Source of the DNA: Spizellomyces punctatus DAOM BR117
Taxonomy: Eukaryota
Assembly (NCBI GenBank): GCA_000182565.2
Contig: KQ257455.1
Strand: one strand, 5' to 3'
DNA length: 64,000 nt
Shown here: piece by piece, positions 1 through 64,000 of the stretch
How the letters are laid out: the number at the start of each line of letters is the position of its first letter
Numbering within the stretch: the first letter of the stretch is position 1
Program-made: the position numbers and the translations under genes
The notes under the pieces: generated by a model
Seen by the model: the letters and a program-made list of their open reading frames with translations, nothing else
Database searches by the model: none
What the model was told of the DNA's origin: nothing

Positions 1-194
1 TATCTGAGGGTATGGGATGTTTGGAACCAAATGGATAATTTGTCTTGTGGAAATATGACATACGTTCTGGCGAGACCTTTGAAAATATACAGAAGCTCTG
101 TTATCCTAGGCCACATGCATATACAAGACCAAAATGTACCCCATGCTCCCTTATCAAAGTTCAATTGACACAAATTCCGTTCCTACAAAAACAC

Positions 195-1456
<1,262 letters not shown>

Positions 1457-2122
1457 TGCGTGTTTTCAAAGCAACGATGAAGAGTAGATGGAGGGGGTGT
1501 TCTTTTTCTTCAAGCGCCGATCTGCCCCCCTCCTTTGGTCTCCGTGTAGTCATACAAATGACATAATTGAGTCACCGTGCCACTGAGATTAGTCACAATC
1601 CGGCTTTTGATCTGAACCTTCTCCTGATGATAATTGCTATCGGCCTTCCGGGTGGTTTGACGTTGGGCATTGAAAAAGTGTTGGAGGAGGAATATGAAAT
1701 GGAAATGGAGATGGGAATGGACATTAGGACATGTGTGTGAGTGTGAGTGAGTTGCATGTTGCAGACGGTCGAGGGATTGCACTTGGTATGCTCCTCGCGC
1801 TTGAGCATAACAATGTTGTTTCGGCGTTTTCGACTTGCATCGTTTTCCTCTTGTTCTCCAAAACCTTATGGCCATTGTCCACACTCATCACTCATGCATC
1901 GCTACCACAAATGCATCGCATGTAGAGATCGTCATCGTCTGCTGGTCGTTGACTTGCATTCTGATCGTAGATGGCACAATCACAGGGCCACCTACTCAGA
2001 GCACAGTCATGCAAGCGGTCCTTTGATGAACACATGGACGCCGCTTCTCCCGTCAGCAGATCTACACCCATTTCTTGTAGTTTCTCAAAGTTGCATCCAA
2101 AACTGACAGCACACCCCAGCGA

Positions 2123-3499
2123 ATGCCAAAGGACATCCTCAAGGTCGTCCTTTTGGGCGACGGGGGTGTGGGCAAGACTTCGCTGCGTTATCAATTCATA
2201 CATAAACGCTTCACATTAGCATACAAAGCAACGATAGGTGCAGACTTTATTACAAAGGAAGTTGAAACAGAAGATGGAAGAAAGGTTGCAATGCAGATAT
2301 GGGATACCGCAGGTGAGCTGATGAGTGCAAGAGTCTTTTGAAATTGTCCTTGCATGGTCGGGATCTAAAACTGTTTACCTCTATATGGCATTAAGGACAG
2401 GAGCGTTTTCAAAGCCTTGGAATAGCTTTTTACAGAGGGGCAGATGCCTGTGTGTAAGTAATGTTGGGTATTTATTGGGGATTGCAAGAGAGATGGCAAA
2501 TTTGGTTGAATGCTCTGCCTCTACTTTAGCCTAGTCTACGACGTCACGAAACCAGAAACCAGCACCAACCTCCTCAAATGGCTCACAGAATTCATCCAAC
2601 AGGCTGATATTCGGGACCCAGAAAACTTTCCATTTGTCCTTGTCGGAAACAAAATTGATAATCAGCGGGATCGCGCCATTACCAAACGTCAAGGACAGGA
2701 ACTTGCAATCCGACTCAAGAGAATATGCAAGGACGCTGCTGTAGATCGATGGAGAGATACGCCACAGGGAGGGCTGACGTATGAGAGATATGGATTGACG
2801 AGACGACGGAGTACGCTGCTCAGTGGATCGGCAACAAGTGCGGGAGAGAGTGTAATACCAGGTCCGAGGGGAAGGATGTTTGGAGTATCACGTACACCCA
2901 GTAGTGACGCTCCGTCCTCACCAATGTCAGCTTCTCCCACTTCTCCGACATTACCGCATCCTGATGGACCATCTGCTCCGAAACTCCCCTGGGCCGGTTC
3001 ATCGACCCGATTGAAAGACCCACATTGGAGGGACTCTATCACATCTCGTTACTCTCTCTACGAAACCGCATCCGAATTCTCTGAAGAAGACTTTGGAAAG
3101 ACATCTGTTTCGTCTGATGAGGGTGAATGGGAGTCGAGTCAAGCTGCCTCTGTAGACGAAGGCTCGTCAGAAAGTGAACAGGAAAGCGATAGCGTTGAGG
3201 CACTTTCAAAATCTGCAAATACACTTCTTCTCCAACCCGTCTCAGCCTCCAAAGTCTCTTCTCCACCTCTTCAACCCAAACTATCCACCGACGGTCTCCC
3301 TCTTTTTGAAGTGTCAGCCAAAATTGGAACTCGAATAGACGAGATTTTTGCTTATATTGCAGAGAATGTGCGAACACCAAAGTATGCTTTTGACATACTA
3401 GCTGGAGATGAAGAGGATTGGGATAGTGTAGGGTCTCGTAAAGCTAAAGTGTCGGTTATGGCGACACCAAGATCATCCGTGTCATCTTGTGCATGTTAG
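2123..3499 (+). CDS. Rab7-like small GTPase with a long Ser/Pro-rich insertion between G4 and G5
   Basis: GDGGVGKTS (G1), YKATIGADF (Rab7-type effector loop), WDTAGQERF (G3, split by an intron), GNKID (G4), EVSAK (G5), C-terminal CAC prenylation motif. Confidence 0.9.
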
Positions 3500-3852
3500 C
3501 CAAAGTATTTTTTTGTTTTATAGTTTTTATTTTGTATTCATGGCAGATTTAATGTGAGTTTTAATGATGCAAGTGATTGCTAATGGCATCACAAAGTGAT
3601 GAGTTTTAATCTTATTTGTTCAATACGACGAAAGTAATCACATAAATACAAAAAGGACCATCAAAAAACTTTCGCAAAACGGCGACGTCTTCTCCTCCAT
3701 TGGAAGCGAGTGTTGAATTACCGGAGAGCGACAGAGGGTATGCGATATAGAGACGATGTTCACAGGTAGGAATGGAATATTTGCTGTCGTCATTGCAATT
3801 ACTCCGCTGAAACATTGGACCGGCGCCAATCCTAGCTGAACTCCGTTAAAGA

Positions 3853-6020
3853 CTATGCCTCAACCACATTCTCTGTAGCATAGAGCTTGAAGGTTCGATC
3901 GTAAGACGCCGTAGCAATGTATTGCCCATCTGTATAGCAACAGGAATCAGTACTAGCCTGCTGCGTTCAAAATGATCGACTCAGAAACTTACCCCCGGAC
4001 ACATCACAGCCGGTCACCTTCCCTTCGAGTCCGGTCAATGCTTTCACAGGCTTGAAATCACCATCCGTCCACACCTTGCAGGTCCCATCATACGAGCTTG
4101 ATACTAAAAAGGACCCATCCAAGACTTGTCGTCGCACCATTCTCCCACGATCCCCTCCTAGGCTCAAGTCACCGTCACTTTCCTCTTTCACTTTGACGTC
4201 TTCATCCACATCCATCTTCATATTCTCGCTTCCGTTGAGCTGGTACCCATTCTCGGCGTCCTCCATTTTGACATCCCCATTTTCTTCCTGCTTGAGGGGT
4301 TCCGATCGGAACGTCCAATCGGGATCCATTCTGGCTTCGAAATTCTTCCCAGCGTGCCAGTATTTCAGATGGCTTACCAGATTTGTATGTGCTGGAACAG
4401 TGTAGATGCTCTTCGCGGCTCGCATATCCCATATGCGAATTGTATTATCCTCGCTTCCCGTTGCAACATGATATCCGTTTGGCGACCAGTCCAAACATAG
4501 TATAGATTTTACGTGACCCTGAAGAACCATGATTGATCTCCCGGTTCGCAAGTCCCACACTCGTCCGATAGAGTCCAAACCACCGGTTGCCGCCAATGCA
4601 CCGTCCTCTTGGAATCCAAGTGCAAACACTTCGCGAGAGTGTCCTTCCTGGAGTAGGAGCTCCTGCGTCGTTTCGGCATCCCACAATCGCCAGGTGCTAT
4701 CGAAACTAGAGGTTCCAATATATCGCCCAGATGGGTGGAACGCCACTCGTGCGACCCTCAATTCATGCCCGACTAAACTTCCTATTGGTACTTCGCTGTT
4801 GAAGTTCCACAGGTGGACGCTCCCGTCCGCAGCGCCGCTGACTAGGTTGAGTGATTCGGGTGTTTGGGATATTGTTGAGTTAGGATGGAAAGCGACTCCG
4901 CTAACACGCTCTCGATGCCCTTTGAGGGTATGTAGGGCTGTCAGCTGTGGCACACTCCATAGTTTGACGAAACCTCCCCAAGAGGCGGTGGCTATGACGC
5001 GGGAGTTGGGAGAAAATGTGCAGTAGGAAAGAGGGCGATCGTCCCCATATTGTAGACTTCGGGTTTCAAAGGTTTTTAGATTTGTGTACCATTCATGCCT
5101 CATCTTTTTTCGTTGTCCGTACGGGAGGTCGAGTTCTGCTCGATGCGCTGCTAGTCTGTGCTTTGCTCTAAAGACATGTCATTAGGAGACTTTTGTACAT
5201 GATAAAGAAATATCTGCTTGATCTCGCCTACCGTGACAGGGAATATCTCGCAATGTCTTGTCTTGCCCCTAGTAGCTCAGACGGTCCAGGTGTGTAAAAC
5301 TCTTCCTCCTCTTCCTCTTCCTCCTCCTCTGAACTTTCCTCTTCCTCCACTTCCATTGCCATCCCCGGTTGCTCATGGATCCTTCGCGCCAGAATTTCTC
5401 GTAACCGATCGCGCCGATCTGCTGGCTAGCCATCCCAAGAAAATCAATACCCCGTTGATCTCAGTACACTCAAACGCCAATCGTCAACAATTTCGTACCC
5501 CTTCTCCAAACAAGGTTATTGGCTCGCCCTCCTCTCGTAGTCGTGCTCTGACTCGTGCATCATCGGTTGGAACCGCCAAGTTTCTCGCAATGCGTTTACG
5601 CTCGAATTGCTCGAGAATAGCCTGGTGCTCTGCTTGTGCACGAGATGTTGTTTCCGAATGCTCTACATCTTCGTCACCTATAGATTTACCTCAGCTTCAT
5701 TAGTTCCCAGCAGCTTGCCAAAAACTGTAGATCGCCTACTAACCTAGATCATCCAAGGTTACCCCACCCTATGGCAAGGAGAGAATGAAGGCAAAGAAAA
5801 GGAAGGCATGCAAAGTCAGGCAACGTTTCTTTAGACAGGAAAAACAAGGAGGGCGCCCAGCAAAGCCGTGACCAGCAGCTAGCCAACATGTTTCGTAAGG
5901 CTCATCTCTTACCTGCAGGCCAATACTCGAGCCTCCACCACGCACCACCCGGTCATCCTCCTCCAAACTGCCGAAATGAATTCGCGGCTTGTTCAGCAGA
6001 GCAGATAGGTCTTGACTCAT
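3853..6020 (-). CDS. PRP4: U4/U6 snRNP WD40 protein Prp4
   Basis: N-terminal IHFGSLE. PRP4 motif [27 protein letters not shown]40 repeats ([26 protein letters not shown]). Last exon ends [13 protein letters not shown]...EA*. Confidence 0.95.
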
Positions 6021-6193
6021 TCTGTCCAAGATGCAATTTTCAAAGCTGTATTGAATGAATCCATCCTGCAGGTTGACCCCCACGTATCGTTGTTGCCATG
6101 GACACGTCCCAAACTGATCTGCATGGACGATGCGACCTTTGCGAGATTCCTTCAGTTTTCTGAACATTTCCCCTTTCAAAAACACAACCCCCA

Positions 6194-7015
6194 ATGGACG
6201 AAGAAGTCGTACCCGATCTTTCTGCGCTTACAGATACGCTAGAATCAGCAGTGTCAAGGGTCACAAATCTCATGGAACCGCTGTTCTCGTTGCCATTCGA
6301 GCAACAGTTGGGAAACCTGGCACCGCTGGAGAGAGCCAAATTGGAGGTTCTGATGGCTTTTGCAATGAACAGTCTTATATTTGGTGGGTATTGCTGGACA
6401 CTCTGTTTCTGAATGGGCAGATTGCTTGCTGAAATCTTGTGCGCTTCACGTAACAATATCCTGAATGACCATTTTCCTCTGCAGTATATTTGAAGACACA
6501 AGGCGTGCAACCTGACGCACCAGTCAAGCGAGAAATGCTTCGAATAAAGGGGTACATAAACAAGATAAAGGATGCTGCGGGACTGAACAAACGTATGCAT
6601 GATGTTGATTAATTGACATCCTTCTCGGCGACACAACGTAATATACTCTCATCATATAGCTACGATGCGCCTCGACTCTCAAGCCGCAAAACGCTTTGTC
6701 AATCATTCTCTAATAGCTAACCCTGAAGTCAGCGGTGCGTGCCGATTAGTTCGTGCTGGTTGTCTTTCTACTTGTTCTATCTTCTAAAAATCATCCTTTA
6801 TGTCACGATCAACAGAAGAAATCAAGAAACGAAAACATGAATCCGAAGCCGACAATTTCCTTTCTAATATCTCCCTGCCTACAAACGGAGCCAGCACTCC
6901 AGGGACAGCGTCAGGGAGCAGCAACGCAAACACGAGCGAACCTGACGGAGATGTGGGAAAAGAAGAACCTGCCAAAAAGAAAAAGAAGAAGAATAAAAAG
7001 AAGAAGGACGAGTAG
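6194..7015 (+). CDS. C1D: C1D/Rrp47 (Sas10/Utp3/C1D family) exosome cofactor
   Basis: PLERAKLEVLMAFAMNSLIFVYLKTQG...VKREMLRIKGYINKIK, then LDSQAAKRFVNHSL. Lys-rich C-terminal tail. Confidence 0.9.
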
Positions 7016-7645
7016 ATTGCTTATAGGCGGGGGGTGGGGAGGTGTTGCGTTCTTTTAATTTATTAGCTATCAATTTGGTATAGTTCTCTCCATGAAGAGT
7101 GATGTTTATTTTTATTTAAACGGCGGTCACACCGTGTACGGTCACCGTTATCTGCAATGCTATCCATTTACGTTGGTCAGATCCCAACAGAATTGCGGTA
7201 CTGTTTTATGCTAAAGAGGTTTGGTGTTTCACCGTAACGGTTTCTTTATTTGCTTTCGCGCCTGCTTCTATCGCACACGCTCGCAGTCTGGTGCTGTACT
7301 ATGATTTGTTAACGCTCGCATGATTTTGCGAGATAATGTTTCTAAAGACTGTGCTGAAATAGATGTGTTTTAATCCACGGATCGCGAGCTACCTGCTTAC
7401 TTCCATGGAAGAGAACATGTTTAAAATGTTCTAATACATCCTTAAACAGTGGTTTAAACTCCAGCTATTGGTGATGTGCCAAATTACCATATAATAGCTC
7501 CTTTTCAAATAAGAATGTCGATGAACTTAGCAAGGCATGGCACCCGGATTCATCTAGGGTAGAGAAGAAACCTGCTTGAAGATGCTTTCTTTTCACAGAG
7601 CTGTCATGCTATATTAGCAGTTTCAATCCATTTTATTTCCGATAG

Positions 7646-8808
7646 CTAGACAACACAATCCAGAAAAATAATACAGAGGATTACAACATACATTTGCAAA
7701 CGAGGTATTTTCAAGGTAAAGGGCGGCAAGCTACGACTCTTTGAAACTTTATCATGACCAAAGCGGTAATGCTGCGTAGTGAGCACCGTTGCAGAATCTT
7801 GACCAAAGAGTTCAATGGTAACAGTCAAGATTTGAGTATCATCATGTCACACATGGCGACTCTGGGTGGGTGTTACCATCCTTTTGAAGGACTTGAAATA
7901 GAAGGGAATGGCGGATGGTGAGAGCTTCCGTTTGCACCATTTCTTTCATTTCACTGGTCATCAAACTCGGCTCGAATGAGGCCAACCCCAAGCCCACCAT
8001 TACAGCTGCGATTGTTCCAGAGGATGACGATCCGTGCACGAGTGCGCTCAGGAAGTCGTCCCCCAGCGTATTCTGATCAAAAGAATGGTCCAGCAGGGAC
8101 TGCATCGGCCTTGGAGGAGAAAAGCCTGTACCCTATAAGCACCAACAACCGCATTTTCGAGATAGTGTGCCAAGGCGGTTCCTGACTGGTAATGGTAGCA
8201 AGTAGAACAGAATATGGATGTTATAGGTTTCAAAGGAGAACATTGTGCGCGAACCGTGTGAATCTTGTGGAGGAGTCGTACTGACATTTCGCCAATGATG
8301 CCTTGTTTTCCCGTTACTTGAATGTTGTAGGTACTTTTGCCTTGGTTGGAGACGAGGTGAGGATATGTGAGTTGAGGGCAACGTCTCATCAGCGTCGTTC
8401 TGTTCAAGGGTTTCAGGCGGTCCTTGCCAGCCTTTAACGGGACGTCGGCCGGACGGGATGATATGATAATAATCAAGGAGTCCTGTCGACAGGGATTTCG
8501 ACGAGGATGGAGGTGGCCTGTCAGAACGCCGTCGAAGGTTTTCAAACTCTGAAAGCTACCGCTCTCAAGTTCCCTTTCCTCAGGACGGTTTTTGGCAATG
8601 TGTACCTGCCTCTTGAGATATGAGCTAGTGTGCATTCTTCGATACAGATATCACGCCAGGCGGTTATTATGGATACAGAGTATCGACAAGTCTACCGCCG
8701 ACATAAAATGCACTTGCGTTTCCCACTCTTTGTGCTGTATTTGCAAAGAAGTGCCAAAGCTCAACCTACCGCCCCACGACCGTTTCCAAACCTTTCAAAC
8801 AAGCCCAT
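7646..8808 (-). CDS. Possible lineage-specific multi-exon hypothetical gene (structure unresolved)
   Basis: Several minus-strand open stretches (8048-8635, 7842-8105) with plausible GT/AG signals. Divergent from the SH3-EH gene. No recognisable motif. Confidence 0.25.
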
Positions 8809-9033
8809 GCATATCAAACATACACGTAGTATAAGCATCTCACACAGGAGCAACGCCGTCCAAGCTATTTGGGCCAAAATAACATTGACAGTTGGTCTTT
8901 ACTTTTGTTTGGGGGGAACTTTAGATTTGTCGAAGGGTCGCGAAACGACCGTCACGAGATTCTCCACCGTGTGAATGACACCATCCTTATTACGCTTGAG
9001 GCGAATTCCGTGTTCATTCCGCCGCTGACCAAG

Positions 9034-11086
9034 ATGCGCGCAAAGGCGCTCTACGACTGTGTGGGAGACTCTGTGGACGAGCTCACATTCAATCTTGGAG
9101 ACCTTATAGTCGACGGTACTTCTACTGGCGGCGCGGATCCAACGGAGATTGTTTTGCTAACTGTTTCCCATAGTTGAACCGGCCGAGGACGATGGGTGGT
9201 ATAGAGGTCGCTTGAATGGAAGGATTGGCATCTTCCCGGGGAATTATGTGCAATTGGAAGAGCAGACCGAGGTTGGTCTTCTGCAGATTTGTATTGCGCG
9301 TAGTAAGTTACTCATCAACATTTTCCAAAAGGAGACCCCGGTACCAAACCGACCGCCATTTCCTGCTAGAAATACCTCTCCTGCACCTGTAAGTGATGGA
9401 GCCGAGAGTTAGCTGCAAAGTGATGTCAAACTAATCAGAAACTACAATATAGATAAGGTCCCTACCCCACAGCAGCTCTACTGGCTCAATATCCTCTTTG
9501 GGCGGTCGACCTAGCGTAGGTGGATTACGGAGGGATACGTCGGCCAGCTCTCTCGCGAGCTTATCTGATGCCGGATCAGAGGGATTCAAAGTGCAACTAC
9601 GACCGACAGCCAAGCCCCCAGATTTTGCTGCCGGCGCAATCAAAACAGAAGACAACATGAGCCACGCCGATGAACAGTCAGGAGCCACAGCACGCGCAAA
9701 AAAACTGAAGAATACTTATACCACTAGACAGGCGCTGATGGAAAAATCGGATGCGATGGCAAAGGCGGGCCGTGATAGTATCAATGCGCGCAAGTCAAGC
9801 ATGTCAGAGGAAGGTGGCTCAGGACCTTCGCCGGCAGGCTCTTTGGCTGAAGTCATGACGCGGTCTATGAGTGGATCAAGTTTAGGGAGCAATGATGGTG
9901 GTGGAAGCGTTTCACAGCTAAGGAGCAAATTCGCCAACTTGACCACGGAGGATGAGAAAGGAGAGGACGTGAGCGGTTTCCCAATGGTTGGGAAGCGGCC
10001 ACCGCTGTTGGTTTCAAATCAGTCTTCGCAACCACCATCTGTCCCTTCCCGTAACAATGCGGCTACAGAGTCAGACGCAAGTCGCAGTCCAAGTGTCGGG
10101 ATGCGCTCGTCATTGCAACAATCGAATCAACAATACACACCTCCTCAGCTACCATCCAGAGGGAGCACGCCTAATCAGAGTCGCAACATCACTCCGACAC
10201 CGCCAACACGGGCGTTAAAGCCTTCCGAGATGAGAGAATCGCAGCAAGACAATGGTGTTGAACCGGTCCGGCTGGTCAAACCATCAGATTTGCGGGCACA
10301 GTCAACGGCGTGGAATACTAATTCAACTAGTCTGCGACAACCAGTATCCGGACCGACGTTACCGACGCGCCCAGCCCCGTCTCGAGGCAGTGAAGGTCCA
10401 CCCTTACCTGCGCGTCCCGGTGCTGGTACTGCACTAGGTCTTCCGAAAGCCATCGATGCCAGTGCGGCACCGATCAACGCCCCTGCCGCAATTCCATCAC
10501 GACCCGCGCCGCCGCGGCCAAACTTTCCTTCAACCATCCCATCACGACCTACTACCGGTGTCAAAGCTGTAATTGAGCCAACTGCACGACAAGGTTCGAC
10601 GGGTTTTTTCATCTTGAGCAAATATCAAGTGCTAAGGAGTTTGACGTTCCAGGCGCAAATGGTACCGGCGGTGGCATATCGCCAGATGCATTAGCTAGGT
10701 ACGGCGAGCTCTTTGACCAGACAGACACGGATGGAGACGGGTTGATTGATGGAGAACAGGCAAGATCACTTTGGTTGAGAAGTGGCCTAGACAACCGTTC
10801 TCTTGGATTGATATGGTGAGTCTTCTGCCGAATAAGCTTGTTCTATATCTTTTTATCTAATCGCTCGGATTAGGAACTTGTCTGACTTGGACGACGATGG
10901 CATGCTATGCAGAAGGGAATTTTGCATTGGTGAGAGGAGTAGTATAGTCTGTTCATCGGTGCCTCAGCACTCTGTTAATCGTTGTTTTGAAATCTAGGAA
11001 TGTTTCTCATTGATGAACGTCTACGTGGTAGCGCAATTCCTGAAAGTTTGAGCGCGGAACTTATTACTTCGATCAATCCATTCTAA
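9034..11086 (+). CDS. Endocytic/actin adaptor with N-terminal SH3, Pro/Ser-rich linker and C-terminal EH domain
   Basis: SH3: AKALYDC...ELTFNLGD...DDGWYRGRLNGRIGIFPGNYV. Many PPxPxR motifs. EH: YGELFDQTDTDGDGLIDGEQARSLWLRSGL..SLGLIWNLSDLDDDGML..EFCIGMFLI..RLRG..IPESL. Ends in INPF*. Confidence 0.88.
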
Positions 11087-11193
11087 AATGCTAGTTATAA
11101 ATCCTCACATCTGCTCAACCTCCAAGACTATGCTAACTTGCTGTTCTTCTACCAGTATGATAATATAATAATAATACAATGTACATTCCACTT

Positions 11194-12273
11194 CTATGCT
11201 GTTGGAGACGCCTCTAGATCAGCGACATAACATTTGGTAGCCGTAATGAAATCATCTATGGGGAGGGCGATTTTCCAATCTCGATGGCCAGCACCAAGGT
11301 ACAGGATTGGCGGCTTTGGCAACAAAGTGGTTATTGATATATATACCGCTGAATAATCATTACACTCTGCAGTGCTCCGGCAGCCTACCTCCAGCATCGT
11401 CATGTTTTTTGTGATGATGATCGGAACATTGGCCTTCATGCCTAGATGTACGTATGCATCAGCGGTCTTCTTGAAAGTACGTATTAAACGTAACCTTACC
11501 AAACGGTGTTACCCCTCCCGTTTCGTATCCAGTCAGCGCCATATTTTTCTATTTGTCAACAATTTGGACATCAATGATCACTAGTCGATAATGCATGTGT
11601 GATTCATAACTCACCTCTTCAGATGCCACCCTCATATTATAATGCTTTCGTGGTATTTCCTTGTTTCCCAGATCCCTCACAAAATTCATGAGCTTTTGGG
11701 CATTCATCTTGTCCACATACTGGACTACAACGCAGTAAAATTGCGAGTTCACCGGGTCTTTTTTGCAGGTCACAGGAGATTGTCAATTGGGCGTGCGTAT
11801 GCAGTCCGATCGTCACAAAAGTATTCACCCAATGTATCTCCTGTCGGTTTCCACTTTGTGTTTTCGAATAGGATGGTTTTACAGAGATGTGCGATGCTTG
11901 GCGCATTGAGGCGGGCGCTGTGACAATACAGGAGTATTAAAGAACTTATATTTCTGTATGCCTTCTCATCTTTACAGATTGGCATTCACATACGCTCGTC
12001 GTTCCAAAGTCCAGTCATAGTAATCCGATTCAACTTCGTAGAACCGTGAACAGTTTCGCAACGCAATGTCTCTTGTCCCTTGTTCCACCTTTAAAAACGC
12101 TTGAGAATAGCACAGGTACTGAAAGAATTGCAGTTCAAACGTACTCTTTGCACGCCGTCTGGTGCATGTTCTGGCAAGCGTTCCTTCTCGGCTTGTGACC
12201 GGAATTGGTTCATGTAGTCTGTGGTGTTTGTGGCGGGAGTGGAGGGTGTGGTTGCGCCAGATGCGGTGGTCAT
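11194..12273 (-). CDS. YbaK/ProX-like aminoacyl-tRNA deacylase-domain protein
   Basis: VESDYYDWTLERR, HLCKTILFENT, SQFYCVVVQY, YNMRVASEE, LTGYETGGVTPFG (GxxxP motif), LYLGAGHRDWKI. Confidence 0.85.
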
Positions 12274-12937
12274 GTTGGAGTGGATCTACAGGGTTTTGGG
12301 ATCGGTCCTGTGCGAAGTGCTGTTGGGCAGTTACGCGCGCCCTTTCCGCATCTTGTTATGACCAAAATCTGTTTTCTTAAACTACGTGTGCTTGGCAAGT
12401 GCATGACTTCAGAAAGGTCGTGATAGAAATTGCAATGACTATTTTGTTTATTTATACAAAAGAGTAAACCATCTGTCGTCAGCCCCGGCCGCAGAAAGAC
12501 ATTTCTTTGAGCACCTCCCCCGCACAAGCATTAGGAGTCATAATCCGCTCTAATCCAGCGCCGACCGACCCCCTACAAATACCGTCCTTCCGATCCTCAG
12601 ACATCATTTCAGGATATCGTGCGCATACATTGTTATTGCATCTCACAATGAATCTCTCAAACAATCCTACTTTCTTTTGCATTACCAGGTTTGGAACGCA
12701 GGTCAGCAGAGTCGCACATTTGCGTCTTTTACCAATTGTACCTTGTTTTTAAGCAAATTGTGCTCATCATGAAGGAGAGCAATGGCCATCGGCAAAAGCA
12801 GCTGGACGCAGCCAACAAGCAGAACGACAAGGCACGTGATGGCTTACGTATTCAGCTCAAGTCGATCGTTCACGTGAGCAAGTCTCTCCTCATCCTTCGA
12901 CTTGCAACGATCTCGCTTGCTCTCATTTATGCTGAAC

Positions 12938-13724
12938 ATGCATCCTACACCCACCCTCTCCCACCTAAAGCCAGCCGACTATCAACACGTTTACGAACCG
13001 GCAGAGGACACATTTCTTTTTCTTGATGCCTTGGAAGCCGATGTCAACTTTATCATATCGCGATCTCCGGTGGTCTCCCTCGAGATTGGGTCTGTAATGG
13101 TGGATTGCCATTAGAGTATATGCCATGCGTCTTATTCGTCACTGCTCTTACAGATGCGGAACGGGCATTATAACAACTTTCCTTCAAACCCTCCTCACCT
13201 CGCACGGCATTCCCCTGCTTTCCCTCACAACCGACATAAATCCACAGGCTTGCAAGGCGACTGCCGCCACAGCTCTCAGCAATCGCACCTCAGTAGATGC
13301 CATAAGAACAGATTTGGCATTTCCTCTATTTCCAAGAATGGAAAATGGAATTGATATTTTATTGTTTAACCCGCCGTATGTGGTGACGGAGAGTGAAGAG
13401 GTAGGGAGTACTGGTATCGAGGCAGCGTGGGCGGGAGGGAAGGACGGAAGAGAGGTTGTCGACCGGGTTTTGCGCTTAATTCCGGTGAGTGCAAGTCCCT
13501 TCAGTTGTCCAATACTTTCTATTTTCAAACTAATACCTTTGCAATCCATCCAGAGGATGCTGTCAAAGAATGGAATCTTTTACCTCGTTACAATAAGAGA
13601 AAACAAACCACAAGAGATAATGGAATACATGTCTACTACATATAACCTTAGATCGGATGTCGTATTAAGCAGAAAAGCTGGAACGGAAGGGTTGTCAATA
13701 TTAAAGTTTTATTATCCAGCCTGA
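12938..13724 (+). CDS. MTQ2: HemK-family eRF1 glutamine methyltransferase (Mtq2/N6AMT1)
   Basis: VYEPAEDTFLFLDALE, LEIGCGTG, FNPPYV, AWAGGKDGREV, GIFYLV. Confidence 0.95.
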
Positions 13725-13749
13725 TAACCTTATTGTCGCATTCTACGCG

Positions 13750-15023
13750 CTATTGCTTGGCCCATAACATGAGCATCTCGTACACAGCCATCACGGTATA
13801 CTTTCGGTTCTCGGCCTCTTGAAAGACAATCGAGCGCTTAGGGTTGTAAAACACCTCGTCGTCCACCTCTTCCTGTTTACGTGGCAGGCAATGCATAAAC
13901 TTCCAGTCTGGCTTCGCACCTCCTTCTTTGGCCATTTTCTCCGTGATCTAATTGCAATCAAAGTAAGAATCCCTTGTATAATAGGGATTGTCGAGAAGTG
14001 AAAGCAGTACCTGATAACCAGCAAAGTCTTGAAGCCTCTTGGCTTTCTCCGACTCTTGTCCCATGGACACCCAGGTATCCGTGATGATAATGTCTGAATC
14101 CTTCACTGCCGCACGGGGATCTTTCACAAATTCAACAGTTCCGTTCTGGTCGCCCCCGGTAGCTTCGCCAATGGCAAAGTTCACAACATCAGGATCACAA
14201 TTGTAGCCCTTGGGGGTGGCGACAGATAGGTGGACAGGACCCAAACGCGGGAGCGTCACGAGCAACGAATTGATAATGTTGTTGGCATCACCAACCCAGG
14301 CAATTTTCATAGGCGGTAGCAACGGAAGTGGAAGTCCAAAACGATCGACAGTGGTCAAAGGATCTTTGAAGCTTGTCTCGTACAAGGTCATGACATCGGC
14401 AAGCCCTTGCAAAGGATGGTACTTTGCCGTAAGGGCATTAATAACCGGCACCGTCGAGTTCTCTGCAATAATCTGAAGTGATACCGGCCATCAGCACACA
14501 GCGCGAGCTTGAAGTGTTTCATGAAAGGACGCCTCACCTCAATCTCCTCATGAGCACCCACACGCGCCAACAACGCATCAACCATACTACTGACAACGAC
14601 GGCAGTATCCTTCAGAGGCTCTCCACCACCAATCTGAATGTCCTCTTTACCCAAAAACATGGGGTGCCCACCAAAATACGCCCAACCGGTCTCAGCAGAC
14701 ACACGCGTCCGGGTGCTTCGTTTTGTAAAGATCATACCAAGCGTCTTTCCAGCAAGGGGCTGTGCGAGCTCGATATTCGCCCCTTTTCGTTCGGCGGTGA
14801 GCTGTTGTTTCAGTTCAAGGGAGCGACGAATGAGTTGAAGAATTTGGGGAGTAGAGAAATCTCGCAGCGTCAAGAGGTTCTTCACGCCCTTGAAACTGAC
14901 GGCAGGAGATGGGTCTTTGGCGACGTTTGCCGTAGCGGCACTCGACATGCAACGGTGGCGGATAACTGGCATTACGCTGGGTGTGGCCACGCGGCCAAAA
15001 ATGGTACGAGTGTAGACGGGCAT
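13750..15023 (-). CDS. ARG3: Ornithine carbamoyltransferase, mitochondrial precursor
   Basis: [47 protein letters not shown]. Arg-rich N-terminal presequence. Confidence 0.97.
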
Positions 15024-15363
15024 GTTTTGAAAATTAAAGTGTGTAATAGATGACAGCAATAGTTTTCTACAAATTGCAAGTTTTCCAAAGCTGCAAACCA
15101 AAGACATGTCGTTCAGCATCCCCGTCCGCTTCAAGTCAACTCAACCGTGCTCAACTCACCTGGTCCGACAAGTAATCCAGCTCCACCTTTTCCGACTCGT
15201 GGTGTGTGACCCAGCAGGACGAGACTAACATGTAAAACCGCTGGACGAAACCAAAATTCGGGAAACGAAAACGCAACGACAATGTCAAGAAAGCCTTTTG
15301 CAAGTCAAATCTCGTTTTTAAAAGATCGCCATCCATCATGTGATACAAGATGTTTGTCATTGG

Positions 15364-15370
15364 TGACTCA
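15364..15370. promoter_or_regulatory. TGACTCA Gcn4/CPC1 (AP-1) site in the ARG3/SAM4 divergent promoter
   Basis: Exact heptamer between two amino-acid metabolism genes. The same motif also occurs upstream of THI4 (1568-1574) and HMGCL (40704-40710). A heptamer can occur by chance. Confidence 0.4.
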
Positions 15371-15445
15371 TGCATTACATAAGCAATCGGTTTTGTTTCT
15401 TTCGAAACGATTTCTTTCATCTTGTCATTTTGTTTTTTTGGCAAG

Positions 15446-16574
15446 ATGGCTGTCGTTAACCCTTTTGACGTCTTTGGGGATCAAGTTGTCGTGCTAGATG
15501 GTGGACTGGCAACTGAGCTCGAGACAGTCTTTGGCAAAGATCTCAGTGGACCTCTATGGAGTGCGAGGTTGGAAACCTGAAAGCCACATTTGCTCCATCG
15601 GTAGACAAGATTCACCCAATCTGTTTCTGCAAAGAAAAGGATTCTCCAAGAAGACCCGGATGCTATCAAAGAAGTTCACATGCGCTATTTTGAAGCCGGT
15701 GCTGGTGTGTATTTGTATTTTTGCAACGCTCTGACGGGAGCAACATGGCACTTTTGATCGACAATCAGATGTCGCAACCACAAGCAGCTATCAAGCATCC
15801 GAGGAGGGCCTTCGTAAACTTGGTCTAACACCAACCGAATCAATTTATCTCATGCAACGATCCATTCAACTTGCAGTGGATGCTCGAAAAGAGTATCTCG
15901 CCAGCCTTCCTCATCCACGTATCAAACCACTCATCATTGCCGCTTCGCTCGGCAGTTATGGCGCGTATTTGGCAGATGGAAGCGAGTATACAGGGTCATA
16001 TCCTCCACATGTAACGGTAGACGTGATATCAAGTTTCCATAGCCAAAAGGCTAGAATACTTGTCAATCAACCGGGTATTGACATACTCGCTTTCGAGACG
16101 GTCCCTTGTCTCATGGAAGCCCAAGCCATAGCGCACGCATGCAAGACTGATCCACTTCTCTCTCAAACGCCTGCGTGGGTCACTTTTAGCTGTAGAGGGG
16201 ATATGAAGGGTGAAGTCTGCCACGGAGAGAACCTCACGGATTGTGTGGCGGCTCTATTGGATGTCCCGTCCATTGTGGCGGTTGGCATCAACTGCACAGA
16301 TCCAGTTGCTTGTGAAACACTTGTTAAAATTGTTGCTCATATTGCAAAAGGGTTGACGATCATTTGTTACGCCAATAGTGGCGAAGAATGGGACGGAGAG
16401 AAGAAACGGTGGATTAAACGGGGGGAGAGAGGTGATCCTGGATGGTATGCAGACCTAGCAGTCAAATGGGCGGAGGCGGGCGCAAGGGTTATTGGAGGAT
16501 GCTGCAGAACAGGGCCCCAGCATATTCGCGAATTGGCAAACCGGCTAAGATCTAGAGCAGAACGCGTACCATAA
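15446..16574 (+). CDS. SAM4: Homocysteine S-methyltransferase (MmuM/Sam4/Mht1 family)
   Basis: VVLDGGLATELE, LWSA, YFEAGADVATTSSYQAS, SLGSYGAYLADGSEYTG, AFETVP. Zn ligands in GINC and IGGCCRTGP. Confidence 0.93.
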
Positions 16575-16788
16575 ACAGAGGACGCCCATTCTCTTGACAT
16601 GCATTGCAGAGCGTCAAGTATAAAAACTTTCGAGTAGGTTATATTTGGATAGTATCAAATGAGGTATCATCCCTCTAGATAACAAACCATACAAACTAAA
16701 ACACATATCAAGGCATAAAACTATACTATGAGGCAGCACAAGATGTTTTTTTTTTCTACCCCACCACCCAAAACTAAACACAAGAGAT

Positions 16789-19251
16789 TCAATCCAACAA
16801 TTCATAAATATTCCTGTACTCTACGCTCAACTTGGGTCGATTGACAACCAATTGTCCTTGAATATGGAAAACTCTCGCAAGAACAATCAAATAAAAGAAG
16901 ACCACCAGCGCCACCAGAAACTCTAGCACACCAGAGATTTGTCCAGGTGCATATAATTTCACGGTGGAGAGGATAAGCCCAAAGAAGCTTCGCGGGTTCC
17001 CTTGAGCATCAATGTGGGCCGACCTCCAACGGGCATGCACGTCCGTGTCGGATCCTTTGACTGTTGCACGGGCGTACTCGGTGGCAGTCTGGAGTAGCGG
17101 TTCGACTTGGTCGATTACAAAACCTGGAATGATGCGACCCAGGACACCTTGGCCCTTTGCAATGTATGGCTTGGAAACGCGCTGAGCGCGTTTGACACCT
17201 TCTGTTTCGACGAGTTTATTGATTTGCTCAGGAACAGCTTTACCAGTCCACAGATCATAAGCGTCTTGTCGTCGCCCGTCAACAAACTAATGCAAGAGCC
17301 GTGTCAACTCCCGTGTAAATACGGATCATTAGCGTATTCTTCAAACTTACATTATTCAGGTAGTATCGTGTCAATGAGTTGATACCATCCGTCAAGCTAC
17401 CTGTCAACGTCTTCTTTCCCGTTCGCGTCACATCAGCCTTCAATGCACCGGTACCGGCATAAAGAAGGGAAATGGCATCACCCGAATCGGCCCAGAGGTT
17501 TGTAAAAGGCTTTGCAAACGGTTCCAAGGACTTGCGCATCAAGGCGACAGGGTCGCGCATATCACTGGCAATCACGCCATTGATACCAGACTCGACAGCA
17601 GGTAGTTCTGCGGTGATGGACTGGACTTGGTATGGAAGCATGTAGCGAGCAAAGATACTGCAGGTGAGGTTGGTACGGTCCAAACTGTCCAGGCACGACA
17701 CACGCGCCAGACCGGTTTGAAGTTTGGTGACGTGCAGGTCGCCCACCTCGCCTTCCGCAATAAACCACCCGCTGTTGACAAGTCTGTCCCGAACACGATC
17801 CATCAAAATCTCCATATTTCGGAAATTTCTGTTCTTGCACCACTTGTTGATCGGGAACTCTTCATACGAAACCTTTTCATCGGCAAACCGCCTAACGGTT
17901 TCCTCATACACTTTGGTCAACCGTCCCTCGAATCCAGTCACATCCAACAAGTTGACACAAACGACCTTGCCAATGTCAGCGCCTCCTTCCTTCACCGCCT
18001 TTTCGCCAATGTACTGGTGTCTGAGATCGTCATAGTGCTTCTTGATGGATGTCCATACTTTGGGCTTGTTAATGTCGGCAATAAGCAATTCCGGGCGGTA
18101 TCTCAAGTCAAGCTCCTGTCCCCAAATGGAGGGAACGGAACCGCGAACCTGAATGTACGTGGAAAGACCTTTGTAGCTGTGAAAGTCTTCGTGATAGACA
18201 ATTTGCTCCATCTCCACATTGTTCGCTGTGTTTCCATCAAAGTCGAGACCTCGACGAACGTAGCGGGTACCGACACGGCGGCGATTTAATCGGGAAATGA
18301 GGGTCAACTTGTACGGTCGAACGACCTCCTCGTTGTGCTCAAGTTCCACGGGAAGCTTAACATTCATGTCGATTGTGCCAGCAAATCCACAGATGACGTT
18401 CAAAACCCAAGGTTCGGCAGCCTGTCCAGCCTTCAAAAGAGGTCCTGCGAGATGCTTTGTGAAAAAGTATCGATCATCGATGACGGTCTTTTGTGCCTTT
18501 CCAGAACTTTTCAGATAGTTATGTTGGACAGAGTGCGTAATGTCGTAAGTCGTAGAGTAGTACAAATGTCCAGAGTTTGCGATCTGGTTGATGGATTGGA
18601 GGAGCTCTTGGTCCAGAGTGTACTGGCAGATCAAAAGTGACAAGATGTCAGCAGGATGTCATCTCTTTAAATCCATGCTACACAACAACAAACCTTTGCC
18701 AGAGTCGTCTCATCAACCTTCTTTTGCCTAATCAACTGATTGTCATTTCCAGTCCCAATAGGCAAAAGACTGGCCGCAGTGATCCTCCAAATCTTGTGAG
18801 ATTGCAATGTAGCAGCCAAGGTTCGTGCAGTAGCGACAACGAGGTATTGTGCTGGTAGCAACAACATGATAATTAATCACTTGACAGTGCTGCTGCGCCT
18901 AACGTGGGCAAGTGCCGTTGCAAATATGACACTCACCATAGACCAATTCAATAACGCCAATGACACCACAAACTTCCAAAGAGGATGTGATTCCATCGGA
19001 TGCCACTGGCAATGCCCGTTTCTTGTCTATCATCCGGTTGGGAACGTTTCTTGTTAGTACAAAAAAATGACCATTCTATGCGTCGGCTCAGGCTCACCTT
19101 GCACACTAACGCCATCTTGCATCACAACCAGCATGTCCGTAATCTCCTCTCCCGCTTTGGCATTTTTCAAAATATGAGGACTTTCCGCTAGGTACCTTCC
19201 GTCTCGTGTGCGAAATACACGGAAGGAGTCGCGATCCACCTTGTTTGACAT
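16789..19251 (-). CDS. SAC1: Sac-domain phosphoinositide phosphatase with C-terminal TM segments (Sac1-like)
   Basis: LYYSTTYDITHS, LISRLNRRRVGTRYVRRGLD..GNTANNVEMEQI, QVRGSVP, catalytic CLDSLDRTN (CX5R), YAGTGALKAD. TM segment followed by VNRPKL. Confidence 0.9.
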
Positions 19252-19616
19252 TGGTTGCAAGCAATGGGATATGTGTGTGTGTGTTTTTTTGTATTGCAAA
19301 TGACGCAAAGAAGACGTATGAACGCCGAAAAGGCACAATATAAACGGAATACGCTGGTCGCAAGTGCTCCGTCGGTCTAGAAGAAATCTCAAAAAACAGT
19401 CAATGGTAATGGACTGCAAATCAACCAACTGAGTCCAAACGTGCTTCCCACCAAACCTTTCAAAAACCTTCCAGAAGGCGACTTTGCAATTTACCATAAA
19501 TGGTAGTATGACTCATGCTTACAAAACTGTTTATATTTGATATTCCACAATGGGCCATGATAAAAGTTTAAAATCTACTCGAGAAATATAATATGAAAAG
19601 TGGTTTCCTAAATTTT

Positions 19617-20908
19617 TTACAAGACTTCGTTCTCAATGACAGCTGCAGCTCCCATACCGATACCAACACACATTGAAATCACACCAAAGCGCTTCTTCTG
19701 ACGACGAAGCTCGGGAAGGAGAGTGGCAACTTGACGGGCACCAGTGGCACCCATTGGGTGTCCAAAAGCAATGGCACCACCCTTGGGATTCACCTTCTCA
19801 ATTGGAATACCCAATCGGTCCACACAGTAGACAGCTTGGGAGGCAAAGGCCTCGTTGATCTCGTAAATGTCAACATCCTCGATCTTGAGACCGACCTGGC
19901 GCAGCACCTCGGGAATGGCCTTTTCTGGGCCAATACCCATAATTCTTGGTGGGACACCGACAACAGAGAAACCAACCCAGCGGGCAAGGGGCTTGAGACC
20001 GAGTTTCTCGGCGACGCTACGGCGCATCATAAGGACAGATGCGGCACCATCAGTGATCTGGGACGCGTTACCGGCTGTAGTAGAGCCGTTCTTGCCGAAA
20101 GCGGGGCGAAGCTTGGCAAGAGACTCGGCAGTGGTCGCACGGATACCGTCATCCTTGCTGACAATGGAACCATCGGCAAGCTTGACGGGAACAATTTCCT
20201 CGTCAAAGAGACCTTCCTTTTGAGCCTTGGCGGCCAAGTTGTGGGAGCGGAGGGCAAACTTATCCTGAACATCACGGGAAATCTTGAACTCTGCAGCAAC
20301 GTTCTCAGATGTCTGACCCATGGGAATCAAAACATCAGCAGCTGGGCCGTATTCGAGAATGGAAGAGTCAAGGTCGGTGGGCATAGCGCCAGGACCGTAG
20401 TACATGGTCATGGACTCAACACCGGCACCGATACCAACGTCAATGTAACCAGCCTTGATGGCAGCGGCAATGTTGGCGCATGTTGTCAAACCACTGGAGC
20501 ACTGACGGTTGACAGCAGAGAGAGCGGCCGTCTCGGGGAAGCCAGCGTACAAGGCAGCCATACGGGAGGTGGTGACACCAGCGCCGGGCATGAGGACATT
20601 TCCGACCTGAATATCCTGGACAATCTTGGGGTCGATACCCGTCTTTTCAATAATGCTCTTCAAACTAGCGGCCAGAATGTACTCTGGGTGAGTTTCCTTG
20701 AAACCACCCTTTCCACCCTTGGTAAGAGGCGTACGGAGAGCAGAGACAATGACAACATCGTCGGGGCTCTTGGGAGCTTTGGCTGCATATCACAAATCAG
20801 ATCAGTTTTCGTTGACAACACAAATTGTGAATGATGTGGGAATGCCATACCAGCTCCAGTGACCGTAAGGTGGCCAGCAATGTTGTCAATACGGCGAGAG
20901 GCAGACAT
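19617..20908 (-). CDS. POT1: Peroxisomal 3-ketoacyl-CoA thiolase
   Basis: PTS2 RIDNIAGHL, VNRQCSSGL, INEAFASQ, AFGHPMGATGAR, SMCVGIGMG. Strong codon bias. Confidence 0.96.
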
Positions 20909-21269
20909 GATTGTATGTGTGATTAAAGAGATAGTTGATCAGATGAGGGAAATGATCAAGTCGGAGGGGATTGGCGTGGATGGGCCTGCCCTTTATACTC
21001 CCACCAACTGGTTAAAAAAGCCGAAGGTTTCCGGCGGTTTCCAAGTTTCATATGCCTATATTTAGTAACCTTAAATTACGTGACTCCACCTTCACATGTC
21101 TGGCAGGTCACGCGCATCTAAAAATGGAAAGTCTCGTGACGCGTGGAGATGGAGTTTTGGCAGTTTGTTATTCCGAGCAGGGCGTGTTGGAGAAGGCCTT
21201 GGGGGCTTAAAGGCTGGACGGGGATCTCATGATCATGACAAAGGGCAAAATGACAAATGGCCATGAACA

Positions 21270-21292
21270 GATGATGATGATGATGATGATGA
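21270..21292. repeat. (GAT)n microsatellite
   Basis: About 7 tandem GAT units in the POT1/DDIAS-like intergenic region. Confidence 0.8.
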
Positions 21293-21627
21293 CAAATGCA
21301 AAGTTCAAACGTGTTTGGGGGACTGAGCAATGGAGGGAATGAGATGTTGGCAAGATCTTGAGGACACCCTTTCTTGTGTGTGTGTATATTGGATGGACGA
21401 TGCTGAGAATCGTAACGCATGTGAGCTGCATGCTTGTTGAATGTTAACGTCATTGGCAGAAACATGCATGCACATTTTGTGTTATGGGAGATGTCGACAC
21501 AGATCTCCCTGATCTGCTCGCCAATATCGGACATGCGCATTACGTAAGCAGTCCGAATGTCCAGACGCGTGGAGTACGATGCTGCAAAAAGTTGGCAAGG
21601 CGAAAGCCATTAGGAAATGACCAGTTT

Positions 21628-22979
21628 ATGCCTTTTATCACCACGCTCACACCACTTCGCATTCTCCAAGCGAATTCATTTACATTCCCTTCGTGTAAGC
21701 ATTGTCTTGTAAAACTTGACTCTGAATACCAGCCAGGTTCTGTTGTCTGCCCGCGCTGTCACGCAGTGTACGCCGCTCGTGATGCGCCGAGGAGATATAG
21801 ACTACAGCTTCTAGCTTCTTGCCCGAATGGGGCCGTAAGAAAACGTGAGTACTTTCATACACACTGAATTACCAGAATAGAACATTAAGAATGTGAACAG
21901 TGACCATTTTTGGAGCTGGCCTCGATCCGATTTTCGGCCTTTCTGCTTCATCCTTTGAGACATATCTCCAAGCACCAACCGCAGTGCCACCGCAGCTTGT
22001 TCTCTCTGCTCTACACCATGTGCTCTGTGGCTCACGGTTATGGGCGTCCATACCATCCCGATATACAGTCCAAAGTTGCCAAACCTCCGAAATGGTAGAG
22101 CAAGTGCTACAGAGAGCAGACAGTGTGGAAAGCTTAGTCAAAGAGTTAAAAGGTTCTTCCACTGTGGAGAAAGTAGAGTTACGGCCAGATACAATCATTA
22201 GCAATGTCAAGCCAATGCTCGGGCTAAAGTCGACAGTAGTATCAATCCTGAACAGTAGGGACTTTTACAAGGTCAAGAAGGATGAACATGTGGTGCCTTC
22301 ACCCGCTGTCGACCTTGAAGAAACTGAATCGTGGGAACTTATCCCTCTTGCTCAGTGCAATAGTCCTGCCCAAGGTGGATTTTGGATGGATGAAGGTGCT
22401 CAGTTTCTATTCGAGGAAATTTCTTTGACTGAATTTTTGGACGCGTCCGCCGAGGCTGGAACGCCAGCAGTGGCCAAGAGTCCTTCCGTTACCCATATAT
22501 CCCATCATACTCGAAATGACGAATCTCCGCTGGATGGAGGATTGGGAGATAACATTGAGGACCTCTTCCAGGATTTGGCACTCGACGACTGGTCAGATGA
22601 GGACTATGTTATCAAATCAGATCCTGCTGCGCCCGCTGCTCAGACTCATGATAATAACCTCGGGAATGAAAAAACAAACCACTCTGAATGTGAGGATGCT
22701 GATCGTGATGATGAATATGACACCGGCGTTGAGGAACTGTTTAAGGATTTGGTGCTCGACGATTTGTCTGATGATGATAATGGTCTCAAGCGGGAGCAGC
22801 CGGATTATGCTGCTCGGACGAATGATACTCCACTGGGGCGTGGAATAACAGACCACTGTGAAGGTGAACATATCCATCCTGATGATGAATATGATTCATT
22901 GGACACGAGCTTTGACGATGTAGAGTTGATAGAGCTTTTAGAAAACCTCGCATTATCTGCTGAGGCAGGCGAACGTTAA
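21628..22979 (+). CDS. DDIAS: DDIAS/noxin-like protein: N-terminal Zn-ribbon OB fold (RPA70C-like) plus acidic C-terminus
   Basis: With intron 21845-21900 removed: LQANSFTFPSCKHCLVKL...VCPRCH...RRYRLQL...KLTIFGAGLDPIFGLSASSFETYLQ. This parallels the recalled human DDIAS N-terminus (SFIYPSCQKC..CPKC..YRYKLSL..TVFGSCLDTFFGLTA). Confidence 0.72.
22554..22901 (+). repeat. Diverged 174-bp (58-codon) tandem duplication inside the DDIAS-like CDS
   Basis: Units start at 22554 (IEDLFQDLALDDWSDED...DDEYDT) and 22728 (VEELFKDLVLDDLSDDD...DDEYDS). Confidence 0.85.
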
Positions 22980-23906
22980 CTGGATATAACTCTGTTGAAT
23001 CTCTTGCGCTATCTCGAAAAAAGCTTTCCGAACAAAATGGTATTAAGCTCGAGATTCGAGATCTAACTTTGGAATATTGGGAACCAAAATCCCAAGTAGT
23101 CTCTGGTGTCCTTGCAGTCCCCGACAGGTTGGTTCCTCACTTACTAGCCAATTCGGATTCGCGGTTGTGCCACTTGCATAGTCACAAAATTGTCACTGGC
23201 ACTGTCCTTTCCTGTAATCCTCTAGCATCATGTCCATCCCGTTACATACAGTGTGCCAAGAGACATGATAATCTTTCCAGAAACCGCCAGCCTTGGTAAA
23301 CGTTTCGTCAACAGATGTAAAACTAGGAGATGCCTTGCACGGCGACCGGTGTCGAAAAAGCTCAAAGGCGCTCACGGGAACTTATAACTTTCACGTTCCA
23401 ATGCACAAACGAATGTATAGACTTAACAGTCAACAGAATCAAGTTCTGCCCTCCTCCAGCTGGTCACATTCTCAATTTCTTATTTCTGCGTTTTTGGTTA
23501 CATATAAAGCTTGGTACGAAACCGTCAAGTTGGTAAAGTTCGCCTGAAGCAAGAAGCAGCAAGAGTACTTATCCGCATCCTAGACGGTTCATGGTGCTTC
23601 AAACAAGGTTAAAAGAATTGATCGGCTAGTAAGTGGATAACGCATAGACGCAGCTGGGTAAGATTTTGATAGCACGGAAAGGATAACTATGTGCAAAACA
23701 TACTTGCGCATAAGGATAATGTTCAGTTGAAGAAAGTTTCAAAATAGCACTTAGTCTCCTATCGGGTTGAATCCCAGCTTACGTAGTCCTGACGTGGCTT
23801 GGCCTTTTGAGCTCAGATCAGATATCCTCGCAGGCCAATTTCCTACGACCCGTTTTCCAGCTGTGGAACGGAAGCCATGCTGGCAGGAGAAGATCGACAG
23901 TCTAGG

Positions 23907-26900
23907 ATGGCTTCTCCATCGGCCCCTGCGACACCAAACTCTTATCGGTCCCGTGCCGCGAGTCAAGTTGGCGAACCTGGGCGGCCACCTTCCTCCCGTC
24001 TATCCCGGACCTCCATAGACGAAAATGCCGAAGGGGCTCTCGCCACAAAAGAAACCATACCTAACGTGCAAGATGAAGGAAGTCTGGATAGCCTTCAAAA
24101 TAAGCTCCATCAAATATCTTCCGAATCACTTGATCAAGAGACCAAACCCACGGAATTATACGATCAACATGAACGGCAGTTCCAAGAACAACAGCGGCAG
24201 AGATGGCAATTGCTTGAAAAGGAGTTGCTGGACAAAGACAAAGTTCCGACATCGTACTACACGACCTCGAAGAAGGAACAGCTAGTTTTGGAATTTGTAG
24301 CGAATTTCAATCGGCAGTATACACAGCTATTTCCGGGAAGGAAGGAGTTGCTGCTTTGCCCACCAAACCACTTTGGTATAAAGGTAAGCATCATTATAAA
24401 TGGAGTACGATTGCCATCTTCAACGAAACATTGAAACCAACATATGGTTCTCTAGAAATTTGTGTGCACCACCCTGCGACCGACCAAGCTTCCTTATAGA
24501 GAGCTCTATGACTACCGTGGTTGCGCCCGCTTCGTTGCTGAGTTTCTCTCATACAAACCGCTAGATCCCCCGCACGAATTGGTAAGATCATTCACTTTGG
24601 AAAACATGGCATCTCGGCAATTAACTGTTCTCTTAGCCACAAACGTTACCCGGACCTAGCTACACACTACGTCTCCAGCAAGGTAACTCGTTCGACTACT
24701 CTATCCTTCTAGCTTCATTGCTTCGTGGAGTCGGATATGATGCCTACGTTGTTTCCGGGTACTCAACTAGAAGGATCACGTTGATGGACGAGAGTATGGT
24801 CGAGAGTAGCACGGTTGGGATTTTACCTCCCTTTGGGCAATCAGATGCTGTGGGAAAGGCTGCTGATGCAGATACCGGAAGCGGAGATCGGGACAAAGGC
24901 ACATCCCAGGGCAAATATAAAGTTAAGCCACCTAGACAGTTAAGGAGCCAGTTTCTCGTCAAACAAGAAGAGAAAAGGCGGACCAAAGAAGAGCAAGAAG
25001 CTGAAGCGAGGCGAAAGAGGGAAGCCGAGGCGCGTGCGGTAAGACTTGTTTACTCTTTAAGCCACGCAAAACCGATGGCTCATCTTCATGTGGCCTCTGC
25101 AAGATGATGGAGGAAGATGATGATGAGCTTAAGGGCTTGCGTGTCCATGCCTGGGTACTGGTCCTGCCTGGCAAGCGAGAGGTTGCAGAGAGCTTCTTCA
25201 TAGGTACCACCGTACGGCTATACAGTCCGATCCAGCTATGAAAACTAACCTTGGCCACTTGTAGAGCCGTCAACGGGAAGAATCTACTCTACGGAAAACG
25301 AAAATTATCTCGGTGTGGAGAGTGTTTTCAGTTCGGTCAACTACTGGGTCAACATGCAAGTTTGTTACGATGGTCTCAAGGTTAGTGATTGTCGTCACTG
25401 CCTTGCATAACCATTCTTACCCAAACTTATTGGGCATTACAGGGCATTTCATTCGATCTGGGTGACAATGCAAAGTGGGAGTTTGTCCTTTTAGACAACA
25501 CGCAACCAGGGGGAGTTGACCCCCAAAATGACGACGATGATAAAGCAGCTGACAATGTATCAGACGACGAAGAAAATGAGAATGGAGATGTGGAAATTTT
25601 GGATTTGCCGCCGTCCTGGGTGGAAAAACTATCTGTTTCAAAGGAAGACTTTGAGTCTCGGTGTCCGTTGGGTGCCAAGACCGTTTTGTACAAGAACGCT
25701 AGACATGTGAGCTACCTTTGCCGGAATTCCACCTGCAGCTACGAGATACTAGGCTAATCCGCTTGTGTTATGCGCAACATTAGGAAGTCTTTGCAGAGTA
25801 CTTTAGAACTGACGGAATGGTATCTCGAACAACTTTCTTTGCGGATGAGAGCAGAGGTTTCAATGGAGAGATCCATGAAGAGTTCCGTAACCGACGGTGC
25901 GAAACGATGAGGTGTTTCTTCATTTCGGGGCTAATCTCACTGGGTACGCTGGCATTCTACAGAGACAAACTCCGGCAACGGATCCGAGTACCATATGACG
26001 GCAAAATTCATGAATTCTTTGATCCTGGGCGCCCACACGGTCTCAAGGAACATATCATAATTGATGATCGCACAAAGGAGATGCATTTTTATCCAAGCGC
26101 ACGGTCGGATGGTTTGGTCAAGCGCGTTGACGAAAGCAGCAAGGTTGATTCTTTGAGTTGCTTGCTCTGCATCCAAACCATATTGATGGCCAACACTTTA
26201 CGATAGATTCTCGAACACTTTACTGAACGAGAAGACCGTCTTGTGTATCGAAGTGTAACATTCGATGGCGAGCCGGTTCGTGATTCTAGGTCTTCACAAG
26301 TGAACTTCCCAGCATTAACTGCTACATGGACTGATTATTGCAGGACGAAGAACAGATTGAACGCGGATCCATAATCAAAATGGCTGAGAAGTTTGATCGG
26401 AATCCAGGTACGGCGAATCTCCCACCCCGTTTTCAACGTATCGGAGTATTAACTTTACAAATCCATTTGTTTACACAGATGTGCCATCCCACAAAGATGC
26501 GGCGAAGAGGACATATTTTCTCAAAGATGACAAGGTACCCATACCGATCTTCACATTCCCTAGACGCATTGAGAGACTCAATCATTATCCAGATAGGGGT
26601 CATATACCATTTCGAAGAGGGAAAGATCATCCCCTCCACTCGAGAATTTCACAAGCCAACCGCGGAGCAGAAAAACAACTTTCTTGAAATGACTGTAAGC
26701 TTTGAGGTAGCTATGGAGGTCGCCATGTTAATTGATGGACCTCTTCATGTTCACATCCTTTCATGCACAAATCAGGTGAATCCCTATGTGAAGCCGCCCA
26801 AAAAGCAATATCTTCTTGCTGAGCTGCTAGAGCTTCTCAGAGCTGAGCAAGCTTGTTTAGCCGCTGTGAAAGCATCTGATCGAGAAGTGAAAGAGATATT

Positions 26901-27602
26901 GCTGAGTAGGCAGGCAGAAGAGAAGGATGTGTCATTGGTGATATCCATCTATGATACCATTCGAAATCAAACGGTTTGTTTTCACTTTTCTCCGCTCTGC
27001 TCCCCCTTTATTGATGAACGGTGATATCTGTAGAAACTACCAAGCGAAGAAAAGAAAGAGACGTATAAGGAAGAAGAGGAAGCGAAGGCGACAGATATTG
27101 ACTACCTTTCTCCTTTCCTTGTTAATTACGTGAGTGCCATCAGCACGTAATCCCTGCAGGCTCACACTCATCCGCACCATATCTGCAGCCCAACCCCAAC
27201 CACCTCACACGCGAGGAAGCCCTCTTAGTTAAAGACGCCTGTTTGAAAGCATTCAAGGAACGTCTCATAGAGAAGGCCAACATCATTCAAGGTCGATTGG
27301 ATGAAGTCACCGCAGAGTACCAACGTCGTCAACTGGCTTACAGTCGCAACGCGGATTCGATGACTGTGGAAGAGACTGAGGAATATGTGAAGTTTTGCAA
27401 TGATGCACTGTTCAAGATACATATTCTGGAGAAGAGGCTGGCAAAGGTATCTGTTGTGTATGATCTTTCTTGTCTTTGATATAGACCTTTCTTTTAACTG
27501 AGGTTTCGTTTCCAGCATAAAGAAACCGCACCCGAGCGTTACATTGAGTTAGACGCTAGGCTCAAGGCTGATCCAAGGATGCAACCAGCATTTGCACATT
27601 GA
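23907..27602 (+). CDS. DRC7: Dynein regulatory complex subunit 7 (CCDC135/FAP50)
   Basis: FNRQYTQLFPGRKELLLCP..KFVCTTLRPT.LPY, GNSFDYSILLASLLRGVGYDAYVVSGY, RVHAWVLVLPGKREV.ESFFIEPSTG, YLGVESVF...NYWVNMQ, LDLPPSWV, CLKAFKERLIEKANIIQ. Confidence 0.93.
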
Positions 27603-27794
27603 AAAAGAAGGCCAGAGTAAGATCACTGTACGATGATGCGCTTCTTATTTTAGGGAATGTACTATGACTATGTCGGTATGCGGAATCATAATGGACATAT
27701 AGAATTATTTTATACATAGAACCTGCAAATTTCAACAAAGCAACCAGTCAGTCCTGAACGAGATGCATAGTGGAAAGAAAATAAAACCCAGAAC

Positions 27795-30700
27795 TCACTT
27801 TTTGTTCAACAGGAAAATCAGGAGATTGAGATTGATCTTGGCCCCTTCCATTAACGTTATGACCGTTTCGTTATTGTATTGAGCGGCCAACAAATCCTCC
27901 AGTCGTAGCTCCATCTTATCTTGCATTTTGACACCGAAAAACGCGGCCTCAATGTTGAAAATACCGGCCTCGTCAGAGGAGATGGTGAGTGTTATTTGTC
28001 CGTATTTGCTTGGAGAGACGTCGTCGAGAGATATCAACACGCCTTTACGGTGTAGTTCCGCTGCAGTATATTTGAAGGAGCCAAACTTTGGTACTTTTCC
28101 TGATTTTGCCAGAGCCCGCTGGTGTGCATATTGGCGGGTGAATGGTAAAGGACGTTTGCCTTTGCTGTTTTTATGAATACATATATGAGTACTGTATTAT
28201 GCCGTATGGCAAGCAGAAGGCACTTACTGTTTCTTGTTTCCAAGTTGTGACATGCATGCACTGATGTAGTCGTGATACGATTTCTTTTGATCTTCCAGGT
28301 AAACCGCCTTCTCTTCCAGATTTTTGAGTGTATTTCGCAAAGACAGCAATTCTTTCCGGCGTCGTGATCTTCGTCGAGACTTTGTAAGCATGTCTTTAGC
28401 GATCGAGTTGAGCATGTCTTGATATTGATTGGATTTTGTGACTTGGCCTTCTGCTTCAAGTTTTGCCATGTTCTCCAAAGCTCGACGTTTGAGGCTGAAG
28501 AAGGTCGTGCTGTTTGTCAAAGTGCGCAATCAGATCATGGCCCAGGACTTGAACTAGACTGGAGTGATCCGTACCTTCCCCCTTCACCTTTCAGTAAGCT
28601 CGATTGACTCGCATATAAACCACGGCTGCCGACACTGTTTCGAGCGCCCGCCAAATTATTAACACTTCCCGCAAGACCTTGACTGCTCCCCGTCATGCTT
28701 CCGGAAGCATTCAGAGTATCTCTGCTTTGATTCAATTGTCTTGACTGGAATTCTTTTTTGGCGTCCAGCTGCTGTGCTTCTAAAGCCAAGTATTCTTGGA
28801 ATATAGACTCTTCCTTCTCGGTTACGGGAGCTTCGAGAATGTCAAGGAGATTCTTCCCTGTTTGTACTCGAATGACAGCCATAATGTAGCGTTTTGCTTC
28901 GTTCCATAAGAGTCTCACTCGGGCATCGCGTTCGTCTGGTGGACCGGCAAACAGCAATCCATATTCAGTTAAAGTCCACAAATGCAGTCGGGGCATCCTT
29001 TTACTTTACCTTCAAGGGTGGGGAACCTATTTCGAAGGCGGAGTTCAATCTCAGGACCAGAATCATCAACAACCGTTGGAACTGGAGACAAATCTGCAAG
29101 CACTAAACGTAGATTATCCTTTGCATCATCCGCCTAGATGCACACAATCAGTGAGAATGATAGGCGATTACATGCAGGACTACGATAACGTACCACATCA
29201 TCCAGATTTTCAACCAATGTTTTGTGAAGTTGGAAAATTTCTCCAGAGGATAGTTTAACTGTCGGTCGCTGTTTCTGTGCCATACTAGCGTACTCGCTCA
29301 TTGCTTCAGCGTATTCATCCTCCAGTTCAGCATCGACCGTCGTCGCTAATATCAATAGTCACATTATTTCCATGCACCACAGTCGCGAATGGGTTCTGGC
29401 TATTACCTTCTTTAAAAATGGTCATGAAGGTCTTAAACTTTTCAGAAATGTAGGGATTCAGCTCCGCCAGGTTGGGATCATCATTGGGAAAACCTTTTCC
29501 GACCGACATCTGATGGAGGGTTTTTGCAATCTATAATGCAATGCTAGGGTTATACGAAGATAAGAATAGCCACCGTCTGCAGATGAAGAAGATATACCTC
29601 AGCCAGATTCTTTCGTTGCGTAGGTGAAAGGGCCGATGCAACCGACATGTCAATAACTTCGAACTGCTCGGGCTGACTGCAAACATATTTCTGATTAGAA
29701 GCGCTGGAGGAAATTACACATGCCGACAGTCAAGGGTCCTCACATGATAGCGGGACTAATGTAACGGTAGTAGATGAAATTGCCGCCAACGAGTCGTACG
29801 ATTTCATCATCGTTTCCGGGGAACCTTTTCTGAAAGCGGAGATAGCTCAGTTCCCTATTCTGTGCTCTTCCATTGAGATCTCCAAATACCTGTAATGCTT
29901 CCTTAAGTTGCCTGGCAATATATCGCAGACCGAAAGGCATGTCCTTGGTCGACCGGGATAGAGCCGATACGAATTCCCCAGTAATCTGCTTTAGTTTCGC
30001 AATGTCTGCAAATGAGAATCATTTTCTGTTAATTCGATAATGAGACGGGTACACTAGCTAATCATTCCTTACGTTGAACTTGGATTCTCTGCACTTCGGG
30101 ATCCTCCGCAGCCTGCTTTGATGTCACGTCGTAGGGGCGCTGGCTTTTCTTTCCTGTTTGGATCTCCTCCGCTGCAATCAAGGTTCTGTAAATCTGATCC
30201 CATAGAATAAGTTCGTAATTTCTTGTTTCAATAATTCATTGGTTTGCAACTAACCGCAAGTGGTTCTGTCTCCAAGTTAAGGTCTTGATTGTTAAGGATG
30301 GATTTGACAAAAGGTTGTGCCAAATTTCGGAGATAATCTGCGTTTCCTCCACGCCTTTCGATGCGTGTAAGCTTGCAGTATTGTAAGGCTATTCGGGAAT
30401 AAGGCCCACATACCGTGTGTAATCAACAACAAGCTTAATAAAGAAGGGATCTGCACGCCAGAATTCATCCAAGCTGGTGATGTCCTCCACCTCAAGTTTG
30501 ATTGCTTCCCGGAACAAACTCAACAGAAGCGATTCCACCCGTCTGTCTTGAGCATAACCGTACAGCGACAGTACCACCTTCGTCAAGAACTTTGTTGCAG
30601 TGTTACCGCTCATCTTGTTCATGGTAAAAACAAGTCTAGCCAGATACTGTGGCTGGGTTTGCAGTAAATAGAATAGTTCTTCATAGTGTTCGCGCTTGGA

Positions 30701-32822
30701 TCGGCTCTCTTTATCCTTCCCTCGAAGATTAATGGCCCCTTGCAGATCTTTCTCCTGAGACTTGGTAACATTAAGGGCTTGCCGCATCTTCTTGGAGGTG
30801 AAGTGAATAACTTCCTCGAGAGAAATGCGATTTCGTACGAGGAGGGAGATTTTCGTATCAAGATCCGCAACCTCTCCTTCCAAAGTGATGTTCTCCCGGA
30901 TGCGCTTGACGACGAGTTGGCGTAGTCGATCAACCTCTTTTTTGACATGTGTAAGAAGAGAAGGCAATCAAGAACGCAAAAACATGAGCGGTACGAACCA
31001 GTATCCTCTTCAAAGTCATTGTCGGTGTCGTCGAGCAGATCCAGGAAGTTTCGCAAAACATTGACGTTTGGGTCGTCCAACCGCGCTATCAAGAATGAAC
31101 GCATGAGCTTGATCGTCAGTAGAAACTAGAACGTGGGGGATTATCTTACCCAAGGCATGGTAAGCTTTTGCGAATCTCTTTGCTCTCCACATTGATTGAA
31201 TTTTGGCCACCGAATCCCCTTGAGCTTTCAAATAGTTTGTACGCTCCAAATAGCGCCGCCGTTGCTTTCGACCTTTGTACTTTGCTTGAATCTATTGAGA
31301 GATTGTCAGAACTCACGCAATGCACACATGCCATGATTTAAAACGTACCTTTGTCCAGACGCGCTCTTTTCCGTGTATTTCTGCAAGCTTGTTCTTATAT
31401 GCCTCTCGCATCTTGCGTCCTCTCCATACCGCTTGAAGTCTTGCAATGGAATTTTCATTCTCCGCATATGTGCGTCGCTTTTCAAGATATTTCTTTCGCT
31501 GCAGGTGCATTCGAACGAGTGCTTGAGCGCGAATGATATTGGCCAAATATTCCTTCTCCTTTTTTTCCGCCTGTTTAGCTTGATGCGCACGGTAATCGGT
31601 AAGCAACTGTTGATAGTTCTTTCGCGCAATGTAAGCTCGGAATTCTGCTTGCAATCGCACAACTTTATCGACGTGCTCGGCCAAGTATATCTGCCGCTCT
31701 GTTTACAAGATCAGTTCACGCTATTGCTTGCCCTGGCTTGCATCCAATTCATTTCCCTTACTCTGCTCCTCAGTCAAGACAGGTTCTGGTATAGGCTCTG
31801 CGAGCTCCTTCGACAATGCATCACCAACGCTTTTAAATGCAGGCATCGATACACCGGCTTCCTCAAGAGACTGTTGCGTAGCATCCAATTGTTCGTCTAC
31901 GTCAGATAATCTCGTTAGCTTTTGATGTGTATCCACTAGAGTTTTGAGCACAAAGCATACCAGTGAAAGTCAGCTGGCCGACTAGATTTTTCATGGAGGG
32001 TGCCAGCCCTCGCTTTGACAGGAGATGACTGACAGAAATTGCTGTCATAAACTCGTTTCATGAACGGTAACAAGGGTTACATTCGAACATACCTTAGTGC
32101 GTGAATGCAGTAGATGACTTTCGGAATGTTCTTTTTATCGTACAAGTCAGTAAGCTCAAAAAAGAACACCTAAAGACATGATTTGTAAGTATGATATTAA
32201 TGATGAAGGGTATACCAGACATTGGGAGGACACTCACATCTGGTAAGCCCACTTTCCGCATCGCTTCGAAGAGATAGTTGATGTTGTCTGAGTGTCGGAA
32301 TTGCAATCGCGTGCGGTCCTCAAAGATTTTTTTGACGGCTTCCGGCTGAAAAGACTTGGCTAAATGTGCCAGCACAATGCCGTTTCGTAACTCTTCTTCC
32401 AATTCTCCTATAGATGCAATTTGGAATTTGATGCAAGCCTCGATCCACCTTTTGTAGAAAATAATTCCAAGATGAATTAACCCGCGGGGAGGCAAATGGG
32501 GATCTGCGTTGAAACAGCTCATACTCTTTCGCTTCTCCAATATGACAAAGATACTCATAAGCTTGAAGCTGGGCCCTCTCCTTATCCAACCAAGCAGCAT
32601 CGCGCGTCTGCCCACCGGTCTCGTGCTTAAATCGAATTCGACCATGTACTCCTACATTCAAAAGTAGCGTTATACCATCAAGCAGCATGTCACGCTTATG
32701 TATGCAAGAGCATCTGCTGCCATACCAGCAACATCTCCTACATCCAGAGGAATCGCTGGTTGATCGGGGGATGTGCTGAAGGTGGTACTTGTTGCGCTCG
32801 TAGGACTTAATGGCTCACTCAT
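27795..32822 (-). CDS. IQG1: IQGAP (CH, IQ, GAP-related and RGCT domains)
   Basis: QAYEYLCHIGEAKEWIE, LRNGIVLA, QFRHSDNIN, IQ motifs (LQAVWRG, IQSMWRA), LFYLLQTQPQYLARL, MPFGLRYIA, NFIYYRYISPAI, C-terminal INLNLLIFLLNKK. Confidence 0.95.
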
Positions 32823-33148
32823 CGCAGAAATCATGAGGCAATGGACGTCAACACCAAGCGGGAAAACAACGGACGCTAGCAGCAATAAAGCCCAGGCTTC
32901 TTTCCGATTGCTCCGACGGGGCCAAAGTGCTTGCATAAACGCCCTCGATCCCATTCCAATGTGAGCCGCGCTGCTAAGCCACGAGTTGCTGACGTGTTAC
33001 GTACTGCGGGTATGACGCCTCCTTCCACGTGGATGTTGATTACTTCCGCCTTCCGATTGTTTGTTTACCCACCTGCTGCTCATTTCCTTTTTTTAAACCA
33101 TTTCCATCCCGATTTCTTTGCTGGACATCACATTAAGACTTGCATACC

Positions 33149-33694
33149 ATGTTACCACCTGCGAGAACTGCTGTGGAGACTTCAAAGGAAGCCATGAACA
33201 TGGCATTCCTGTTTGTGTTGGCCGTGTTGGGACCGACACTTGCTGCATTGTTGCAGTCCATGGTAAGCTTTGTTGCACTTTGAACTCACTCCCACCCAGC
33301 CTGGCCCACTGACCGCTTCCTTTAGAACTTTGTGCGGTATAACCAGAGCGCCATCGGTAAGCTGGAGATACCGCTTTTGCAAAACTCAAAAGCGTTGGTC
33401 AAGGCCTCCGGTGCCGAAAAGCCTGTTACAAAAGTCCCACAATCGAAATCGCAATCGAAACCGCAAACTCGGTCGCCTGCATCATACCTTCCGGCTGCGA
33501 ACAACAAAGGAAAGAAAAATACTGAGGTTGCGCTTCCTCAAACGCTACCGCTTCCTGGCGTCGTGCTTCAGGCCCTGGACACAGTGGATAGCGCTTGGGA
33601 TTGGGCGGTGGAAAGGACCGCTGGAGCGGTAGCTTACTCGGCAGCATTTATCGGTTGGAAAGTCAAGGTGCGCAAGGCAGAGAAAGCCGCGTAA
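33149..33694 (+). CDS. Hypothetical protein with an N-terminal hydrophobic segment (2 exons)
   Basis: ATG 33149 gives MLPPART..MAFLFVLAVLGPTLAALLQSM. A GTAAGC..TTTAG intron joins it in frame to ORF 33332-33694. Confidence 0.6.
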
Positions 33695-33927
33695 TTGAAG
33701 GGAAGGCTGACCGACCCACGTATACCCGATGCTCAGATGTGGGCTTATCAGCGATTGCGGAGTTTTCGGATATCTTATAGAGGGTCACTGTACATAGATT
33801 ATGGTTTTGAGCATTTCGTATCTTCAATATTCACAATTTCGTATCACATCATCAATTAATATGCTACATCCATATATACATTCATTATTCTACAGCTATT
33901 TACAACAAATAATTAGAGTCGACTGAC

Positions 33928-36900
33928 TCAAGCCAGAGAAGCCGCCAGTGCTTCCACTGTGGTAGGATGATATTAGTATTTGCGATGCGACGGGCTCATT
34001 GAGCACGGATGACTTACAATGTTGCACTCCATGACTGGCCAAACCCTCAAGAGCCTTTTTCACAAAGTTCACTGATTCTTCCACTCGTCTAGCCAGTTGC
34101 TTCAGGTCTTTTGCAAATTGTTTGTCTCTCTCATTTGATTGCACTCCAACATCTCTCAGGTAGTCACTGCTTCTTGTTTGGTCCGCACTTGGGTCATATT
34201 TTTTGCACAAGGATGCATACTCAACGCTAAGCTCGAGAGGTGCTGACATCTGTTTCCATATTTTGGAAGCCTATCACGAAGCATCCTGCTAAGAACGCGA
34301 TAGGGAATGCACCTCAATCACATGGCTTCCTACCTTTTCGTTCAGGAGACATCTGTCCCGCACGGCGCAGACAAAAGTATCGTGCATCAAGATCAGATCA
34401 TCCATGCCCTGTGCAGACTTGATTCCCTCCATAAATGTTTTAGATTCGGCATGAATAACCTGGCGATAGAAAGATTTAGTACCGCTGGTCAATCCGCGAG
34501 AGATAAATAAACATACAGCACTAAGGAAAAATGCATGCAAATTGGCGACAAAGTGCATCAACCTGGCCTTCACTGCCGACCGTTGCCTAGCTAAAAGTAG
34601 GTTCGACGTTCCTGTAGCCTTTCTACCACGCCAATCGTCGGTGTCCAGACAGTGGCGTGCATATTTGATCGCCAGCAAGATACGCGCGATTCGATTGTAG
34701 ATTGCGATAGTCGCGGGTGTCACGATAATATTTAAGGGGAACGGAGTCTGATCGTAGGGAATTATATACTTGAGGAATCCTTGACCAGACATGGGAATTA
34801 TGTGTCCATACCTGATAATGTATGTTAATGGCGTCCAAAAGTTCCCTGCTGCTTGATTTGGCCGCACGGCCTTCCACATTCAGCAGACGTATATCAAAAC
34901 ACCGCGCATCAAGATGGTTCAATTCGGTTCCAGCATTGCTTGCCAAACACTCCGCAAACGCGGCATTTAGTGCATGGGGCTCGTAACATAGTTCGCGGGA
35001 CTCAACCTGCCCTCCGTAAGTCATAAGCATTAAACATGACTGCGTGGTGTTCCGTTTCGCGTCATCAATACCTTCTCAAAGAGTTTCAAACAGAAAGGAT
35101 GCATGACAGCACCAGCTGTCATAAAATAAACTGCTTGCAGAGATTTCAGATGGTCATTCAATTCGCATTTCCGGAAGAGGATACTCGTGAGGTGACGTCC
35201 GACAGAGGCCTTTTGAGCAAGAACATGTCGACGAATGGCGCCGCGGAAACACTCGTCAATGGATTGCCAAAGATGCTGCTGCTCTGCAAAATGAGTTAGA
35301 AACCGCTCAGATATCCATGAACGTGCCACGGTAATGCTTACCAAACTGAACCCCGATAGTTGCGTCCTCTGCATCCATTTGATCAATGCCAACGGAAATC
35401 AAGGCTCTGAAGCACTTGGGAAACATCTGCTCAATTTCGCTCCCAGTACCCGTGCTCTTAGACGGGTACTGAGAAGATGGTTGTTGTTCATTTCTCTTTT
35501 TCATTTTGCGATTCATCCCCATGCCTTCGATAAAGGATGCCACAGTCGCCTCGTACAGCGACTCGCCATTCCGCGAAAGTTCGGGGAACACCTAAATTGT
35601 AGTCACCATTAAAACTCTTGTCCTCCGCCTTTCGTCGCAGCTTGATACACATACCTGCGAAGCATCGAGCTGTTCAATCACATTCAAGCTTTTCCCACAC
35701 ACATAGATTGCAGCATTCACGTGGGTGAGAAAATTGGGAGTCACTGATTCTCGGAGAATGTACCGTGACTGCCATTCATCTCCAGTCGCATTGGGATTAC
35801 TGCTACAGTCTCTTAGAAGCGGGTCACAAAAGGGACGCCAATTTTAGCGACCTACCTAGCAACAAAGAATTCTTCTTGTGGATCATCAAGTTTACCAGTG
35901 TCCATCCAATTTTGAATGGTGTCCATATATGGTTTCATCGTACGAAGGAACAGTTCCACGAACACCGAGACTTTCACGGGCTGACAGGTATGCTCATAAT
36001 GTCTAATACTGGTGCATTGTGCGGAAAGTATTTGCGTCGTCCAGGTAGCATTGTCGCGATACGGCTCTGATGAGCAAGCAGAAGCACATTGATGATCAGC
36101 CGTGGTTCAAGGAGATGGAAATAATCGAGGAAGATCTTAACCATTTTTCTCTATCTCAAGCGCCTCCAGCATCAGGCTGAGATCATCCAAGATGTCCAAC
36201 TTGCCAGAAAGCCGAGAGCCTAGTGCCATCAAAGACGTGACCTCCTGCTGTCCAGATTCTTGGACACATTAAGCAATAGCCATGCATGTTACTCGCAAAG
36301 GTTCGCACTAACTTGGCATCTTCCGCGCATACTCCTGGAAGCGTTTTTCCTCTTTCGTGATAGTTGCGTCAAAATCTCGTACGATGGAAAGCAGACCAGA
36401 TGCGAATGCCTGCACGGTAAGTGGGTAGGCTATCTGTTCACTTTGGCATACACTAGAAGCCAAAAAGTTACTTGATATGCTGTCACACTTTCTTGAATCG
36501 TACCAGCAAAGAAATCACCTTTCAGCGAAAGATCGAACGCGTTGCACCGCAGTTCCGCGATCAGCAAACCATTGTAAAAGGTCGTGGAGAGCACCTTCAC
36601 TCAGATGCTTCAGGGTTACATCCGTGACAGGCTTTAATATAGCATGGACACATAAGCTGGGGACGACTGGGATAGAACCAACTAAAGAATCATTACCTCA
36701 AAGCTACCATCTGAACGACTGCGAAACACTGCGGTGGCAAAGCCGGAAAGCAGAAACAGACACTCTCGTACGAAGTCAACCTCTTTCGTATAGACTGTGC
36801 TGGCCGCAGGGCGATAAAAGAAGCGCGGATCCCTCTGTTGATGAGACGCCAGGCTGGGGGCTTTACGGGTACACGTTAGCAAAAGGTATCAAGAGGTATC

Positions 36901-37730
36901 AAAAAGCTTTACACAGACCTAAAGAGCAGGGATCTTGGTGATCGAAACTTATGTCTATCGGCGGGAAATTAGCCCCTTATTGCCAGGCCCCGCACGCCAT
37001 AACGAAAGCAAGAAAGAAACAACTACCCTCTGCGAACAATGAATAAGATCCTTTTTCACGTGTCCAATACTGCCGCCGCTCCAGTTCCTTTTGTGACGAT
37101 TCATTGGGGTTCGACAGCAAATCCGGATTTCGATGTTTCTGTCGCCGCGGTTGTCTGTCCGCAACGGGTTCTTTCTGATTGCCATGGTGTGAATTAAATG
37201 GCTGCAATGACTACTGTACGGCAGCCATACCCTACCAAGGTAACTGCACTATCACAAACTTTCGTGCTTTCGTCGCTTGAATACCCGTCATCCGAGTCGA
37301 CCTCATCAGTTGCGTCCTCCCAATGTGATCCCGTCAATGGTTCCTCAGCTGTAATATCTTCCCATGTTAAGGAGCTTTCAGCATCCATAGATCCGATACA
37401 TGGGTGGTAGATATTGCGCAAGGGAGCTTCAGAAAGACTGAGGAAAAGACGAAGCATGTCGTGAATCTACCAAAGCCATGGGCAGTTTAGAAAGTTTACC
37501 TGATGACACATAATGCGCAACACGGCTTACCAAAAAGTGATAACTAGGACGCAAACTGAGTAGACTATTGAGACTCTTTCGTAGAGTGTCCGCTTTAGTG
37601 TCTTGGCTGTACACAGCAAACTTCTCAACAAGCCTGTGCAATGTTCAGTGTCAGTATCTGAGAGAGCCAAGAGGTGATGGCATCGCCACTGTTGCATACC
37701 CCCCATATTGACGAATAACTTCATGCTCAT
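33928..37730 (-). CDS. GCP5: Gamma-tubulin complex component, GCP5-like (Spc97/98 family)
   Basis: WEDITAEEPLTGSHW, VDFVRECLFLLSG, CELNDHLKSLQAVYFMTAG, PFPLNIIVTP..IAIYNRIARILLAIKYARHCL, MDDLILMHDTFVCAVRDRCLL. Start codon uncertain. Confidence 0.8.
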
Positions 37731-38110
37731 TGGTGGTTTGCCATCTGTGGACTTTTATCTGTTTCTTGGCCAACCGGCGACATTTTAAAAAGCTCTCAGA
37801 GTCCACCTAAAACCAAGATCGCGTCAATCTCTAATGAAGTCGAACCCCATTGCGCATATCGCGAGATTACCTGAAAACCTGTAACCTGCACAATCAGTTC
37901 TGAAAGTAGCGCATCTCGGGTTGCAATATTCGTTGGAGCGGCAGACAACATGTCGCTCAATGGTGGGAATGGAGTTCCATCGGAGAGCGCGCTCGGACAT
38001 GCATTTCATGTCCAAATGCTGGTGTGAGTCACTGTTGCCATAGTTTCCAAGAAGCTCAGACCTTTGAGTTCCCAACATTGCCTTGCACTTGAGCAAACAG
38101 CAGGGAAACA

Positions 38111-39078
38111 ATGGCGAAAAAAGGAAAGAAGGCTCTGGAAGTCCGTGATCTCCCACCAGGAGAGGAGGCAGCGTCCTCGACAACAAAAACTCTTGTGATC
38201 CCAGGCGATCACATTCCGATAAAAATTGAGAATTCGACGGGGCCTGCTCGGGTACGGGTGGGACCAGGATTGCATCAAGAACAGGGGGAGCTGGTGGCAG
38301 TAAAGGCTGGAATCTTGCAGCAAGGGAGCCAGAATAGATGGTGGGTTGAGGGTACGCAGAAAAGGGTAGGTAATTGGTATGCCGCTCGACGACTCCAGCG
38401 TGGAAGCTGACAGCATTGTAGTATGTCCCTGCCTTGGGAGAGTCCGTATTGGGCATAATTGCCTCCAAACATGGAGAGTTTTATCGAGTGGATATTGGGG
38501 CTGCCCACCCGGCGTCACTTCCCGTATTAGCCTTTGAGGGTGCCACAAAGCGAAATAGACCAAATCTGGAGGTATGTGGAAGTTTTCAGAAAGAGGTCGC
38601 CCAAACCGTCTTTTCGCACGATCGTTGATTGAACTCTACCTAGGTGGGATCATTAATATATGCACGAGTATCATTAGCGAACAAGGATATGGAACCAGAG
38701 CTTGACTGCATAGATCCGGCCACAGGAAAAGCTGGGGGATTTGGTGAGCTCAAAGATGGGTTCATGGTACGCTGTTCGCTTGGCATGGCAAGAAGGTCAG
38801 TATAGGGAATTTTTGATTCTTTTGAAAACTCAATCTCATCAACTCGGGCTAGATTACTTGATCCAAGAAGTCCGATTCTGCTTCGGCTAGCGGAAGCCTT
38901 CAAATTCGAGACGGCGGTGGGAATGAATGGACGGGTATGGGTGAACGCTGAGACGACACCGCACATTATAACGGTCGCGAGAGCCATTCAGGTGGCGGAC
39001 GGAGCTGCAGCTGGAGATGTTATGAGAAGGGTGGAACAAGTGCTCCGCACTCTAGACGACTTCATGGACAACAGTTGA
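38111..39078 (+). CDS. RRP40: Exosome cap subunit Rrp40
   Basis: GPGL, KRYVPALGESVLGII, YRVDIG, LAFEGATKRNRPNLEVGSLIYARV..ANKDMEPELDC, FETAVGMNGRVWV. Confidence 0.96.
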
Positions 39079-39280
39079 AGTTGGACCTAATATTTTTTCT
39101 TCTGTAATTACTGGAACCGCATGAGGTGCATTTCAATCCTGCCGAGGCAAGGATGTGAAAAATATTTATTCTCTATCCTCGGAGCACGAGAAATACTGGA
39201 GGGGCGTCTAACGTTTGAGGAGTGCCCGTAGGGACAACTAATTTGAATTCTAGTCTTCAGATGCTAGCCTAGTTACTGTG

Positions 39281-40615
39281 TTACAATTTGGGTGTCATGG
39301 CTTTGGCAACGCGGGAGGCGTTCTCTCGGCCCAACTTTTGCGATATCCAGTTCCCAACTTTGATGACTTCTGGCAGGCTCACACCGGTCTTGATACCGAG
39401 GCCCTCGAGAAGGTATAGAACATCTTCTGTAGCCACATTGCCGGTCGCACCTTTTGCGTATGGGCATCCGCCTGCATCGGAATAGATTAGTCTTGATGCA
39501 ACAACGATCGACGATAACTAATATGCATACCAAGTCCAGCCACAGAGCTGTCCACTACATGAATGCCATGCTACAGAAGTCGCGGTTGATAACTATTACA
39601 CAAATATTACTGCTTTAGAGGTACTTACCTGCAGCGCCATTGTAATATTGGCCACAGCTTGCCCGTAAGTGTCATGACAATGAACCGCAAGACATTCCAC
39701 AGGAATTACATCCTTCACTGCTTCTAACATTTTCGCCATCTTAAGGGGTGTACCTGGAACGGCGCATGAGGACAAGAGATTCGTGCGTGGTCATTTCCCC
39801 GCCCTGATGGCACTTTCATGTCGCACCTACGCCGATTGTGTCGCCCAAGGAAATCTCATAGCATCCCATGTCATATAGCTTTTTGGCCACAGTAGCTACC
39901 ATTTTGGGCGAAATGTCACCCTCGTAAGGACATCCAAGGACAGTGGAGACGTATCTGAACTCTGATATCAGCCATTTCATTTGACAACGACAAGCACGAT
40001 TCTAGTGATGTACGTACCCTCGGACCCGAAGTCCCTCCCTGATCGCCTTTTGACATACTTCTTCAAATCTCTTCAAACTCTCGTCTATCGAGCAATTAAT
40101 GTTCTTCTGACTAAACGACTCTGACGCCGCGCCAAAAATGGCCACCTCTTCGGCTCCTGCTGCAATGGCTGCTTCCAGGCCTTTCAAGTTCGGTGTAAGG
40201 ACTGGGTAAGTTACACCTTTGCGTCGCTGGATTCCTGTCAGCACTTTTGGGGCGTCCGCCATCTGTGGAACCCATTTCGGAGATACAAAGGACGTCGTTT
40301 CTATCACTGGAAGTCCAGTAGCACTCAGACGATCGATAAACTCAATCTTGACTTCTGCCGGAATCATTGTTTTTTCATTTTGGAGACCATCCCTTGGTCC
40401 TACTTCAACGATCTTGACATAATCTGGGACAATCTGGGACGCCGGTGCACGGTCAGTTGAGACTTCCAAGTTTTCTCGCGACTCCATGGGACGGATACGA
40501 TCTCCCAACTCACCCTTTGCTGAGCTGACAGTGTCAGTCGACGGGCAACAAGCTGCTGGTGGCCTCCAAAAGGCCGTAAGACTGCGGGCAACGCAACACG
40601 CATAGTCCGCATCAT
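39281..40615 (-). CDS. HMGCL: Hydroxymethylglutaryl-CoA lyase
   Basis: [79 protein letters not shown]. Mitochondrial presequence. C-terminal PKL. Confidence 0.96.
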
Positions 40616-41055
40616 CTTGTAAAGTCCGCCGTGGAGTACCAGTTACAACTGGACATGATCGTTGGATGAATAAGCGTACACTGCCGCGCTCACGCGACCT
40701 GCTGACTCAGCCAATGGCCGACAGTGGCAACGGCGATTGTCAGATATCTGCAAGACGAAATAAGGGGAATAAAGAAGTGTTTTTATGATATTCTCAAGAG
40801 GAACGGGCAATAAGAAATAGATCACTCTCAAATCGTTCAGGTCGTCGGCGTCTGCGCTTTGCAACGACGGGTTAACTTGCTAATGGGTGATCGCATTAGC
40901 TGAATCAACCACTGCTGTTTTCCAAGGGATATGAACTCTGTCCAGCATTGATCCCAACAGTGGGTTTCATGCCACATCATTGTCTTCTGGGCATTGTTGG
41001 CCGCTTGGCATCTTCAACCTAATCGTCGTTTTGGAGAATAATCACGTGCGTAAGC

Positions 41056-41679
41056 TTACCTACAGGATGCTGGTGTCGCGTCCATCGATCTAGTTTGCTC
41101 TCGTGAACTTTGCCAAAGCCCTAGGAAAGATGGTCTAGTCATTGCTGCCAGTACTCGTTTTGAGCCATGGCTAGCATTAAATCCTTTAAAGTCACCGCAT
41201 CTCTTCAGCTTTGTTTTCTTTTCTTCGATCTGCTCATCACACTTTTGGGTGAGACGGCTCGCCATCGGTTTTTTACCTTGATTGTTGCCTACATGTTAGT
41301 AGAGTCCCAGTAGATGCCACAGTGCTGCTGACAAAGTGTAAATATATGCTCAACAACTTCATTTTGTTTCCAGTGTCCAACTGCTCTTTCTTGCCGCCAA
41401 TGTCCTCCTCTTGTTTATACGGTTTGCAGCAAGCTACCCGTTTCGCGCGGGTATGCTGCGTATCATGATGAATGAGTTCTCTGGTGCATTGTGGGCCAGT
41501 CTTGCATATCTGGTCTTCTTTGCAATTTGCCGGGTTTCCGGGCTGGTACGTCTGTAGCTAACTCTTTGGAAAAGTGGTGTACACCTGTTCCTTACCGTAA
41601 TTGGGCGATTACAAGCTTCTGATGGCCCCCTGCGATGATGGACGGTGTGATTTTTGGACGAACGGATATATGGCGGCAT
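41056..41679 (-). CDS. Possible lineage-specific hypothetical gene (partial model)
   Basis: ATG 41679. A GTAAGG..CTACAG intron leads into a long open frame (TYQPGNPANCKEDQICKTG...). A further open stretch lies at 41056-41290. No known motif. Confidence 0.3.
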
Positions 41680-42179
41680 ATACTTTCTTTCGAATAGGTC
41701 AGTTCAAGCATTTTAGGGGGTAGCCCTTAAACTAATTCCTGTCTTTTACACAGCCGAGATGGTCTACTACTTTTACTACCTGCGCGCAATAATACAGCTC
41801 TGCGATCCAAAGTATGTTGCATCGGTGCGGCTGGATATAGATATTGGCACTAATCCACCTTTCATTCTCAGATATTACCGAGACTCTGCTTGGTTGCGCG
41901 AAAAGATGCGTTTAAATGACATGAAAAGATTTGCTCGCAAATAAAGAGACAAGATGTCTATATACATGTACCAATATTGAAGGCTATTTAAAAGCAGAAT
42001 ACAATACGATCCATGCTGGCGGGACAGCGGGCCAAGTGAAGTGTGAATACGGCTCTCAACAATTAAGATTTCCCATCAAGTGGTTTCTCTAATAAATTAA
42101 AGCACCGACCGCCGCTTGCCAGCGCCTGAATATCGGCGAACAGGGAGAAGTAAACGTCACGTTGAGTCTCTGGCACCAA

Positions 42180-42589
42180 TTAAAACCTGTTGCGGGGTTC
42201 ACGGGGAGGACGATCAGGCATTTCTGTAGCTTCGTTAACCTGTGCAACGGAAATATAAGTCATCCGGATGTATAGTCCCATTCAGACTTTCTCTCACGTA
42301 CCCTCAAATCCCGACCCTTGAAGTTGCTACCATTGAGCGAGCTGATGGCCTTGAGAGCATCCTCCTCCTCCATTTCCACAAACCCAAAGCCACGGCTTCG
42401 CCCTGTAGCACGGTCAATCATGACTCGAGTGGCCTTGACTTCACCGTACTGAGCAAAGAGGGCAGAAATTTCGTCAGTCCGTGCAGCCCAGGGGAGGTTG
42501 CCCACAAAGATGCGCTTGGTAGACATGAGCCGGATGGAGAAGGCTGTTGGCCGAAAGGCGGCAGCGACGTTGCGTGTGATGGGAAGCAT
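42180..42589 (-). CDS. Single-RRM RNA-binding protein with a mitochondrial-type presequence
   Basis: RNP2 IFVGNL, RNP1 RGFGFVEM. Second exon VNEATEMPDRPPREPRNRF*. N-terminus MLPITRNVAAAFRPTAFSIRL is Arg-rich and acid-free. Confidence 0.92.
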
Positions 42590-42763
42590 TGCGTTTTAGA
42601 TGTTGATAATTATTTTTACCAAAATCTGGTTTTGGTTGAACTTTTCGGAAACCATTCACGTTGAAAATACCGCGACCAATGAAACGCATCGTGGCTTATG
42701 GAAACCGCGAAAGGAGCGATCGGTCGACATGACCAATTTACAGAAATTCATTTCCTCGCAAGC

Positions 42764-44512
42764 ATGAGAAAACGCCAACGCATTTCACTAGAATTGAGTG
42801 CTGGAGGTCGGCGAAGGCCAGTTTTGCAGCTTGACCGTCCTCTGGCCGCTCCATCCTCGGCATTAGCAACTCGCACACAGCCCAATTCTGCTCCCGTCAA
42901 AGGTTTGCATTCACACATAAATCCCGAGTTTTCACTATGCCACAATATAGCACCAGTTGGCTGCGAGATTGGAACGGCGTGTGAAGTCGCTTTGCGTTGT
43001 ATGCTTCAGAGGGTCTCACACACGAAAGGACGCGGCGGAGTATAAGTTTTTGCCCGAGCCCTGCTGTTTGTTGTGATTGTCTAAATGTCCGTTTCGATCT
43101 GCAATATGCTCTTTTTTATATGAAAAGCAACCGAAGCGGTAACTCAATTGGCTGGTTTGAGTGCCTACGATGATAGCGACGAGGAAGATGATACAACGCA
43201 TGGAAATCATCAAGGTAGGGTGCCATGGGTGTGAAGCGAAATGGATCTCGAATGTATTTGCAAGGGTTGTTGCTCTGATGCAAAAGAGAACAAACGTTTG
43301 TAAGAGTCGGAGCTGAATCCTAAGTGCCCACTTGCAACATGGCGTTCGCGGCAGCGCACGCACATTTGCCATAAGCAAATGTGGAGCATGTCCTTGTGTC
43401 GCAACAGAGTGGGTGGGACTGATCTCTGGCTTTCTTCCTTTACGGAAAGGTATAGTTGGCGTGGCTATGAGGAGAGGCCCACAAAAGACAATAATAGAGG
43501 AACACGGCTGATTGAGCTCTGCTGTGATTCAATTCATCGTACAGGTCAAGCTGCAGAAAAGCCTGGTGACATGGATGCAGTGTTTGCGGACTTTATATCA
43601 GAAATTAACGCCATGTCTGACCCTTTCACTCAAACACTGTCCGAGGCTACCTCAATTGGATCATCATCAGGCATCTCCTCACATACCAAATCCGCGAGTG
43701 GGCCTGCAACTTCTGTAAAACCCAAAGAATCTCGATCCCCTGATCGGCCGCTTGTCGCTCTCTCATCATTGCCTCCAAAGTTTGCAACCGCATTGATCAA
43801 ACCTAGCCGTTCATCTCCACTGCATCGCCGCACCAATACCCTTCTATCGAAAATTGCCAACCTGCTCGCCCTCGGTCCTGACATGCTTCCAGTAGAGCTC
43901 GAGAACGTGACTGCCTGCCAAAAAGAACTCACGTCCCGATTTCTGGATTGGACTCGAGGGGCGCTGCATAGTGGGTACTTTGAAGAGATCTTAAAGCATT
44001 GGGAGGTGGAAGTTGTGCCGGCTGTGGAGAATCGTGTCGCGCCGCATGGATGGTCTCTGGAGTGGGACGCACGGAGCGAAGCATACAGTTTCAAGTGCGC
44101 GGAAACCGATGATATAAGGTGGTCTCATCCTCTGAAGAAGGAAATGGCTGAAATTTCGACTCCCGTTCCGCCGCCTCTTCCCCCACCCCCGCCACCTCCT
44201 CCTCCTCCACCTCAACCTGAGGACGAGCAGCAGAATAGGAAGGAAGTGCATATGGCCAACAGTGCACACCCAAGTAAAAAAGTGGTGAGTACCTGGGTGA
44301 GGGTCGAACTATTAGAAGCAATTATTCAATCTTCATTACGATAGACAACTTTGTTTCAAAAATGGAAGGCGGCCGGTGCAGAGCTCATGAAGGATACCGA
44401 TGAAACCACGGCGCCTGAAGATTTAAACAACTGGGCAAAACGACAGATGCAAAAGGACGCAGTGGCCTTCAATCCAAATTTTACGCCAGTGCAGCCACGT
44501 ACGCGCCGTTGA
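42764..44512 (+). CDS. FNBP4: Formin-binding protein 4 (FNBP4)-like WW-domain protein
   Basis: GRRRPVLQL, GLSAYDDSDEED, DMDAVFADFISEINAM, RFLDWTRGAL, WW domain PHGWSLEWD...IRWSHP, polyproline tract, LFQKWK, FNPNFTP. These blocks occur in the same order as in recalled animal FNBP4. Confidence 0.78.
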
Positions 44513-44658
44513 CATTGTTCCCTTGAACATTCATGGTTTATCCAAATTCAAGCATGAGCAAGGGTTTGGACTGATTATGTAGATATAAATAAAATCCTAA
44601 AATACAAAGTGGAAAGCGTCGGTAACGTTTACTGTCCGGCTTTGCAGCAAAGAAAGGA

Positions 44659-46263
44659 TCATCCTCCGCCCTTCTTTCTCTTTTCTTTGCTAAATTTCCC
44701 ACCTCGATATGCGCGTCCTTTACTGTTTGCACGCGGCGGTTGAGTTTTTCCTTTTTTTCCCTTACCGGACTTTGCCGGGCGGCTGCCTTCATTATCCGCA
44801 CGCTGGCGCCAATTACCTTCACTTCCGTTACTTGGTGGCGCTGTCGATGGGTGGAAAACGTCCTGGTGCCTTCCATTTTCGTATCGTTGGAAGTCTCTTT
44901 GATCGCTTGTCGTGACAGGGTGTCTCGAAGATGTGCCAGTTCTACCTTGATAAAATCCATATGAATCGTGTCCAGGTTCGCGATCTCTATAGGATTGACG
45001 ATGTGGTTGTCCTTCATGCACTGGAAGGTCGTCTGATCTATGCTGATGGTAACCAGAATGTTGGGGCACATAGGGTTGTGAGTGATAACCCCAAGTCTGC
45101 TGAGACTCGAATCTCTGAAAGGATTCGCGATCTCTATAGGATTGACGATGTGTTTGTCCTTCATGCACTGAAAGGTCGTCTGATCTATGCCGATGGTAAC
45201 CAAAATGTTGCGGCATATACGCCTGTGAGTGATAACCCCTACTCTGCTGAGGCTCGAATCTTTGAAAGGGTGGCTGAGGATGTGTTGTTCTATCCATTCT
45301 TGACTGATGTGCATTCTGCGCCGCCCACGGTGGCCTCTCCTCGTCACTTGAAGACAAACTATGATCTGCAAGCCGCGGGCGATCTTTGGTAAATCTCGAA
45401 ATCAATTCTTCATCTTCAGTATCCTGTATTGCAAACTGTTCATGCGGGTGCGTTGCCTTTCCAGTGTCTGCGACATGGAATGCGGGATGCGTTTTAAAGT
45501 ATTCTCGTACATCCGTCACATCGCTCTGGCGTAGCGCGTCCAGGTATTTTATCAAACTTAGCAGCGAGGTATCGTTTATGCAATCAAAATTGGGATCGCA
45601 CACTGTGAACGTTGGAAGGTGCAAGCAGTTTGCGGGAGTGAAGGATGCCTTTGACGATGTATCGTCAATTAAGATGGTATTTCGCTAAAAATTGCAAGCA
45701 GTATGTCACAAATGGATCATTTCAAGAAGATGCAAACATGTAGAGTATCCCTACCTCTGTCCATCGTCCGTGTGGATTGACAGTCCGATCAGCCCACACT
45801 TTGCGAAGATCTTTCTTTGCTTCCCAGTCCCGATCTCGACCTCCAATATCGCTACAATGCGATCTGTTCCATCCAAATGCCAGCTTCGACGCATAATCAC
45901 CAAAAATATGGCTGAACATAGGATCCGCATTTTTTGGCATTGCCGAGGTCCAAGCTGCGACCTCAAAGTGTTGGAAAATGTGATCGATGAATGTGTCCAA
46001 ATACGGGCGATAGTAGCATCTGCCAGGTGCAAAACAAGGTTCAGAGATGCGACAAATGACAAGTGCAAAGCATCGACCTACCTTGCTCTGTTGAGTCGAA
46101 AGTTTGGTGCTTCAGGGCAAAGTGGGTTCGCCCTTGCGGCTCTTTTCTCTGCCGTTTTCTTGACTCTCTCCAACAGCGTTCCGTTGATATCAAGAATGAG
46201 AAGGATGGTACGTCGTTTTGTACCCGACATTTTTCGCCGTTTGCGCTCGCGGGATTTGGCCAT
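44659..46263 (-). CDS. FCP1/NIF-family HAD phosphatase-like protein with a low-complexity C-terminus
   Basis: LLILDINGTLLER, RPYLDTFIDHIFQHFEVAAWTSA, KKDLRKVW, NTILIDD..SK. RG/K-rich tail. Confidence 0.88.
44977..45270 (-). repeat. 147-bp (49-codon) tandem duplication in the NIF phosphatase tail
   Basis: Units 44977-45123 and 45124-45270, both encoding FQRFE.QQ..GYHSQ.Y.PQH.GYH.HRSDDL.VHEGQ.HRQSYRDRE. Confidence 0.93.
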
Positions 46264-47099
46264 TTCTTGAGATCTCTGGTAGGAAAATGCCAAAACGATC
46301 ATCAAAAGTTTGGCTGCTTGGTCATCATTTCACGTGACCCAATGCATTCCAGTCATGTGACCACGATCGCAGAGTGCAACTCAAGTCGTTGTTGGTTGAA
46401 CTCTAGCAGAAGAAGCTGATAACGAGGTGATTAAACCAGTGCAGGGGAACTCTACCCGTCATGGAACTCAGAAGCCCGACAGTTGGCCAGCCGATGGTAA
46501 AAGCGCTGTCGAACGATCCGTTTTATTGATTCCTGATGCCCACTGTAGAGGACATAGTGGAGGGGATTCTGACTTTACGATCCTCTTGTCGCCTCGCTCA
46601 AGTTGCCACCAACCTCGCGGGTAATGTGCTTTGCTTGCTTGAATTTGGAGATTCAAGAAGGGAAGTACATCCATACATTCCTTATCATGAAAGAAAGGAT
46701 TACGGTGGAGGGGGAGCGTACAGCAACCATTTATTTGCGACTAGATTATTTTTAACATTGCTTGGACTAGTTACTTTTTTGCTCATATTCGCCTCGTTGT
46801 CTCAAGGTTAATATCACAACTGCTATGGGCACCGATCTTCGTCCCGTTTTTGCTTGATCGTTGCTTCTTACGGTCTTGTCCCGCCATTATGATGGTATCT
46901 GGATGGCCGTATCGCTCAGATTTTATAATATGTTTCTTCCCATAATGCAATTATCAATGTACTTTCTCTTTTCCACATATTCGTCTCGAACTTGGAGCTA
47001 GCAAAAATCACGCGAGTCCAGTATAATACTTTGGCAGGTTTGCCAAGTGATCTAATGCAATATCTTGTCCAAACATCAGAGATCGCAGCAGGGAAAGCA

Positions 47100-48196
47100 A
47101 TGTTGTCGCGGACCTTTGGCCCATCACGGCGTTGCGCATTTCTTCCAGCAAAGATCCTCCAATGCACGCGCGCACTCAAACCCCAACGGCCGGCAGGAGC
47201 ACCGTGGTTGCCAACCACCATTTTCGCAGCAGCAACTCCTATAGGCACCGACCCATCCTTCAGCTTCTCCCCAATTGCATTCATTGAAACAGCTTTGACC
47301 CAAGTCCACTCTGTAACAGGTTTCCCATGGTGGCTTACAATAGTCAGTTGTACTGTGGCTCTGCGAGCCACATGCACACTTCCTCTGGCAATTCAACAAA
47401 GACGCCGAGTAGCGAGGCTAGCAGAACTGCAACCCATCTTGAAAGCGTGGGAAGGAACATTTCGGCAGCAGATGAAAGCACAGAGAGGGTCAAGATCGCT
47501 TCTTGCTTTGAACAAGGCTCAGATAACTGTATGTGGTGCCTGTTTCGTCCTCTTTCTCTTCACACTCTGATCATAGTTTTTTGGTCTTTTCGAAGTATAA
47601 ACAAAAAGTGCGCGAGCTTTACCGAACATACAACTGTCATCCCATAAAAACCATCATTTTACCATGGGTGCAAATTCCTTTGTGGATCACTGCGTCACTT
47701 GCCTTGCGGCGAATGGCTGCATTTCCAGCGCCTTGGCTAGAGACCCCAATGGCCGCAATAGAAGGATTTACGACGGGAGGCACGGCTTGGTTTGTTGATT
47801 TGGCGGCGCCAGATCCTACCATGATTGTCCCCCTCACGATTGGATTTCTGCACTTGATGAATGTCGAGGTACGGTACTGCTCTTGAAACGTATATAACGT
47901 ATGTTGGGCGATAGCTGATGTTATAAATAGTTGAACAAGTCTATCGTCAACTTGGGAGGTCGGAAGGATCACCCTCTGATGACATTTCTCTTCCGGTGCT
48001 TGTCCATTGTTATCATTCCCGTCGCGACACAAGTTCCGATGGTATGTGGGCATTTGTCCTTATCGTCATCTCATGTGAATCATTAACAGTCGCTCTACGC
48101 CAGGCGCTAAGCTTGTATTGGGCAACCTCGGCGGCGTTCAGCACGACGCAAAATATTGGTTTTTGGCTCTTGAAGCGATACCGAAACGCCCCATGA
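47100..48196 (+). CDS. COX18: Cox18/Oxa2 (YidC/Oxa1 family) mitochondrial insertase
   Basis: Presequence, VHSVTGFPWWLTIV..TVALRA..TLPLAI.Q, YNCHPIK..ILPWVQIPLWITASLALRRM, WFVDLAAPDP, ALSLYWATSAAFS. No Oxa1-type C-terminal ribosome-binding tail. Confidence 0.88.
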
Positions 48197-48363
48197 GCTT
48201 GCACGATGTGTCCTCGGAAGGCCGTCAATCATGTAATGTTAAAAAGTATTTACGTATTTATGCATATAGAAGGGTGCATGAACGGTTCCACTCGTATGAG
48301 GACATGATAGGCTAATTCTTTGTTTAATTGCCATGTGTATATACAATCGCACCTGTACTTATT

Positions 48364-50742
48364 TTACCGTACCAACACTGCTCCCATCCACGCCGTTGCT
48401 ATCCCACTTAAACACAACATCCAAAATGACAGTCCCATAGATTTTGTCGACGCTGCCGAACTCGGTATGTGGAATGGATAAAACACATCATCAGGAAGTG
48501 GTTTAACCAAGCGCGGTGGAGCTGGGACAACCATTTCTGGCTGTTGTCGCACATAGACGAATGACACTGCCGATGAAATCCGGAATGGCTGGGTGGCACT
48601 TCCCAGTGAGAGACAGTCTGATGGGTTTATGCAGCGGTAGGTGAAACTGCCTGTTGTATAGCGATACCGGGCGCCGATGATACTGGGTTGCGGAGAAGTG
48701 GTTGTGCCTGTATCTGCTACGAGGAAGTCGATGAAAATGCTTGTGAGGAGGTTGCTGCAAGTTACCCCGCCAACCGTTTGGGCCACCTTTGAGGTTTGAC
48801 ATTGTTAGAAGGAGTACCTTGCCCATAACCGTACAGAGCAAAGCATACCAAACTCGCCACAGTTGGCAGGGTCCCAAGGACTTCGATCCAGTCCCCCAAA
48901 ACTGACCCATCGGCGTCCCCCATCCTCCCAACATGCGTGACAGTCCGCAATGTCTCTAACTGCAAATTCTGAATTTGAGTACCAAGAGCCGCACATCCTG
49001 TTGTCAGATCCAGGAGATTAAGATGCAACGTGCATCCACTGGATACGTCTGTGCCAAACGTTACGGGAACACGACTTGTTGCGTCCGTAGGTGTTCCGCA
49101 ACTTATTAGATTTGAAGAGGCCGAATATATGTCTTTTGCAAGAGTCAAATGGGGACCTGCAGTTACTGTGTTGGAGTGGTTAAGGATAACATGTAAGGGC
49201 TTGGCAAAAAAAAAAAAAAAAAAAAAAAAATGATGCAAAACACAGAAATCGTAATGAAGGATATGAGGTGCCGGATAGCGTGCCAGTTAGCACTGGCTTC
49301 CCTACAATGTAACCCGGATTTCCTGACCGCGCGACTGGAGGTGTTGTAGCAGAGGTGGGCTATCCAATACGAAGCTAATTAGAAATTGCAGAAATATCGA
49401 CAGGTTGCGTGGAAGGTCGGACGTACCGTACTGAATGTGACGGCGAATCGTTGGAGTGCGCTCGTCTGATTCGCATCAATCGTGCCAATCATGATCTTCG
49501 CGCCAACTGTTCTAATCACGGCGCTCCCAGCAACTTCGTATACGACGTTGTATTGTACCTACACATTGATGTCAGCTCTAATTTTTCGATAGTGTACACC
49601 CGCAAGACTGCACCTCTGTAACTCCGTTCAAGCATAAACCGCTGCTGTATGACGGAACGAGCGTGCAAGCTACCGATGCGCTGGTTGATGCGTCGTAGCA
49701 CTGGGGTGTGATTGGTACTGTTGTTCCCGGGTTCGCTGGATCCTATTTAATAGTGATGGGTACATAGAACGACTGTCCGTAATATAAACGTCACCTACCG
49801 TGATGACGGTGTAGCGAGTGTAATAAGCTGCATCGAAGGGTGTTGCAGCTGAACACTGTGTAATTCCCATTGGTCGAGCACACGTCGTTGATTGCGCAAC
49901 GAGAAATTCTATGATGTTTGGTCAGACTGCGATCGGGATCCAATGCAGAGAAGAACCAGAAAGACTGACTAGCTGAATTGGCATCATCACAAAAATCATT
50001 CACTAACGCCGATGGCATTGGCATGGGTGCGTTCAAGATGGGCGATCCACCGTACCGTACTTGAATGGAATCTCCGTACTTTTTACAAAGAGAGATTAGT
50101 CGTGTCGTGGATTAATACTGCATGTCGACCACCTTACCTTGTACGGGGTTGTTGACAATGCATTCTCTGCGTCGGTTGATGTCTGCTGATACGTAAATGG
50201 AACACGCTGAAATATTTCTTGGAATGCAGCTGTATTGGTGTATGTCTGCGGATTTGGGTACGAGAACCCTTCGACGGGACCTGAATAGCATCAGCCAGAT
50301 GCCTTGATTAATATCTCCTCTCCGCATGATCAAACCATTGCCGGTACCGACTATTATCTATGGCAATGCATAAAGCTCCCGAATCAGATCTGTCCACCAG
50401 CTGCGAAGGATCATTCACCGCCACCAGAAACTGGGAACAAAAAGGCTCAGCGGCGGCTCCTGCTTCTGCTATTGCACCAGTCTCAGGTAGACATCCCCCG
50501 ACAAAGTAGGCATCACGGTCGGCGGTGGTGCAGTCAGGATCGCAGCAACAATTGGGATCGCATAGGTTTGCGGTTTGATCACATATGCAACTCTCTGGAT
50601 GCGTTAATCACATTTAGCTTTGTATCTTGCGTATGCGTATTTCACCAGTATGGGATTTAGTACCTTGTGCTGCAATGACATTAAATCTTATCAACCAGCC
50701 AAGCAGGTAAATTAAACTGCTTCGACTAGGCCGTAATCGCAT
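48364..50742 (-). CDS. TCTN: Tectonic-family ciliary transition-zone protein
   Basis: Signal peptide (MRLRPSRSSLIYLLGWLIRFNVIAAQ), CICDQTANLCDPNCCCDPDC, RSGNPGYIVGKPV, VTFGTDVSSGC, LPDDVFYPF, hydrophobic C-terminus. Confidence 0.92.
49206..49230. repeat. A25 homopolymer (T25 polypyrimidine tract in a tectonic intron)
   Basis: 25 consecutive A on +, immediately upstream of a CAAG acceptor on the coding strand. Confidence 0.85.
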
Positions 50743-51314
50743 GGACGTATGTGCCCCCGTCATGACCGCAAGTTATAAGTTTGCAACGTTGAAGGTCGAG
50801 GACAAAAAGTTAACGCGGTGGATAACGCGTACGCTGCGCCACAGGACGCGTAAGCGATCTGCGAGTTTTGTCCAGAGAATGTCGACGGTGCCTGCGTCCA
50901 AAAGGCAGTGCGCACGGCCCTCAAGTGAGGTTTATTCACAGTTTAGCATGCTTTTATTCAAGATCTGAGAATGAATGTCCATTCTGAAAAGTCCAAAAGA
51001 CCTTGGCTAGAAACGAGGTTTCGTTCGCCAGGATGCCTAACGAACAGTCGACCAGAATGAACAAAAGCTTCTCAGTAAGCACATCTTCTCTGCTTGTTTG
51101 TTCGCTACCGCTCTTGAAAAGAAAGAGCCTTTCGTCAGAGTTCGCCAAGCCCATCACTAACGAGCGCTCAAACTACTCCCCGCCCCCCCCCCCCCAACCA
51201 GAAACCACGTGATTCAACAAGGGCTTAGCTTCGACCGCGGCTTGTTCGTCAAATCGTTCAAAGGCCCAAAGTTACTCTCTCCCAAGTAAAACTTCCTCCA
51301 CGCACGACGGACGA

Positions 51315-52160
51315 ATGACCTCAACTTCTGCGGCATTCTGGTTTCCAGTACTATACGCTGTGGCGATAGGAGCCTTGTTCGCTGCCTTCATCAAATGGAA
51401 TCGGGTAAAGCAAAAGGCTGCTGACCAAGGTACGATAGTAGGAAGATCCACCGTTATCCGGCATCATAGCTACTACCATGCTAAAGAGAATAAATTGTAG
51501 ATGCTCAGTGGGACGGATACTTTCCAGAAAACACAGAAAAGATCATATATAATGAACTCGCTGAAATGCATTCTCCTGAAGATCCCGCCGGTTACAAGCT
51601 CTTGACAACCTCTCTAATGAAACGAGCTCTCACGGACGTGAGGCGCATTTTAAAGATCCGAGAAGAGAAGCCTCCGCTTCAGCAGATGGTTCGTTCGGGT
51701 TTGATGGGAGAAGATTTGTTGGAAAAGCTGTTGAGGGCGGAGGCAGAGCTGGACGCCGAAGTTCAAGAGGTTGGTGAATGCGCCGCGTTTTGGTGCCTTC
51801 ATCTGTACTTAGAGTCTCTTTTTTCAGGTCATGGAAGATGCAGAGCTATATAAACCAGGATGGAGCAAGACCATTTTCCAAGAAGCCACACAACTGGTCC
51901 AGATTCAGATGCAACGAGAACAAGCCTTAGAGGCCCAAAGGCTGGCGCAGGAACAGAGTCTTCGTGATGCAGGGATACCCGAAGATGAAACTGCAGAGAC
52001 ACCAGAAGACGATGGGTCGCCAAAAGAAACGGATGAGGAGCGCAGACAACGTATTGCAGATGAATTACTGCGGGAGGAAGAGGCAGAGAAGAAGAAGGCT
52101 GCCAAAGGTGCAAAAGGTGGAACGCCAAGAGGCAGCAAGACGAAGCGGAAGTCTAAATAA
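51315..52160 (+). CDS. SEC66: Sec66/Sec71 translocon subunit
   Basis: N-terminal TM segment, YFPENTEKIIY, SLMKRALTDVRRILKIREEKPPL..MVRSGLMGEDL, EVMEDAELYKPGWSKTIFQEA. Confidence 0.9.
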
Positions 52161-52353
52161 TGTCATATTGTGAATATAGAGTTGAGAGGAGTCCTATTAC
52201 CCGCCAAGAAGGGGATTTTCGTTTCTATGTTACAAGCATTGGGACAGAATGCGTGGGGCGTCGAGGAAAGACACCGACGTCAGCACGTAGAATGTGCTCT
52301 TTGTAATATATGGCCAAGCGGTGCAATCATACTCATCGGCCTCGTTGCTGCTG

Positions 52354-53414
52354 TCATGCACCACGTCTTCCTGATCCGTGTTCATTCCGGTTCGACTGGC
52401 TGTGGGGTACTGTTTCGCTTGTTGATAACATGAGCTTCTTGGCTAGTGTCTTCTTTTGAGCATGGGCTATAATGAGCTTATCGCGCATATCCCCGATGCG
52501 CTTCACATACTCGTTGCTGCAACTGACGAGCTCCTACAAATTCCAGGAATTATAATCCTAGCCTACCCAGCGAACGTTTGAACACGGCATCGTTGACTTT
52601 ACCTGAACGCTATCTCTGAGAGTATTCAGCACATCCTGCGGCACAGTGCCTTCCAGATCAATATCTTGATACAACGGATCATCCTGTTGTATCATCTGAG
52701 CGAAACGTGCAATCGTTTTGTTGAAATCCTGCTCTTTTTCAACCATGTTCATTGCGGTCTGTGAGAGTACTTTAAGGTGGCGGTTCCGAAGTGTGTGGAG
52801 GACTGATGATACACGGGCGGCGTCTGTTGGGGTGTCGGGAAGTGACCAGATCTCTGTGTATTGATGAGCAGGCGGCGTAAGGACCAATGTTTCCAATGAA
52901 TTGACCATTCGACCTTCGTACAAAAACTAACCGTCAATATTGATTCCTGCATATGGATCGTCTTCGTCCTTTCTTCGTCTTCCTTTTCGCATGATTGCCC
53001 TTCGCTTTCCGATATGCGCAAACTATGACCCAGCATCCAACATAAGAAACTTGTAATCACACTAGTAGCAAATGCGACTCGCACCTCATAGTCCTCATCG
53101 ATCGCATGTAGACTCCAAAGTGTGGGCTTGGTAGGCAGCACTGGTGGTTGTTCGATACTTCGCTTGAGCTTGTTGCCGCGGTTGAAAGGGCGATAGCTTC
53201 GCGCGCCATGTAGATCAGGAGCGCCCATCGATGCGTCAGAATCATCTGTAACATGATATAATCAGAGTTAGCATCGCAAGACAAGTGCAGTAGGAGGGAA
53301 CGACGCGGCTGACAGTGGAACATTACATTGTGCAAGAATGTCGTCGGCTGAGACACCCGAGAACGATCTGAGGAGCAGGAAGGGAACAATGCATAAGTAA
53401 TATGCTCACAGCAT
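52354..53414 (-). CDS. RXT2: Rxt2-like Rpd3L histone deacetylase complex subunit
   Basis: NRGNKLKR motif, then DPYAGINI followed by EIWSLP and helical blocks as recalled for RXT2_N. Start codon uncertain. Confidence 0.72.
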
Positions 53415-53864
53415 GATAATTTGCCGCCATGTCTGTTCTCCTCCTCCAGTCCAACAAGACTTCTGGACGGACAAGGCCACATGACAAAATTCCTGCGCGC
53501 TGTTCAGCACAAACTTCACCCACGTTTGCAACGGCTCTTCCTTCATTCTGAACGCTATTCCAGTGCCAGTTTGGTTCTCTACGCGCAGTTAATCCTCCAA
53601 TGTGACTGCCTCTCTGGTTCGGCCGCTGCTTTCCTTTTGCCGTGCTTTTCTGATTTGCTGATTTGCTTTCAACTTTGTGATTGGAAACCCGTTCAAAAAC
53701 GAGAGCGGAAATCCCATAAACCTCTCGTTCCATCACGTGCCCAAGCTTGTCAAATTACGCAATCTGTTCAAGGTCCGCATTGCTCGTCGTTTTTGTTGGC
53801 GGAATTTCCTGCGATTGCAGCGACGGCCGGCTTCCGCAAAGCGTTGCCCTCTACAGCGCTTCTA

Positions 53865-55868
53865 ATGGCCGACAATCTCACGGCATTTTCCTGGCTTTCG
53901 CTCATAGTATTTGCCATCGTTATTTTCTTTTGCATTCATCCCTTGCGAGTTCCAATACCATTCACACATGGCCGGTTCGGCGTCTCCCATATTTGGCTGG
54001 ATATAGCCACCGCCCCGATCGTTGGAATATTGGTACTGCTAGCAACCACGAGTATCAATGGCCTTGTGCTTCGTGACGGGATTGTGGGTTCCGAGCACGG
54101 CATCCAACCCTATTCTGTAGTTTTACTCATATTCGCGCTAGGTGATTACAATATTGGTTCGACTTGAAATTGGCATGGCAAGCTGATGGCGTTTTACTCT
54201 TTGTCTTGTAGCGTACATATGTATCTCTATCGATGTAACTGGCTTTTTCGAATATGTGGCATTCCAGGTTACCAAGCGTGGGGGCTCATCGGGACATCGA
54301 TTGTTCCTCTATTTATTTCTTCTCAGTACTATCATGACCATTTTCACTTCGAATGACGTTGTCGTCTTGACTATTACCCCAATAGTGTGTTATTTGACAC
54401 AGGAGACAAAAGTAAGTGTCTGATTAACGGCGTCGTTGACACTTCACCAATTTCAACTATCTGGGTTGTCATTCTCTCCACACAGACGGATCCAAAGGCT
54501 TATTTGGTGTCTACCTTTATCGTTTGCAATATAGCGTCTCTAGCATTATACATTGGCAACCCAACGAACATCATTGTGGCGCAAGCATTCCGCATCAATT
54601 TTATTCAGTACTCTGCGTGGATGGGTCTCCCAACATTGTTAGCTGTCGGTCTCGCCTATCTTATGTGTTTCGTAGTTCTGCGCTCGCATATTCCCGTAAA
54701 TATTCCCTCTCCGCCACCGGAGGCCGAAGAGCGTTATCAAATTCGAGACAGATGGGGAGCATTTATCGGCTGTGCAGTACTCTTGGCTTGTCTACTTGGT
54801 TTGATGATTGTACCCATCTTCGCGGATGTACCAGTGTGGATGTTGACTTTGCCCTTTGGGGCGATCATGATTGGGAAAGATATGATTATGGACCTTACCA
54901 GAAACTGCCGGCCGCAAAAGACGGAGCACGAAAATATTGAATTGGGGAGCGGAGGAACGTCAGAAGTCAGAATGTTGCGGAGAGAGTCTTCCAATGAGCA
55001 GAATGTATCCCTGTCGTCTGAATCCGTGGAAAACAAAGAATGTCTAATTGAAAGCAAAGATGCTAGTGCGGAAGACAACATTTCAGTGGAGATGAATGGA
55101 ACACATTCGGGACCAACGAATTCGGTACGCACGGAGCGTAACAGCGTCGCCTCCGCATCCTCTCGTGTCCCAGCGCCATCAAGGTCACGCCTCGGATCTA
55201 GACAGGGGTCTTCGTTGGCGGAAGTGGAATCCTGTGATGGTTCGGATCTGTTAGTCGAGGAGACCCGAAAGAAGTCATCGATTGTCAGCCGAATGAGCGC
55301 GTGGAGTAACGCTCTACCGACTGTATATCACGTAACCGTAAGGCTCCCGTGGAAATTGATACCATTTGCACTGGGGATGTTTATTCTTTGTGAATCTCTC
55401 GCAGCGAATGGATGGACTTCTCTCTTGGCGAAAGGGATGGCACATCTAAGCGTTGGTGGTCATATGATTCCTATGGTGTTCTTTACGGGCCTTGTCACCA
55501 CCGTCGCTTGCAGCGTGCTGAATAATCTTCCCATGACGATTCTCTTTGCGCGAGTATTCTCTCATCCGGACTTTGATGCGACGATGCTCTCTATTATAGG
55601 CTCATCAGAAGCAGACTCGGCAAGAGTCGTGTACGCTTTGCGAAGAGGAGGCATGTTTGCGTTAATAATCGGCTCGAATTTCGGGGGAAATCTAACATAC
55701 CTCGGTGCGCTGGCTGGCCTAATGTGGGATGACCTGCTGCGGAAACGAGGAATGGGAATAAAGCAGACGCAGTTCTTCATTTGGTGCATTATCATTATGC
55801 CCGTTGTGCTCTTCGGAGCATTAGCTGTCTTGGTCGCAGAGTTTGCAGTGGAGGGATATTATATGTAG
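53865..55868 (+). CDS. ArsB/NhaD-family membrane permease (arsenical pump-like)
   Basis: IQPYSVVLLIFALAYICISIDVTGFF, TSNDVVVLTITP, LYIGNPTNIIV, LPWKLIPFALGMFIL, NNLPMTIL, GSNFGGNLTYLGALAGLMW. Confidence 0.88.
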
Positions 55869-57561
55869 AAGATCACCGACGCAGAGGTCCACGTATTGAC
55901 TCTAAGAGCGATTCATAGATGTATTGTACATTATGTCCTTTTCTTCCTATTTATATGAATTACATGCTTCATTGTCGAATGACAGAGAGCCAAAGAGCTT
56001 TAGAGTATACCAGCTGGATGTGAGAAGCGCGGCATTCATGCGAAAGAGCATGTGCGGGAGATGCAGGAAACAGTATCCAAAGACGATTTCCAAAGGACAT
56101 GGACAAAAGGAAAAAAATATTCTACGGAATAGTGGACTGCATTTATTACTTATGTGCTGACTCGTCATGACACCGAAGCTTCCAGGATTAAGCTAAAAAG
56201 CATCTCATTTGATCCATGCGTCATCTTTTAAGTTCCATATCTTTTGGGACACATACATACATATGAACCGGCAAAGCATAATGGATCGTCGTCAAGCCAT
56301 TCAACTGAATTTGACTCCAGAGGAGCAGCAAGACGTAATGGCGAGGAAACATAGGATATATAGCCGGCAAAGCCTGTATTTCTCATATTGCAATTTGACA
56401 GGCAGCCATGCAGTCAGCTTTGCAGCAAGTTACGATAAGGCGGATGCGGGCAGAGTTCCCGCTGCTGCGTCAAGACAGGATGGAGGATTATCTCGAATCG
56501 GTGGGTTGGGACGTTGAACGTGCTAGGGTAAAGCTAAAGAATCGAACGCTTCGTTGCATATAAGATTAAGCGAATCAAAACATATAGGTACGATCTCGAA
56601 GAGGGACTCGCATTGTCGAAGATTGGCTCCGTTTATAAGCTTATCGTCCGAGGGAGGGGTGAGTTTGCGTAATGAGGATGTTTTTTAACACATATTGTGT
56701 GCTTATCATTTCTCTCAAGGATGAGGTAGAGACAAGGCGGGAGCGGTAGGGTCGGGAGGTAGGGGCCGCTCCATCGGGAGCTGGGGGTTGGGATAAGTGC
56801 ATATTTGCTTTTGGTTATTGGATGAACACACTCAAAAGTATGGTAAAGCTTACAATACAAAGACATTGCTCAAAATATTGCATTTCACTGTCGTTCTGTG
56901 CCTTGTCATCATTCTGAAGACATCTTTGGTTCAGTCTTGCACAGTCTTTTCATCTCGTCCCAGCATGCTGAATGGTATGCGCAGAATCGTTAGACCAATG
57001 AACCTCGCTATGTAGTCAAGTTCGTCCGGGTATACCTTCAGCGACAAAGAACTAAAGAACTACCAAGCGGCTGACGGCCGTACCATTACGATGTATACCT
57101 GCAAGACTTTTAATTTGGGGCCGGTAAAATCCTTATCGGAGATTGCGGAAGTGACCAAGGTACTGTTAGTGTGAAAACATGTTTTGTCACCGTGAATTTC
57201 GTTCAGATTCCAGTGAGGGACATGATAGGTTGTCACTTTCACATTTTCCAATGAAACCTTCATCCAGATCTGATTGTTTCCAACAGCAGGCCAAGTATGT
57301 TTGATGCCGCATGTAAGTATTAAATTGTGTTTAAATGCTGTGAATTGCTATAAACAGAAGCAGCCGGTTGCTCCCTATCTCCACCTTCATGGCCGAGTAT
57401 CACTGTGTTCCTATACATGTTGCCAGTAGGAAGGGCCATTAGGGACAGTGAGAGGCCCCATCCACAGGAAGCCAAGGGACGCCTAAAGCGACAGCACTTT
57501 CATTATGCATCATCCATGACTGATACAGTCCCCAGTGTTCGCAAAAGCCCTGCACTGGCAG

Positions 57562-57889
57562 TTAAGCTTGCAACAAGTCTTGACGGTATCTGCAAAAGCG
57601 CACGTACGTGTGTTAGCAACAATGCCCTTGTTTACCCATAGCCAGCGGGACGTACCAGTTCGCTTGCTTGTCTTGTTTGGACCTGTGATAGCGGCTTAAA
57701 ACTTGAGGACGGCGTGGGTGCACTTGCGGAAGACTTCGTCGGACCAGAAAATGGGAAGGTAGAGGAAAATGGACAGGCTGAGGCTTGCTGCAATGGAGAC
57801 GCGGAAGCGAACTTGGAGCTTGAAAGCCCAGCACGACGAGAGCAGGTCGCCGCTGTTCGGAGAGTTCGCGACGTGAAGGAGAAGGTCAT
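57562..57889 (-). CDS. Orphan 93-aa protein, mostly presequence-like (2 exons)
   Basis: AACATG start context. 46-nt intron 57590-57635 (GTAAAC..GCTAAC..TTGCAG). Product MTFSFTSRTLRTAATCSRR...PAGYGYRQDLLQA*. Confidence 0.55.
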
Positions 57890-57946
57890 GTTGGGGGGGA
57901 TGGAATTGGGAAATGCCCAACGTCTCGGCAGAGGTTGAGCGATCTT

Positions 57947-57960
57947 GTTGCTATGGCAAC
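57947..57960. promoter_or_regulatory. RFX X-box GTTGCTATGGCAAC
   Basis: Near-palindromic 14-mer matching the X-box consensus, in the divergent promoter of SF3B6 and the orphan gene. Confidence 0.6.
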
Positions 57961-58139
57961 ATTGGCAAGCGATGAAGTAGCGCAGTCTTTGCGAGTTTGC
58001 TGGCAACAACTTTCGAGATCAAGTTTTTGGCAAGTGAGCCTTTGCAAGCCAGTCCATCTTCCGACGTACGTTTGTCAAGCAAAGCAACCTGTTTATTGCA
58101 CCCATTACCCGCGCAATCCTCGCCTGAAAACGCATCACC

Positions 58140-58684
58140 ATGGCCTTAGCTGCGAAAGCCCGCGCTAACGGTACGTTCCAACGCTAGATTACTGGGGTTA
58201 CACTCGTTGTGCTCACTTCTGTTCCTTTCATAGTTCGTCTCCCCCCTGAAGTGAACAGGGTGCTGTTTGTGCGCAATCTTCCTTTCAAAATTACCGCTGA
58301 GGATTTATACGATTTATTTGTAAGTCGCAGCTTCTCTCTGTCGAGGAGCAAACGTATTCATTTTTGTCTTGGTAGGGAAAATATGGATCCATTCGACAAA
58401 TACGGATAGGAACCGCTACAGACACAAAAGGAACAGCATTTGTTGGTATGTGGACACTGTCTCCTAGTCGTAAGTGGCATTTTCTGATATTACATTTCCA
58501 ACCAGTTTACGACGACATATTCGACGCCAAAGCCGCCTGCGATCATCTAAGTGGATTTAACATTATGGGTCGATACTTGATTGTATTATATTACTCCACC
58601 GCGAAGGCAACGAAAAAGAAAGACCTGGACAAAAAAGAGGCGGATATAAGTGCAATGAAGCAAAAGTATGGAATGGATGAGTAG
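58140..58684 (+). CDS. SF3B6: Splicing factor 3B subunit 6 (p14)
   Basis: [68 protein letters not shown]. Confidence 0.97.
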
Positions 58685-58990
58685 AGATTACTTGTGCGGT
58701 GCTGGGAAGTGTACAGTTTCTTTTTTTTTGCAGGCAATTGTATAGATTTTATATATATATTTTCTTTTGTTGGAGGTTGGAGGCAGGTCATGGATTAGAC
58801 ATTTTGAGTGCTACTTCGTTTCTGATAACATGGAGTTGCCGTCATGTTTTCCTGCATCAGAGATTCGGGTCAGGATGACCGGACATCGAAATCTGCGTCC
58901 ACATCTTTGCGGATTTACAGGTTGTGCGATTGATACTTCTAAATGCTAACTGTATGTAGAATAAGCTTATCTATGGACATTGATTGATCT

Positions 58991-60337
58991 TCATGACCGC
59001 TGCGAGCCCCATCGCACTATCTCCTCGTATATGGTCCACGTAATTGCAGAACTGACAGTCTTCCTCAGTAACCGTGGCAACATGCCCGAAAAGAAGCCAA
59101 TCGCGCGCTCCTCCTATGCAATCCATAAGCATGTGCGAACAAGAGGTATGAGGTATCGGCAACTTTGGAAAAACCTACCCGTGCAATTTTCCGTGCGGAC
59201 TGGAACATGGTGCTATAATCAGATGGCTTCAACTGCATTCGCGTTTTCACCACGTCAAACGGATTTGTGACCACCGTCGCGGCGATACCGCTGACAATGC
59301 CAGAGCTCATATGCACCACAGGCATCAGACTTGCCGATCCTCCAGTCAACCCTTGAATTATTTGGCAATGTTAAATAACTCTAACCGAGTGATACCAAGT
59401 TGTCGCAAAAGGGTATTAGTCCCACCTCCTAGTATTTTCTTGCAGTTCTCATAAAAGAGCACGTATAATCCAGCGTAAGGAGCATCCCTCATCGCCGTCG
59501 CGCCAAAACCGCGGAACAAACCGCCGATCCCTTCTTCCTTTAGAATTGACCGTGATGCTTGCCATATTGACGTGTAATTGTAGAAATTACTCTAAATAAG
59601 GAGAGTATTAAGACGGATTCTAGCGGCGCTGGGACGTGCACAGTTTGTAGGAATGAGAATACCAAGGACTAACCTCATACCTGACTTTGATTACAGTGAT
59701 CGGCATCAGGATATACCCCACTGCCTATGCAACATCAAGGTGAGCCACTTGACTTTGGTGGCAGAACAGAGCAACTAGTCCTTACCACCCGTGCAGCTCC
59801 TCCGCTGAGAAGATTGACAGTGCTATCATTCAACATTGTCCCCTTCTCTCTTGTCCGTAAGCTCCGTAATCCATGCCGCATCTTGTCCAGGGTAACGAAA
59901 TAAAGAGCACTTCCGGGTACATTGCGAATAACTGTTGGCCATGTGCCTCTCCATAGTCCCCATACAGAGTCCTTTCGTATCACATCCCGTGCCGTCGACC
60001 ATAGGGTTAGGTCTTTGAAAATTGTGCCATCGTGAAGCTTTGTAAGGGCCGCATTCGAAATGAGCGTACGTCGGTGGTGAAGCTCTTGTTGCAGTCTCTA
60101 TAGCAGCATCATTTGAGAGGTTAAAATGGTACTTCCAGGAGTCACATCTCGACCAAATATCCAGATACGAACAGTTTTCACCTACCAGTAAACAAGTTAG
60201 TTTAGCGAGGTGCAAACTTTCAACGAAACTGTTTTCATTACCAGGTCTAATGGCTGCAACAGCACGCAAGCAGCTAGCCCCGATACTGCCCCGCCCAGCA
60301 GATGAAGATGTGGTTCAACTTGTTTCTTCTTTGTCAT
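58991..60337 (-). CDS. HEM25: Mitochondrial carrier SLC25A38/Hem25
   Basis: [75 protein letters not shown]. Confidence 0.93.
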
Positions 60338-60493
60338 TAAGTTTTGCAAATGGCCCTCTGCTTTGTCGGATTCTTTTTGGAGTCATCAGCGATCGGGGCT
60401 GCGCCACGCTCATCTCGCGTCGGAAGCAGCGCTGTGGACTTTACAGATCCATCATCCCATTGGCACCTCCAGCAGCAGATTAAAGTGCAGAGT

Positions 60494-61470
60494 ATGCTCA
60501 CAGACAGCATGGAACTGGATACGGACGACTTTCTCCTGTCAAGTGACGGCGAATCTACATCTTACTTTAATGATGACGTGAAGGCATTGACTCAATCGTG
60601 GATAAATGAGCGATGCGCTCCAGAGATACTACCCTACCAGGAGCATTTAGTCAATAACTTGTTGGAAATGCTGAATGCACAGGTGAGTAGAATAGGACAG
60701 AACGTAGGTTGGTATGGAAGGTATTTAATTTATCACCAGGCAGAAAACGTGGAAGCGCAAGAGCCCAATACACCAGACGGTGCTTTTCTCCTGGTCATAT
60801 ATCAGCAAGAAATGGAGCGAATAAAGTTCGTCATAAGGAGCTACCTTAGAACGCGACTGGCAAAAGTGAGTCCTTGCCCTCTTGCAATGCTGTCCAACCG
60901 TTAACATGGGGATACCGCTCCCGCAGATACAAAAGTATACCCTTCACTTTCTGCAAGAGGAAGAATATCGTGGAAGATTATCAACCGACGAATTGGCTTT
61001 TGCAGAAAAGTATTGTACGACGATTTTGTTCTTTTAATGTACTCTGTGCTCTTGCTGACTAAAGTTCCCCAGATTCCAGGAGCTTCTAGAGCGACATTTT
61101 ATGAAGTCGTGCCTAGAAGAATTACCTGCATTTCTGCAACGGCTAGATGACGAGATTGGTGATATAAGCATGGGTAGTCATCGAGTGACTCATAGGAATA
61201 TTGTGAATTGTGTGGCTAACATATATCTGGACATGCTTAGTGAACCGACCTGAGCTTGACGATGCAGTCATATGTCGGGTTAAAGAGGATATCGGTGCAT
61301 TCCAATTGGATGATAGGTACGCAGTGATTGATTGTGGTTATAGATGCATTGCTGATGGATACACGTCATGTAGCGATGAGACGACTTTCATGAAAGCAAA
61401 TAATGTATATATCTTACAATACAAGGCGATTAGACGACTGTTAGAAGATAATAAAGTAGATCTTGTGTAG
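60494..61470 (+). CDS. SLD5: GINS complex subunit Sld5
   Basis: WINERCAPEILPY, EMERIKFVIRSYLRTRLAKIQKY, PELDDAVICRV, YILQYKAIRRLL....VDLV*. Confidence 0.95.
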
Positions 61471-61617
61471 GAATTAGAGGGAGGTGCTGATTCTCGACTA
61501 CGTGTTTCTTTTGTATTCTTGGAAGGCATGAAATAGGAATTGTATATAGTTGCGGTTTTGAACACGATGGGTGGTTTCGGTCTGAGAAAAAAAATACAGG
61601 ACTATCATGAAATGTAA

Positions 61618-64000
61618 CTATGCTTCTATCCGATTCTTCACCCATCTTTCCAGCCCCCCCTCAACTACTAGCTCCTGTGCCGCCCTACCAACTGCGGGAA
61701 TACTGTATTCCTTCGCTGGACTACCTTCTTCTATGGACACCCTACCATTAACCAAATCGAGCGTTCCCTTCCATGCAGTACGCCTCGTTAGCTCTTTGCT
61801 ATCGCCTTCAAACGCCTTCCGCAGATCCCTGACAAGTGCTGGAGCTTCAAGTACAACCAAGCCATTGTTAATGGCGTTTCGCTTAAACGTTTCCGAGAAA
61901 GAGCCAGCGAGAACAACACGGATTCCTGCATACAACAGTGCCGTTGCGGCTTGTTCTCTAGACGACCCAGTACCGAAATTAAAACCGCCAACAAGGATGT
62001 CATTCTGGTAAATTTGAAGTTGGTTAAGCATGACTTGCCTCCGTTTTTAAGTTATCTATGCGAATCTACCAACCTTCTGTGCAATGCTGGAGAATTTTGG
62101 ATCGTAGTTTTCCATAACAACTTGTGCCATCCTTTCTGGAGGAATATCATCCACGTAGGTGTACTTTCCTGGATATATTCCATCCGTGTTCAAGTTGTCA
62201 GCATCGCAAAATATGAATTCGCCTTTCAGTGACCCTGGGAAGCCTGAGACAACGTCTGCAGAAGATGATGCCGAGGAACCTGTATCGGCATTTTTCAATT
62301 CACTGTAGGAAATCACGGGCGGTTGAACGGTCTGTGGCGCGGACGAAATCTTGAGAGCGGAAGAAAGAGGGGGAAGGGAAGCTGGGCCACAAATGCGTCC
62401 AGCAACAGCCGAAGCAGCGACCACAGCTAAGGATTCCGTTAGCAGCTGGCTGGTAGTGACGTAACGCCTAGATCTTACCTGGTGATGACAGGTAGGCTTG
62501 TGCATTGGGAGACCCCATCCTTCCTTTGTAGTTCCGGTTCGTTGCCGAAATTCCAACTTCATTATCCTTCAAAAGCCCTGCGCCCAAACCTACATGCAAA
62601 GGTTGCGTTAGGAAATATCCGATCGTCAATTGGAGCGTATGTATCACGTACCAATACACGGTCCACAACCAGCAGGTAAAGGCTTGGCACCTGCACGAAG
62701 CAGCTCTGCCCAGTCACCACTAGCTTCCACGTCACGCTGCACCTCGCTCGACGCTGCTGCAATGTAAAATTCCACGCCTTCTGCCACCGTTCTACCTTTC
62801 AAAACGCGAGCCGCTGCTCTCAAGTCGCTTGCGCGCGAGTTTACACATGAGACAAGATAGGCTTTGTGGATGGCAATGTTCCTTTTCTCTAGTTCCGTTA
62901 ATGGGGTAGCAAGCTTTACCGAGTTGGGCCCAGACACATATGGAGACACAGTAGCGAGATCCAGAGTCAAATGCTTTGCATACCGCGCGCCAGGGTCAGA
63001 GCGAATCGGGTTTTCAAGAAGCTTCTTGATGCGCTCTACATTGATACGTGGATGTTTGCCTTCACGAGACCGCTCAAGCTGGACGGCGCGCTTTAGGAGC
63101 CAATCGGCAGTAACTTCGTCAACGGGAAATACTCCAGCCAACGCTCCCCATTCCGTTGTCATGTTCGCAATTGTCAACCTGTCGTCCACAGTGAGTCCGG
63201 CCATACCTTTCTCACCGGTGAACTCGATCGCGGTGTTGAGGACCTCATCCTTGTTGAACAGCCCACAGAGAGTGACAATGATGTCCTTTCCGGTCACACC
63301 TTCCGGTAAGGAGTTTAGAAATTCCACTTTGGCAACGGGTGGAATTTGCCACCATGTGCGCCCTGTTGCCCAGATTGCTGCCGCATCAGTTCGTACGATT
63401 GGAGTACCCAGAGCGCCGATTCCACCGTACATGTTTGAGTGCGAATCCGAGGCAACAGTCATGGCGTACGGGAAGGCATAACCCTCTTCGATCAGGATCT
63501 GATGTCCAATTCCTCGCCCTGCTGGGTAAAAGTCTACGCCATGATTCTTTGCAAATTCCTGTATCGATCGGTACTTGAGCAAGTTCTGATACAATAACAT
63601 GTTGTGAGTCTCTAAATTTTGTGCCATCGACAGATTAACACGCGCCCGCTGACCTTTTCGGTCTTGTTCTGGACGTCATGATCAAGAGTAAAAACAGGCT
63701 GCTTGGGATTCTTGAATTTTCCTGCCCCAATGCTCTTGAATCTGAGACAGCCCATTTAATTTTCATTCTCCACAGACAAACTGAGAACCCAACGATCTCT
63801 GATCTCCTTACTCACTTGCTGATAACCGCGGCGGTATTATCATGTGTCATGACATGCTCTGGTGAAATGCTCACAAAGTCCCCTTGCAGAACCTTGTGCT
63901 CGGGATGTGGAAGGTCGACAGCATATCTTTGTACAATTTTCTCGATAACGTTTTGAGGCGAGACACGGGAGGAGGCAAAGGTCGCAAGATGCCGGGGACG
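61618..64000 (-). CDS. LYS4: Homoaconitase, mitochondrial (5' end lies beyond the window)
   Basis: [93 protein letters not shown]. Confidence 0.97.

Follow-up and report, generated by a model that had tools for sequence, protein, structure and literature searches.

The stretch of DNA analysed here (the window, 64,000 nucleotides of the soil chytrid Spizellomyces punctatus DAOM BR117) carries SPPG_04270, a gene at 21628–22979 that encodes 431 amino acids (record P0003, named as an uncharacterised protein at NCBI) and whose features are collected in Table 1. Its ATG starts at 21628 and its stop codon ends at 22979. The intron (34% GC) has the donor GTGAGT at 21845 and the acceptor CAG ending at 21900; the spliced exons are identical to P0003 over 431 aa, and without splicing the frame meets a stop after 79 aa. 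Splicing of this intron, assumed in an earlier sequence-only reading of the window, was borne out by one contig of run X1, which joins 21844 to 21901 exactly and with GT..AG ends (depth 2.1, short side 24 letters). X1 is taken to be RNA by guess, and no listed run that covers the stretch is on record as RNA; the joint is absent from the other three of the four runs examined. From run X9, 211 raw RNA reads (from the ∼ 6% of the run read) were placed, concentrated on 22600–23250, and none of these 211 crosses the intron.

A thiolase gene (19617–20909, minus strand) stands head-to-head with SPPG_04270 and shows no sign of a functional link. A SacI phosphatase domain (17279–18658, minus), the gene for flagellar DRC7 (about 23811–27500, plus) and a RasGAP_C (IQGAP-like) exon (27795–28196, minus) are ordinary neighbours, and an imperfect (GAT)n microsatellite lies between genes at 21262–21303. 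The hexamer ACGCGT, which we take to be an MCB-like element, occurs nine times in the window, a number at chance level; two of the nine (21139–21144 and the one in Table 1) fall in the 720-bp divergent upstream region, and G1/S control of SPPG_04270 is possible.

Table 1. Features of the SPPG_04270 locus (positions in the window)
Feature	Position	Strand	Remarks
MCB-like element, ACGCGT	21565..21570	.	63 nt upstream of the SPPG_04270 ATG; lead only
Exon 1	21628..21844	+	residues 1–72 plus one base; first OB strands and Zn ribbon
DDIAS-type Zn-OB domain, residues 1–195, RPA70C-like fold	21628..22268	+	phmmer, profile comparison, predicted structure
Cys4 zinc site, C23, C26, C41, C44	21694..21759	+	alignment columns
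Basic residues K29, R56, R58	21712..21801	+	aligned to human R31, R56, K58
Intron, 56 nt, GT..AG	21845..21900	+	skipped in one X1 contig; splice model equals P0003
Exon 2	21901..22979	+	remainder of residue 73 through 431, with stop; X9 reads mainly 22600–23250
Tail motif A, residues 240–255	22401..22448	+	common to some Spizellomycetales
NES-like acidic motif, copy 1, residues 291–300	22554..22583	+	
Tandem duplication, 174 nt (58 aa), 74–77% identical	22555..22894	+	multiplied the NES-like motif
NES-like acidic motif, copy 2, residues 349–358	22728..22757	+	
NES-like acidic motif, C-terminal copy, residues 415–424	22926..22955	+	copy best conserved among chytrids

Identity and fold of the N-terminal domain

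The sequence-only reading had linked SPPG_04270 to animal DDIAS through a set of N-terminal motifs, all of which are present in the spliced protein: CxxC (C23/C26), CxxC (C41/C44), SFTFPSC, RYRLQL and TIFGAGLDPIFGLSA. A phmmer search with residues 1–195 against 1.84 billion representative proteins gave 44 matches at E ≤ 1e-3, the query included, and reached the human DDIAS isoform cluster with an E-value of 2.2e-7. Thirty of the 44 were checked; nine are fungal, ten are DDIAS or noxin, seven are uncharacterised invertebrate proteins and four have no species name, and none of the 30 bears the name RPA1, SHLD2 or SPIDR. Two mollusc records among the matches carry UniRef's generic RPA C-terminal domain label. 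In the opposite direction, human DDIAS gave two matches in the 24-Mb genome, both in SPPG_04270 (exon 2, E 0.002; exon 1, E 0.11), and the canonical RPA1 of S. punctatus is a separate gene on contig C4. The reciprocal best match is thus DDIAS and not RPA1, which supports the proposed identity. A profile of 11 fungal rows and one unnamed row shares 122 aligned columns with an animal-type profile built from 10 rows (probability 99.5, E 3.5e-23); against the zinc-ribbon exon of the genome's RPA1 it aligned over 36 columns (E 2.9e-5), a single exon that is not like-for-like with DDIAS. Structure searches of the Atlas put a DDIAS cluster at the top for both SPPG_04270 (TM 0.70; RPA1 clusters ≤ 0.55) and its Basidiobolus relative (TM 0.65). 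We conclude with high confidence that SPPG_04270 is the fungal orthologue of animal DDIAS. Pfam, its SHLD2 and SPIDR families included, finds nothing in the spliced protein, a possible reason for the lack of a name; exon 1 alone matches PF08646 (E 0.022). A PDB sequence search gave one chance match only.

It is very unlikely that SPPG_04270 is some other RPA70C-like paralogue (an RPA1 fragment, SHLD2, SPIDR or a CDC24-type OB protein) that merely resembles DDIAS. Such proteins do have this fold in common, fungal tails fail to align with animal DDIAS tails, and Pfam finds PF08646 in 40 of the 44 aligned relatives, DUF4503 weakly in two and SHLD2_C in one; however, the best matches with DDIAS are reciprocal, the DDIAS alignment is far longer than that to the single RPA1 exon, and RPA1 and a CDC24_OB2 protein are distinct genes in the genome. 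Genome searches for SPIDR (DUF4503) and SHLD2_C gave no match, and neither did any control, so that they speak neither for nor against such genes. The CDC24-type multi-OB protein (L018; G000:C8, ∼ 528600–530900, minus; CDC24_OB2 E 1e-11) also has a weak RPA70C/CDC24_OB3 zinc-ribbon domain and is another RPA-like factor in S. punctatus.

AlphaFold2, given the 44-row alignment, modelled residues 1–190 at a pLDDT mostly near 90; the tail behind them is disordered apart from short helices (248–256, 291–298 and 412–430). The RPA70C-like fold that had been proposed from the motifs reappears in this model: its best structural matches are RPA70 OB-C and Teb1 OB-C, with Z 10.7, rmsd 3.1, 131 aligned residues and Foldseek E 4e-5 for Teb1, and U. 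maydis RPA70 gave a Z of 10.2. The single OB domain is N-terminal, and residues 1–200 have a net charge of +8. All four zinc cysteines align (human C25, C28, C41 and C44 with fungal C23, C26, C41 and C44), as do three of the four ssDNA-binding residues (human R31, R56 and K58 with fungal K29, R56 and R58); human R3 has no aligned residue. In human DDIAS, C25A/C28A is reported to abolish ssDNA binding (10.1101/2025.09.09.675193) and R3A/R31A/R56A/K58A to abolish binding and rescue (10.1101/2025.09.09.675108). Because zinc and basic residues that are essential in human DDIAS are conserved, the N-terminal Zn-OB of SPPG_04270 very probably binds ssDNA as the human protein does.

Distribution among fungi

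Fungal relatives were found in Powellomyces, Gaertneriomyces, Geranomyces, Fimicolochytrium, Rhizophlyctis, Polychytrium, Diversispora, Dentiscutata and Basidiobolus; the four whose phylum was checked belong to Chytridiomycota, Glomeromycota and Basidiobolomycota. The S. palustris orthologue is 84% identical to SPPG_04270 over its length. Retention in a zoosporic fungus, as first proposed, holds for the chytrids but is too narrow, since the non-zoosporic Diversispora, Dentiscutata and Basidiobolus have the gene as well. In a tree of 43 of the 44 rows (the N-truncated Fimicolochytrium row was dropped; there is no outgroup and several branches are long) one branch (95/84) sets the ten fungal rows apart from all others and the chytrids lie together, which fits vertical descent as far as an unrooted tree allows. 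No Dikarya record was seen among the 30 of 44 matches checked, a single-sequence search being too weak to show absence from yeasts, and word-index searches yielded no protein beyond those of the two Spizellomyces species and Basidiobolus. Atlas feature matches to short plant PF08646 clusters (0.91 and 0.89 for SPPG_04270, 0.89 and 0.88 for the Basidiobolus relative) may point to a broader distribution, or may instead derive from RPA. Two divergent DDIAS-like proteins, P0010 (ENA) and P0033 (JGI/ENA), have tails that are neither animal nor clearly chytrid and may come from other eukaryote groups.

Our literature searches, with most subscription papers outside their range, found no paper on fungal DDIAS; the DDIAS link of these fungal proteins may already be present in family databases or orthogroup tables. 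Neither 'fung' nor 'yeast' appears in the two human-cell DDIAS preprints, one of which aligns vertebrates only. Other repair genes of animals, among them the Fanconi pathway, are known from early-diverging fungi (PMC11061109), and a fungal DDIAS is therefore only moderately surprising; neither DDIAS nor TOPBP1 occurs in that survey. A fungal orthologue dates DDIAS to at least the opisthokont ancestor, and it separates an old part of the protein, the ssDNA-binding domain, from a changed part, the recruitment tail.

The acidic tail

The long acidic disordered tail that had been described from the sequence was found again on closer analysis: from residue 201 onwards it has a net charge of −51, lies mostly at pLDDT < 50 and consists of 27% Asp+Glu, compared with 10–19% in animal-type tails. 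Human DDIAS reaches mitotic lesions via phospho-motifs that bind TOPBP1, with the BRCT7/8 consensus pS/T-x-D/E-L-Y/F. We counted this consensus in 22 animal-type tails (14 from named animals, eight by likeness) and 12 others (ten fungal, two unnamed), the expected counts being taken from 1000 shuffles of each tail. The long animal-type tails contain 50 matches against 1.9 expected, distributed over 22/22 tails, whereas the non-animal tails contain none against 0.4 expected (0/12), SPPG_04270 included. Because the phospho-motif is absent from its tail, SPPG_04270 should not be recruited by animal-type docking on TOPBP1 BRCT7/8.

A further acidic motif of animal DDIAS tails, LPxSExLxxF, extends from vertebrates to echinoderms and a mollusc (P0014, P0015, P0020, P0021, P0046 and others) and is present in 13/23 animal-type tails by the strict pattern; in a cat-family protein its position, about residue 414, falls outside the four-motif region mapped in the preprint. 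Residues 242–253 of the SPPG_04270 tail were considered as a counterpart and rejected, as a profile from the 13/23 animal tails picks the site in no chytrid.

What is new here is the tail, in which the animal docking motif is missing and a NES-like motif is repeated instead. SPPG_04270 has four matches to φ-x3-φ-x2-φ-x-φ in its tail (0.32 expected, p 0.001), in an acidic and disordered context, and three of these are clear acidic copies (Table 1). Class-1a NES spacing is found 23 times in the 12 non-animal tails (3.4 expected; at least one match in 10/12) and ten times in the 22 animal-type tails (24.5 expected; 7/22 with a match), counts for which the pattern was chosen after the motif had been seen and the rows are related, the two Spizellomyces proteins being 84% identical with copies derived from one duplication. 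This duplication, to which the sequence-only reading made no reference, is also present in the S. palustris protein. Searched with a profile of the three copies, Powellomyces, Geranomyces, Rhizophlyctis and Fimicolochytrium show the motif (p 0.003–0.013), as does one of the 22 animal tails (p 0.037); Polychytrium, the two Glomeromycota and Basidiobolus do not. The terminal φ-x-φ spacing is kept across the chytrids and Diversispora. Motif A is significant among chytrids only for Powellomyces (p 0.003). The Basidiobolus tail has no NES-like motif; in its place five [VILF]xx[ST]P sites are present, so recruitment may vary within fungi. In the B. ranarum protein (P0044), residues 477–582 hold three [VI]-[AP]-E-T-P sites, which presumably resemble TOPBP1 BRCT phospho-ligands. 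Atg8-interacting-like motifs are frequent in the tails by raw occurrence.

True NESs favour class-1a spacing, acidic spacers and disorder; matches to the consensus are often false (of 40 peptides assayed, 16 failed to bind CRM1), and an all-helix match is a typical mark of false positives (PMC3442415). Residues 412–430, which include the C-terminal copy, form one helix in the predicted model. Complex prediction with the CRM1 groove exon (93 aa) and tail residues 398–431 scored 0.02 in a run with no alignments and no controls, and speaks neither for nor against CRM1 binding. The S. punctatus CRM1 (L020:1369–1647, minus; G000:C17, ∼ 495100–495400) has Thr in the NES groove where many relatives have Cys; we take this to be the leptomycin B-reactive position and predict insensitivity to the drug.

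Recruitment and comparison with known systems

In the S. punctatus TOPBP1 gene (L015; G000:C6, ∼ 188200–193800, minus), BRCT6 matches its human counterpart at E 2e-18 and two exons of BRCT7/8 do so at E 1e-5 and 2e-4; a TopBP1-type BRCT lies at the C-terminus, and an RTEK stretch matches human RNEK at the phosphate-binding lysine (K1317-like; human numbering inferred). Near C6:190688, 73 residues before BRCT6, lies a CIP2A-binding-like motif with the spacing of F837, D838, L843 and L846, which are CIP2A-binding residues of human TOPBP1 (PMC10566317), and with Thr at V839; 56/20000 linker shuffles match it, the pattern having been set after the site was seen. For CIP2A itself there was no CIP2A_N match above cut-off in an exon-level search, which can miss divergent, intron-split genes. 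A weak sub-cut-off match on contig C20 was discarded as spurious, being antisense to a 1006-aa RING-protein ORF. Yeast Dpb11/Rad4 is not known to have BRCT6, BRCT7/8, the K1317-like lysine or the CIP2A-binding-like motif. Since the BRCT7 lysine and the CIP2A-binding-like motif are kept, an animal-like complex may persist, and, given such an animal-type TOPBP1, chytrids may also have a divergent CIP2A. On the TOPBP1 side the genome resembles animals; on the DDIAS side the animal docking motif is missing.

Human DDIAS has been described as the ssDNA-binding effector of TOPBP1–CIP2A in mitosis (two bioRxiv preprints, 10.1101/2025.09.09.675193 and 10.1101/2025.09.09.675108). By analogy, the most likely role of SPPG_04270 would be to protect ssDNA gaps from incomplete replication, a role that would matter in mitosis; we consider the case for it evenly poised. 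The Zn-OB domain would bind and protect the gaps that incomplete replication leaves, and the three acidic Leu-rich tail helices would serve as class-1a NES for CRM1. CRM1 export would keep SPPG_04270 outside the interphase nucleus, and the leaky or fenestrated envelope of mitosis would give it access to chromosomes. We propose this gating because there is a precedent in human CIP2A and an opening in S. punctatus: CRM1 export keeps human CIP2A from TOPBP1 until envelope breakdown and so confines the pathway to mitosis (10.1101/2021.02.08.430274), and as the synchronous, about 5-minute mitoses of S. punctatus begin, H2B escapes from the nucleus, which has been read as fenestration (PMC7213984). 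The overall chain of an ssDNA-binding DDIAS orthologue, non-animal recruitment and a tail that is probably an export signal is, in our judgement, somewhat favoured. Export as the means of holding the protein back until mitosis is put forward tentatively. That mitosis-specific ssDNA protection predates the animal–fungal split, with chytrids gating it by export signals on DDIAS and not by CDK1/PLK1 phospho-docking on TOPBP1 BRCT7/8, is a speculative and rather doubtful extension. The uncharacterised fungal pathway of the sequence-only reading likewise stands as an inferred one. Several observations count against this chain of binding and export: human R3 is unmatched, human DDIAS carrying a tag is found mostly throughout the interphase nucleus, matches to the NES consensus frequently prove false and the C-terminal copy is modelled within one helix, and Basidiobolus lacks the motif altogether. 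DDIAS has been reported to be cytoplasmic in some cells (review PMC10238375).

The acidic helices could instead dock on a basic cleft, for instance that of RPA70N, and so recruit the DDIAS orthologue directly to RPA-coated ssDNA. RPA70N ligands are generally acidic amphipathic helices in disordered regions, as the tail motifs are, the RPA1 of this genome has an RPA70N domain and multiple copies of the motif would give avidity. We nevertheless consider this unlikely, as the terminal φ-x-φ, a NES hallmark, is kept across chytrids and Diversispora, and that spacing is not known to be needed for RPA70N binding. Conservation of the animal mechanism, with SPPG_04270 joining TOPBP1 (and a divergent CIP2A) by means of motifs that are degenerate or independent of phosphorylation, is improbable too. 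The domains, lysine and CIP2A-binding-like motif of TOPBP1 would allow it, copies 1 and 2 have the animal motif's [DE]-L-F core and a VxKSP site at residues 263–267 is kept in both Spizellomyces species; but Ile, Val or Phe stands in place of the phospho-acceptor Ser/Thr, other chytrids do not keep the [DE]-L-F core, the full consensus is missing from all 12 non-animal tails and CIP2A_N gave nothing above cut-off. That the tail is mainly a DNA mimic folding back on the basic OB groove to tune ssDNA binding would suit the opposite charges of the two parts (+8 and −51), but is most improbable because charge by itself leaves the conserved hydrophobic spacing unexplained and most of the tail lacks confident packing in the model.

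S. punctatus can be transformed, and its fast, synchronous mitoses can be imaged live (PMC7213984). It therefore offers a microbial system for studying whether the protection of ssDNA in mitosis is of ancient origin and by what means it is limited to that phase.

Compared with the C-terminal OB of RPA1 (RPA70) and with Tetrahymena Teb1 OB-C, the SPPG_04270 domain has the fold and zinc ribbon in common (Z 8–10.7) at 12–19% identity; RPA1, however, has four OB domains with OB-C at the C-terminus, whereas in SPPG_04270 one such domain stands alone at the N-terminus. The OB domains of SHLD2 and SPIDR are related Zn-OB folds, with faint Pfam cross-matches in 3/44 relatives, but SPPG_04270 has no match to them and neither name was found among the 30 relatives checked. 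Human DDIAS (noxin, C11orf82) and SPPG_04270 both have an N-terminal RPA70C-type OB, the Cys4 site, the basic residues and a long disordered tail. The fungal protein is shorter (431 aa versus 998 aa), has no counterpart of R3, and carries repeated NES-like helices instead of pS/T-x-[DE]-L-[FY]. Of the animal CIP2A–TOPBP1–DDIAS mitotic module, S. punctatus possesses the DDIAS orthologue together with a TOPBP1 that includes BRCT6, BRCT7/8 and the CIP2A-binding-like motif; the DDIAS-side docking motif is absent, and CIP2A is unmatched in what is a weak test. Judged by its sequence, SPPG_04270 belongs in the DDIAS family and not in the animal module. The NES-like signals lie on the fungal DDIAS itself, whereas in humans the exported part is CIP2A.
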